Source: Escherichia phage vB_EcoM_I14.1
Reading direction: 5' to 3' (one strand)
Length of the DNA: 64,000 nucleotides
Sequence record: PP892526.1
This document shows positions 1 to 64,000 of this stretch, in pieces. Within the stretch, counting starts at the first letter, position 1; each line of letters opens with the position of its first letter. The notes beneath the pieces are model-generated. The model did not search any database. It was not told the origin of the DNA and worked only from the letters and a program-made list of their open reading frames with translations. The translations under genes and the position numbers were made by a program.

Positions 1-29
1 GCCCCCTTAACATTTTCTTAACAATTTCT

Positions 30-580
30 TAACAACCCCTACATAGTTATGCTTGTTAGCAACTTGTTAGCCCCTTGTTAAATCTCTGTTAAAACCACGT
101 AAAAGCCTTGTAAGAGTCTTTAGCATAGCCTTTAAAGCCCCTGTAAAGCCCTATAAATAGCTTTCTGTATAGTTGGGGTGTAATTACTAGGGAGAGACTA
201 AAAAGAGCTTATAAGGAGCTATAGAAAGCTTTTAAGAGGGCTATTTAAAAGGTCACTAAGAAAGGAAAGGGAACGATAAGAAAAGAGATAGTGACCATGT
301 TAATAGCTTGTTAAAAAGATTAAACACTTGTTAGGAACTTGTTAATTATCTTAACAAAATAACTCTTTAAAATTAACTTGTTAGCTCTTGTTAGTCATCT
401 GTTAAGATTCTATAAAGACCATGTAGCAACTGTTAAGAAACTGTTACACCCTTGTTAGTTCTGTTAAGAATCTGTTAAGACCTCTGAAGAGATGTTAAGA
501 GGTTGTAAGAACTGTTAAGAGATTGTTAAGGATATTTTAAAATTCTGCAAAGGGGATGTTACAGGGATGTTAAGGGCTAC
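30..580 (+). repeat. array of about 30 same-orientation short direct repeats, consensus YTTGTTAR / CTGTTAAGA, mostly 10-13 bp apart
   Basis: Repeated cttgttag / ctgttaaga / gatgttaaga read directly, e.g. 62-70, 376-385, 429-438, 460-480, 491-531; no ORF in region. Confidence 0.85.
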
Positions 581-719
581 CAAGCAGATATACATCCTAA
601 TCAGATATTTTTGAGTTCCTTCAAAGACCCTAAAAAATGACTTGATAGTCCTATTTTATAAAAATTTTAAAATTCTGAATAATTACCTAAACAGTCTTCT
701 AAAAATACAGGCATAAACA

Positions 720-1080
720 GGCTTATAAGATACCTTGTTAGTACCGTGTTAGTCCTTGTGAGATAAGGTCTGTAAAGATATTCCTGTTAAGTTTGTTAAA
801 ACAGTCTATATAGAGGCTTAGTAATACCTAGTGAACACCTATAGAGGGTAACATAGCTGACATAGAGATTAAGAGGTGTATAGGGGCTTCTAAGAGGGTG
901 TAGAGGTGTGGTTAAGGTGATTGTATAGGTTGCTAAGAAGGCTTGTTAGAGGGCTTGTTAGAGGGCTATTTAGAAGGTTTATACAGAGTGACTATTAAGA
1001 CCACTAGATAGATACTAAGATACTATATAGTACTATATAACTATATAGAGAGTAAGATTAAGGAGGTTGTTAAGAAGGGT
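720..1080 (+). repeat. second degenerate repeat zone (ccttgttag, taagagg, gcttgttagaggg tandem copy, tatag/ctata tracts)
   Basis: Direct reading; gcttgttagagggcttgttagagggct at 941-967. Confidence 0.6.
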
Positions 1081-1166
1081 AGATATTTTATTCACATATG
1101 ATGGTGACCCAGAGGTTGGGACAACCGATGAAATTTTATAAAAATTATAAATTTCGTAAAATTTAC

Positions 1167-1194
1167 TCAATAAAAAGCCCCCAATTAAGGAGGC
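1167..1194 (-). terminator. rho-independent terminator ending the leftward operon
   Basis: Minus-strand hairpin AGCCTCC-ttaatt-GGGGGCT followed by T-run, just downstream of the 1207 stop. Confidence 0.7.
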
Positions 1195-1206
1195 TCTTAA
1201 GATATT

Positions 1207-1755
1207 TTAAATCAGTGTTTCCAGAACTGTCTTCAGTGATGACTTGGTTGTCTGATAAAAATGAGTAAATCCATTGTTGTTATCGAACACCTGCATCATG
1301 ATATCATCTCCCTTGATTGGGTACACTCGGATATCATAGTGAAACCCATTAAAGACAGCAGAACCATTACAGAATGAACTAAAGTCATCTACTGAGATAT
1401 ACTCTTCATGTCCTGTGATTTTTATACAAACACCTTTACTCGGTCTCTTAGGATTGATATCTTCCATCACAGACATACTTTGTCCACCAAGAGATACCAT
1501 AGTGACCACTTTACGGTTCTTCTGTCTAAAGTACATCTTGACTTTCTGTAAAGTGTCTTCATAGAACGGATAAGACTTTTCTACAAAGATTCCTTCTAAC
1601 GGCTCTTTACCATTTTCAACTTCTCTGTAATGCCGTACTGCAAAGATAATTTGTTGGAACCAGTCAAAATTTTCTTCGGAGAGTCCTTCCCGAATATCAT
1701 TCCAGTCAAGGACTAGGTAGTTACCTTCAACTTCTTTTAAGTTATCTTTTTCCAT
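1207..1755 (-). CDS. hypothetical protein
   Basis: ORF 1207..1800; first codon is TTG, first ATG at 1755, which also removes the overlap with the upstream gene. Confidence 0.55.
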   Translation of the reverse strand: MEKDNLKEVEGNYLVLDWNDIREGLSEENFDWFQQIIFAVRHYREVENGKEPLEGIFVEKSYPFYEDTLQKVKMYFRQKNRKVVTMVSLGGQSMSVMEDINPKRPSKGVCIKITGHEEYISVDDFSSFCNGSAVFNGFHYDIRVYPIKGDDIMMQVFDNNNGFTHFYQTTKSSLKTVLETLI

Positions 1756-1768
1756 ATCTATCACACCA

Positions 1769-2233
1769 TTATCGTAAAACTTGGTAAGCTGGTACTGCAA
1801 ACTTGTTGCTATTGTTCCTAATAAGGTCTTCTTCTGTTACTAAGAATGTAATCCCACATAAGTGCGTATAGTGGCTGTCATACTCGAATATTTTAAGTAA
1901 GTATTTACCATCATGATAAACAGATTCTACTACACCTTTTGCAACAATCTTTCCAGTCTTGAAGTCTTTAAGAGGGTATGTATTACCAACTTTAGGGACT
2001 GTTTTCACTTCAGGTTCTTTTAGCTTCTCACCAGCTTCTACATCACCTAGTAAGTGAGAACTTTCAAATGCTACATATTGCATGTAAACTTCTGAGCATT
2101 CCCAGATAAAACAGTGTACAAGAACCTTAGCAGCATGTCTTGAGCAATTCAGCTTATCACAAATCTCTTTGTACATTTCGTCTTTAGATGAGTTGTCAAG
2201 CATTGCTTTTCGAACGACTTCTTTAATTTTCAT
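1769..2233 (-). CDS. hypothetical protein
   Basis: 154-aa ORF, ATG with GGAGAG upstream, same-strand operon. Confidence 0.6.
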   Translation of the reverse strand: MKIKEVVRKAMLDNSSKDEMYKEICDKLNCSRHAAKVLVHCFIWECSEVYMQYVAFESSHLLGDVEAGEKLKEPEVKTVPKVGNTYPLKDFKTGKIVAKGVVESVYHDGKYLLKIFEYDSHYTHLCGITFLVTEEDLIRNNSNKFAVPAYQVLR

Positions 2234-2651
2234 AAGCTCTCCGAATAACCCTATTAAGCATCTCTAAAGTCAGCTTTCCAGATTCTAAATGTGGCATAAT
2301 GAGCTTTAAAGCTTCTTCAACATCATGCACGACATCTATTATACCTTCTTCATAGGCTTCTACAAGGATATCTTTTACGTTTTGTGGGTTAACTTTTTGC
2401 GGTATCACTAGACGCATATCAAACTCATTTGCTTGAGGATGGTTCTTACCTTGCCAATAACCGTCTTTGTTAAAGCTGATGTAGTCACCGTGGTAAAAGT
2501 GTACACCATTAGCTTTAAACTTCTCCAGCACAAGGCATTGAATTGGGTATTGAGTATTCCACTCCCTGACTCCTATAACCTTCACTGTTGCGATGTACTC
2601 CTGTGTTTTTGCATCTATGATGTCAAGTTCTTGACCAGCTATGATTTGCAT
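2223..2651 (-). CDS. hypothetical protein
   Basis: 142-aa ORF in operon context. Confidence 0.6.
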   Translation of the reverse strand: MQIIAGQELDIIDAKTQEYIATVKVIGVREWNTQYPIQCLVLEKFKANGVHFYHGDYISFNKDGYWQGKNHPQANEFDMRLVIPQKVNPQNVKDILVEAYEEGIIDVVHDVEEALKLIMPHLESGKLTLEMLNRVIRRAYEN

Positions 2652-2705
2652 ATTCGCTACCTTATAAGTTCCTACAAAGGGGCTATCAAGTAACCCCCTA
2701 AGTTA

Positions 2706-2930
2706 TTACTCAGACTCTTCAGTCTTCTTATCAGATTTCTTACTAGTCTTCTTCTCAGCTTTCTGCTCAGGTTCCTTCTCAGAAGTTGCCTTGATAACCA
2801 TATCAAGAAGCTCTGATAAATCACTCTTCAGCAAAGTAACAGGCTGCTCATTGTAGAAGTTTTTGTCAAGATAAACTTTGAACTCTTCAATAGAAGGAAA
2901 TCCAAAAATTGGTACAGGTGTCTTAATCAT
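2706..2930 (-). CDS. hypothetical small protein with Lys/Glu-rich C-terminus
   Basis: 74-aa ORF. Confidence 0.5.
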   Translation of the reverse strand: MIKTPVPIFGFPSIEEFKVYLDKNFYNEQPVTLLKSDLSELLDMVIKATSEKEPEQKAEKKTSKKSDKKTEESE

Positions 2931-3006
2931 TACTTAGTTTCTCCATAAGCATCTTTCAAGATTGCCTTGTTAATCATTTCAGCGATTGCAAAACGAACAC
3001 ATACAG

Positions 3007-3510
3007 CTATAATTGTAGGTTGCATTCTTTACTTACCTCTTCAAGTTTAATCTCTGAGTCCTTAAGTCGTTTCTTATGAACTCTGAATCTCATTAGTGCG
3101 ATGATGATACCAACTAAAGGAACAGCATACAAGTACCAAACATCATATACTTTTGCGGTAACCTGTGTAATGGTCAAATCTTGAGCTATGGAACTGATTG
3201 CTGATACTGCCAGCAATGTTGCTAAGAAAAATGCCAGTACCATTACCGTACTTAAACAACCTCTGGCATGGTGTTCATGCTTAATGCACTTATTCTTTTC
3301 GTCAACAACCCTGTTATAGTCGTTTGTAAAGTCTCTGTAGAAAGCTTTCAAGTATTCTTTATTGTAGCCTTCAAAGCAACCTGTACCGTACCAATAATCA
3401 CCACCAAAATGTGCTATGATACCAGTGTCCCCATTCGGTTTAGTTACTCTCAAAGAGGTGTGATGACGAGTGTCTTGATAGTCTATTTTGTATCTTTCTT
3501 CGTAAATCAT
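3007..3510 (-). CDS. hypothetical membrane protein (two C-terminal hydrophobic helices)
   Basis: ORF 3007..3540; ATG at 3510 forms ATGA overlap with upstream stop; hydrophobic segments LAFFLATLLAVSAI and YAVPLVGIIIALM. Confidence 0.55.
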   Translation of the reverse strand: MIYEERYKIDYQDTRHHTSLRVTKPNGDTGIIAHFGGDYWYGTGCFEGYNKEYLKAFYRDFTNDYNRVVDEKNKCIKHEHHARGCLSTVMVLAFFLATLLAVSAISSIAQDLTITQVTAKVYDVWYLYAVPLVGIIIALMRFRVHKKRLKDSEIKLEEVSKECNLQL

Positions 3511-3725
3511 TTTCCAATCCCTCTCAATCGTTTGTTCCACTCAAGGTCAACAAGTCTTTGTAGGACTTTCCCTCTAGGTGCTACACCTCTTAAATCTGCA
3601 TCGTAACAATGGTAAAAGTCACCTTCAGCGTGTCTACCATAGCATTTTCTGATATTCTGACTCCTACGATACTGCTCTAACAGGGACAGTTTGTAGTAAT
3701 CTTCAACTGTAGTTAGTTTTTTCAT
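3507..3725 (-). CDS. hypothetical protein
   Basis: 72-aa ORF. Confidence 0.5.
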   Translation of the reverse strand: MKKLTTVEDYYKLSLLEQYRRSQNIRKCYGRHAEGDFYHCYDADLRGVAPRGKVLQRLVDLEWNKRLRGIGK

Positions 3726-3808
3726 TCTTTCACCACGAATCCTTTTAACAAACTAAAAAGGGAACTACCTCTCGATAGCTCCCATCATAGTTAACATTAT
3801 ATATTCGG

Positions 3809-4390
3809 TCAAGAGTATTTTTTAGGCAGTAATGCACTGCGCTTGTTACTCTCTTCACTCAATAGTGCGATAAATTCATCACCTTTCCCTTTCCACGGAC
3901 TGAATGTAGGGATGTGCTCTCGGATAGCCTCAATCACTGTTTTCAGGGCGTTGTTCTTTAACCACCAATCAGACACTGCCGAAGCTACAATGTAGTAAGC
4001 ACCATCATCTGTGAAGATTGGCTCAGAGATACATGGTGAAATCATAGTGGTAATGATAGAACCATTATTCATGTAGTATGTTCTTTTTTCAACCTTGTCA
4101 AGCAGTTTATGAAGGTCTGCAAAGAGACTTACCACCTCTTTATGGTCAATATCTTTTTCAAGATTTGCTCTATATTTTAATAGTGCAGCATCAACCTCTT
4201 TATCATTGAATTTGAAGTATTGGACTTCTTCATTCACACATACACTGATGTTGTTGGTGTTTATCGTCAATTTGCACAGTTTGACTGGAGAGTTAATGCT
4301 GGTCTGAAAAAGTGCTACACAGCCTTCTACATTCCCGAAATGTTTGACTAATGTAACTTCTGGTTGGATGTGCTCATGTTCTTCTGACAT
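3809..4390 (-). CDS. hypothetical protein
   Basis: 193-aa ORF. Confidence 0.6.
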   Translation of the reverse strand: MSEEHEHIQPEVTLVKHFGNVEGCVALFQTSINSPVKLCKLTINTNNISVCVNEEVQYFKFNDKEVDAALLKYRANLEKDIDHKEVVSLFADLHKLLDKVEKRTYYMNNGSIITTMISPCISEPIFTDDGAYYIVASAVSDWWLKNNALKTVIEAIREHIPTFSPWKGKGDEFIALLSEESNKRSALLPKKYS

Positions 4391-4737
4391 TATAGTTTCC
4401 TCATTAAATACTTTTTAAGTTGTGTGTTAGGTTTCTCAAAAACTTCTATAGAAGATATCTTGACAGATTCACCACGCATACCAGTGTGTTTGAAAATATA
4501 GTACTCCAACATACCTATGTATTTTGCTGGTAAGTCATACTTGACGTACACTGTTACAGAATCTTCAAATTCAACAACCTTTGTACCATCTTTGTAGTTA
4601 AACTCTTTAGGATGGTTGTAATTGTCGATGTCGTACATTAAAAAGAGTCTTTTCCGTTGCATGTCAAGCTTATTGGTTAAAGACTCTTTGATATCTGAGA
4701 AGTTTTTGTACACTGTGACATGGAGCTTACTCATCAT
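4390..4737 (-). CDS. hypothetical protein
   Basis: 115-aa ORF, start/stop coupled to neighbours. Confidence 0.6.
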   Translation of the reverse strand: MMSKLHVTVYKNFSDIKESLTNKLDMQRKRLFLMYDIDNYNHPKEFNYKDGTKVVEFEDSVTVYVKYDLPAKYIGMLEYYIFKHTGMRGESVKISSIEVFEKPNTQLKKYLMRKL

Positions 4738-5020
4738 TAAACTCTCTGACGAAGAAATAGTTGACTTTATTATTACCTACCATAAGGTCAAAGCAGGTAT
4801 TCTCAAAAGGTTTGTTGTAGGCATCATATGAAGTGTACGTATCAGCTACTTGTTTAGTATTGAGCTTTTTACTTGATGGATTTAAGAGGCCACCATACAG
4901 TTTCTTGATAGCCTCTTCTACAACAGACCAGATAATTTCGTCGGTAATTTCTTCGTACAGGTCAAGTTCACGCTCTAGTGAGAAGTCACAAATAGGGAAG
5001 ATAACCTGTACTTTGCTCAT
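4727..5020 (-). CDS. hypothetical protein
   Basis: 97-aa ORF. Confidence 0.55.
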   Translation of the reverse strand: MSKVQVIFPICDFSLERELDLYEEITDEIIWSVVEEAIKKLYGGLLNPSSKKLNTKQVADTYTSYDAYNKPFENTCFDLMVGNNKVNYFFVREFNDE

Positions 5021-5415
5021 TAACGAATAACCTGTGTGACTTGAATTGCTTCAGTTACGGACAAATCACCAACTTTCTCTTCTTTGATGAAAGTAAAGGT
5101 GAGTTCAACAGGTTCTTGCTCTTCTTGCTCAACTGGAATACCGTTAAGCTCATCAAAGATTGATTGGGTAGTCCAGTCTTCTCCACCATCTGGATAATGG
5201 ATGGCATAAAGAGGAAACTCTAAATTATACCAAGCAAAAACAGGACAACCATCTGCATCATCTCGGCATCTGTGGAGGTACGTATTTGTACCTTCAAAAT
5301 GCAAATGAAGATTGCCATTCTTCTCAAATAGAAGAGCATCTCGCAGGTCTAGTTCCTCATTTTCGCTGTAACGACTGACATCAACTTTAACGTGGATATG
5401 ACTGTTATTATTCAT
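5020..5415 (-). CDS. hypothetical protein
   Basis: 131-aa ORF. Confidence 0.6.
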   Translation of the reverse strand: MNNNSHIHVKVDVSRYSENEELDLRDALLFEKNGNLHLHFEGTNTYLHRCRDDADGCPVFAWYNLEFPLYAIHYPDGGEDWTTQSIFDELNGIPVEQEEQEPVELTFTFIKEEKVGDLSVTEAIQVTQVIR

Positions 5416-5806
5416 AAAAACCTCTCTCTGCTTGTTCGATTTTTGCTCTTAAAGTTTCGCAATGCTGTAAATGGTAGTTAGCTTCTTGTTCATGTGTTGC
5501 TAACTGCCTTTCAAGAACAGTTTTATAGTAACCTGCAAGTTGCTCTTTTGTCAATGGGTGCTCTGAAATAATATCAAGTCCACTTTCACCAAGAGGATTG
5601 AATTGTCCATGCTCATTGACATTGTAAGTCTCAAACTTGAACATACCATTGTTCACAGACTCAATAGGTGACAGTTCAACAAGCTCTACAGTAAACCGTG
5701 TATACACCTTGTCGCCTCTTGAAACTACATTGTTTCCGACAATGCGTACAAGCGAACCATTACGAGTATACTTAAAAGTCCCAAAGTCACTGGCCCAAAG
5801 CTTCAT
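5408..5806 (-). CDS. hypothetical protein
   Basis: 132-aa ORF. Confidence 0.6.
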   Translation of the reverse strand: MKLWASDFGTFKYTRNGSLVRIVGNNVVSRGDKVYTRFTVELVELSPIESVNNGMFKFETYNVNEHGQFNPLGESGLDIISEHPLTKEQLAGYYKTVLERQLATHEQEANYHLQHCETLRAKIEQAERGFYE

Positions 5807-5820
5807 AGTTTTCTCCTTAG

Positions 5821-5847
5821 AAAATAAAAAAGGCTCCCGAAGGAGCC
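5821..5847 (-). terminator. rho-independent terminator after endolysin gene
   Basis: GGCTCC-ttcg-GGAGCC hairpin plus T-run on minus strand. Confidence 0.75.
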
Positions 5848-5857
5848 TATGAAGATA

Positions 5858-6322
5858 TTACTTTGGATATATACTGTCAAGATAAATGTCAGCTTCCATT
5901 CTACGTCTGTTTTTCAAGCCGTTTGAAGTGACCTTCTTACCTTTGACTGTAATCTTGTTCCACCACTGCATAGCTTCTGCACAACCTACCTTATTACCAG
6001 CATTGTGGCGCTTGATAAATGTAGAATCCTGCATAGCTGTGATACCGATGTTGTATGTTTCACTTACAAGTGCATCGAACTCATTCTGAGAAGTTGTAAC
6101 CTTGATAGCTTTGTTCACTGCTGCAACAAACTTTTCAACATCTGCGAGAAGATACTGTTCAGCTTGTTCAGCCGTGATTTTCATACCCATCTTAACAGGT
6201 TTACCAGAAATACGGATTGTACCATACCCAATTGTTGGGATTCCGGCAGAGTCTTCGTAAGCCTCTAACTTCAGACCTTCAAAGAACTTAATAGCCTCTA
6301 AACCTTTTCTTGAGAGTTGCAT
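5858..6322 (-). CDS. endolysin, T4-type lysozyme (glycoside hydrolase family 24)
   Basis: N-terminal motif EGLKLEAYEDSAGIPTIGYGT (catalytic Glu/Asp/Thr pattern of phage lysozymes), 154 aa. Confidence 0.85.
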   Translation of the reverse strand: MQLSRKGLEAIKFFEGLKLEAYEDSAGIPTIGYGTIRISGKPVKMGMKITAEQAEQYLLADVEKFVAAVNKAIKVTTSQNEFDALVSETYNIGITAMQDSTFIKRHNAGNKVGCAEAMQWWNKITVKGKKVTSNGLKNRRRMEADIYLDSIYPK

Positions 6323-7206
6323 TATACCTCCCCTGCTGGGTTAACCGTAACTGTTGCCGCATTAGATGTCACAGAACCACCTGCACCAGTCACTACACAA
6401 GTGTAGCTTCCTGCATCAGCAGTGGTTGCACCTTCTTTGGTGTAAGTTGCAGTAGTTGCGTCTGGGATGACTTCCTCACCTTTCTTCCACTGGTAACCTG
6501 TTGCACCAGTTGCCACAACATTCAGCGTTAATGTCTCACCTTCAGTGATTTCTTGATTTGCTGGCTGTTGAGTGATAACTGGCAAAGCATTCACAGTTAC
6601 TGTTGCTGCATCTGAGGTAACACTTGTTCCACCATCTCCAGATACAACACAAGTGTATGAACCAGCGTCAGAAGGTGCTACGGATGGTTTTGTGTAAGTT
6701 GCAGAAGTGGCACTAGGGATGTCCTCACCATCTTTCTTCCACTGATAACCAGTGGCATTAGACGCAACAACACTCAGAGTAAGTGTTCCACCTTCATTGA
6801 CTGTTTGGTTTGTTGGTTGCTGAGTGATTGATGGTGGTGTGATGGCATCTTTCAACTTAGCATTCAGCATTGAGAAAGGTTTAACTCTTGCCAGCCATTC
6901 ACAATAAATTGTGTCAACATCTTTACCGTTGATGATTGCATACTGTAAATCCATGAAGAAATCAGCAGTTCTCATCTGTGCACCAACACTGTAAAGGAGT
7001 TCATCACTAAACGGAACTTTGTAGTCTGGTTTGTAGTCAAACTTCTTAACTTCTGCGATATCAGCTTCAGGCCAATATGAGCTATAGGTGAGTGGTAAAA
7101 TAGCTTCTTGATATGTTCTAAAATCATATCTCTTACCAGCCTTTACATTTGCGATGAAGCCCTTCACAAATTCTTTGAAGTCTGGGTAAGTCTTTGCTTT
7201 AATCAT
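6322..7206 (-). CDS. protein with two C-terminal Ig-like domains; N-terminal domain paralogous to the next gene
   Basis: Two ~85-aa tandem repeats (ITQQP..GYQWKK..AGSYTCVV..ATVTVN); N-terminus shares GKRY, WPE(A/E)DI, FMD(L/I)QY, LNA(K/R)L with 7203..7574. Confidence 0.7.
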   Translation of the reverse strand: MIKAKTYPDFKEFVKGFIANVKAGKRYDFRTYQEAILPLTYSSYWPEADIAEVKKFDYKPDYKVPFSDELLYSVGAQMRTADFFMDLQYAIINGKDVDTIYCEWLARVKPFSMLNAKLKDAITPPSITQQPTNQTVNEGGTLTLSVVASNATGYQWKKDGEDIPSATSATYTKPSVAPSDAGSYTCVVSGDGGTSVTSDAATVTVNALPVITQQPANQEITEGETLTLNVVATGATGYQWKKGEEVIPDATTATYTKEGATTADAGSYTCVVTGAGGSVTSNAATVTVNPAGEV

Positions 7207-7574
7207 TTCTTTTTAGCCTCTAAACGTGCGTTTAATCTAAAATAGCCTTTATGTTGTGGAGACACATCACTAACAACAATACCTTCAACCTTATAGCCCT
7301 TACCAATTACATACTGGATATCCATAAGAAACGTACCAAGCCCAACAATGTGGAACATTGGGTATAGTAACTTATCTGAATCTGGGAGTTTAATTTCTGG
7401 GTTATAGGTGTGTTGTTCGGAAGTTGGTGTAATATCCTCTTCAGGCCATTTACTCATTCTCCATGTTAAAGGTGATGCAATAACATCGTTGAGATTATAT
7501 CTTTCACCATTCTCCACGGAGTGGATATAGGATTGTAGGAAGCAGTAAAAGTCTTTTGCACTCTTAGCCTTCAT
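7203..7574 (-). CDS. hypothetical protein, paralog of the N-terminal domain of the Ig-like protein
   Basis: 123-aa ORF; shared motifs with 6322..7206. Confidence 0.65.
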   Translation of the reverse strand: MKAKSAKDFYCFLQSYIHSVENGERYNLNDVIASPLTWRMSKWPEEDITPTSEQHTYNPEIKLPDSDKLLYPMFHIVGLGTFLMDIQYVIGKGYKVEGIVVSDVSPQHKGYFRLNARLEAKKK

Positions 7575-7587
7575 TAAATATCCTTAT

Positions 7588-7613
7588 AAATAGATAAAGG
7601 GGCATCAGCCCCT
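7588..7613 (-). terminator. candidate terminator hairpin
   Basis: AGGGGC-tgat-GCCCCT followed by tttatctattt on minus strand. Confidence 0.5.
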
Positions 7614-7621
7614 GTTTATAC

Positions 7622-8212
7622 TTAAGCTTTGGTCTTAAGTAGGTTCTTAAGTTTTTTGAGATTCATGCTCTCGTCAAACTTAAAACCAAATCCATTGACA
7701 TAATCAATGAACTCGGATTTCTTACTAAGTGATAGTGCGTAGCTCATATCAAAGTTATTACTTGTTTCTGCGTCTGGACTAGAGTTCACATCAAATGAAA
7801 TTTCTGTAGGCTCTTGCTTGCTACTTCTCATATTATCAATCAACAGACAGGTATAGTTTGCTGGATAGAAGTTAACACTCCCATCAACATACCCATACTT
7901 ATTATTGTGAATAAGGCTGGAAAATACCTTAAGAAATGTTTCTGAGTCGTGGCATACAAGTTTGAATTGACTGCATTCTCCAAGAGCCACTAAAGAGTAA
8001 GGGCTTTCACTATCAATGTCATAGTTTGGGTTTGATGTTGTAACTGTCACACGCATCAGGTTATTGGCAATAGTCTTCTGCTTGAAAGAATTTGGAACAT
8101 AGTGAAGACCTCTATCACACTGATTAACTAACTCTTTCAATAGGTCATTTGCATATGGTGAATTAATTGATACAGAGCCATCACTATTATAATTAAAACT
8201 TACTGTTAACAT
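7622..8212 (-). CDS. hypothetical protein
   Basis: 196-aa ORF. Confidence 0.6.
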   Translation of the reverse strand: MLTVSFNYNSDGSVSINSPYANDLLKELVNQCDRGLHYVPNSFKQKTIANNLMRVTVTTSNPNYDIDSESPYSLVALGECSQFKLVCHDSETFLKVFSSLIHNNKYGYVDGSVNFYPANYTCLLIDNMRSSKQEPTEISFDVNSSPDAETSNNFDMSYALSLSKKSEFIDYVNGFGFKFDESMNLKKLKNLLKTKA

Positions 8213-8439
8213 TTTTCAGTTCTCCTGCGATTTATGATTTTGCTGCAATAGAGAAACGAAGTAAACTCACTGGAAGAAACCATCAAGTGCTGTTCACTAG
8301 ATTGAGCCATTGCCCTGAAATACATTCCAGTCAAAGCATCGTAGTGACTATTCTTTCCAATTGAGGTTATATAGCCATGACTCTTTGCAGTTTGATATAA
8401 ATCTATAATATCTGCGATTTCTAATTGGGAACTACACAT
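8206..8439 (-). CDS. hypothetical protein
   Basis: 77-aa ORF. Confidence 0.5.
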   Translation of the reverse strand: MCSSQLEIADIIDLYQTAKSHGYITSIGKNSHYDALTGMYFRAMAQSSEQHLMVSSSEFTSFLYCSKIINRRRTEKC

Positions 8440-8603
8440 AGATAATCCTCTTGTCTTCTGTAATTTTGAAAGAACAGGTACAGACCAATTTCAGAGGATG
8501 AATAGTAGAGTAACTCTACCCTTTTTGATTCCTTACAGTGATTGGTATTTTTACCTTTCTTCGGGTTGTTTGATTTTCTCATTAAGTCTCCTTTGTAGAA
8601 CAA
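8421..8603 (-). CDS. hypothetical protein
   Basis: 60-aa ORF, first gene of the leftward operon. Confidence 0.45.
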   Translation of the reverse strand: MFYKGDLMRKSNNPKKGKNTNHCKESKRVELLYYSSSEIGLYLFFQNYRRQEDYLCVVPN

Positions 8604-8678
8604 GGCAGACCTACAGCTTTAAGTAAGATGGTACAGTAATCCATACAACAAGTCAAGAACTATTGCAAGCTAAAAAAG

Positions 8679-8705
8679 TTGTTGACAAAGTACTTGACAA
8701 GGTGT
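8679..8705 (+). promoter_or_regulatory. conserved element GTTGACAA(A/T)GTACTTGACAAGGTGT (tandem TTGACAA) in a divergent intergenic region
   Basis: Near-identical 24-mer also at 51495-51520; both lie between divergently transcribed operons. Confidence 0.5.
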
Positions 8706-8831
8706 AGGCTTATAAATACTTAGAAGATAACTTAAAAGGTTCCTCTAAAAAGGCTATTTAAACAGATATCTTTCTGGATATCTATCTTTTATCTTAAAAG
8801 CCTTTTAAGAGGTCTTATAAGAGGCATACCA

Positions 8832-9203
8832 ATGAAAAACAGAACAAACAAAGGCCAGTTTAAAAAAGGCCAGTCTGGAAACCCATCTGGAAGACCAAAA
8901 GGCTCTCGTAACAAAAGCTCACTTGTAAAAGCTCAACTGACCATTGATAATTCTGCTGAGTTTGCTGCAAAGTTGTTTGAAGCGATTGTTACAAGGGACG
9001 CTGCTAAGCTTGCAGAGTTTGGTTTAAACACAGATGACGTAACCATCAAGAGCATGATTGAGGTCGGTAAAACTATCATGACTCACTCAGCAGGTGAGAT
9101 GAAAGCAATTGCAGCAGATACTAAGAAGACCCCTGATAATGGTGGTCAGTCACAGACAGATAACAAACCAACGTTCTCTGCTGTAGCGACTCTCAAAAAA
9201 TAA
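8832..9203 (+). CDS. hypothetical protein with N-terminal GNPSGRPKG motif
   Basis: 123-aa ORF with RBS; this basic motif is common in small phage proteins. Confidence 0.6.
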   Translation: MKNRTNKGQFKKGQSGNPSGRPKGSRNKSSLVKAQLTIDNSAEFAAKLFEAIVTRDAAKLAEFGLNTDDVTIKSMIEVGKTIMTHSAGEMKAIAADTKKTPDNGGQSQTDNKPTFSAVATLKK

Positions 9204-15610: not shown

Positions 15611-16345
15611 ATGAAAGAGATGACAGAACAAGGTAAGGAGATTTTTAATCTCTTAAAAACCGGTAGAGGGTTTTCTAATCCCCTTATTACTGGTGCAGCA
15701 GTTCTCGGTGGAACAGTAGCTGCCTCTACATCACTTGTAAGCTCTATTAGCTCTGTAACAGACCCTACAATAAAGGATAAGCTTATTGCTGCTGGACTTA
15801 CAACAGTTCTGCTTAATAGCTTTACAACGAGTCTGACAAGCACTACATCAACCACTAAGACACTGACAGATTACGGTCAAAAGTCCATTGATGAGTTTTC
15901 ATCACGTATGCAGGTAGCAAAAGGCTACTCTAATGTTATGGGTGCAGCAGGGGAACAAGTTGGTTGTACACCATTTAGTGGTATTATGGGCGTTGCTACA
16001 GAATATGGTCAAAAAGCTATTGACACAATTAACAGTACACTAGACGGTGTTAATGATGTATTAAGTGACTTACAAGATGCTATTGATAAAGGTCTTGATA
16101 CTATTTCTGATTTAGCTAACCAAGCTGTTAGCAAGATTAATGAAGGTATCTCGAAGATTACAGCTTATGCAGATGAAGTTGTGCAGATGATTGAAGAAGA
16201 AGCTGCCCTTATTGCAGAGTACCTTAAAACGAATATCAATGGGTTCTTAGCAGGTATCTTACCAGACTGGTTTGATGATGCTTGTAAAACTGGTGTAATT
16301 GACACTATTGCAACACCAGAAATGAAGAACGCATTACAGAAATAA
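15611..16345 (+). CDS. hypothetical Ser/Thr-rich protein
   Basis: ORF track start 15548 lies inside tRNA-Phe; ATG at 15611 with AAGGTG RBS. Confidence 0.6.
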   Translation: MKEMTEQGKEIFNLLKTGRGFSNPLITGAAVLGGTVAASTSLVSSISSVTDPTIKDKLIAAGLTTVLLNSFTTSLTSTTSTTKTLTDYGQKSIDEFSSRMQVAKGYSNVMGAAGEQVGCTPFSGIMGVATEYGQKAIDTINSTLDGVNDVLSDLQDAIDKGLDTISDLANQAVSKINEGISKITAYADEVVQMIEEEAALIAEYLKTNINGFLAGILPDWFDDACKTGVIDTIATPEMKNALQK

Positions 16346-16346
16346 T

Positions 16347-16439
16347 GGAAGATTAACCCTAAAAGGTAAGGGAGCAGTTTGCTAAACTGCCAGTAGCTGA
16401 GAAATCGGTGTACCAGTTCAAGTCTGGTATCTTCCTCCA
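16347..16439 (+). tRNA. tRNA-Ser(GCT), long variable arm
   Basis: Acceptor GGAAGAT/ATCTTCC, anticodon stem GCAGT/ACTGC, loop TTGCTAA, CCA. Confidence 0.75.
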
Positions 16440-16443
16440 ATTT

Positions 16444-16519
16444 GAATCCGTGACAGAAATGGCTATGTGCCTGTCTGCAAAACAGGTTTATAAGGGTTCG
16501 AGTCCCTTCGGATTCTCCA
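16444..16519 (+). tRNA. tRNA-Cys(GCA)
   Basis: Anticodon stem CCTGT/ACAGG, loop CTGCAAA, T-arm AAGGGttcgagtCCCTT, CCA. Confidence 0.7.
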
Positions 16520-16556
16520 AATTATTTTACTCTCTCTCAATTAAAATAATAATAAT

Positions 16557-16616
16557 GCCCTGCTATAAGTATTCTTCCTTTCGCTACCGAAGAGTATTTT
16601 TAGACAGGGCTTTTTT
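16557..16616 (+). terminator. rho-independent terminator ending tRNA cluster
   Basis: GCCCTG..CAGGGC stem with internal hairpin, then TTTTTT. Confidence 0.65.
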
Positions 16617-16681
16617 ACAGAGTTATACTTTATAAGAAGACTTATACAGTATGTCTCTGACGTACATTGTGGTTTCTCCTT

Positions 16682-16705
16682 GACGGTCTCTGTACCGTCT
16701 TTTTT
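16682..16705 (+). terminator. rho-independent terminator
   Basis: GACGGT-ctctgt-ACCGTC TTTTTT. Confidence 0.75.
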
Positions 16706-16741
16706 AAGGAGAAACATGGTTAATTATTTGGAGAAAACATA

Positions 16742-16942
16742 ATGAGTGAGACCGTTTACAAAGAACTTTATGAAGCTAATAAAAAGCTAGAATTTATGCA
16801 GAACACTATCATGGCAATTGCAGATAGATTATCTGTAGCAACAGGTATTGATATCAAAGAAGCCTCTATGGATGCACTTCTTGATGCTGTTGATGCAAAG
16901 TTCGAAGTTAAGAAAGAAGAGACTGCTACAGACTCTGAATAA
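16742..16942 (+). CDS. hypothetical small protein upstream of terminase
   Basis: 66-aa ORF with GGAG RBS. Confidence 0.55.
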   Translation: MSETVYKELYEANKKLEFMQNTIMAIADRLSVATGIDIKEASMDALLDAVDAKFEVKKEETATDSE

Positions 16943-16963
16943 TTCTATTTGCGGAGGTGCTTA

Positions 16964-18565
16964 ATGGACTTAAATGCTGTTAAGCAGAAGCGAGTGGAAG
17001 ATGTTAGGAAAGTCCTAGCTGGAGAGTTGGGGCTTTCTGATGAAGTAAAAGAAATTATCAAATCATTCGGTAAAGACCCCTCTAAATTCCTTCCAACTCA
17101 AATTCTGACTTTATTAAGATACACACCAGACCAAGTTAGACTTATCTTCAAATTGATGACTGATAAGAACTATGTAGCCCCTCAGCCGGGTTCTCAAGAG
17201 GTGTTTTTAAATACTAATGCTGACTTGGTTTTATATGGTGGTGCTGCTGGTGCTGGTAAAACTGCTGCATTGTTAATGGACTCTTTAAGGTTTATTGAAG
17301 ACCCTAACTATAATGCTGTATATTTCCGTCGAAATACAACACAGTTACAAGGTGGTTTATGGCCTGCTGCAAAGAAACTATTTGGTAAGTTTGGTGGGGT
17401 TCCTCACGAGCAGAAGATGACTATCACATTCCCTTCTGGGGCAACTATCAAGTTCACCTACCTAGAACTTGAAAAGCACGCTGAAGGTCATCAGGGTATT
17501 GAATACTCAGCTATCTACTTTGACGAAGGCACACACTTCTCTGCTTCACAGATTTCATACCTACAGACCCGTCTGCGTTCTGGCGCTGAAGGTGACTCAT
17601 ACATGAAGATTTCTATGAACCCAGATAGAGACCACTTCATTTATGATTGGGTAGAACCCTTCTTAGATGAAGAAGGTTACCCAGACCCTGAGAAGTGCGG
17701 TCGTATTCGTTGGTATGTTATGAATGATGGTGTGATGGTTTCTGATTGGGAAAGAGACAAGATTCTTGAAATGTTCCCTCTTGAGATTCCTCAGACATAC
17801 ACCTTCATCTCTGGTACGATTGATGATAACCCAATTCTTGACTTCTTAGAACCTAAATATCGTGGTAAGTTGGAAAACAACACACCTGTAAACGTTGCAA
17901 GACTTCGTTTCGGTAACTGGAAGGCTCGTGCAGAAGGTTCAAACTATTGGCAAAGACAGTGGTGTGAGATTGTTGATTCACTCCCAGAAGATGTGTTTGA
18001 TGTCAGAGCATGGGACTTAGCAGCGACTTTACCATCTGAAATTAACCCTAACCCAGACTGGACAGCGGGTGTTAAGATGGGTAAATCTAAAAAAGACGGT
18101 TGCTATTATATCATTGATGTAGTAAGATTTAGAGATAGACCCTCTGGAGTCGAAACACAAATTAATTTGACTGCTGAAAGTGACGGTAAGCGAACTGGTA
18201 TTTTTATCCCTCAAGACCCAGGCGCTGCTGGTAAATCCTATGCAACATCCCTCATCAGGAAACTTGCCGAGAAAGGTTATCGCGCAAGAGCTAAACCAAC
18301 AAATAAAGATAAAGTTACCCGCTTTGCGGGATTTTCTGCTGCTTCTGAAGCTGGACTTGTAAAAGTCTTGAGAGGTAGTTGGAACGAAGCTTACTTTCAA
18401 GAACTTGAAGGTTTTTGTGGTGATGGCAAAACTAAAGATGACCAAGTGGATGCTACCAGTGATGCTTTCAACAGTCTTAATGAAGTTAAATTATTCAAGC
18501 CACCATCAATGGGTGCTCACACAGACTTAGTGAGAGGAAACCCATATGAGGGGCTTAGACGTTGA
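16964..18565 (+). CDS. terminase large subunit
   Basis: Walker A LYGGAAGAGKTAA, ~530 aa, directly upstream of portal; ATG 16964 with GGAGG RBS. Confidence 0.85.
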   Translation: MDLNAVKQKRVEDVRKVLAGELGLSDEVKEIIKSFGKDPSKFLPTQILTLLRYTPDQVRLIFKLMTDKNYVAPQPGSQEVFLNTNADLVLYGGAAGAGKTAALLMDSLRFIEDPNYNAVYFRRNTTQLQGGLWPAAKKLFGKFGGVPHEQKMTITFPSGATIKFTYLELEKHAEGHQGIEYSAIYFDEGTHFSASQISYLQTRLRSGAEGDSYMKISMNPDRDHFIYDWVEPFLDEEGYPDPEKCGRIRWYVMNDGVMVSDWERDKILEMFPLEIPQTYTFISGTIDDNPILDFLEPKYRGKLENNTPVNVARLRFGNWKARAEGSNYWQRQWCEIVDSLPEDVFDVRAWDLAATLPSEINPNPDWTAGVKMGKSKKDGCYYIIDVVRFRDRPSGVETQINLTAESDGKRTGIFIPQDPGAAGKSYATSLIRKLAEKGYRARAKPTNKDKVTRFAGFSAASEAGLVKVLRGSWNEAYFQELEGFCGDGKTKDDQVDATSDAFNSLNEVKLFKPPSMGAHTDLVRGNPYEGLRR

Positions 18566-18581
18566 TAGCTAGGTGAGAAGA

Positions 18582-20048
18582 ATGGCAGATATTACAGAAA
18601 CACAAGAAAGCTTACCACCATTTAGAATGGGTGAAGTAGGTTCTTTGGGTCTGAAGGTTAAGAATGGAAGAATCTATGAAGAACCTCGTCAGGCACTAAG
18701 GTTCCCTGAAAGTATTAAAACTTTCCAATTAATGATGCGTGACCCTGCTGTAGCAGCATCTGTAAATATTATTAAGATGTTTGTCAGAAAAGTCAACTGG
18801 AGATTCGTACCTCCAAAGGGAAAAGAGCAAGACCCTAAAATGCTTGAAAGAGCAGACTTCTTTAATTCTTTAATGGATGACATGGAGCATGATTGGGCAG
18901 ATTTTATTAACTCTGTAATGTCATTCTGCACTTATGGGTTCTGTGTTAACGAAAAGGTTTATAAGAAACGTCAGGGTAAAAAAGGAAAGTACCAGTCAAA
19001 ATTTGATGATGGTCTAATTGGGTGGGCTAAATTACCAATCAGAAACCAGTCAACACTTGATAAGTGGTATTTTGACGAAGACTTTAGAAAAGTTACTGGT
19101 GTTAGACAAAATCTAAGAAATGTTTCACATATTGCTGGAGCAATTAATCTTGGAGAAAGACCACTAACAAGAAAACTTCCACGAGCTAAATTCATGCTGT
19201 TTAAGTATGATGATGAGTATGGTAACCCAGAAGGTCGTTCACCATTACTTAATGCTTATGTACCGTGGAAGTATAAAGTACAGATTGAAGAGTATGAAGC
19301 TGTTGGTGTTTCAAGAGACTTAGTAGGTATGCCAAAGATTGGTTTACCACCAGACTATCTGGATGAAAATGCAGAACCTGAAAAGAAAGCTTTCGTACAA
19401 TACTGCAAAACTGTTGTTAATGATATGATTGCTAACGACAGAGCAGGTTTAATCTGGCCTAGATATATCGACCCAGATACTAAAGAGGATATTTTTGAGT
19501 TCTCATTAGTTTCTAGACAGGGTGCTAAAGCATATGATACAGGTTCTATTATTGACAGATATTCCAAGCAAATCATGATGGCATTTATGTCAGATGTTCT
19601 TGCTATGGGTCAGTCAAAATACGGTTCATTCTCTCTTGCAGATTCTAAGACAAGCTTATTAGCAATGTCAGTAGATATTCTGCTGAAGCAAATTAAGAAC
19701 GTAATTAACCGTGACTTAGTTGCACAGACTTATGCTCTTAATATGTGGGATGATGAAGAACATGTGCAAATCACATATGATGATATCGAAACTCCAGACC
19801 TTGAAGCAATTGGTTCTTATATTCAGAAGACTGTTGCAGTAGGTGCTTTGGAAGTTGACAAAGAGCTATCTAACAAACTTAGAGAGCATATTGGTCTTCC
19901 TCCTGCTGATGAGTCTCAGCCAGTATCTGAAAAGCTTTCTCCGAATAGTCAAAGCCGTTCAGGAGACGGTTATAAGACCGCTGGAGAAGGTACTGCAAAG
20001 ACACCTTCAGCGAAAGACCCAAGCACAGCAAATAAGGCAAATAAATAA
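18582..20048 (+). CDS. portal protein
   Basis: ~490 aa immediately after terminase, acidic C-terminus; ATG 18582 with AGGTGAG RBS. Confidence 0.75.
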   Translation: MADITETQESLPPFRMGEVGSLGLKVKNGRIYEEPRQALRFPESIKTFQLMMRDPAVAASVNIIKMFVRKVNWRFVPPKGKEQDPKMLERADFFNSLMDDMEHDWADFINSVMSFCTYGFCVNEKVYKKRQGKKGKYQSKFDDGLIGWAKLPIRNQSTLDKWYFDEDFRKVTGVRQNLRNVSHIAGAINLGERPLTRKLPRAKFMLFKYDDEYGNPEGRSPLLNAYVPWKYKVQIEEYEAVGVSRDLVGMPKIGLPPDYLDENAEPEKKAFVQYCKTVVNDMIANDRAGLIWPRYIDPDTKEDIFEFSLVSRQGAKAYDTGSIIDRYSKQIMMAFMSDVLAMGQSKYGSFSLADSKTSLLAMSVDILLKQIKNVINRDLVAQTYALNMWDDEEHVQITYDDIETPDLEAIGSYIQKTVAVGALEVDKELSNKLREHIGLPPADESQPVSEKLSPNSQSRSGDGYKTAGEGTAKTPSAKDPSTANKANK

Positions 20049-20548
20049 TGGCTGAAGTTATCTCTATTTCAAATGCTACACGAGTGCATTCGTATAGAGG
20101 TGTCCTTATCATTACTGATAAGTTATCTGTAGAGGCTGGCTCAAGGGTCAGCCTTTCAGGTTATGTTAGTGATGGTGGAATCTCTGACGTTTTCACTATT
20201 TGTAGGTTACTTGATGCACCAATGAGTGGAAAACCGTTTATTTCAGGAAATTGTAGTGAAATTGTTAAAATTCCATTTGACAGTTCATGCCTTTTGGGTG
20301 TAAAGTTATATAACTGCGAGAATAAACGTATCAATGTTAATAGCATTGAAGCCGCTTTCATTACCCTCGACACTGCATTTCAATCTCCAATGACAGTTAA
20401 TAAAGAAACAAACAGACTTGGATACATTTTTTCACAAAATGATTACAAAGTACTTGTCAAAGGTAAAGTATATGATATGATTGTAAATGTGGTAGATGAA
20501 TCTGGTAACCATTCAACAGTCCTTAAACAAAAAGTAAGGTTTAATTAA
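20048..20548 (+). CDS. hypothetical head-module protein
   Basis: 166-aa ORF, start/stop coupled. Confidence 0.6.
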   Translation: MAEVISISNATRVHSYRGVLIITDKLSVEAGSRVSLSGYVSDGGISDVFTICRLLDAPMSGKPFISGNCSEIVKIPFDSSCLLGVKLYNCENKRINVNSIEAAFITLDTAFQSPMTVNKETNRLGYIFSQNDYKVLVKGKVYDMIVNVVDESGNHSTVLKQKVRFN

Positions 20549-20880
20549 TGGGAACATTAACTATTGATGGTAAGAATAAAATCCTCGCCACGCTAACCCC
20601 AACGACTATTATTTTACACAATGTAGACCCAACGGCAGACCCTACAGCAAATAAGGTTACTCAGCCAGTGGCTATTTATTTTTCTGAACCGGATAATGGC
20701 TTAATTGCCTCAGAAGACACAGTTAATATTACTGTTCCAGCTTCTGCAACGGTCTCACACTATAGCTTGTGGGATGCTAACGATAAATGCGTGGCAACTG
20801 GTGCTCTTAGCAAACCTCAATTCTTTGCTGAAGAAGGTATCTATGTTATCTCTTCAGTCTCTGTAGATTTAAACAAATAG
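20548..20880 (+). CDS. hypothetical head-module protein
   Basis: 110-aa ORF. Confidence 0.6.
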   Translation: MGTLTIDGKNKILATLTPTTIILHNVDPTADPTANKVTQPVAIYFSEPDNGLIASEDTVNITVPASATVSHYSLWDANDKCVATGALSKPQFFAEEGIYVISSVSVDLNK

Positions 20881-20891
20881 GGTGAGTAAAA

Positions 20892-22238
20892 ATGAGTTCG
20901 AATATCTTCAGACTTGCTGATAGATTATTCAACCAACCTTTACTAGCCACTGAATCATTAGCTCACTCAGCAGCAACTTATGTGAATAACAGATTGCTGG
21001 GTGATGTCCAAGCAGCAGTAAACTTTGATAAACCTAAAGGTGAAGCAAGAAGTCTTTTAAAAGTAAAAGATGACATTGCTATTATCCCTATTATGGGTGG
21101 TTTAACTCATCGTATGACATTCATTGATGCAATGTGTACAGGTGGTTTAAGCTCTTATGAAGGTTTACGCAGAGGCTTTGACGAAGCTCTAGCAGATGAG
21201 TCAATCAAGACTATTGTTCTGCATATTGATTCTGGTGGTGGTGAAGCTTCAGGTTGCTTTGAATTAGCACGTCACATCATGGCTTCAAGAGGCCAAAAGA
21301 AAATTATTGCTTATGTAGATGAGTTCGCTTGTTCCGCTGCATATGCTCTTGCATCTTCTGCTGAAGAAATTATTGCATCACCAGATGCAGATGTTGGTTC
21401 TATTGGTGTAATCATGGTTCATCAGGAATTAACTAAGGCATTTGAAAAGAATGGCGTAACAATTAACGTCATCAAAGCTGGTGAGTTTAAAGGTATGGGT
21501 TCACCATTCCAAGCACTTTCAGAAGAAAGCAAAGAAAGACTTCAAAAGAGAATTAATGATACCTACGCAACCTTTACAGGTTTTGTAGCTGAATCGCGTA
21601 ATCTCTCTGAAGAAGCTGTAAAGAATACTGAGGCGAATGTTTATTCTGCTCAGGAAGCTCTTGAACTTGGTTTAATTAACTCAATCATGTCTCAAGATGA
21701 TTTCTTAAATTACTTACAAGGTTCTGAAGAGGCTCCTGTAAGTTTAAACGTTAACAATTCAGGTGAAGAAATGACTGAACAAGAAAAGCAAGAACTAGAA
21801 GCTTTGCGTCTTCAGGTTGCTCAAATGAAAGCTAAAGAACAGGAAGCTGCTTTGTCAGATTTGACTAATAAGATTTCTGCTTCTGCTGAAGCTTTTGGCT
21901 TTGATGCAAAAGAAGCTGCAACGACTATTTTAGGTGCTGGTCTTGATAACCCTCTGAGCGTTCTGTTTATGAATGCTATGGAAGGTGCTAACCAGAAACT
22001 TAATGAAACTATCGCGTCCCATGCTTCTGCAATGGAAGAAAAAGAATCAGAAATTACCAAGCTGAAAGAAACTGCTGGTGCTGTTCTTGAACATTCCAAC
22101 GCTATGGAAGAAGTGGGTAATGACGGCGAAGCTGATTTGGTTGAAGAAGAAAAAGAACCAGCTAAGAATGCTTCCGAAGACACCGCTGAACAACGCAAAC
22201 TGGCTCTCCAGAATGCTCTAAAATCTCTTATCAAATAA
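20892..22238 (+). CDS. prohead protease (S49/ClpP-like) fused to scaffold-like domain
   Basis: N-terminal IPIMGG..HIDSGGGEASG..YVDEFACSAAYALAS peptidase motifs; C-terminal 150 aa coiled-coil, acidic. Confidence 0.75.
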   Translation: MSSNIFRLADRLFNQPLLATESLAHSAATYVNNRLLGDVQAAVNFDKPKGEARSLLKVKDDIAIIPIMGGLTHRMTFIDAMCTGGLSSYEGLRRGFDEALADESIKTIVLHIDSGGGEASGCFELARHIMASRGQKKIIAYVDEFACSAAYALASSAEEIIASPDADVGSIGVIMVHQELTKAFEKNGVTINVIKAGEFKGMGSPFQALSEESKERLQKRINDTYATFTGFVAESRNLSEEAVKNTEANVYSAQEALELGLINSIMSQDDFLNYLQGSEEAPVSLNVNNSGEEMTEQEKQELEALRLQVAQMKAKEQEAALSDLTNKISASAEAFGFDAKEAATTILGAGLDNPLSVLFMNAMEGANQKLNETIASHASAMEEKESEITKLKETAGAVLEHSNAMEEVGNDGEADLVEEEKEPAKNASEDTAEQRKLALQNALKSLIK

Positions 22239-22249
22239 GGAACACAACA

Positions 22250-22627
22250 ATGGCATATCAAGGTTTTACTAAGTTAGGTAAAAGAGAACCTCTGAATGAT
22301 ATCATTCTTTGGGAACAGGTTACCCCAACAGGCCACTCTCGTAAAGAGTACACTCCACAGGCATCTACAGAATACCGTGTAGGCGAAGTTCTGAAAGCAG
22401 ATGGTACTAAAGTTGCAGCAGGGGAAGAAGCTCAGGCTGATTCTGTATGTATTGTTAACTTTTATGCAGACCTGCAACTGTCTTACCACGGTCAGTTGAA
22501 AGTTGTTGGTATTTACCGCGACGCAGAGCTAAAAGACCTGCTTACTCTTGAGTCAGGTGTTGATGCTGCCGCAGTCAAGACAGCTCTGGCTGCTAAAGGT
22601 ATCGATTTCGTACCAACTGGCCTGTAA
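22250..22627 (+). CDS. head decoration protein (lambda gpD-like)
   Basis: 125-aa protein immediately upstream of capsid gene. Confidence 0.55.
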   Translation: MAYQGFTKLGKREPLNDIILWEQVTPTGHSRKEYTPQASTEYRVGEVLKADGTKVAAGEEAQADSVCIVNFYADLQLSYHGQLKVVGIYRDAELKDLLTLESGVDAAAVKTALAAKGIDFVPTGL

Positions 22628-22660
22628 TAACAATAATAAGACATTCTGGAGAATTTTACA

Positions 22661-23767
22661 ATGTTGACTAATTCTGAAAAAAGCAGATTTTTCCTTGCTG
22701 ACCTGACTGGTGAAGTCCAGTCTATCCCAAATACTTATGGGTATATTTCCAACTTAGGTCTGTTCCGCTCAGCACCAATCACCCAAACTACTTTCCTTAT
22801 GGATTTGACTGATTGGGATGTTAGCTTGCTTGATGCGGTAGACCGCGATAGTCGTAAAGCAGAGACTAGCGCACCTGAGCGTGTTCGTCAAATCAGCTTC
22901 CCAATGATGTACTTCAAAGAAGTTGAAAGCATCACTCCTGACGAGATTCAGGGTGTACGTCAGCCAGGCACTGCAAACGAACTGACTACTGAAGCTGTAG
23001 TACGTGCTAAGAAGCTGATGAAGATTCGTACCAAGTTCGATATTACTCGTGAGTTCCTGTTTATGCAAGCTCTGAAGGGTAAAGTTGTCGATGCTCGTGG
23101 TACTCTGTACGCTGACCTGTACAAGCAGTTCGACGTTGAGAAGAAGACTATTTACTTCGACCTTGACAATCCTAATGCTGACATTGACGCTGCTATTGAA
23201 GAACTGCGTATGCACATGGAAGACGAAGCTAAGACTGGCACTGTAATCAACGGTGAAGAAATTCACGTAGTTGTTGACCGCCTGTTCTTCAGCAAACTGG
23301 TTAAACACCCTAAGATTCGTGACGCTTATCTTGCACAGCAGACTCCGCTGGCTTGGCAACAGATTACTGGTTCTCTGAGAACTGGTGGTACTGACGGCGT
23401 TCAGGCTCACATGAACACTTTCTACTACGGTGGTGTTAAGTTTGTCCAGTACAACGGTAAGTTCAAAGACAAGCGTGGCAAGGTTCACACTCTGGTAAGC
23501 ATTGATAGTGTAGCAGCAACTGTTGGTGTAGGTCATGCTTTCCCTAACGTTTCTATGCTGGGTGAAGCAAACAACATCTTCGAAGTGGCATATGGTCCAT
23601 GTCCTAAGATGGGTTATGCAAATACACTTGGTCAGGAACTGTACGTATTCGAATACGAAAAAGACCGTGACGAAGGTATTGACTTTGAAGCTCACTCTTA
23701 CATGCTGCCATACTGCACACGTCCTCAGTTGCTGGTAGACGTTCGTTCTGACGCTAAACCAGACTAA
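22661..23767 (+). CDS. major capsid protein (lambda gpE-like family)
   Basis: 368 aa, position after protease and decoration genes, high codon regularity. Confidence 0.75.
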   Translation: MLTNSEKSRFFLADLTGEVQSIPNTYGYISNLGLFRSAPITQTTFLMDLTDWDVSLLDAVDRDSRKAETSAPERVRQISFPMMYFKEVESITPDEIQGVRQPGTANELTTEAVVRAKKLMKIRTKFDITREFLFMQALKGKVVDARGTLYADLYKQFDVEKKTIYFDLDNPNADIDAAIEELRMHMEDEAKTGTVINGEEIHVVVDRLFFSKLVKHPKIRDAYLAQQTPLAWQQITGSLRTGGTDGVQAHMNTFYYGGVKFVQYNGKFKDKRGKVHTLVSIDSVAATVGVGHAFPNVSMLGEANNIFEVAYGPCPKMGYANTLGQELYVFEYEKDRDEGIDFEAHSYMLPYCTRPQLLVDVRSDAKPD

Positions 23768-23788
23768 TATTCTTAAGGAGGGTTATGA

Positions 23789-24238
23789 ATGTGCTATACA
23801 GGCGACCCAGCCAATAACCCTCTTGATAGAGTAAGAATCCTCTGCACAGACACCAATAATGATGAAATTCTTATTGAACAGTCTGTGCTAGAGTGGTTCT
23901 ATCTAGAATCTGGAAAGGATGAAAAGAAAGCAGCCATCAAAGCTCTTAAATATTTACTCTTTCAAGTAGCCAAGATGGGAGATGAGAAGGTTGGTGGTGT
24001 TTATTTACGTAACTCTTCCAGATTCAAATCTCTGAAAGCTGTTTATGACGACCTTGTTAAAAGCTCTGTTTCAGGACTACCCTATGCAGGTGGTATTAAT
24101 CAGTGCGACATTGATATGCGTCGTCAAAATCCTTGCTCTGTCAAGAAATACACAGAATATGGTGATGCTGCCAGATACGAAGGCAGAGATTACTGCAACC
24201 GTGTTAATGGCGTATTTATTATCGAGCGAGATGAATAA
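23789..24238 (+). CDS. hypothetical head-tail joining protein
   Basis: Position between capsid and tail genes. Confidence 0.5.
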   Translation: MCYTGDPANNPLDRVRILCTDTNNDEILIEQSVLEWFYLESGKDEKKAAIKALKYLLFQVAKMGDEKVGGVYLRNSSRFKSLKAVYDDLVKSSVSGLPYAGGINQCDIDMRRQNPCSVKKYTEYGDAARYEGRDYCNRVNGVFIIERDE

Positions 24239-24720
24239 TGGTTAAAAGGGTTATTCACCCCGCTAGAGCAAAATTAGTCGGGGCTATGAAGAACTTGCAA
24301 ACGGCTAATGCTCAAGTTGGGTATTTTCAAGAACAAGGTCAACATAGCTCTGGTTTTTCTTATCCTGCTTTAATGTATTTACAAGAAGTTATTGGGGTTC
24401 CTTCAGCTTCTGGTAAAGTATATCGTAGGTTGTTTGAAATCACTATGATGCTAAACAGACAGACCTTGTTAGAGCAGACTAAGAAGAATCTATATAAGCA
24501 ACTTAGCAGTCTCAACACAGACCCTTCAAATACCTTAGAAGCATTTGCAAAGAATGCTCAGAAGGCAATTAAAAGAGGCTTTGGTAATTCTGCTATCCTC
24601 CCTCCTAACGCACCTTCCACAGTCAAGAAAAAAGGCTTTAATGCACCTCTTGTCGAGACAGGTGACTTAAGGGAGAACCTTGCTTATAAAATTTCTACTA
24701 AGAAGGGTATTAAAAAATGA
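24238..24720 (+). CDS. hypothetical head-tail joining protein
   Basis: Position. Confidence 0.5.
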   Translation: MVKRVIHPARAKLVGAMKNLQTANAQVGYFQEQGQHSSGFSYPALMYLQEVIGVPSASGKVYRRLFEITMMLNRQTLLEQTKKNLYKQLSSLNTDPSNTLEAFAKNAQKAIKRGFGNSAILPPNAPSTVKKKGFNAPLVETGDLRENLAYKISTKKGIKK

Positions 24721-25118
24721 GACTCTTAAACAGACACAGCTTTATAGTAAAGCGTAAAGTCTCTGAAGACGGTTATTATAATGATGATGGTGATTGGGTA
24801 GCTTCACAAGATATTGTAGAGGTTAACTGTAAAGGTAATATCCAGCCATATATCAAAGGTTCTGTAAAGAATGGTACACAGATTGCTTTACCGGAAGGTA
24901 TTAGGCTTACCGATACAAGAATCCTGTATACTACATATAAACTTAGAACTTCAGATGATGTAGAGTGGAATGAGTCTGACATTGTTATGATTGATGGTCA
25001 TGAGTATGAAGTATTTATGACTATGGATTGGTCACAACAATTAGCCCATACGTCCCATTATGAATATATCATTATTAGAAGGGATAAAATGAATGCAGTT
25101 AGAAACAGCAGAACTTGA
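24717..25118 (+). CDS. hypothetical head-tail joining protein
   Basis: Position. Confidence 0.5.
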   Translation: MRLLNRHSFIVKRKVSEDGYYNDDGDWVASQDIVEVNCKGNIQPYIKGSVKNGTQIALPEGIRLTDTRILYTTYKLRTSDDVEWNESDIVMIDGHEYEVFMTMDWSQQLAHTSHYEYIIIRRDKMNAVRNSRT

Positions 25119-25692
25119 AAAAGGTCTAGTTAGAACCTTAGTGGATGTTATTGGTCACAGACTAGCTCGTGATAAAAATAATAGACCAAATGTAATTAGA
25201 GCTTACCCTTCTGATAACTCAAATGACAAAGGTTTAAAACCTGACCAGCCATTTATTACCGTATATTGTCAAGATGCTGCAACACCTTATGGTTGGGTTC
25301 TTGATAAGTTTGTTGAGGATGATGTAGTTTGCTACAGAATTGCTTTTCAGATTCCAGTATTAATTACGGTAAATGGTAAAGGCGCTCACAGTATTATGCT
25401 TGAGCTTAAACAACGATTAGAGATGAGTTCAGTCAGAGATTTAATTCTTGAAGAGACAGGAGCTACAGTTCTAGATACTGGAGCTATCCCAAATGACTAC
25501 ACTTATCTTAATACAGATTTCGAAAATTCTGCACCTCTTGTTGTAACTCTTGTAAAAAATTCAGTCCTGAAAGATGAACGTGGAGGTATTATTGAACGTG
25601 TCATTGTTGATGGTGAATTGGTTTACGAAGAAGGACAAGAGCCACCAGAATATACTATCCATCTAGATGTAGACTCCAAAGGGGTAAAATAA
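25093..25692 (+). CDS. hypothetical tail-completion protein
   Basis: Position. Confidence 0.5.
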   Translation: MQLETAELEKGLVRTLVDVIGHRLARDKNNRPNVIRAYPSDNSNDKGLKPDQPFITVYCQDAATPYGWVLDKFVEDDVVCYRIAFQIPVLITVNGKGAHSIMLELKQRLEMSSVRDLILEETGATVLDTGAIPNDYTYLNTDFENSAPLVVTLVKNSVLKDERGGIIERVIVDGELVYEEGQEPPEYTIHLDVDSKGVK

Positions 25693-27045
25693 ATGTGGAA
25701 TCCAATTGTTAATGTAGATATTACATTGAACACCGCAGGAACTACAAGAGAAGGTTTTGGGCTACCACTATTTTTAGCTTCAACAGATAACTTTGAAGAA
25801 AGAGTCCGTGGTTACACTTCCTTAACTGAAGTTGCTGAAGATTTCGATGAAAACTCTGCTGCATATAAGGCTGCTAAACAACTTTGGAGTCAGACTCCTA
25901 AAGTAACCCAGCTTTATATTGGTAGACGTGCTATGCAGTACACTGTATCAATTCCTGATGAGGTTACTGAGAGCACCGACTATTCTTTAACTGTAGCTGT
26001 TGGCGGTGGAGTTTCTCAACCATTCCAGTATACAGCACAGACATCAGATACCGCTGAGAAAGTGCTACAGCAGTTCAAAACACAGATTGAAGCAGAACCT
26101 TCTGTAAAAGACCTTGTTACTGTCAATGTAACTGGTGCTGGCGGTTCAGCAACAATGGTAATCACCAAAGCTGGCGACAATGACTTCGTGAAGGTTACTA
26201 CTACAGCACAAACAGTGTCAATTGCAAGCACAACTGCTGACACAGCATCGACTGCTCTGGCAGCTATTGAAGCTTATTCAACTGACTGGTATTTCATTGC
26301 AGCAGAAGACAGAACTCAACAGTTTGTCTTAGCAATGGCTTCTGAGATTCAAGCTCGTAAGAAGATTTTCTTTACAGCTAACTCTGATGTAGCAGCACTG
26401 CAAGGTACAGAATTAGCCAGTGCAAATGACGTTCCAGCACAACTTGCTAAGAATAAGTACACTCGTACAGTTTGCTTGTGGCATCACACAGCAGCAGAAG
26501 ATTATCCAGAAATGGCATACATCGCTTATGGTGCTCCATATGATGCAGGTTCAATTGCTTGGGGTAACGCACAGTTAACTGGTGTAGCTGCTTCTCTACA
26601 GCCATCTAATCAGAGACCTCTGACAAGTATTCAGAAGTCAGCTTTAGATGCACGTCACTGTAACTTTATTGACCTTGATGGTGGTGTTCCAGTGGTTCGT
26701 AGAGGGATTACTTCTGGTGGGGAATGGATTGATATCATCCGTGGTGTTGACTGGTTAGAATCAGACCTGAAAACTTCTCTGAGAGACTTGCTAATTAACC
26801 AGAAGGGTGGTAAGATTACTTATGATGATACTGGTATTACCCGTATTCGTCAAGTCATTGAAACCTCTCTGCAAAGAGCAGTCAACAGAAACTTCCTGTC
26901 ATCTTACACAGTTAATGTTCCTAAAGCCTCTCAAGTTGCTTTGGCAGACAAGAAAGCTCGCATCCTGAAAGATGTTACCTTCGCAGGTATCTTAGCAGGG
27001 GCTATCTTGGATGTTGACTTGAAAGGTACAGTGGCTTACGAATAA
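25693..27045 (+). CDS. tail sheath-like protein
   Basis: 450 aa, followed by 148-aa tube-like gene, chaperone pair and tape measure. Confidence 0.6.
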   Translation: MWNPIVNVDITLNTAGTTREGFGLPLFLASTDNFEERVRGYTSLTEVAEDFDENSAAYKAAKQLWSQTPKVTQLYIGRRAMQYTVSIPDEVTESTDYSLTVAVGGGVSQPFQYTAQTSDTAEKVLQQFKTQIEAEPSVKDLVTVNVTGAGGSATMVITKAGDNDFVKVTTTAQTVSIASTTADTASTALAAIEAYSTDWYFIAAEDRTQQFVLAMASEIQARKKIFFTANSDVAALQGTELASANDVPAQLAKNKYTRTVCLWHHTAAEDYPEMAYIAYGAPYDAGSIAWGNAQLTGVAASLQPSNQRPLTSIQKSALDARHCNFIDLDGGVPVVRRGITSGGEWIDIIRGVDWLESDLKTSLRDLLINQKGGKITYDDTGITRIRQVIETSLQRAVNRNFLSSYTVNVPKASQVALADKKARILKDVTFAGILAGAILDVDLKGTVAYE

Positions 27046-27060
27046 TAGAGGTAAATTGGA

Positions 27061-27507
27061 ATGGCTATGTATCAGCAATATTCCCCTAAAGACGTTGTGT
27101 GTAGCTGGAATGGTATTGCCATTGAAGGCTTTGCCCCAGACTCATTCTTACGTCTACAGAGAACATCACCACTTGTGACACCAGTTGTAGGTGCAGGTGG
27201 TCAAGTTGCTCTGACAAGAAATGCAGACAAGACAGGTACTATTGAGATTGAGCTAATGCAGACTTCTCTCTCTAATCAGATGCTTTCTGCAATTCAAGCT
27301 AAACAAGACAATATGGAACTTGAAGAAGATATCTCTTCTAACTTCGTAATCTACGACCCATCAGGCTCTGTTCTGGCAACTGGTATTAATGCTTGGTTGC
27401 AGGAACTACCACAGATTGAACTTGGTCGTGACCAGAACTCTAAAACTTGGATTTTTGGTTGTGAGAAGCTAGACTACACTTCTACAATTCCAGCGTCAAG
27501 TGTTTAA
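27061..27507 (+). CDS. tail tube-like protein
   Basis: 148 aa, position; strong terminator follows. Confidence 0.6.
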   Translation: MAMYQQYSPKDVVCSWNGIAIEGFAPDSFLRLQRTSPLVTPVVGAGGQVALTRNADKTGTIEIELMQTSLSNQMLSAIQAKQDNMELEEDISSNFVIYDPSGSVLATGINAWLQELPQIELGRDQNSKTWIFGCEKLDYTSTIPASSV

Positions 27508-27519
27508 TAAATCCTATAA

Positions 27520-27551
27520 GGGGGAGACTTTAAAAGGTCTTCCCCTTTTTT
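27520..27551 (+). terminator. rho-independent terminator after tube gene
   Basis: GGGGGAGAC..GTCTTCCCC then TTTTTT. Confidence 0.8.
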
Positions 27552-27580
27552 GTTTCTTTTAAAAGTATTAAGGAATCACA

Positions 27581-27979
27581 ATGAAAACAGAATCTAGAGT
27601 AATTAATGGTAAGAAAGTAAACATCATTCTGCTTGGGGCAAGAGATGGTATTAAGATGTCTATGAAGTTGGGTAAAATTGTTGTTCCAACATTTGCACAG
27701 ATGCTGTCAAGCCTGACTGATAAAGATAAGAAAGAAGCTCCGATGGTTCCGTTTAAAGAACTTGTTGAAGCTTGTTTTGACAGAATTGAAGAAATTAACC
27801 TTGAAGAAATGGCTACCCTGTTATTTCAAGGGGCAACTGTTGATGACTTCCCACTTAATATTGATACATACTTCCAAGCAAACTATGGTGAATTTATTGA
27901 TTACTTAGCATTTGCGCTGGAGGCAAACTTCGGAAGTTTTTTCGAAGCAAGCATTTTCAAAAGCCTAACTTCTCAGTAA
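27581..27979 (+). CDS. tail assembly chaperone (by position)
   Basis: 132 aa preceding tape measure. Confidence 0.55.
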   Translation: MKTESRVINGKKVNIILLGARDGIKMSMKLGKIVVPTFAQMLSSLTDKDKKEAPMVPFKELVEACFDRIEEINLEEMATLLFQGATVDDFPLNIDTYFQANYGEFIDYLAFALEANFGSFFEASIFKSLTSQ

Positions 27980-27981
27980 AC

Positions 27982-28220
27982 ATGGGTAATACTCTACAGA
28001 CACCACTGACTGATGCTGCTGTAGAGGCAACCTATGAAGAAGCAGACGAGATGAAATTTGTGCTTGCTATTTATGGTATGGAAGGGTGTAAAGAAACACT
28101 TGACCAACTCTTTGCTATGACATTCTCTGATTTATTATCATTGAGACAATTTCTTGAGATTCAGAGGTCGTATAAAGAGGAAATTGCTTACAACGAACTT
28201 AGAAGAGCAGGAAAAATGTA

Positions 28221-28221
<1 letters not shown>
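27982..28221 (+). CDS. tail assembly chaperone (by position)
   Basis: 79 aa; separate ORF with own ATG. Confidence 0.5.
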
Positions 28222-33605
<5,384 letters not shown>

Positions 33606-33606
<1 letters not shown>

Positions 33607-35075
33607 TGGCAGGACTAACTACAACAGGATTACAAACTCTAAGATATCAGGAGATTTTTGATAATATCAAATCAAGACTTCTTAGAGATATTTCACCAAA
33701 CCTTGACGTTTCTGAAGATAGTCAATTAGGACTCTTCCTAGCTTCAATTGCAAGGTCTTTAGCAGATACTCATGAGATTCTATCAGAAGTCTACGATGGG
33801 GGTACAATTGATAAGGCTGAAGGCTTTAACCTTGATGATATTACAGCTTTAAATGCGGTATACAGATATGTTGCTCAGGCAACAAGAGGTCAAGTTGAGT
33901 TTACTGGAACGACTGGTGCTACCATTCCTTCAACAACAAGATTAAGAAGTACTGCCGGAAACATCTTTTATCCAGTTAATAATATTACCCTTACTCCATC
34001 ATATTGTGTTGAAGCTGTCCTTGAAGTTAACTCTTTACGAACTGATGCAGATTATGTTATTATTATTGATAACGTCATTTTCTCATATAAACCAACCTCA
34101 TCAGACACAATCACCACGCTTCTAACAAAATTGGCAGAGGCTATTAATGGTGGTATTGTAGCAAAAGCAGAAGTCATTAATGATGGAGCCGCATTAAGAG
34201 TCTATAAAGATGAGGGCGATATCATTGCAAGAACAAACCCTATGGTTGTCACTGCAACAACGTTTCTGACCTTTACAAAAATTACAACTATTTCAGATGT
34301 AGTAGCTGAAGAGGTGGGTGCTACCCCTGCTTTGGCTGGTACACTTATTGAGATTGAGACAACTGTTGATGGTCTTGACAGTATTTATAACAGGTATGAC
34401 TTAACAACTGGTAGAAACGAAGAAACTGACACAGAACTTAGACAGAGATATTTAGAATCTTTAGCAGTTACTGGTGTAGGGACTTTGGATGCAATTGTAG
34501 CTGCTGTTAAAAGAGTTCAAGGTGTCTCAGATGCTTCAGGTGTTGAGAATGATACTGAAGAGACAAGCTCAGAAGGTCTTCCACCAAAATCTTTTAAGAT
34601 TGTTGTAGTTGGTGGTCAAAATGATAATGTTGCTCAAGCAATCTGGGATACAAAACCTGCTGGTATTAGGGCTTATGGCTCAATTTTTGGTACAGCCCAT
34701 GATTTAGGTGGTTTGGCACATAATATTTATTTTAGCAGACCAACACCAAAATACGCATTTGTTAAAGTCTCTTACTCTTTATATGATGAAGAAAGCTTGA
34801 CAATCCCTGAAGAGGATATCAGAGACAGCATTGTACAAGGTATTAATGCCTACGGAAGAACTCTTAAGGTTGGTAATGATGTTATCCCTAACAGAATCTA
34901 TGGACATATCTATGACGTAATTAAAGGTATTGAGATTAATGAAGTTAAAGTAGCATTATCAAATAGCCAATCAGTTCCACCTAGTGACGGGCAGTATACT
35001 ACAGCAAGAATTACTGTTGACGGTGACCAATATACTGTTTGGGAAAGCAGTCAGTATACCATCACTAAGGAGTAA
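33606..35075 (+). CDS. baseplate J-like protein
   Basis: 489 aa; N-terminal pattern and position typical of baseplate J family. Confidence 0.5.
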
Positions 35076-35077
35076 TA

Positions 35078-35932
35078 ATGTTTGAAAAGATTGATAGTGT
35101 TTATTACAAAACACTTGATGAAAGGACTGTAACACAGTTTAAAGATAAATTTATCTATACAAGTATCTTGAAAGCAATCACTGATGAGTTACAAACTCTA
35201 GAGGATGTTTGCTGGCAGATGCACACAGAGAGAAATATCAGGACGTCAGTAGGACAACAACTGGATAATATTGGCTCACTGATTAAAGTTCCTAGACCTT
35301 TAGGTGCAGATGATGAAACATATAGAGCTATGCTTTATATCCAAATCTTCCTAAGACGCTCTGACACCACCCCAACATTCTTGCAAAAAGCAATTATGAC
35401 ACTATATGGTGCAACTTTCTCTCAGATTTTTGAGCATATTACTCCTAAGACTGGTGGTATCGTTATCCGTATCAACACTAGGAAAAGCGTTCTAGATGCT
35501 GCATATACACTGTCAAAGATTTCTGCAACAACTACTGGCTCCGCTGTTATCTTAAGAGATGTTACTTTAAAAGGAACTGCTTGGACTCCTGTAGAGGTTG
35601 CTGATTCATCACTTGCTATTGTTGATGATAAAGAGAACTGGTTTGTAACTGACGCTAACAGAGGTCTTGTCACAAATAACACTGGTGGCTCTCTGGAGTC
35701 CAACCTAGTAGGGAGCCTTGCAGATGCTGGTGTTATTGATGGTTACTTTAAGGTTGACAGAACAGCAAACTCACAGAGTGATGATTATATGACTGTAGAT
35801 AGGTCTAATAACAGTGGATATTTCATCGTTGGTAAAGAAGCTATCGCAGGTGGTGCATACGGAATCATGGCTGAGGTTGCACAAATTGTCAAAGGCAGAA
35901 AAGATAAATCACAACAAGAAGGAAATTCTTAA
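35078..35932 (+). CDS. putative baseplate/tail fibre attachment protein
   Basis: 284 aa, position. Confidence 0.45.
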
Positions 35933-36234
35933 TGGCAGTTTTAAATTGGTCTACAAATGAAGTAGATACTGATGGTAACCAGTTAAAAGTTTTACCACCA
36001 CCGGAAGTTCAAGAGACAGGTCTTTTAAAGGGTGAACCTATGGGTAGACAGTGGTTCAACTATATTATCAACTACCTGCTTAATAAAGTAAACGGCACTG
36101 TTGGTGAAGTTCGCTCATATGCAACTGAGCAACCAGATTTAGTGGCTAATGGCTGGAATCTGATTAAGTCTGAGACAGGGACTGCATCAACAAGTACAAG
36201 AAACCTTTACACATATGAATATGTAGGAGCTTAA
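35932..36234 (+). CDS. hypothetical protein
   Basis: 100 aa. Confidence 0.5.
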
Positions 36235-36236
36235 TA

Positions 36237-37412
36237 ATGGCAGTAGGTGAAATTCAAATTAGTGCCTTGCCACAAGCGGCCTTACCAGTTGATTTAAGTG
36301 ATATCTTCCATCTCAAGCAAGGTGTTGAGGATAAAAGATGTACGCTTGAACAGTTGTTAGCACCTCACGCATCTCTGAGGAATAACCCTCATGGTGTAAC
36401 TAAATCACAAGTTGGTCTTGATAATGTTATTAACTCTCTTCAATTAGTTGCAGCTAATAACTTGTCAGATATTGTAAGTGTTGCTGAGGCAAGAGCAAAT
36501 CTACAAATTATGTCGTCAGAGGAAGTGAATAACTTAATTCAGCAACATATTGACGACAAAAGTAACCCACACAATACAACGAAAGCACAGGTTGGTTTAA
36601 GTAATGTTCAGAACTGGACAACATCTAATCTGTACAATGAAGATGCTGATAAGTATGCTACCGCGAAAGCAGTTAATAATTTATATAAAGCTATCCAAGC
36701 GTCATATCCAGTAGGGACTATTCATCTATCTGTTAACTCTGCTAACCCATCCACTTACTTGCTTTGTGGAGGTACTTGGGAGTTAGTTTCTAAAGGTAGA
36801 GCATTAGTTGGTTATGATACAGATTCTAGACCTGTTGGTTCAACGTTTGGTTCTCAGACTGTAGCATTAACAAATAATAATTTACCAGCACATACTCACT
36901 CTATCTATCTAACAGGTGGTGGTCATACACACTCTGCAAGTGTATCTATCTCTAGTTTTGATTATGGTTCAAAAAGTACATCAACTTTTGATTACGGTAC
37001 AAAAACGACTAATAGTGCTGGTGCTCACACTCACACGTTTAGTGGCACAACAAGTAATGCTGGTAACCACAACCATAGAGTCCCTATGAGGGGTAATGAT
37101 AGGGGTGGCACAAACGCTATTACTGCATCTGCTGATGCTGGTGTTGGTAATGCTATGTATACTGATTTAGCTGGTGCTCACACCCATAGCTTCTCAGGTA
37201 CAACTGCATCATCTGGTGCTCATAGCCATACTGTCGCAATTGGTGCTCACAGCCACACTGTTAATATTGGTTCGCACAGTCATACAGGCACTGTTACTGT
37301 TTCTAGCTCTGAGCATACACACTCAGGGACATCTGGTTCTGTTGGTGGTGGTCAAGCTTTCAGTGTTGAGCAGCCATCTTTTGTAGTGTATGTGTGGCAG
37401 AGAACAGCTTAA
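36237..37412 (+). CDS. tail fibre protein with His-rich HxH repeat tip
   Basis: Repeats AHTHS, GHTHSAS, GAHTHTFSGTTS, GNHNHR, GAHSHTV x2; C-terminus shared with next gene. Confidence 0.75.
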   Translation: MAVGEIQISALPQAALPVDLSDIFHLKQGVEDKRCTLEQLLAPHASLRNNPHGVTKSQVGLDNVINSLQLVAANNLSDIVSVAEARANLQIMSSEEVNNLIQQHIDDKSNPHNTTKAQVGLSNVQNWTTSNLYNEDADKYATAKAVNNLYKAIQASYPVGTIHLSVNSANPSTYLLCGGTWELVSKGRALVGYDTDSRPVGSTFGSQTVALTNNNLPAHTHSIYLTGGGHTHSASVSISSFDYGSKSTSTFDYGTKTTNSAGAHTHTFSGTTSNAGNHNHRVPMRGNDRGGTNAITASADAGVGNAMYTDLAGAHTHSFSGTTASSGAHSHTVAIGAHSHTVNIGSHSHTGTVTVSSSEHTHSGTSGSVGGGQAFSVEQPSFVVYVWQRTA

Positions 37413-37422
37413 TTTCTTTACA

Positions 37423-37442
37423 GGGGCTATAAAGCCCCTTTT
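37423..37442 (+). terminator. intrinsic terminator between the two fibre genes
   Basis: GGGGCT-ataa-AGCCCC TTTT. Confidence 0.65.
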
Positions 37443-37458
37443 AAGAGGAAAATTCATA

Positions 37459-39996
37459 ATGGCAGATTACAAATTGAGTCAGTTAAACTCAATCGACACA
37501 ATTCGTTCAGAAGACCTATTGCACATCAGAGTTAAGAAAAGACCTAAAATGTTGGGTGACGAAGACCGTAGAATGACCTATCAAGACTTCTTAGCATCTT
37601 TTAAACTTGAAAGATTTGTTCAGATTGCTGGTAGTACTATGACAGGTGACTTAGGGATTGTTAAGTTACTTTATGGTGGTAAGGCAGTATTTGACCCAAC
37701 AGGCTCTTCTGAGGTTACTATTGGGGATATTTTAAAGACTTTTAAAATTAATTCAAATGGGCTTAAACTCACTATTGCAGATGCCACAAGGTCGGCAACT
37801 GTTTATCATACTTTGAACAAACCAAGCCCTAATGAACTTGGCATGAGAACTAATGAAGAGAATGATGCAAGATATGCAAGGCTTGCTGTTACAAACACAT
37901 TCTCTGGAACTCAGAACATTCAAGGTGATGCTAACTTACTTCGCCTTAGAAACCGAAATGCAAACAATGCACAATACATTGAAGGTGTAAACCTAGATGG
38001 TTCAGCTAGATGGTGGGTTGGTATTGGTAGCAATGGTTCTGACGAAGTAAAACTGTACAATAACAAATACAACTCAGTCTTGACTGTTGCAAGTAATATC
38101 TCTGTTAATAAATCTTTAGCAATCACTGGACAAGTTCAACCTTCAGATTTCTCTAACTTAGATGCTAGATACTTCACTCAGACAGTTGCTAATCAGAGAT
38201 TTGCACAGTTAGCTGGCAATAATACTTTTACAGGTGCTAACACTTTCACTAGCCTTGTTGTTAAGAAGAATGCTAATGCTATTACTTTGCAGAATACTGA
38301 TACAAGTACAGCACTTTACATTCTCGGTAAGAAGTCTGATGGAACAAATAAATGGTATGTTGGTACAGATTCTGACGAGACACGTCTGAACATTTATAAC
38401 TACCTTACAGGTTCACAGGTTTCACTAGGTACTACTATTGGTATCAATAAGACTGTGCAAATCACTGGACAAGTTCAACCTTCGGATTGGGCTAATATCG
38501 ATTCTAGATATATTCCGGCAGCAACATTAAGTACGATTGCAAGAACTAATGCTGCTAATACATTCTCTGCACAACAGGTTATCAACGCTGATGGTGAAGC
38601 TCTTGCGTTAAAAGCAAAAACTGCAACGTCATTATTTATTAGAGGTAAGGATGTTGATGGAACCAGCAAGTGGTATGTTGGTAATGGTGATGCCAGTGAT
38701 ATCTTAAACCTGTATAACTACAAGACAGGTAAAGGGCTTAACATTGGTTCAGTATTTGAAATGAATGCAACTTTAGCAATCACTGGACAAGTTCAACCTT
38801 CTGATTGGGCTAATATTGATGCAAGATACTTTACGCAAAGTGCTAGTGATGGTAGATACCTGAGAGTCAGAAGTACTGGCTTCAATAATGGAAACGTTGA
38901 AAAGTGGGCTAAAATTGCTACTGTCGTTATGCCGCAATCCGCATCTACTGCGGTGATTGAAGTGTTTGGTGGGTCTGGTTTTAATGTTAACGCACCACAC
39001 CAAGCAGGTAAGTGTGAGATTATTTTACGAACATCAAACAATAACCCAAAGGGTTTAAATGTTGTAGCTTGGAGAACCGCAGAGAATACCATTGTCACAG
39101 ATATTGGTTATGTTAACACATCTGGCGACACTTATGATATTTACTGTAGGGTCGGTACGTACCAAAATGGTACAACATCAAGAGTTCAATCTTCTAGCAA
39201 TGCAAGTGTGCAGCTATTTGAAGTCCCACAAACGTTTGATGATGCCCCACAAGGTATTGTGAAGGGTACAATTGCAAAATACTACACAAGTTTGCAAAAG
39301 CCAACCCCTTCAGATATCGGTGCATATACTAAAGCTGAAACTGACCAGAAAATTGCAGAAGCAATCAGTGACTCTACAGACCTGAATAAAATCTATCCAG
39401 TCGGTATTGTGACGTGGTTTAACAGTAATGTTAACCCTAATACAGCACTTCCTGGTCTAACTTGGACGTACCTGAACAATGGTGTTGGCAGAACTATTAG
39501 AATTGCAGCAGCAAATGGCTCAGATGTTGCTACAACTGGTGGTTCAGACTCTGTAACGTTATCTGTTGGTAACTTACCTTCACACACGCATAGTTTCTCT
39601 GCTACCACTTCATCATTTGATTATGGTACTAAGACTTCTAGCACAACTGGTAACCATAACCACAACAGGGGGACTATGGAGATTACTGGTACAGTAGGTT
39701 ACTTCAGAAGTGATTCTAGCAGCTTCTACACAGCAAGTGGTGCATTCACACTTGGTAGTTCAACTGCTTCTAAAGGTTTTACTGGTTCTAACTTCACTTA
39801 TGGTATCCCTGCTAACTTCAATGCGTCAAGAACTTGGTCTGGTGTAACGAATACAACAGGTAACCACAGCCACACTGTTGGTATTGGTGCTCACAGCCAC
39901 ACAGTTAGCGGTAACACAGGTGGTACTGGTTCTGGTTCAGCATTTAGTGTTACTAACCAGTTCTACAAGTTAATGGCTTGGGTAAGAACTGCTTAA
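37459..39996 (+). CDS. long tail fibre protein with three internal ~110-aa repeats and HxH tip
   Basis: ATG 37459 with AAGAGGAAA RBS (track start 37390 overlaps previous gene); triplicated ITGQVQPSD(F/W)(S/A)N(L/I)D(A/S)RY; C-terminal HTHSFS, GNHNHN, GNHSHTVGIGAHSHTV. Confidence 0.8.
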   Translation: MADYKLSQLNSIDTIRSEDLLHIRVKKRPKMLGDEDRRMTYQDFLASFKLERFVQIAGSTMTGDLGIVKLLYGGKAVFDPTGSSEVTIGDILKTFKINSNGLKLTIADATRSATVYHTLNKPSPNELGMRTNEENDARYARLAVTNTFSGTQNIQGDANLLRLRNRNANNAQYIEGVNLDGSARWWVGIGSNGSDEVKLYNNKYNSVLTVASNISVNKSLAITGQVQPSDFSNLDARYFTQTVANQRFAQLAGNNTFTGANTFTSLVVKKNANAITLQNTDTSTALYILGKKSDGTNKWYVGTDSDETRLNIYNYLTGSQVSLGTTIGINKTVQITGQVQPSDWANIDSRYIPAATLSTIARTNAANTFSAQQVINADGEALALKAKTATSLFIRGKDVDGTSKWYVGNGDASDILNLYNYKTGKGLNIGSVFEMNATLAITGQVQPSDWANIDARYFTQSASDGRYLRVRSTGFNNGNVEKWAKIATVVMPQSASTAVIEVFGGSGFNVNAPHQAGKCEIILRTSNNNPKGLNVVAWRTAENTIVTDIGYVNTSGDTYDIYCRVGTYQNGTTSRVQSSSNASVQLFEVPQTFDDAPQGIVKGTIAKYYTSLQKPTPSDIGAYTKAETDQKIAEAISDSTDLNKIYPVGIVTWFNSNVNPNTALPGLTWTYLNNGVGRTIRIAAANGSDVATTGGSDSVTLSVGNLPSHTHSFSATTSSFDYGTKTSSTTGNHNHNRGTMEITGTVGYFRSDSSSFYTASGAFTLGSSTASKGFTGSNFTYGIPANFNASRTWSGVTNTTGNHSHTVGIGAHSHTVSGNTGGTGSGSAFSVTNQFYKLMAWVRTA

Positions 39997-40003
39997 TCAC
40001 TTG

Positions 40004-40032
40004 TTGACTGATTGTTAAGATGGTGTTAATAT
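40004..40032 (+). promoter_or_regulatory. sigma70-like promoter TTGACT-N17-TAATAT within a 10-bp inverted repeat
   Basis: Direct reading; inverted repeat AAGATGGTG..CACCATCTT. Confidence 0.5.
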
Positions 40033-40075
40033 TCTTTATGGGTATTCTCACCATCTTGGCTGATGAGGTGATTAA

Positions 40076-40273
40076 ATGCCTACAATCCTAGCAATTCTTC
40101 TAAAAAATCTAGGTAGCTTCTTCTGGAAACTCATTTTATCCCTTCTAAGTGAATACATGATTGAGAAAGTGTTCTTTAGGCTTGCAAGATACCTTGCGAG
40201 TAAAACAGACACACCTATTGATGATGAGTTCGTAGATAACTTAGAAAAAGCTTTTAAGGGGGAAAATAAATGA
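40076..40273 (+). CDS. small membrane protein, holin-like candidate
   Basis: 65 aa, N-terminal hydrophobic helix, charged C-terminus. Confidence 0.45.
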   Translation: MPTILAILLKNLGSFFWKLILSLLSEYMIEKVFFRLARYLASKTDTPIDDEFVDNLEKAFKGENK

Positions 40274-40641
40274 AGTGGCTAGAGGAAGCTTTTAAAAATA
40301 ATATTGGTGCAATTGTAGTTGGTATTTTTAGTGTTATTGGGATGTATACCACCATGCAAGTTTCAAGTGGTAAACAAGAAGTGTCTGTCACAACAAAGTT
40401 ACAGCAGCTAGATAACTATTCCAAAAGTAATTATTCAGCTATTCGTGATTTACAGTCTGACATGAGATTGATTCAGCTAGGGATGGAGAACCAGAAAGTT
40501 CAGTTAGAGAATGTTAAGGGTGAGAATGCAAAACTTACCAAAACTCTTGATAAGTTCTCTGATAGTGTGAACAATCTGGCTCAGTCAGTATCAGCCTTGC
40601 AAGCTATTACTGAAAAGAACACAAAGAATACTGAAAAGTAA
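40270..40641 (+). CDS. membrane-anchored coiled-coil protein (spanin- or holin-associated candidate)
   Basis: 123 aa, N-terminal TM helix IGAIVVGIFSVIGMY then coiled coil. Confidence 0.45.
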   Translation: MKWLEEAFKNNIGAIVVGIFSVIGMYTTMQVSSGKQEVSVTTKLQQLDNYSKSNYSAIRDLQSDMRLIQLGMENQKVQLENVKGENAKLTKTLDKFSDSVNNLAQSVSALQAITEKNTKNTEK

Positions 40642-40648
40642 AGTTTAA

Positions 40649-40674
40649 GGCTCCTTTTTACGGGAGCCTTTTTT
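40649..40674. terminator. bidirectional terminator between convergent operons
   Basis: GGCTCC-tttttacg-GGAGCC flanked by T/A runs on both sides. Confidence 0.75.
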
Positions 40675-40677
40675 GTT

Positions 40678-41577
40678 TTATTTACCTACTGACAAAGGTG
40701 CTTCAATCTTTCCTGCATGTTGGTAGTTGTTAATTCCACCGATAAAGTCACTTGCAGTGAGATGTTTTAGGTCACTTAAAGTATTAAGTTGTAAACCAAT
40801 CTCAAAAGTAGGTGCATGGAACTCTTCATTGTTCAGTAGTTCATAAACCTGTTTCATGTGGTTCTGATAAATCTGGGTATCTCCAAAGACACCTATCAAG
40901 TACCGTGGAGTGTATCCAGTCATCTTACAAAGAACTTCCAGAATAAAGCCATAAGATGCAATATTAAACGGAAGTCCTAAAAAGGTGTCTACAGAACGCT
41001 GATACCATTGTAAGTCAACTTCACCCTCGTTAGTGATATAAATCTGAAACAGAACATGACAAGGTGCTAAAGCCATTGAGTTTGCTGCAATATCTGCTGC
41101 ATTCCAAGCATTAACAAGCATGTAACGGTCTGTGATATCACCCTTCATCTTTGTTACTAAGGTCTCTAACTGGTCTACAACACAACCATTATGACCTTCA
41201 AAGTTTCTCCACTGAACCCCGTAGATTCTTCCACCTGCATCTTCTAACCAATCTTGTTCAGAAGAGTAATTAGAGCTTAACCAGCGTTTAAAATCATCTG
41301 ACCAGATTGTCCAACGTTCTCCATCATTTTCACCCCAAGTACGGTAACGGAGTTCACCCAACTTATTCTCACCATTCAGGAACCATAAAGCTTCCCCAAT
41401 AACTTGCCGTGTGAACACCTGTTTAGATGTTAAGAGCGGGAAACCAGTTCGCATATCAAAACGAAACTGAGGTGGAGCAAAAGCAGAGATAACATCTCCA
41501 GTTCGTGTGGTACGCAGTTCACCAACGGATAAAACATGGTTCAGGATATTTTTGTAACTTGAATCTGCTTGTGACAT
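40678..41577 (-). CDS. thyA: thymidylate synthase
   Basis: Motifs LAPCH and LGLPFNIASYG. Confidence 0.9.
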   Translation of the reverse strand: MSQADSSYKNILNHVLSVGELRTTRTGDVISAFAPPQFRFDMRTGFPLLTSKQVFTRQVIGEALWFLNGENKLGELRYRTWGENDGERWTIWSDDFKRWLSSNYSSEQDWLEDAGGRIYGVQWRNFEGHNGCVVDQLETLVTKMKGDITDRYMLVNAWNAADIAANSMALAPCHVLFQIYITNEGEVDLQWYQRSVDTFLGLPFNIASYGFILEVLCKMTGYTPRYLIGVFGDTQIYQNHMKQVYELLNNEEFHAPTFEIGLQLNTLSDLKHLTASDFIGGINNYQHAGKIEAPLSVGK

Positions 41578-41578
41578 A

Positions 41579-42124
41579 TCAAAGGTGTCCTTTTACTTGT
41601 GGTGTATAGATATCAAAAGTTGCTTTTCCATCTGCTGATGGTCTTGACTGAATCTTAGCAAAAATTTTACGGTCATGCAACTTGTCAAAGAAGTTCTCAA
41701 AAGGTAGATACACAGTTGCCTCTTCAGTCACTTCATGGAAAACTGTATGAAACACTACATCAGCATACGGTAAAGCACTGACAAGGATACCTGCACCACC
41801 AATTACGAAAACATCTTCTTCAATATTACTGTCAAGATACTTTAAAAATGCTCCAAAAGAGTCTTGATGAGATTTAGCAAACATAACGTCATCTTTACTA
41901 AAATCTATACCGTAATAAGGCACAGAGTTTGTTAAGATAAGGTTTTCACGTTCAGGTAAAGGATTACTTCCCAGAGTCTTGAAAGTCTCGTTACCCATTA
42001 CTACTAAGTTGTCTTTAGTGAGTCTCTTAAACTCTTGCATATCCTCTTTATGTCGAGGCCACGGCATACCAGTTGGAGTACCAAACTCACCATTTCCACC
42101 ACTTGCAAAGATTAATTTAATCAT
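41579..42124 (-). CDS. folA: dihydrofolate reductase
   Basis: N-terminal IFASGGNGEFGTPTGMPW..VVMGNETFKTL pattern, 181 aa, adjacent to thyA. Confidence 0.85.
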   Translation of the reverse strand: MIKLIFASGGNGEFGTPTGMPWPRHKEDMQEFKRLTKDNLVVMGNETFKTLGSNPLPERENLILTNSVPYYGIDFSKDDVMFAKSHQDSFGAFLKYLDSNIEEDVFVIGGAGILVSALPYADVVFHTVFHEVTEEATVYLPFENFFDKLHDRKIFAKIQSRPSADGKATFDIYTPQVKGHL

Positions 42125-42381
42125 TTTGTAAATCCTTTCTTAATGAACCAGTTGATAACAGTCTTCACAGCTTTATTGCTATGGTAGATTAAGTGCGGTG
42201 TAGGTTGGTATGAACCATAAGCCCAGAAAGCAATAATTTCACTACACCCTGTACATCTTGTACTCTCTTCAGCAATATGACCGTTGACTATTTCACTTAC
42301 CTCGCCTTGTAAGTCTGTACATCCACAATGTGGACAACGAATAGGTGCTCCGTCAGACTCATAGCAGTGTTCAATTTTCAT
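42121..42381 (-). CDS. zinc-ribbon protein
   Basis: CPHCG..CTGC cysteine pairs, 86 aa. Confidence 0.55.
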   Translation of the reverse strand: MKIEHCYESDGAPIRCPHCGCTDLQGEVSEIVNGHIAEESTRCTGCSEIIAFWAYGSYQPTPHLIYHSNKAVKTVINWFIKKGFTK

Positions 42382-42897
42382 TTATTTAACCTCAAAAACT
42401 GGCTCAAGAACCAATATAAAGTCTACACAGTCATCTTCTTCATCCAGAATACCATCAAAGTTCTTAGGAACGAAGTCGAAGAGGCTCATAACAAAGCAGT
42501 CAGAAGTAACTCTAATAGTGCCTCCCATATTCTCTACAGTCAACACTGTACGGCTTTCTTTTACCTCTCTCAGAAGATTACTCACAAAGTCATCTAAGAA
42601 GTACTTCATCAGTGACTTAAAGCCTTTAGGGTAATCTGTACCAGAGTATGTTTCAATCTGAGGTACAAGCTTAACATTTATGCTAGTCTTTGTTAAGAAT
42701 GTGCTAGAGAACATACTATCAGGTAACTTACAAACAGTCTTTCCAGTACCTTCATGCTCAATCTCAACAAAACCAGCTTCGTCGCCACATGTAACTATTT
42801 TAAAAGATGCTTCATTCTCATACTGTGAAGCCATAAACTTTTTAAGCATTTCCTTAAGGAAATCTGCATGAGCATCTTGTAAGTAGATATCAATCAT
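42382..42897 (-). CDS. hypothetical protein
   Basis: 171-aa ORF. Confidence 0.6.
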   Translation of the reverse strand: MIDIYLQDAHADFLKEMLKKFMASQYENEASFKIVTCGDEAGFVEIEHEGTGKTVCKLPDSMFSSTFLTKTSINVKLVPQIETYSGTDYPKGFKSLMKYFLDDFVSNLLREVKESRTVLTVENMGGTIRVTSDCFVMSLFDFVPKNFDGILDEEDDCVDFILVLEPVFEVK

Positions 42898-42910
42898 AGT
42901 TAATCACCTA

Positions 42911-43270
42911 TTATGGGAACAGACACTTGATGTCATCGTTTTTGAAAACGAAACTTGTGTAATTGTGACCATCAACATCCAGCCAAACAGCCTGAACATC
43001 TACACCATCAAGATTGTGGTAAAGCTCTTTGATGAAGTGGTCTTTCACAATCTGGCTGCTAGTTGTTTCCAGCTTAATATTTGAGATTGCTGAACCTACA
43101 GCCATATAACCCATGACACGTTTCTTCTCAGTATGCTTAATCTTACCATCTTTGTAAGCCATAATGAGATTGGAAAGAATCTTCACACCATAATACTTTT
43201 CAAGGTGAGTAGGTACACCATAAAAGCCTAATGCGAAGTTTTCAGAGTGGATAATGTTTTCACGTTTCAT
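42911..43270 (-). CDS. hypothetical protein
   Basis: 119-aa ORF. Confidence 0.6.
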   Translation of the reverse strand: MKRENIIHSENFALGFYGVPTHLEKYYGVKILSNLIMAYKDGKIKHTEKKRVMGYMAVGSAISNIKLETTSSQIVKDHFIKELYHNLDGVDVQAVWLDVDGHNYTSFVFKNDDIKCLFP

Positions 43271-43271
43271 A

Positions 43272-43571
43272 TTAATCTGCCAACCTTAAATTAAAATTAA
43301 CACCAAATTTTTCACATACTTCCAACATAAACTTAAGAGAAACATTACCAGTGAGATTGATTATGTTGGATACACGAGACTGAGAGATACCACAAATTTT
43401 AGCAACTTGCTCTTGAGAAAGGCCTCTGGATTTAATCTCTCTCTTAAAACGATGTGCAACGAAGTCTCTCATTTCGTCTACATCCATTGGACAAATATAA
43501 CTCTCCATTTCAGCCTCTCTGTCAGCCTCCCAATCATCTTGTGGAGCATAAGGGTCAAAAACCTCATTCAT
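43272..43571 (-). CDS. helix-turn-helix DNA-binding protein (XRE-like)
   Basis: LSQEQVAKICGISQSRVSNI motif; ATG at 43571 removes overlap with upstream gene. Confidence 0.6.
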   Translation of the reverse strand: MNEVFDPYAPQDDWEADREAEMESYICPMDVDEMRDFVAHRFKREIKSRGLSQEQVAKICGISQSRVSNIINLTGNVSLKFMLEVCEKFGVNFNLRLAD

Positions 43572-43776
43572 CTTTCTTCTTCCGTTTGCGTGAAGTGTCA
43601 ATCAATGAATCTATGTTTGTAGCTCTGACCTTTTCACGTTCATCGTTAAGATAATCATCAAGAGCCTTTTCAATCTGTGAATCATCTTGACAGATAACTG
43701 TAAAGACTGTAAAGCCGTCTATATCATCAATTATCTTACCATAACCGCTTCTGGGATGTAACTTTTTCAGAGCCAT
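43564..43776 (-). CDS. hypothetical protein
   Basis: 70-aa ORF. Confidence 0.5.
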   Translation of the reverse strand: MALKKLHPRSGYGKIIDDIDGFTVFTVICQDDSQIEKALDDYLNDEREKVRATNIDSLIDTSRKRKKKDE

Positions 43777-43777
43777 A

Positions 43778-44161
43778 TCAAATACCTGTGCAGCTTCTGT
43801 TTTCTAAGAAATACTCAACACCATACATAGCTTTTTGCATCAAATCTTCTTTAAACTGAATACGATGATTAAGCATAGCCTGTACATCAATATCATCATG
43901 GTGCTTCTCTTTAATATTTGCAGATTGCAGGAAATACTCTGCAAGAACACGATACTGATAGTCAGTTACCTTGTCAGTCATCTCTGTTAAAGATTCTTCA
44001 GAGATTGGTTTAAGTAACTCACCATTAGCCAAAGCAACACCTTTAACAATCTGGCAAGTATCTTCTGGAACACCTGATAAGTCCACATTTGGAAGTTCTG
44101 TTGCATTGACTGGTAAATTCATTGCCATAACCATTGCAGCAGCTAATAAAATCTTTTTCAT
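43778..44161 (-). CDS. secreted/periplasmic protein (signal peptide)
   Basis: N-terminal MKKILLAAAMVMAMNLPVNA signal-like sequence. Confidence 0.6.
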   Translation of the reverse strand: MKKILLAAAMVMAMNLPVNATELPNVDLSGVPEDTCQIVKGVALANGELLKPISEESLTEMTDKVTDYQYRVLAEYFLQSANIKEKHHDDIDVQAMLNHRIQFKEDLMQKAMYGVEYFLENRSCTGI

Positions 44162-44277
44162 AATGACCTCAAAGTTATATTAAATTTTGTATTACATTGA
44201 GTATAAAAATAAGCTATAACACCTGACTTGTCAACAGATTTTATAGCTTATTTGGCAGATTTTTTATAAGGCTACTG

Positions 44278-44780
44278 CCATCCTTCCATACCTTACCACA
44301 CCAAACCACACCATACCGAGCCACACCCTACCAGACCCTACCAAACCCGACCGAGCATCACTTAAAAATCCTCTTAGAAGACTCTTAAGTGATGTAATCG
44401 AATTTTAATGTAGCTCCGATTAACTACCCATACCTCACCTTACTTAACCGTACCGCACAGAACCACACCAAACCTAACACCACTTCTCATCACCTTATTA
44501 AAAACCCTGTTTAAAGACCTTTTAAAAAGATGAGTCTCATTTTAATGTAGATGAGACTAACTACCCGCACCGAACCTCACCTGACCTGACAGCACCCGAC
44601 CTCACCGCGCCATACCATACCATACTTCACTTAAAAATCCTCTTAGAAGGCTCTTAAGTGATGTAATCGAATTTTTATGTAGCTCCGATTAACTACCCGC
44701 ACTTTACCAAACCTCACCCTACCCTACCAGACCTTACCTAACCGCGCCGTACCTCATTAAAAGACCCTCTTAAAGACCTT
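44278..44780 (-). repeat. four tandem composite units: (GGTNN)n pentamer tract + 9-bp-stem palindrome + conserved hairpin
   Basis: Minus-strand GGT every 5 nt for 10-15 repeats per tract; palindrome ATCACTTAA..TTAAGTGAT at 44357-44393 and 44627-44663; hairpins TAATCG..CGATTA 44395-44422 and 44664-44691; each followed by ACTACCC. Confidence 0.8.
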
Positions 44781-44805
44781 TTAAAAAGGAGCCTCCGAAG
44801 AGGCT
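44781..44805 (-). terminator. rho-independent terminator after gene 44817..45257
   Basis: AGCCTC-ttcg-GAGGCT then TTTTT on minus strand. Confidence 0.7.
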
Positions 44806-44816
44806 ACCTAGTCAAC

Positions 44817-45257
44817 TTAGAAAGGTTTTCTACGTTGCTTATTAATGTTAGCTTTCATAGCAGCTAAATGGTTTTGCTGTTCAATCAGTCGTGAGCGTTC
44901 TTGATGGCTAAGTGCCATAGTGTTCACATTCTCAATCGCTTGAGTGGCTTGCTTTAAAGCTCGACCAATCTTGCCAGACATTTTACGTTTTGCAATAGTT
45001 GCTTGATGCTTAGGTTCAACCACACGATAACCAACACCCATTGAAGCAACCAGATAAATCTTCTCTTCTTTAAGAAGCTTCTCAATAAACTTCTCAAGTC
45101 GGTTTAGACGTGTAAGCGCATAAGCCTTCATTTCATCTTCGTACTTAACAATGTCACCTTGATAAGTTGGCTTCACAATACCTAAGAATGTGTCCATCTC
45201 AGAATGTGATACAGTGTCACCGTAACTAAACTTTGCTGCTAATGCTTTTGTATTCAT
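44817..45257 (-). CDS. hypothetical protein
   Basis: 146-aa ORF flanked by repeat arrays. Confidence 0.6.
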   Translation of the reverse strand: MNTKALAAKFSYGDTVSHSEMDTFLGIVKPTYQGDIVKYEDEMKAYALTRLNRLEKFIEKLLKEEKIYLVASMGVGYRVVEPKHQATIAKRKMSGKIGRALKQATQAIENVNTMALSHQERSRLIEQQNHLAAMKANINKQRRKPF

Positions 45258-45259
45258 AA

Positions 45260-45865
<606 letters not shown>

Positions 45866-45920
45866 TTAGTTGATTGTTAAGTTGTTTGTAAAGAACCCTC
45901 AACAGAAGACTCTTTAGAAA

Positions 45921-46100
45921 CTTGGTAGATTTTTAACGTGGCTACTACCATCCACCCAGACTTTACCATACCTCACCAGACCATACCTCACCTGGCCGCG
46001 CCTTGCCTTGCCAAACATCACTTAAAAACCCTTTTAAAAGACTCTTAAGTGATGCTGGTGAGTACCCGTTGGTTTATGCTGCTCAGTATACTCACCAAAT
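45921..46100 (-). repeat. fifth copy of the composite unit (GGTNN tract + palindrome + hairpin)
   Basis: GGCTACTACCATCC start matches 44271; palindrome ATCACTTAA..TTAAGTGAT 46007-46033; hairpin GGTGAGTA..TACTCACC. Confidence 0.75.
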
Positions 46101-46119
46101 TTTCTATGTCAACAACTTT

Positions 46120-47220
46120 TTATTCGTAGTCTCGAATAACGAGGCCAACAGGAAACTGTAAAGAACCCTTACGAGTCATCTTCTGGAACTGAACCGTTAA
46201 AGGCTTCCCAATAAACTCTTCAGGATGTTCAGCAAGATACTGTTTCTTCTCATGAGTAGTCTTCCATGAGACATCTACAAAGACGTTAGGAAGAGTCTCT
46301 ACAACGAACTTGCCATGACCACGCTTATCAGTCTTTACACCAGTCACTTTAAATTCTTCAGTGTGCATCTTCTTGTGCTTAATCAAGAAGTACGAACGGT
46401 GACAACACTCATAGAAGGAGTCTTCAGAGATTGAACGGTACATTGCACCTTCAAACTTAGCTTCAACCCACTTATCATGAGCTTCATCAAACTCTTCCCA
46501 AGAATTTACACGACGAGACTTAACAGGAACAACTTTACAGCCATCTCTGAAGTCATTCAATGGTGAAGTCTCAATGATATCTCTACGCTCAGGCCACGTC
46601 TTAGTGCTGTCACAGATGTCGTACCAGTAAAACTGGAGTAGATGTCGGTCTGGATTGTCAGCATTCTTAATCATAGACACAATATCTTCTAAGTCCCAAC
46701 CATGAGCATAAATCTCACCATCAAAGTCTTCGACTTGTGGATGCAATTTAAGCAACAAAAGCAAATCTGGGATTAGTTCTGCTGGGACGTTGTAAACAGC
46801 ATTCTCACGAGAATAAGCCGTGAAGCTAACTGAATCAGCATCTCTTGAAATTCTACAACGTACACCATCAAGTTTTGGTTGAGCATCAGCAGGGAATATC
46901 AAATACTTTGCATGACTCACCTTTGCAGCATCATGAGCAAGCTGTACACCTACCTTCTCAGTATTCTGTGCAGACTCTTTTGTGTAAGCATAGCCTTTGC
47001 GGTCAATTTGCTTTTTATACTTAGCAGCAACTTCAAAGAGAGCTTGCTGTTCAGCGTTACGCTCATTCTTTTTACCGATGTTTTTCGGTTCTGCTGTGTA
47101 CTCTTCAAACATCATCTTGCCATTTTCTTTACCGTAGGTTGTAATAACTTTGTCGCCTACAGCAACGCATGACCATACGTTGAAAGAGCCATCTTTATTT
47201 TGTTTGTACAGTATTGTCAT
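46120..47220 (-). CDS. ATP-dependent DNA ligase
   Basis: Adenylation motif PKLDGVRC; ATG at 47220 directly after upstream stop (track start 47256 overlaps). Confidence 0.85.
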   Translation of the reverse strand: MTILYKQNKDGSFNVWSCVAVGDKVITTYGKENGKMMFEEYTAEPKNIGKKNERNAEQQALFEVAAKYKKQIDRKGYAYTKESAQNTEKVGVQLAHDAAKVSHAKYLIFPADAQPKLDGVRCRISRDADSVSFTAYSRENAVYNVPAELIPDLLLLLKLHPQVEDFDGEIYAHGWDLEDIVSMIKNADNPDRHLLQFYWYDICDSTKTWPERRDIIETSPLNDFRDGCKVVPVKSRRVNSWEEFDEAHDKWVEAKFEGAMYRSISEDSFYECCHRSYFLIKHKKMHTEEFKVTGVKTDKRGHGKFVVETLPNVFVDVSWKTTHEKKQYLAEHPEEFIGKPLTVQFQKMTRKGSLQFPVGLVIRDYE

Positions 47221-47221
47221 T

Positions 47222-47413
47222 TTATTCCTCTGAGTGATACCAAGTGTTGCAAGCATTACATGCGTAAAGCTCTAAGTCATTTTTATCTGGTTTATGAAAA
47301 CAGTTTGCTCCGCAGTGGCAACGAAACGGCTTTCCACCAACTGTCAGGATGAAAGATTGAACCTTTCCATCAGGAGTTCGTACAGCATTTTTATGCTTAT
47401 CTTCTTTGTTCAT
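47222..47413 (-). CDS. small Cys-rich (zinc-binding) protein
   Basis: 63 aa with CHCG..C..CNAC pattern. Confidence 0.55.
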   Translation of the reverse strand: MNKEDKHKNAVRTPDGKVQSFILTVGGKPFRCHCGANCFHKPDKNDLELYACNACNTWYHSEE

Positions 47414-47616
47414 TTTCTCTTACCACCAATCTCTACGTCAATAACCTGAACATCACCAGCAACATCAAACTTGTGAATGATGCTTTCCACAGTGTAAGTC
47501 CAACCATCGATGCGAACCAATTCACCTTCTCGTGGGACTATTGGGTTACGTTGAGCTACGGTTGTAGTGGAGTGAACAACATCATAACAATAGATATAGT
47601 TTACTAGGACTTCCAT
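47410..47616 (-). CDS. hypothetical protein
   Basis: Track ORF 47410..47715 overlaps lipoprotein gene; ATG at 47616 with GAGG RBS removes overlap. Confidence 0.5.
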   Translation of the reverse strand: MEVLVNYIYCYDVVHSTTTVAQRNPIVPREGELVRIDGWTYTVESIIHKFDVAGDVQVIDVEIGGKRK

Positions 47617-47626
47617 CGTGAAAACC

Positions 47627-47863
47627 TCACTCAATAACCGTAGTATGTGATTGACCATTTTTGCCATAGCTATAAGATGTTGTTGTTTGAGAGTTTGGAC
47701 ATCTGACAACAACAATATCTCTGCTTATGGCATCGCCATGTAACTTGTAGACTTTGCAATCTTGCATCTCTGGTGGGAGGCTATAAGAAGCATTTTTATC
47801 CTCGTAAGAGGGATTGCAGCCAGCTAGAAAAATAACACCAAGCACAATTACTGCTTTCCACAT
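47627..47863 (-). CDS. small lipoprotein (signal peptide + lipobox LAGC)
   Basis: MWKAVIVLGVIFLAGC N-terminus, 78 aa. Confidence 0.65.
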   Translation of the reverse strand: MWKAVIVLGVIFLAGCNPSYEDKNASYSLPPEMQDCKVYKLHGDAISRDIVVVRCPNSQTTTSYSYGKNGQSHTTVIE

Positions 47864-47877
47864 AGCACTTCTCCTAT

Positions 47878-48033
47878 TTACTGTTCACGATGTTCTACTT
47901 CTCTATATGTACGCCGGTAGTATATGATGAGCTGTGCTAAGTCGCTACTTTTAACATCTGAGCGTAACAGTTGCCAATCAAAACCTTTACCGACCCTTCC
48001 ATATAAACTAAAGAATTTTACTTTGCGTTTCAT
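47878..48033 (-). CDS. small basic protein (51 aa), absent from ORF track
   Basis: Hand translation MKRKVKFFSLYGRVGKGFDWQLLRSDVKSSDLAQLIIYYRRTYREVEHREQ; fills the gap between two minus-strand genes. Confidence 0.45.
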   Translation of the reverse strand: MKRKVKFFSLYGRVGKGFDWQLLRSDVKSSDLAQLIIYYRRTYREVEHREQ

Positions 48034-48050
48034 TTTGGTGTTCCCAATAC

Positions 48051-48278
48051 TCAGAGGTCAATGCTAATACGTTCACCCTTAAGGACTCCTGTACGGTCTC
48101 TTGCAATCTTACCGTCAACAATAAGGATATGCGCAGACTTTAAAGATTCACTATTAAAACCTTTTACGAACTTACTAGGCATCACCACAATAAGCATCTC
48201 TTGAATCAACTCTGGAGTATAGCAATTGTCGTGAAGTTGCTGAATAACATCTGCAAGTGTCATTTTTGGTGTCTCCAA
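48051..48278 (-). CDS. small protein, paralog of 48466..48675
   Basis: Shared MTLxxxxxQL..ExxLIVxxxS..GKIA(R/K)D(R/K)TG(V/Y)LKGER(I/V) pattern. Confidence 0.6.
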   Translation of the reverse strand: METPKMTLADVIQQLHDNCYTPELIQEMLIVVMPSKFVKGFNSESLKSAHILIVDGKIARDRTGVLKGERISIDL

Positions 48279-48469
48279 TACTCAATGTCAATAAGTTCTT
48301 GTGCAATGCTTTTCAGATTACCTTTCAAGAAAACCTTCTCAGAACCTGAAAGAGATGAATTGTCAATTAACCTGTTCATTCTCTCAAACAACTTCTGTTT
48401 ACGATTCTTGATAGTTTCCTTTGAAGCACCTTTCATCATCGCTGCATGGGTTCTTCCACGGTGGCTCAT
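48260..48469 (-). CDS. hypothetical basic protein
   Basis: 69-aa ORF between the paralogs. Confidence 0.5.
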   Translation of the reverse strand: MSHRGRTHAAMMKGASKETIKNRKQKLFERMNRLIDNSSLSGSEKVFLKGNLKSIAQELIDIEYWRHQK

Positions 48470-48675
48470 AGTAAACTCTCAATATTTACACGCTCACCTT
48501 TTAAGTAGCCTGTCTTATCTTTTGCGATTTTACCTCCAGCAATAAAGATATCTACTCTACGTAGAACTTCAGGGTTTACCCTAGAACTACTGCAAATGAC
48601 AATAAGCATACTTTCAATCTCTTTTTGAGAATACCCAGCACATTGCAACTGTACTTCAATCTCTGAAAGTGTCAT
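48466..48675 (-). CDS. small protein, paralog of 48051..48278
   Basis: See paralog. Confidence 0.6.
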   Translation of the reverse strand: MTLSEIEVQLQCAGYSQKEIESMLIVICSSSRVNPEVLRRVDIFIAGGKIAKDKTGYLKGERVNIESLL

Positions 48676-48736
48676 GTGACCTCCTATACAAGATACAGTA
48701 TAAGGTACTCTTCCATGAGCACCTTGTCAATATTAA

Positions 48737-51436
48737 TTAGTGTACTTCAAGCCAGCTTTTACCAACCTTACCAGTACCTGTTACAAGTGTTTCTTTCTTA
48801 AGACCTAAGTTCTTAGAAGCTTGCCCATAATACCAGTCAGTAACTGCTTTCACTTCTGCCGTCATACTTTCTGGACATTCCCAACTCGTTTCATCGTGAT
48901 ATGCGCAGAGCAAGCGAGCACCAATAGCTGGTTGACGACCATTCAACTTCATCAAACCTTCGTCAATCATACGACGACAAGCAAGGTTAATTGCCTCATT
49001 TTGAATCTGAGCCTCTGAACCCATCAAAAGATAGTTCAACAGTTTGTGTGGAGATTTACACCACAACCAAGCTCCAGCAACCTTTACAAAACCCCCTTTA
49101 GAGATTGCAGCAGTCTTACCAAACACCTCTTCAAGTGCTTTTTTAGTCGCTTTGTAGTCAGCTTCCAAGTCATCAAGCAGCTTCTTAATTTTAGGCAAAC
49201 GAATAAAGTAAGTCTGTTTAGTCAGTGCACCTTCCTGAGTAGTTGCAGCTTTAATCGTCTTAGCAAACTTCTCATCACCTGCACCGAACAGCAGTGCATA
49301 GATACCATTCTTAGCTTTCTTACGACCCTTACTAATCTCATGAAGAAGATTCTCATCCTGAGTAGCTCGGCAAGTCAAGATATCCTGCTCATCATTCAAG
49401 CTAAAGTAAATACTGTTCAGTGTGTGTGCATCAGTCCCTGAATAGACAACGTAAAGGTCATTCTCAGAGTCATAGCGTAGGTACTTATCAATCTCTGGAT
49501 TGAGGTACTCATCAAAGTGTTTGCAGTAATAGCGTCCATCTTCTTGACGAATAAACTCAATCTCTTCTTTACCTTGCGTTACCGCTTTGGTGAAGTCTTT
49601 GTCACCCATAAAGTTACAAAGAAGAACTAGCTGGGCTGAGTTCATGTCTACAGAGACAACGTTAGTACCTTCTTCACAAATCCACACTGCCCTCATTGGT
49701 TCCCCATAGACAGCAGCACCAGACGGTACGTTTACAATACCATACTGTGTCATACGCCCAGTTGAAGTACCAAATACCATTGCACCAGCACTAAGGCGAC
49801 CATCAGGACGAATCTGGTTCAGCCAACCTTTTTCATCATCCTTTGAGTTCTCAATAGTTCTGCGTCGGTGCATCAAAGTATAGTACTTAGCAATCTTCTG
49901 TCCAAGCTCACCTTCAATCGTATCATAAGATGATTCAGTAAGCTTTGGTGAAGTCCTAATCAGACAAGGTTCAAGTAAATCTGTGTACTTCTTCACAGAC
50001 CAGTTATGCTCAATGTACTGGACACCTTCATGTTCAACATAACTCAACCCACACCGTTCAACCATCTCCTGCCACTTAGGATGCTTTGTAATCATCTTTT
50101 TGTTGTCTTTGAAACGACAAACTTTGACAGGGCGACCGTCTGAATCTTTCTTGTAGTTCCAGTCATCTGGAATCCAACCAACTGATTTCAAATAGTCTTT
50201 AACAACTGCTACCTGAGTCATACGAGAAACTTCGAACTCAATTGGTGTATATGGTGCATCAATCAAACCTGTGTAGCGACTTGACTCAAGCTCAAAGTGG
50301 TTAACAACATGGCTGTTATAGTACTTCACAGTTTTAACTGTTTTTACTGGCTTCCAATCTTTGCATTTCTTACCAATCTTTGCATTCAACTCATTGCAAA
50401 TTGCACGAGCATCCTTCATTGCTACAAAACCTTCCTTGTACTCTTCACCAGTTACAGAGTTGGTTGGTGTATAGCAATTCCGCTTTTCAATGTTAAAAAT
50501 CTTTGTAGTTGGCTTACCAAATGGCTTGATTTCATATGTCTGCATCTCACCGTTACGTACCTGCTGACGATACTTTGTCTTAGGGTACTTGGTAATTCTC
50601 TTCAATCCATCTGCATGCCCGAATGCTTCAACATACTCATTCCAAGCTTTTGCAAACTCTTCTCCAGTGACTTTACCTTTGGTCTTAATAGTTGGTGGAA
50701 GGTGTGGTTCAACTTCTGAAGCAAGCTCATTAGTCAACTTGTCAAGTTCCTTTACATGAAACTCCATAAGTTCTTTATCAGCTTTCCAACCATTGATAGC
50801 TTGTTGACTCATCCAGAAAGATGTTTCTTTAGCTCGCATGTAGGTTTCATAAGTATCTACGCCACACTTCTTCAGCTTGAGATATTCATTATCCAGTGCG
50901 CGTTTAGTTTTGGCGTTAATACGGATATCTTCTACAACACGAGTGAAGATTTCTGCATTCCACACACCCCAATGTTCAATCTCTGGTTTACGTACACCAA
51001 CACGAGCACCCCATGCTGCCAAGCCATGAGCGCCTTTATAGCCTTTTGGAGTTGGTCTATCCATCCACTGAACACGAGACTGGATAAGAGAATCCTGAAA
51101 GAAATTACTCCACGGCTTACACTTTGGATTATCAAAGTTCCACAAATCAGGTGCAATGTGATTGAAAACCCACCAGTCATATCCCAGACCATTATGGATG
51201 CAAAGTCGTTTTGCCTTTAACGCAAACTCAACACCTTCACGCAAGCCACCCTTAATGTACTTGGTATACTTGTGACCGAGGATAGGTTCATCTGTAAAGA
51301 CCCATACAGGCGGCTCTTCATCGTCAGATTTATAGTCTGCGAAAGCCATTACGTGCACTTTAGTGAACTCAAGGAGTAAACCATCAGTTTCTGTATCACC
51401 AACTAAATGTAAGTTTTTAAAATCTACGTTTTCCAT
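48737..51436 (-). CDS. DNA polymerase, family A, with 3'-5' exonuclease domain
   Basis: Exo motif LVGDTETDGL; motif B KNGIYALLFGAG; motif C YHDE; ATG at 51436 with GGAGT RBS. Confidence 0.85.
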   Translation of the reverse strand: MENVDFKNLHLVGDTETDGLLLEFTKVHVMAFADYKSDDEEPPVWVFTDEPILGHKYTKYIKGGLREGVEFALKAKRLCIHNGLGYDWWVFNHIAPDLWNFDNPKCKPWSNFFQDSLIQSRVQWMDRPTPKGYKGAHGLAAWGARVGVRKPEIEHWGVWNAEIFTRVVEDIRINAKTKRALDNEYLKLKKCGVDTYETYMRAKETSFWMSQQAINGWKADKELMEFHVKELDKLTNELASEVEPHLPPTIKTKGKVTGEEFAKAWNEYVEAFGHADGLKRITKYPKTKYRQQVRNGEMQTYEIKPFGKPTTKIFNIEKRNCYTPTNSVTGEEYKEGFVAMKDARAICNELNAKIGKKCKDWKPVKTVKTVKYYNSHVVNHFELESSRYTGLIDAPYTPIEFEVSRMTQVAVVKDYLKSVGWIPDDWNYKKDSDGRPVKVCRFKDNKKMITKHPKWQEMVERCGLSYVEHEGVQYIEHNWSVKKYTDLLEPCLIRTSPKLTESSYDTIEGELGQKIAKYYTLMHRRRTIENSKDDEKGWLNQIRPDGRLSAGAMVFGTSTGRMTQYGIVNVPSGAAVYGEPMRAVWICEEGTNVVSVDMNSAQLVLLCNFMGDKDFTKAVTQGKEEIEFIRQEDGRYYCKHFDEYLNPEIDKYLRYDSENDLYVVYSGTDAHTLNSIYFSLNDEQDILTCRATQDENLLHEISKGRKKAKNGIYALLFGAGDEKFAKTIKAATTQEGALTKQTYFIRLPKIKKLLDDLEADYKATKKALEEVFGKTAAISKGGFVKVAGAWLWCKSPHKLLNYLLMGSEAQIQNEAINLACRRMIDEGLMKLNGRQPAIGARLLCAYHDETSWECPESMTAEVKAVTDWYYGQASKNLGLKKETLVTGTGKVGKSWLEVH

Positions 51437-51494
51437 TTTTACTCCCTCTAAAATCATTAACCTCATACATTACTGCAAAAAATTATAAAAAGCA

Positions 51495-51520
51495 AGTTGA
51501 CAATGTACTTGACAAGGTGT
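51495..51520 (+). promoter_or_regulatory. second copy of conserved tandem-TTGACAA element
   Basis: AGTTGACAATGTACTTGACAAGGTGT, near-identical to 8679-8705. Confidence 0.5.
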
Positions 51521-51693
51521 TAATCTTTGCGAAGTGGGTTTTTACTTAAAAGGTTACTTAACAGTTTAACTATACAGATACTTTAAAACTCTTAAAAGAT
51601 TATTTAATAGCTTTTAAAAAGCTTTAAAGTATAACGTATAGAATACGTTAAGATAAAAGATTAAAACTTAATAGTTACTTAAAAGAGGCTTAC

Positions 51694-52116
51694 ATGCAGA
51701 AAATGTTTGTTCACCCAGACATAGCTAACTTTGTTAGGGCTTTGCAGAAGTTGGAAGAACTTGACATTGCTGCTCAACGGGAATATGCTCACCATCACAG
51801 GAGAATGGTTGATATACAACATGAAATAGAGTTGTCTGAAAACTATGAAGATGACTTAAAATGCTCTGTATTTGAGCATATGAAAGATGTTGCTACAGCG
51901 AGACGTAAAGCTAAAGACACAGTTGCTTTACTAGATTCTCTTAAAAAGAGGTTGCAAAGTGGTACAGACCTGTGTAATCTAGCGTCACTGATTAACGATG
52001 TTGAAACTTCTTGGGATAGACATTACTATCCACGTTCTGAAAAGACACTTGACTTTTCTTCATCAGAAAACTTAAAATGTTCTAGAAAGAAACTTAACCA
52101 ACTGAGAGAGAAATAA
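51694..52116 (+). CDS. hypothetical protein
   Basis: 140-aa ORF. Confidence 0.6.
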   Translation: MQKMFVHPDIANFVRALQKLEELDIAAQREYAHHHRRMVDIQHEIELSENYEDDLKCSVFEHMKDVATARRKAKDTVALLDSLKKRLQSGTDLCNLASLINDVETSWDRHYYPRSEKTLDFSSSENLKCSRKKLNQLREK

Positions 52117-52117
52117 T

Positions 52118-52930
52118 ATGAATACTACTGTAGACCAGATGCTTGAAGAAAAAGGTATTGACGAAGCATTCTTAATCAATGCCGTAGAAAGCATGGCTAT
52201 GATTCTTCGTGGAAACAACTACACAGAACAGTTTATGCCTGCAAGCTATAACTTGCCTAAAGACAAGTCTGATAACGGTGCTTTTGCAGAACAGGTTAAT
52301 ATGATGCTGTGTGACAAAACACTTGCTTTAGCATCTATCGTTGTAGGTGTTGATGCTCTTGCAGAGTTCATTTTTTATGAGATGCAGAAAAATGACTATA
52401 TTGCCATGACCTCTGAAGAAAAAGACTCGCTACTGCTCTTAGGTAATAATGAGCTAGTTGACCTGTTAATTTCGTCAACGAGTGCTGTTATGGCTGCTCT
52501 TGAGAAGCGCATGGTAGAGAAGCTGTCACGATATGAAAAACTTGATTGGGGTGTAGAAGAGTTAAACCCACGAATCAAAGAGATTATCCAGCAAACTAAA
52601 GACTCTTTAGCAGAAGCTGTGAAAGATGATTCTGTAGCTGATGTAGAACCACTACAGGTGAAGGTCGCTCTGATGATTCCAGCTATCTCTACAATGATGA
52701 ATATCGTTGCACTAATCCAACTTTCTCAGATGTTGGGTGTAACCATTGAGTTCGTTGAGGAGATGACTGGTGGTGTCAGTATGCAAGCAATCAATGATGT
52801 TTTGGTAAACATTGGTGCTTCAATCATTGAAGAGAAGCTACGTATTAACTTCGGTGATGATTTTGTGAAACAAATCTCAGCTATGGCTGAAAAAGAGCAA
52901 TCACAGATTACTAGTGACCAACTGCACTAA
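52118..52930 (+). CDS. hypothetical protein
   Basis: 270-aa ORF. Confidence 0.6.
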   Translation: MNTTVDQMLEEKGIDEAFLINAVESMAMILRGNNYTEQFMPASYNLPKDKSDNGAFAEQVNMMLCDKTLALASIVVGVDALAEFIFYEMQKNDYIAMTSEEKDSLLLLGNNELVDLLISSTSAVMAALEKRMVEKLSRYEKLDWGVEELNPRIKEIIQQTKDSLAEAVKDDSVADVEPLQVKVALMIPAISTMMNIVALIQLSQMLGVTIEFVEEMTGGVSMQAINDVLVNIGASIIEEKLRINFGDDFVKQISAMAEKEQSQITSDQLH

Positions 52931-52948
52931 GTCTTTATAAATCTTACA

Positions 52949-52972
52949 AGCCTCCTTAGTTGGGGGCTTTTT
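52949..52972 (+). terminator. rho-independent terminator
   Basis: AGCCTCC-ttagtt-GGGGGCT TTTT; near-identical hairpin to 1167-1194 on the opposite strand. Confidence 0.7.
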
Positions 52973-52991
52973 AGTAATTAAGGGAGACAAA

Positions 52992-53735
52992 ATGAGTAAT
53001 ATTATTGCATTTACTGGAAAGGCACGTTCTGGAAAAGACACCTCATGTTCGATTGTTAAGAATATCTTAGAAGATGAGTATGGCTACAATGTTGCAGTAA
53101 TGGCATATGCAGACAACCTTAAGCTTTCTGCATCAAAGATATTTGACCTGACTTGGAATGACCTATACGGTGAAACTAAAGAGACTCCACAGGTTTTTGA
53201 TTTATCATACTCTGAACTGATGTTCAAAGTTACAGAAGCTATGGAGTTCACCTTCAGAGATGAACGTTACCATATGGACTTTAAGCTTATGTCGGAGTTA
53301 ACCGGACGATTAATCATGGAACTTAAGAAGGTCGCTAAACCGACTCTATTGACACGTCTGGGGTTTAGTAAAAAGTATAAATTCTCATCAAGGCAAATTC
53401 AACAGATTTGGGGCACTGAAGTTATCCGTAAAGTTATGGGTGACAAATTCTGGGCTAAAGACCTCGAAACACGGATGGTTCGCTTCTTTGAATCTTGTTC
53501 ACTAAGGAATCAAGAGGGTGTTGTTTTAATCAGTGACTTAAGGTTTGACTCTGAAGCTGAGTGGCTGAGTAGATTTGCACACCAAACTATTGAAGTAAAA
53601 AGAGACAATGTGGATAAGGTTTCATCACATGTTTCAGAAAATGGGATTTCTACCAAATATGCGCGTGACATTATCCATAATAATGGTACTCTTGAAGACC
53701 TTGAAAGCAAGCTAAGAGCTATCCTGAAAATTTAA
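52992..53735 (+). CDS. deoxynucleoside monophosphate kinase
   Basis: P-loop FTGKARSGKDT resembling T4-type dNMP kinase N-terminus. Confidence 0.7.
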   Translation: MSNIIAFTGKARSGKDTSCSIVKNILEDEYGYNVAVMAYADNLKLSASKIFDLTWNDLYGETKETPQVFDLSYSELMFKVTEAMEFTFRDERYHMDFKLMSELTGRLIMELKKVAKPTLLTRLGFSKKYKFSSRQIQQIWGTEVIRKVMGDKFWAKDLETRMVRFFESCSLRNQEGVVLISDLRFDSEAEWLSRFAHQTIEVKRDNVDKVSSHVSENGISTKYARDIIHNNGTLEDLESKLRAILKI

Positions 53736-53743
53736 AATGGAGA

Positions 53744-53944
53744 ATGAAGATGAGAGTAAAAGATAATTTCAAGGTTATTGACCATCGTTTAGTGGAACTC
53801 TCATCTCTTTCCAATGAGGTAATGATTGAACGTCTTAAGAGAGTTGAATCACGAAGGAAAGAGATTGCAGATGAAATTCATGAACTGGACAAGATTGAAA
53901 ATGGATTGAAGGCAGAACTACAACGAAGAGGTGCTAATGTCTAA
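53744..53944 (+). CDS. hypothetical coiled-coil protein
   Basis: 66-aa ORF. Confidence 0.5.
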   Translation: MKMRVKDNFKVIDHRLVELSSLSNEVMIERLKRVESRRKEIADEIHELDKIENGLKAELQRRGANV

Positions 53945-55922
53945 AGGTCGTAAATTGAAAGAGGCTGGTCAGTTTATTGGTCATTGTGCATGTCCACGTT
54001 GTGGTTCATCCGATGCTGGTTCAATCTACCATCATGACGATGATTCTTATTCGATGACTTGCTTTAGCTGTAACAAAGGTTTCCCAGAGTGGGATTTTGA
54101 TAAAGGACAAATCGTGAGCACTTATTCTACTGGTTCAGATAATAAAAACCGTACTTTCCGTGGAATGGATTTAGACGATGTAAAAGAAAACCTAGAAGCA
54201 ATGGACTTGAAAGACAGGAAAATTCCTGCAAAAGTCCTTGAACGTTTAGGTATCAAGGTTGATATTGATAGTGACGGCGAAATTGATGCGCATTTCTATC
54301 CAACTTACAAACGTAATGAAGATGGCAAGCTAGAACATGTTGGTTATCGTGTTCGTCACCGTTACCCAGAAGACCACCCAAAAGAACACCTACGTGGTAA
54401 GCTAAAAGACTTTTCAGGTGGTGTTGGAGATATTAAAGGCGAACTGGCAATGTTCGGTTCATGGATTGCTCCAGAAGGTGGGAACCGACTGTTCATCTGG
54501 GAAGGTGAGATGGAATGTGCGACAGCTATCTACATGACTTCTTTGGCGATTAAAGATAAGTCTCGTCGTAAGAATTACTGTCACGTATCTGTTCCATCAG
54601 GTGCAAACATTAAGTCTATTAAGGACAACTATCAGTACATCACATCATTTGATGAGATTTACTTGTGCTTTGATAATGATGAAGCAGGTGCTAAAGCTAC
54701 CAAAGAGGCTGCTGGTATCCTACCTATTGAGAAGGTTCGTTTGTTCCAGTATCCAGAAGGTGTAAAAGACCTTAACGAATGGTGGACAAAGTTCTATAAA
54801 GAGAAAGACACAGTTCTGGAAGGATTTAAACAGCGTATCTACAACGCACCTCGTTACTGCCCTGCTGGTATCAAGAACTTCGCAGATGGTTTTGAGGCAA
54901 TGAAGAATCGTGGTCAGATTCCATTGATTCCTTTCCCAGAATCTTTCGGGGATTTGAATAGGTTGACTTATGGTGGTTACGGTTTAGGTGAGATTACAAC
55001 TCTGGCAGCACCATCTTCAGTAGGTAAATCAGCATACACCCGTGAAATGATTTACACTGCTTGGAAGGAAACCGATTACAATATTGGTGTAATTCCAGTT
55101 GAAGATACCTATGAAGAGTTGATGGAGATGCTCTGTGCAATCCACCTGAGCAAGCAGATTTCTGAGATTCCTTATGACGAACGTGATTGGGATGAATTAA
55201 AGGAAGCACACGCAGAACTATCTAAAGGTCGTCGTATCCACATCGTAGACCATCAAGGGGCAATTGACCAAGATAACCTGCTGGAATTTGTTGACTATCT
55301 TGTTAACAGTTTAGACTGTAAGATTATTATTCTTGACCCTATTACGTTGGCTCTGTCACGTTCAGATACGGATGAAGAGGAAGTTTTGTCTGAACTATTG
55401 CGTCGTTGCAAACGCTACCAGTATGCACAGGTTAACGTCTGTCACGTTCGTAAGAGTGCAGGTGGTCAGAAAGCCAACTCTGAAGGTGGAGATATCTCTG
55501 AAGAGGATATTAAGGGTTCTGGTGCATACTTCCAGATTTCCATGAACAACATTCTGTTAATGCGTAACAAGGTTGACCCAGACCCTGTTAAGAAAAACTT
55601 GACAAAAATCAAGTTAACTAAGTGTCGTCGTCATGGTAAGTCAACAGGTATTGCTGGTCATACTTGGTACAATCCAGACACAGGACGTCTTATCAAAGCT
55701 TCTGGGTGTGGTGTTGACATTGATGGTGCAGCAGAAAATATTCGTCAACAGTTTGGTATTGGTGAAGCTGAAGACCATTATGACGACTCTTTACCTCATT
55801 ATGAAGATGAAGTGTTTGACCGTGAGACTGGTGAAGTCTATACTGAAGAACAGCGTCAAAGCTCAACGATTCCACCTGTATTAAGTGAGGATGCAGATGA
55901 CTGTCCGTTTGAAACTGAGTGA
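53937..55922 (+). CDS. DNA primase-helicase (T7 gp4-like)
   Basis: N-terminal Cys4 zinc finger CACPRCG..CFSC, central toprim-like region, Walker A GLGEITTLAAPSSVGKSAYT. Confidence 0.8.
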   Translation: MSKGRKLKEAGQFIGHCACPRCGSSDAGSIYHHDDDSYSMTCFSCNKGFPEWDFDKGQIVSTYSTGSDNKNRTFRGMDLDDVKENLEAMDLKDRKIPAKVLERLGIKVDIDSDGEIDAHFYPTYKRNEDGKLEHVGYRVRHRYPEDHPKEHLRGKLKDFSGGVGDIKGELAMFGSWIAPEGGNRLFIWEGEMECATAIYMTSLAIKDKSRRKNYCHVSVPSGANIKSIKDNYQYITSFDEIYLCFDNDEAGAKATKEAAGILPIEKVRLFQYPEGVKDLNEWWTKFYKEKDTVLEGFKQRIYNAPRYCPAGIKNFADGFEAMKNRGQIPLIPFPESFGDLNRLTYGGYGLGEITTLAAPSSVGKSAYTREMIYTAWKETDYNIGVIPVEDTYEELMEMLCAIHLSKQISEIPYDERDWDELKEAHAELSKGRRIHIVDHQGAIDQDNLLEFVDYLVNSLDCKIIILDPITLALSRSDTDEEEVLSELLRRCKRYQYAQVNVCHVRKSAGGQKANSEGGDISEEDIKGSGAYFQISMNNILLMRNKVDPDPVKKNLTKIKLTKCRRHGKSTGIAGHTWYNPDTGRLIKASGCGVDIDGAAENIRQQFGIGEAEDHYDDSLPHYEDEVFDRETGEVYTEEQRQSSTIPPVLSEDADDCPFETE

Positions 55923-55992
55923 TAGTTATAAAAGAGAGGGGTTCATACCCTTCTTTGAAGAAAAAAGTTTAAATAAATTTCAGGAAGAGTGT

Positions 55993-56021
55993 TTGACAAA
56001 GATTGATAGGTTCTATAGAAT
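55993..56021 (+). promoter_or_regulatory. sigma70-like promoter TTGACA-N17-TAGAAT
   Basis: Direct reading. Confidence 0.55.
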
Positions 56022-56174
56022 GCTCTACATGAAATGTGATGGAGGCGTTGAGGTAGAAGAAAAGTTCCATCACAGTATGATAACAGTCACTATTACTATA
56101 CCTCGACATAATATTGGTTGGTTGTTTATAATTAAAGAAAATGTGTTTGAATATCAAGTATATCGGAGAATATC

Positions 56175-56324
56175 ATGAAACACTCTAAAGCATTTGAAAA
56201 AGTTTTTGGGGATTCCTTAAAAGCCACTGCTGGCAAACCAGCAAAATACTATGAAGAGAAGCGTGTAAGAACTGGAAAAACTGCACGTAAAGCAGCTTCT
56301 AAAGATAAGCACAACTTCCAGTAA
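56175..56324 (+). CDS. small basic protein (49 aa), absent from ORF track
   Basis: GGAGA RBS 5 nt upstream of ATG; hand translation MKHSKAFEKVFGDSLKATAGKPAKYYEEKRVRTGKTARKAASKDKHNFQ. Confidence 0.5.
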   Translation: MKHSKAFEKVFGDSLKATAGKPAKYYEEKRVRTGKTARKAASKDKHNFQ

Positions 56325-56331
56325 TTAATGT

Positions 56332-56360
56332 TTGACAATAGAGTATCAACAAATTAGAAT
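56332..56360 (+). promoter_or_regulatory. sigma70-like promoter TTGACA-N17-TAGAAT
   Basis: Direct reading; upstream of SSB-like gene. Confidence 0.55.
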
Positions 56361-56396
56361 TGGTACTCTTCATAAATTGAGATAGAGGTTTAAATA

Positions 56397-57254
56397 ATGT
56401 CTAAAGTTGTTAAAATGAAAGCTCCGGTAGAGAAGTACAATGGTACTGAACGTCAAACTCTGCGTTACCTGCTGAAAGATGTCTGGTTTTATTACCTGAA
56501 CACTTCACCACGTCCGGGAAAAGGTAAATCAATTGATAAGAAATTCCCAGGAAAAGACTGCAACTACAGTGTTTCAATTCTGGCAGAAGATGGTAACAAG
56601 CTGTTTAAAGAGTTCACTAAGTCTAAGAAAAACCCAGAAGGTTGGGATAAAGTTACTACTGAAGCAGTTGATGCAGATGATTTCGAAGAGAAGTTTGGTT
56701 GCAAACCACCATTTGAAGCAGACACTTACTACATCTTGAAAGTAAGTCGTGCAGCAGCTTATAAGGATGGTGCTGTGTGGACAGCTAAACAGTCATTCCC
56801 TGTAATGCTGATTGAAGAAGTAAACGGTAAGCGTGTAGCTGTTAAGCAGCCGATGAAGAAAATCAAAGCTCAAGCATCTGATAAGCATGAAGATGACAAG
56901 AACTATGATGTAATTCATCCAGATATTGCAGTTGGTAACGGTTCTTTTGGTAGTGTGATTCTTTCTACTCACTTCTACACCTTTGAGAACAATGTTCTGA
57001 CAAAACCTATTCAGGAACAGTTTATCATTGATACTCTTGTGCCTTACACTGGTGGTAACGGTGCTAATGGCGAACCTGAACTGGATGAAGACGAACTTGC
57101 TATGCTTGGTCTTGATGGTGTTGAAGATAACGGTGAAATCACTGAAGAAGATGCAAAAGACCACAAACCTTCGAATGATTCTGATGATGGTGACGATGAA
57201 GACTTGCCAGACCCAGATGACGAAGAAGATGAAGACTTCGATACAGAAGACTAA
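56397..57254 (+). CDS. single-stranded DNA-binding protein candidate
   Basis: Strongly acidic C-terminal tail DDGDDEDLPDPDDEEDEDFDTED, position in replication module. Confidence 0.5.
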   Translation: MSKVVKMKAPVEKYNGTERQTLRYLLKDVWFYYLNTSPRPGKGKSIDKKFPGKDCNYSVSILAEDGNKLFKEFTKSKKNPEGWDKVTTEAVDADDFEEKFGCKPPFEADTYYILKVSRAAAYKDGAVWTAKQSFPVMLIEEVNGKRVAVKQPMKKIKAQASDKHEDDKNYDVIHPDIAVGNGSFGSVILSTHFYTFENNVLTKPIQEQFIIDTLVPYTGGNGANGEPELDEDELAMLGLDGVEDNGEITEEDAKDHKPSNDSDDGDDEDLPDPDDEEDEDFDTED

Positions 57255-57273
57255 TCTCTAAAAGTTACTTTAA

Positions 57274-57300
57274 AGCCCTGTACTTAGTATGGGGCTTTTT
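57274..57300 (+). terminator. rho-independent terminator
   Basis: AGCCC..GGGCT hairpin then TTTTT. Confidence 0.65.
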
Positions 57301-57316
57301 CATATGGAGAGTCACA

Positions 57317-58357
57317 ATGGAGAAGTATACGCTAACAAAACTTCCCGATTCAGTTACACATGTCTTTATCGACTCTGACAGTATTGCCTATAAAGGTGCT
57401 TGTGTAGTTGAGAAAGCAAAATATAAATATGTCAATAAACTCACAGCAGAAGAATCTGAACCATTTGATAATGCAAAAGATGCAGCAAGATGGTTAGCAG
57501 ACCAGAGAATCCTTGTAGAAGAGCTTGGCCTAGCATTTGATGAAGATGAATGGGAAAGACAGACTTGGAAAGAAGCTAAGAGTGAAAAAGAAGCTATCAT
57601 GGCTACTCAGCAGGTTCTTCAGGAATGGCTTAAGGTTGTTGGTAAAGAAAGAACTTGGGTAGGTTACTTAACAGAGAAGGGTGTACATAAACATAAAGAC
57701 ATTAAAGGTCTTGAGCACCAATATCAAGGTAACCGTAAAGAGGCTGTCACACCAACACACTTAGTTGCTTGTCGTGAATATCTTTTATCCAGACCAGAGT
57801 TCAAACTCTTAAAGGGTGGCTTCGAAGCCGACTCAATCGTTATTGCTAAAGCTGAAAAGATGGGTAAGAAAGCTGCTCTTATGAGTATTGACAAAGACCT
57901 TCGACAAGCTGAAGGGACTTATTGTATTGATATGACTTATGAAAAGTCACCACTAATTTTTATTGCTGATAATAATGTTGGTGATATCTGGGATTGCCCT
58001 ATCAAATCAAAACCAAAAGCTGCAAAAACAGTTGGTGTAGGTTTTAAATTCTTGTGTTATCAGGCTGTTGCTGGAGATAATGCAGACAACTACTTCGGCC
58101 TTAAAGGTGCTGGCAAAGTAGCTGTGATGAATGCTTTAGATGGTAAAGAGACCTATAAAGAGTGTCTTGACGCTATCTATGAACTCTATGCTAAAAAAGA
58201 CTCTTATACCTATGTGTCATGGGATGGACAGACTGTCACAAAGACACCATTAGAGTTAATGGAACAGCATTTCTGGATAGCATATCAAGAGAGAAATCCA
58301 AAAGATAATTTCTCTTTTAAGAAATATAATTGGGAGCCGTGTATGAATGAAGATTAA
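57317..58357 (+). CDS. 5'-3' exonuclease (T7 gp6-like)
   Basis: Segments SIDKD and GDNADNYFGLKGAG resemble T7 gene 6 exonuclease (from memory). Confidence 0.55.
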   Translation: MEKYTLTKLPDSVTHVFIDSDSIAYKGACVVEKAKYKYVNKLTAEESEPFDNAKDAARWLADQRILVEELGLAFDEDEWERQTWKEAKSEKEAIMATQQVLQEWLKVVGKERTWVGYLTEKGVHKHKDIKGLEHQYQGNRKEAVTPTHLVACREYLLSRPEFKLLKGGFEADSIVIAKAEKMGKKAALMSIDKDLRQAEGTYCIDMTYEKSPLIFIADNNVGDIWDCPIKSKPKAAKTVGVGFKFLCYQAVAGDNADNYFGLKGAGKVAVMNALDGKETYKECLDAIYELYAKKDSYTYVSWDGQTVTKTPLELMEQHFWIAYQERNPKDNFSFKKYNWEPCMNED

Positions 58358-58844
58358 AGGATTTGGCAATTGTCCTACCTATGGTCATTGGGTATCTTTA
58401 TGTGGGGAAGTTGACCCCACTAAACATTTTGGTTTTGTCTATTTAGTACACTGTAAGAAAACCGGACAATATTATATTGGAAAGAAACAGCTTAATAGCG
58501 TGACCAAAAGAAAAGTTGCTGGCAAGACTCGGAAGAAGGTAGTCACTAAGGAGAGTGATTGGATGACTTACGAGACTTCTTCTGAGTATATTAAAAAAGA
58601 TATTGAGAGCTTTGGAAAAGAATTTTTTGACTTTTACATTATCCAAACCTACTACACGAAAGGTGGCCTAGTTTATGGTGAAGCAAACCTCCAACATAAA
58701 TTCGATGTAATGACAAAAAGGATTGACTCTAAGCTCAGACTCTTCTACAATGCCAATATTGCAGCAATTAAGTTTATCACTAAAGAAACTTATGAAGATG
58801 CTGAAAAAAGAATCCATAAGGTAATGAAAGCAAATTGTGCTTGA
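58347..58844 (+). CDS. GIY-YIG domain protein
   Basis: N-terminal FGFVYLVHCKKTGQYYIGKK matches GIY-x(8-10)-YIG. Confidence 0.55.
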   Translation: MKIKGFGNCPTYGHWVSLCGEVDPTKHFGFVYLVHCKKTGQYYIGKKQLNSVTKRKVAGKTRKKVVTKESDWMTYETSSEYIKKDIESFGKEFFDFYIIQTYYTKGGLVYGEANLQHKFDVMTKRIDSKLRLFYNANIAAIKFITKETYEDAEKRIHKVMKANCA

Positions 58845-58865
58845 TAACTATTGAGAGAGAATAAA

Positions 58866-59096
58866 ATGTTTAACAAAAGTAAAGCTGTGAGTCATGTAGC
58901 AAAGGTTGACAGCAAGATTGAAGAACTTGAGCGCATTCTTGCAAATGCCAGAGAGTCAATAATTAAAGAAGTTGAAGCTGTTGAATCTCAAATGCAGCAC
59001 CTAATGCTTAAACGTCAAGAGTTACGTGAGCATCTGGAATATATTGAAACACGAGAGCTAAAAGTTAACAGGTTTTTAAGGAGTCCAAATGTTTAA
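58866..59096 (+). CDS. hypothetical coiled-coil protein
   Basis: ATG 58866 with GAGAG RBS (track start 58851 is TTG). Confidence 0.5.
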   Translation: MFNKSKAVSHVAKVDSKIEELERILANARESIIKEVEAVESQMQHLMLKRQELREHLEYIETRELKVNRFLRSPNV

Positions 59097-59844
59097 CTCA
59101 AGAGAATCAGTAAAAAACTGGAATCTTCGTTGCGGAAACACACAAAAACAACCTTACAGTGATGAGTATTGGGAATCTTTGAAATCCCAGTCTCTGTGTA
59201 TGCTTGAAGAAGCAAAAGAGCTTGTAAAAGCAATTGAAGAGAAAGACCCCATTGAGACACTGGATGCTCAGGCAGATTTGCAATATGTTCTTGACGGTCT
59301 AATTTATCTGTCACAACATGACCACAATGGCGCTATGGAAGCTGTTTGCCATAATAATGACCTGAAGTACACAGATGACTATGAAGAAGCTTTAAAACGT
59401 CTTGCAGATATTGAGAAGCGTACCGGTCAAGAGTGTATTATCAGAATGTCAGTGGTTGATGGTAAAGAGTGGTATGCGATTGTCCGTGCAGCCGATGGGA
59501 AGATTATGAAGCAATCAAATCTCCCTAAAGTTCAACTTGGTGAATACATTGTAGAGCTTGAAAGCCAAGAACTTTTTGTGGTAGTATCTGAGACATGCGT
59601 TATCTGCAAAGGTATTGTAGGTAGCTTAAAGGATTTGGGTGTAGATGGTTTTGTAGAAGTTAATCCAATTACCTCTAAAGCAGACAAAGATTTCTGTAAA
59701 GAGAATGGACTATGGATTGCAGATATTGTCTACTACGATGGTGAGCAGTTCCATGTAACCTCATACCCGAAACTGAATTATGATGCTAATAACCTGAAGT
59801 GCTGGTTGAAAGGGGTTGGTTATAATGGATTCACAGAACATTAA
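59089..59844 (+). CDS. hypothetical protein
   Basis: 251-aa ORF. Confidence 0.6.
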   Translation: MFNSRESVKNWNLRCGNTQKQPYSDEYWESLKSQSLCMLEEAKELVKAIEEKDPIETLDAQADLQYVLDGLIYLSQHDHNGAMEAVCHNNDLKYTDDYEEALKRLADIEKRTGQECIIRMSVVDGKEWYAIVRAADGKIMKQSNLPKVQLGEYIVELESQELFVVVSETCVICKGIVGSLKDLGVDGFVEVNPITSKADKDFCKENGLWIADIVYYDGEQFHVTSYPKLNYDANNLKCWLKGVGYNGFTEH

Positions 59845-60148
59845 TAAAGAAGGTGTGGCTCAGAAGAGCCACTTCTCAAACTACAATATCTCTATGACGG
59901 TGTTTATGAATGACCCGTTACTTGAGAAGTATGGTGAGACTCCAGATACACTTCTGGACAATGAACAAGTTTTAAAAGCAGTCCTGTACAAATATGGGAT
60001 TGATATTGAGAAAGAGTATTCCTTTGAAATCTGCCAACACAGAAATACTTTTGGTAAAGTTGTGATGGCTCCACTCTTCATGGGTGTAGAAAGAACCGAC
60101 TATGGTTGGTTATATCTAAAAAGAAACTTGGAGAAGTACCGTGTCTAA
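59816..60148 (+). CDS. hypothetical protein
   Basis: 110-aa ORF. Confidence 0.5.
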   Translation: MVIMDSQNINKEGVAQKSHFSNYNISMTVFMNDPLLEKYGETPDTLLDNEQVLKAVLYKYGIDIEKEYSFEICQHRNTFGKVVMAPLFMGVERTDYGWLYLKRNLEKYRV

Positions 60149-60482
60149 AGCAAAAAAGTTATCTTATGATGACATTATCTCAGGTGCTAAGTTAGGTGTT
60201 GACAGTATCGGACAAGACGTTAAGCACGGAGACACAGTTATGTACTGTGATGACCGAAGAGGGAGAAGTGCAATCTTGTTTGGAAGAATTGTTTGCAAGA
60301 TGCGAGGTAATTACGTTGTTGCAGACATGGATGTGAACGTTACACAAAAACTTGAAACACTTATGGATGATAATACATCATCATCATGGTTCTTCCTGAA
60401 TTGTATGCACACTTCTTCAGTCACAAAAGTAAGTGATAAGTTTTACGATATGTGGCAGAATGAGCAAATTTTCAAGATTTAA
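60141..60482 (+). CDS. hypothetical protein
   Basis: 113-aa ORF. Confidence 0.55.
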   Translation: MSKAKKLSYDDIISGAKLGVDSIGQDVKHGDTVMYCDDRRGRSAILFGRIVCKMRGNYVVADMDVNVTQKLETLMDDNTSSSWFFLNCMHTSSVTKVSDKFYDMWQNEQIFKI

Positions 60483-60487
60483 ACTAG

Positions 60488-60511
60488 GGAGCCTCTTCGG
60501 AGGCTCTTTTC
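60488..60511 (+). terminator. rho-independent terminator
   Basis: GAGCCTC-ttcg-GAGGCTC TTTT. Confidence 0.75.
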
Positions 60512-60528
60512 ATCTGTAGGATTTAAAA

Positions 60529-62763
60529 ATGATTAAGACAATTAAAAAATCAAACGGTACAGTAGTAAACTTTGACCCAGAAAGACTGAATAAGTGGGCA
60601 TCATGGGCAGATAAGCGTGGTATTATCTGGTCAGAAGTCACTATGGAAGCTATGAAACGTGTCTATGAAGGTTGCACTACAAAAGAGATGCACCAAGCCA
60701 TGATTGATGTTTGTGTTGATAAACAAACTCAAGAGTACTCAGATATGGCTGGACGGCTACTGCTGGGAATTATCTACAAAGAAGCCTTTGGAGGCTTTAC
60801 TAAGGTTCCTACGCTGATTACCTTCGTTAAAAATATGGAGAGAGCAGGACTTTGGGAGAAGATGGACTATTCTCAGGAAGAGCTTGAATATCTGCAAGGG
60901 TACATTGTGCACTCAAAAGATATCTCTTACGGTTATGCAGTCCTGAAACAGTTTAGAGATAAGTATGGTATCCGTGATATTAAAACGGGAAGACTTTTTG
61001 AGTCACCACAGTTTATGTTTATGGGTATGGCTATGAAAGCCTTTGAGAAGCAACCAAAGCACCGTAGACTGCAAGATGTTATCAAGCTGTACACTTACCT
61101 ATCTGACCTGAAGATTAATGCTCCTACGCCTTATCTGAATGGTTTAAGAGCTACTAAATCAGGTTATGCGTCATGCTGTTTGATTAAGGCGAATGATACC
61201 GCTGAATCACTTGGTATTGCTGCAAAGGTTGCTTATGATATGACTACAAAGCAAGCTGGTATTGGGATGCTGATGGAGACTCGTACTATTGGTGATGGTA
61301 TCCGTCAAAATACTATTGAGCACATGGGTAAGCTGCCTTATTACAAGCTTGTACGTTCATCTGTAGAGGCAAATAAACAGAAGAGTCGTGGTGGTTCAGC
61401 TAACAACTTCTACACTGCTCTAGACCCGCAGATTGAAGATTTACTACGCTTGAAGCACCCTACAACGGTTCCTTCTAAACGTATTAACGAGATGGACTAC
61501 TCATTTGGTACAAATGATTATTTCTGGCAGTGTGTTCAGTATGATACAGATTGGTTACTATTCTCTTACAAGGATGCACCAAAACTTTATGATATGTTCT
61601 ACACCGCATCTGCTGATGAGTTTGCTATGGCAGTTGGTCACGCAGTACATTCTGGTGTTAAGCACAGACGAGTAAAGGCTCGTGAAATTGCTAAACTGTT
61701 TATCCAGCAGCGTTATGCAACAGGTCGTGTGTATCCATTCTTCACAAATAATGCAAACACACATACACCATTTAAAGAACCTTTGAAGATGTCAAATCTT
61801 TGTATGGAAATTGTGTTGCCAGTGTACGGTTTTGAGAAAGAGACAGACCTTTACAGAGATGATGCTGTGAAAGAGGATGGTGAGGTAGCTCTTTGCTTCC
61901 TAGCTAGTTTGGTTGCAGGGAGAATTTCAGAAGATGAATACGCTGACGTTGCTTATTATGCTCTTGCAATGGTTGACTCCGTTATTGACCTTATGGATTA
62001 TCCGTATCCGTCGATGCGCAACCATGTTCAGAAGCGTCGTTCTGTTGGGATTGGCCTTACAAATGTGGCTCATTACCTTGCGAAAAACTACGTGAACTAT
62101 TCTTCAAGAGCAGGTAAGACGAAGCTTCATGAGCTTGCTGAAATGCACTCTTACTACTTACATGAAGCTTCTTTAAGACTTGCTAAAGAACGTGGTGTAC
62201 CTGAGTATATGCAGTTCACTAAGTATCCTGAAGGTTGGGTTCCTCCGAAGACAGCTAACAAGAAGATTGATGAGAAGCATGATGCAAAACTAAGATATGA
62301 TTGGGATGACTTAGCACAACGTATTAAAGAAAATGGTGGAATCCGCAACTCCGTATTAGAAGCTTACATGCCTAATGAGAGTTCTTCACTGGCAACTAAT
62401 ACGACAAATGGCTTGTATCCAATTCGTGACTTTATTTTAACTAAAAAGTCTGCAACTGGTAACGTACTGTTTATTGTTCCAGATTACGAAGAGTTGAAGT
62501 ATGTCTATGAAATTGCTTGGGATATTGACACCTTTGACCTGATTGATTGTTATGCAATTGTTCAAAAGTTCACTGGTCAAGCTATCTCTTCAGATTTCTA
62601 TGTTGACTACGCAAAAGCTAAGAAGGTATCATTAGCTCAAGCTTTGAAGTACATGATTTATGCCAACTCAGTAGGTATGAAAACCATGTACTACCTTAAC
62701 AGTCGCATTGGTGTAGGTAAATCTGCACTGCAAGATGCTTATTGCGAGGGTTGTGGTGTTTAG
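60529..62763 (+). CDS. nrdA: ribonucleoside-diphosphate reductase alpha subunit (class I)
   Basis: 744 aa, N-terminal ATP-cone-like region, active-site segment SNLCMEIVLP, C-terminal CEGC. Confidence 0.85.
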   Translation: MIKTIKKSNGTVVNFDPERLNKWASWADKRGIIWSEVTMEAMKRVYEGCTTKEMHQAMIDVCVDKQTQEYSDMAGRLLLGIIYKEAFGGFTKVPTLITFVKNMERAGLWEKMDYSQEELEYLQGYIVHSKDISYGYAVLKQFRDKYGIRDIKTGRLFESPQFMFMGMAMKAFEKQPKHRRLQDVIKLYTYLSDLKINAPTPYLNGLRATKSGYASCCLIKANDTAESLGIAAKVAYDMTTKQAGIGMLMETRTIGDGIRQNTIEHMGKLPYYKLVRSSVEANKQKSRGGSANNFYTALDPQIEDLLRLKHPTTVPSKRINEMDYSFGTNDYFWQCVQYDTDWLLFSYKDAPKLYDMFYTASADEFAMAVGHAVHSGVKHRRVKAREIAKLFIQQRYATGRVYPFFTNNANTHTPFKEPLKMSNLCMEIVLPVYGFEKETDLYRDDAVKEDGEVALCFLASLVAGRISEDEYADVAYYALAMVDSVIDLMDYPYPSMRNHVQKRRSVGIGLTNVAHYLAKNYVNYSSRAGKTKLHELAEMHSYYLHEASLRLAKERGVPEYMQFTKYPEGWVPPKTANKKIDEKHDAKLRYDWDDLAQRIKENGGIRNSVLEAYMPNESSSLATNTTNGLYPIRDFILTKKSATGNVLFIVPDYEELKYVYEIAWDIDTFDLIDCYAIVQKFTGQAISSDFYVDYAKAKKVSLAQALKYMIYANSVGMKTMYYLNSRIGVGKSALQDAYCEGCGV

Positions 62764-62818
62764 TTTTAATAACTATGAGGGTCGTAAAAGACCCTCTAAA
62801 ATTAACTTTGGAGGAACT

Positions 62819-63076
62819 ATGAAAGACCTAATAGAAAAACATGAGAGACCCATATACTTGCTCCACAAACCTCGGAAAACGCTGTACTATGTAAGTAGCA
62901 CAGATATGATGATAAAACAAAATGATGACTCATGGGTCGATGGTGTCTCTTACATCTCTACAGCAGATGGTAAAATCTATGCAAGACCTTATGACATGTT
63001 TAACAAAGAAAATTGGGAAGTTTTAGACAGAAAACAAGCCTTAGAGATGATAAAGAAAGGAGAAATCACGCTATGA
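62819..63076 (+). CDS. hypothetical small protein between nrdA and nrdB
   Basis: ATG 62819 with GGAGG RBS; track start 62735 overlaps nrdA. Confidence 0.5.
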   Translation: MKDLIEKHERPIYLLHKPRKTLYYVSSTDMMIKQNDDSWVDGVSYISTADGKIYARPYDMFNKENWEVLDRKQALEMIKKGEITL

Positions 63077-64000
63077 TTAACCAACACCCAATCTTTTTAG
63101 GTGGTGAGAGAAAAACATTCGACTCACTTAATAAGCACTACCCAAAAATCTTTGAGCTATATAAACAACAAAAAGCACAAGACTGGTCAGAAGATGAGTT
63201 CCCTTTTGAACAATCACGTCTTGATTTTGAGAGTGTACCAGCATCAATGTCAGGTGTAATGCTTGAGATTCTTAAGTGGCAGTGGGAAGCAGATACCCAA
63301 GTTGCTAAGAGTTTAGCATTTTCCTTTGCACCATTCATCTCTGATGACATTTATGCAACTGCAATTGTGAAGCAGACTGAGATTGAAAACCTACACGCTC
63401 TCACTTACTCGGAGATTGTAAGACAATGTATTAAAAATCCTGAAACAATCTTAGATGAGATTAACCAGAACATTGCTGTACAAGACCGATTAAAAACTGT
63501 GAACCGTGTTCTTGAAGAATTGCTGGACGAAGGTATAAACTATCGGCTGAGTTATGTCCGTGACTCACTTCTGGATAAAGACCCTTTACACTTCCATAAA
63601 GTGATTCTAAAAGGTCTATTTGCAGTTACTGCACTTGAAGGTATTTCTTTTATGGCATCCTTTGCATGTACTTTTGCACTTGATGCTCAAGATAAATTTC
63701 AAGGTATTGCTCAAGCTGTCCAGAAAATTATGCTTGACGAAATCCTTCACACTAAAATTGATATTGAAGTTTTAAAAGAAACTTTAAGAGATGATGAGTG
63801 GCAAAAAGCTTTCCAACAAATTCTTCCAGAGATTAAAGTAATCTTAGATGAAGTAGTTGAAAGTGAAGAGAAATGGTCGTATTATATCTTCTCCGAAGGA
63901 CGTGCTGTAGTTGGGTTAAATACAAAGCTTCTTCATGAGTGGGTTTACTATAATGCTGCCCCACTGTATGATATGTTTGGCATTCCCAGAGATTTTGTAG
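63073..64000 (+). CDS. nrdB: ribonucleotide reductase beta subunit, 3'-truncated by window end
   Basis: ATGA overlap with previous stop; open frame to window end; paired ExxH motifs (ENLH, EILH); not in ORF track because no stop. Confidence 0.7.
   Translation, partial: MINQHPIFLGGERKTFDSLNKHYPKIFELYKQQKAQDWSEDEFPFEQSRLDFESVPASMSGVMLEILKWQWEADTQVAKSLAFSFAPFISDDIYATAIVKQTEIENLHALTYSEIVRQCIKNPETILDEINQNIAVQDRLKTVNRVLEELLDEGINYRLSYVRDSLLDKDPLHFHKVILKGLFAVTALEGISFMASFACTFALDAQDKFQGIAQAVQKIMLDEILHTKIDIEVLKETLRDDEWQKAFQQILPEIKVILDEVVESEEKWSYYIFSEGRAVVGLNTKLLHEWVYYNAAPLYDMFGIPRDFV

Follow-up and report, generated by a model that had tools for sequence, protein, structure and literature searches.

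The window, the whole 64-kb stretch of DNA analysed here, comes from a Felixounavirus of E. coli O157 and carries a small lipoprotein gene within a leftward replication operon. Along the minus strand, the operon runs from the DNA polymerase gene (48737-51466) through four small ORFs, the lipoprotein gene and two further small ORFs to the gene for an ATP-dependent DNA ligase (46120-47256). The six small neighbours all fall into PHROGs without an assigned function (phrog_2381, 4230, 5180, 4427 and 5768), and their products are soluble, without a membrane segment. The tail-fibre gene ends at 39996, some 7.6 kb from the lipoprotein gene and across a set of nucleotide-metabolism genes. The features of the locus are as follows.

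46120..51466, minus strand: leftward replication operon (context), from the ORFs and from the annotation of the identical region of phage E9 and of phage Moogle

47627..47863, minus strand: coding sequence of the prolipoprotein, a member of phrog_902, with 78 codons and a stop, from the ORF list and the sequence

47871..47875, minus strand: Shine-Dalgarno sequence AGGAG, the reverse complement of ctcct, 7 nt 5′ of the ATG

47819..47863, minus strand: signal peptide, residues 1-15, MWKAVIVLGVIFLAG, with predicted removal by signal peptidase II

47816..47827, minus strand: lipobox L13-A14-G15-C16, with Cys16 predicted to carry the lipid and to begin the mature protein

47630..47818, minus strand: mature protein, residues 16-78, with about 12 residues of tether and then a small beta-sheet domain, from alignments and AlphaFold2

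47756..47758, minus strand: Cys36 codon, an invariant alignment column and predicted disulfide partner

47699..47701, minus strand: Cys55 codon, within the VVRCPNS motif, an invariant alignment column and the second cysteine of the predicted disulfide

A sequence-only reading of this DNA had described a 78-aa ORF at 47627-47863, set in an early/replication operon and pointing to a Gram-negative host. The ORF indeed lies at exactly that position on the minus strand and has a good ribosome-binding site; its place between the DNA polymerase and DNA ligase genes, all on the same strand, and the identity of the phage bore out the other two points. Translation starts at an ATG, the product begins MWKAVIVLGVIFLAGCNPSY, and the full 78-aa sequence is MWKAVIVLGVIFLAGCNPSYEDKNASYSLPPEMQDCKVYKLHGDAISRDIVVVRCPNSQTTTSYSYGKNGQSHTTVIE. 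In phage Moogle, the annotation of the orthologous gene, Moogle40, marks a ribosome-binding site at the corresponding position, and an in-frame stop lies 8 codons 5′ of the ATG, so the ORF has no other start. The protein matches the copies in vB_EcoM_E9 (CDS0080) and D4 at 100% identity and the copy in wV8 at 98.7%, these three phages being Felix-O1-like myoviruses. Among Felix-like orthologues, the median dN/dS of the gene was 0.074 (72 pairs), and the gene is under strong purifying selection. Our literature searches on this gene in Felix-like phages found no study of it.

The signal peptide consists of an n-region, MWK, with a basic Lys3, and a 9-residue h-region, AVIVLGVIF, and the listed homologues share this architecture. 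It ends in the lipobox LAGC, as the sequence-only reading had stated, and the lipid-attachment residue Cys16 (codon 47816-47818) is invariant in all 117 diverse homologues that we aligned. The lipobox consensus is likewise kept across the family, with LAGC as the commonest form (22/117) and LTGC, LVGC and LSGC among the commonest forms after it. The Pfam lipoprotein-attachment model LPAM_1 matches 5 of 24 family members, with a best E-value of 4.6e-4. When every ORF and start codon of the 64-kb window was scanned with a regular expression for a lipobox, the scan returned the lipoprotein ORF and, besides it, a single antisense ORF judged spurious. By itself a lipobox is weak evidence and could occur by chance; it is the conservation across homologues, together with the dN/dS, that argues that the lipoprotein gene is real. 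We consider it very likely, on this basis, that the locus encodes a real, exported and conserved phage lipoprotein.

The residue at position +2 of the mature protein is Asn17, both in the window protein and in all translated Felix-like orthologues. None of them has Asp there, and under the Lol rule of E. coli the asparagine predicts sorting of the window lipoprotein to the outer membrane. Across the wider family, the +2 residue is varied (D in 19, N in 18, T in 17, E in 16 and S in 15 of 117 sequences), and this variability, including Asp in 19 of the 117, suggests that the membrane of residence may differ between family members. The mature domain carries the motifs LPPEMQDCK and VVRCPNSQTTT. 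Cys36 and Cys55, one in each motif, are invariant in 117/117 diverse homologues, and the whole VVRCPNS stretch is invariant in a narrower alignment. Their pairwise invariance and the periplasmic location lead us to predict that the two residues form an intramolecular disulfide.

AlphaFold2, run with the family alignment, modelled a small domain of five antiparallel beta strands at moderate confidence (mean pLDDT 72.7 over all residues, 68.4 over the mature part). A Foldseek search of the PDB with this model gave no match, the best hit having an E-value of 1.5. The structural matches in BFVD were all to uncharacterised members of the same family, from Yersinia, Aeromonas and Vibrio phages. The structure thus supports a coherent family and gives no hint of its function.

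That family is large. The window protein matches phrog_902, annotated as “unknown function”, over residues 1-76 (E=4.2e-17), and distant homologues from five other lineages match the same group. When 1.84 billion cluster representatives were searched exhaustively with phmmer at a cut-off of E≤1e-3, at least 511 clusters at 50% identity were recovered, nearly all of them of 72-130 aa with a lipobox. Members share three invariant cysteines and the motif Y-x-L-P-x-E-L-x-D-C-K ... V-V-R-C-P-N-S-x-T-T-T ... G-K. By tblastn, 585-600 GenBank phage records contain a family member. The carriers include the Felix-like phages (Ounavirinae), about 290 T5-like Vibrio phages, the rV5-like Vequintavirinae (4MG, A7_1, phiTE and PBES02), T4-like Straboviridae phages of Acinetobacter, Aeromonas, Vibrio and Pseudomonas, and phages of Obolenskvirus, Saclayvirus and Plateaulakevirus as well as jumbo phages. 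Their hosts span Escherichia, Vibrio, Aeromonas, Acinetobacter, Pseudomonas, Pectobacterium and others, with one motif throughout, and the carriers that we inspected are large virulent phages.

Bacterial genomes are nearly devoid of the family. A motif scan of 185,579 bacterial and archaeal species, with one genome per species, found one true relative, in Hylemonella gracilis, a count that is a lower bound as the scan detects only members with the exact VVRCPNS motif; this copy sits in a variable island. With a single bacterial relative, the family appears to be essentially restricted to phages. The source databases name every family member “hypothetical protein”; Pfam and NCBIfam gave matches at the level of the signal peptide only, PADLOC gave nothing, and a precomputed PF16225 label on close homologues was not reproduced. 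The ORF is thus already present in hundreds of database records as a “hypothetical protein” with no characterised relative, and it belongs to a large family, almost confined to phages, that has no curated Pfam or NCBIfam model.

We searched the surroundings of family members for a conserved partner gene by all-against-all BLAST of the ORFs in flanks of about 3.5-6 kb on each side. No partner emerged in six loci or, subsequently, in 19: the lipoprotein gene was the sole gene common to the different lineages. It behaves as a stand-alone accessory gene, usually found in the company of early or replication genes. In D386, a T5-like phage, the family member lies near a ligase and helicases, and in the T4-like Acinetobacter phage Acj61 it adjoins the region of the primase gene 61.

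The Acj61 locus brings the family next to a known exclusion gene. There, 28 nt separate the family member p058 from the next gene downstream, p057, after which come 61.1 and 61. The product of p057 is homologous to Spackle (phrog_1586, E=9e-17; Pfam T4_Spackle, E=2e-4, a score below the family threshold). The gene order mirrors sp-61.2-61.1-61 of T4, with the lipoprotein gene added just 5′ of sp. In the Obolenskvirus QH4, a gene with an Imm_superinfect domain (PF14373, E=8e-14) lies 410 nt downstream of the family member, and in 4MG, RYC, AsFcp_4 and one jumbo phage the family member is flanked by genes for small membrane proteins. When the surroundings of family members were searched systematically with phmmer for Spackle or Imm, these turned up in 2 of about 24 contexts, namely Acj61 and QH4, so the guilt by association is weak. 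The immediate neighbours of the gene in the Felix-like context offer no clue of the Spackle or Imm type. Neither the window protein nor 24 family members matched T4_Spackle (PF25676) or Imm_superinfect (PF14373) at E≤10.

What, then, might this lipoprotein do? Its site of action is probably the envelope of the infected cell. We tentatively favour exclusion that does not depend on a receptor, or protection of the envelope, by a periplasmic factor tethered to the outer membrane, a reading that we regard as a serious possibility while still short of probable. The gene would be transcribed together with the replication genes, early or midway through infection. Following the standard lipoprotein pathway, its product would be exported by Sec, lipidated at Cys16 and, given Asn at +2, sorted by Lol to the outer membrane. 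The tether of about 12 residues would keep the domain of about 50 residues, a five-stranded beta-sheet that is probably stapled by Cys36-Cys55, in the periplasm, where the invariant surface formed by LPxELxDCK and VVRCPNSxTTT may bind an envelope component that is conserved across Proteobacteria. We infer from the broad distribution of the family that its target would be such a conserved component and not a phage-specific receptor. Binding would alter the envelope of the infected cell and protect the ongoing infection, most likely by blocking the periplasmic entry step of later phages or by conferring resistance to lysis from without. Such a role would be akin to that of T4 Spackle and Imm, as against the plugging of a receptor by Llp or Cor. 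The Spackle neighbour in Acj61 and the Imm neighbour in QH4 lend weak support to exclusion in this broad sense, and superinfection exclusion is a legitimate hypothesis for the window lipoprotein.

The same observations can be read in terms of envelope takeover or counter-defence, in which the lipoprotein would inhibit or hijack a conserved periplasmic or outer-membrane component of the host in a manner unrelated to exclusion. Candidate targets would include an outer-membrane biogenesis machine, a sensor of envelope stress, a peptidoglycan hydrolase (or the lipoprotein that regulates it) and a defence system that acts at the envelope. A surface motif that is invariant in phages of many Proteobacteria suggests a conserved host target, and the occurrence of the family in virulent phages, its essential absence from bacterial genomes and its co-expression with replication genes are all consistent with takeover. 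So are the PspA/IM30-like gene that lies two genes upstream of the family member in Acinetobacter phage Aci01-1 and the location of the sole bacterial copy within a variable island. Against this, the protein bears no likeness to known inhibitor or defence families in the PADLOC, Pfam and NCBIfam searches, and the Spackle and Imm neighbours point to exclusion instead. We regard takeover as rather unlikely on present evidence, and it is hard to tell from exclusion or envelope protection by computation alone.

The sequence-only reading had pointed to a narrower function, naming the lipoprotein a superinfection-exclusion candidate by analogy with phage lipoproteins of this size that block the phage’s own receptor after infection. 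[quoted passage not shown] In general format the two agree: like Llp, the window protein is a prolipoprotein of 77-78 aa with early expression and a predicted disulfide (PMC9586334). Three distant family members also matched phrog_1119, the “Cor superinfection exclusion protein”, at marginal E-values (6e-4 to 3e-3), with alignments that fell mostly on the signal peptide and tether, and one homologue in a jumbo phage is annotated as a “lytic conversion lipoprotein”. In D386, scanning for lipoboxes revealed no lipoprotein next to the pb5-like gene, so the family member could in principle serve in that capacity there.

The sequence comparisons nevertheless run against receptor masking. The marginal phrog_1119 matches are regarded as driven largely by the signal peptide, and the window protein itself has no phrog_1119 match at E≤1. 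By BLASTP, the window lipoprotein aligned with T5 Llp, as encoded in the T5 genome, over the signal peptide only (E=0.2). Searched against the sequences of the PDB, a family profile met the Llp chain, 8a60_B, over residues 1-18 and no further (E=4.2). When the mature domain of the family and that of Llp were compared by hhalign, the probability was 0.3%, with an Llp alignment that is shallow (5 sequences). Homology to T5 Llp was rejected on these three comparisons, all of them negative beyond the signal peptide. No structural similarity to Llp (PDB 8a60 chain B) was detected, and the spacing of the cysteines differs between the two proteins.

Genomic setting and biology point the same way. The genes for Llp and Cor adjoin the receptor-binding gene, in phages that use a protein receptor (PMC9586334), and in the T5 genome llp abuts oad. 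The phrog_902 gene, in contrast, is not beside a tail-fibre or receptor-binding gene in the window phage or in any of six annotated loci from five other lineages, among them those of D386, QH4, 4MG, fEgEco12 and Acj61. Felixounaviruses depend on the LPS core, with no protein receptor known (PMC8594841, PMC13196588). A search for homologues of Llp found four close relatives only, and the records that contain Llp number 34, each with an identity of at least 90%, whereas phrog_902 is spread over many hosts and receptors; a family conserved so broadly is too widespread for a receptor-specific blocker. With no likeness to T5 Llp in sequence, profile or fold, no receptor-binding neighbour, an LPS-core receptor and wide conservation, the proposed Llp/Cor-like blocking of the phage’s own receptor is not supported, and we consider it very improbable for this lipoprotein.

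A role in lysis, as the o-spanin (the Rz1 equivalent) of a two-component spanin or as an accessory to one, is the least likely reading and can be set aside almost entirely, as curated spanins lie elsewhere. It deserves mention because, with the lysis genes of Felix-like phages scattered (PMC4319497), an o-spanin could be present as an orphan outer-membrane lipoprotein, and the window protein is indeed a small predicted outer-membrane lipoprotein. It also matches phrog_6073, “Rz-like spanin”, marginally and over the signal peptide only (E=0.24), and in 4MG the upstream neighbour of the family member encodes an 81-aa membrane protein that is annotated “Rz-like spanin” and matches phrog_6073. The curated spanins of Felix01 (5330-5841), 4MG (57951-58643) and phiTE (107563-108249; Kongari 2018, PMC6139136), however, all lie far from the family members of those genomes. 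In Moogle, the i-spanin (gene 122) and the o-spanin (gene 121) adjoin the gene for polynucleotide kinase, rIIB being one gene further along, and the laboratory that annotated them left the orthologue Moogle40 as “hypothetical”. The Rz-like spanin of E9, at 78042-78389, falls outside the window, and the spanins of D386 are at 86.7-87.4 kb. Within the 64-kb window, tblastn with the Moogle i- and o-spanins found nothing, and no adjacent, overlapping or embedded i-spanin gene accompanies the lipoprotein gene, whose neighbours encode no transmembrane segment, N-terminal ones included. Typical o-spanins differ from the mature domain, which is rich in beta structure and has only 4 prolines among its 63 residues, and the gene would be expressed with the replication genes and not with the late genes. 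The o-spanin identity was rejected in view of these curated spanins.

Taken at the level of the family, phrog_902 may be a class of receptor-independent lipoproteins that dock on one conserved periplasmic or outer-membrane machine of Proteobacteria, and thereby either seal the cell against later phages or silence envelope stress or defence; we offer this broader idea as speculation that is doubtful at present. Were it true, the family would be a “lytic conversion” factor of a new mechanistic kind, with no relationship to Llp/Cor, Spackle or Imm, and at least eight unrelated phage lineages would carry its gene as a mobile early gene that stands alone. Few parts of phage genomes are as poorly understood as small exported proteins, and each case that has been studied (Llp, Cor, Spackle and Imm) revealed a distinct manipulation of the envelope. 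Among the carriers of the family are phages that serve in biocontrol and typing, such as Felix O1-like, rV5-like and T5-like ones. Receptor-independent exclusion would bear on interference within phage cocktails and would point to a conserved, vulnerable target in the envelope; if the protein had no measurable effect, it would be one more conserved accessory gene.

Among known systems, Llp and Cor have a similar format. Like them, the window protein is a prolipoprotein of about 77-78 aa with a classical lipobox, made early by a virulent phage. Its predicted sorting to the outer membrane and placement in the periplasm also agree with theirs, as does a conserved pair of cysteines in the mature protein. 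It differs from Llp in the spacing of that pair (19 residues, as against 47 in Llp), in belonging to a phage group that, according to the literature on Felixounaviruses, uses the LPS core and not a TonB-dependent transporter, and in the breadth of its family, which comprises 511 clusters from many host genera compared with the 34 near-identical records of Llp.

Rtp-like and other small siphophages encode superinfection-exclusion lipoproteins that target LptD or LamB (PMC9586334). The window lipoprotein resembles these in being small and in its proposed action on an essential, conserved outer-membrane machine instead of a TonB-dependent transporter. The Rtp-type genes, as described, are set apart by their position directly 3′ of gpJ or the receptor-binding locus and by the way they track receptor specificity.

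T4 Spackle (Sp, gp61.3) and Imm provide the functional parallel, as small early proteins of virulent phages, exported to the envelope, that protect the infected cell independently of the receptor. The window protein has no homology to either and is a predicted lipid-anchored beta-sheet domain, whereas Imm is a membrane protein and Spackle has a signal peptide with no lipobox. Spackle is soluble and helical. With the o-spanins, such as lambda Rz1 and those of the JH2/Felix01 family, the window protein shares the character of a small outer-membrane lipoprotein of phage origin with conserved periplasmic cysteines; it differs from them in its predicted beta-sheet, which is not proline-rich, in its early operon and in having no partner i-spanin gene nearby. 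Set against these systems, the window lipoprotein is best described as a non-homologous addition to the small early phage lipoproteins that act on the envelope.

Several other small genes lie in the same leftward early region of the window as the lipoprotein gene, all on the minus strand:

43778-44161, minus strand: exported protein of 127 aa (phrog_4332), whose Sec signal peptide (MKKILLAAAMVMAMNLPVNA, cut before TE) is of the typical cleavable type.
47222-47413, minus strand: 63-aa ORF immediately preceding the ligase gene (phrog_5768, unknown function).
48051-48263, minus strand: phrog_4230 ORF, about 70 aa long, between the polymerase and lipoprotein genes.
48466-48675, minus strand: phrog_4230 ORF of about 70 aa, also between the polymerase and lipoprotein genes.

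The 127-aa product belongs to a family of unknown function and is a second exported protein from this region besides the lipoprotein. The two phrog_4230 products (E=2e-41 for 48051-48263 and 1e-33 for 48466-48675) are paralogues, and a single unrelated 69-aa ORF lies between them. The 63-aa product carries the cysteine pattern CxC...CxxC (CHCGANC...CNAC), which suggests a zinc ribbon.

Within the lipoprotein family (phrog_902), alignments A1 and A2 revealed C-terminal extensions in many members, for example the collected homologues P0019, P0023, P0026, P0140 and P0158, while the Felix-like members lack them. These extensions hold one or two copies of the short motif (V/I)-(V/I)-(D/N)-G-x-x-Y, and some of the extended members have an additional cysteine pair, CGKxC. 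The close homologues P0001-P0011 carry PF16225 as a precomputed label in the protein collection's annotation; hmmscan against current Pfam gave no match to PF16225 at E<=10 for the window protein and 24 family members.

Copies of the Felix-O1-like lipoprotein gene that are 96-97% identical also stand in two GenBank records:

GU169904, 94364-94597: labelled ‘Staphylococcus phage SA1’.
MG065664, 33825-34058: labelled ‘Campylobacter phage A132’.

Copies this similar under Staphylococcus and Campylobacter phage labels point to mislabelled, chimeric or contaminated records. The only copy found in bacterial genomes, a 92-aa family member of Hylemonella gracilis (NZ_AEGR01000062, positions 5983-6261 of the fetched stretch), sits in an apparent variable island, perhaps a prophage remnant or a defence island. 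Judged by eye, the ORFs around it include an apparent XRE-type regulator, a further protein with a lipobox, an ORF of 488 aa whose N-terminus is hydrophobic, and a trio of genes encoding 314, 82 and 639 aa.

Three Acinetobacter phages supplied further neighbourhoods (positions within the fetched stretches):

vB_Aba_QH4, 5654-5866: Imm-type superinfection-immunity gene (PF14373, E=8e-14).
Aci01-1, 2218-2916: gene for a PspA/IM30-family (membrane-stress) protein.
Acj61 (GU911519), 5001-6067: p058-p057 region, compared with T4 1967-3052.

In QH4, the family member is followed 410 nt downstream by the Imm-type gene, which shares its strand. In Aci01-1, the PspA/IM30-family gene is the second gene upstream of the family member. 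In Acj61, the family member p058 is directly followed downstream by p057, a Spackle homologue (phrog_1586, E=9e-17) that is unannotated in GU911519, and then by genes 61.1 and 61 (primase). This order of p057, 61.1 and 61 matches the T4 gene order sp-61.2-61.1-61.
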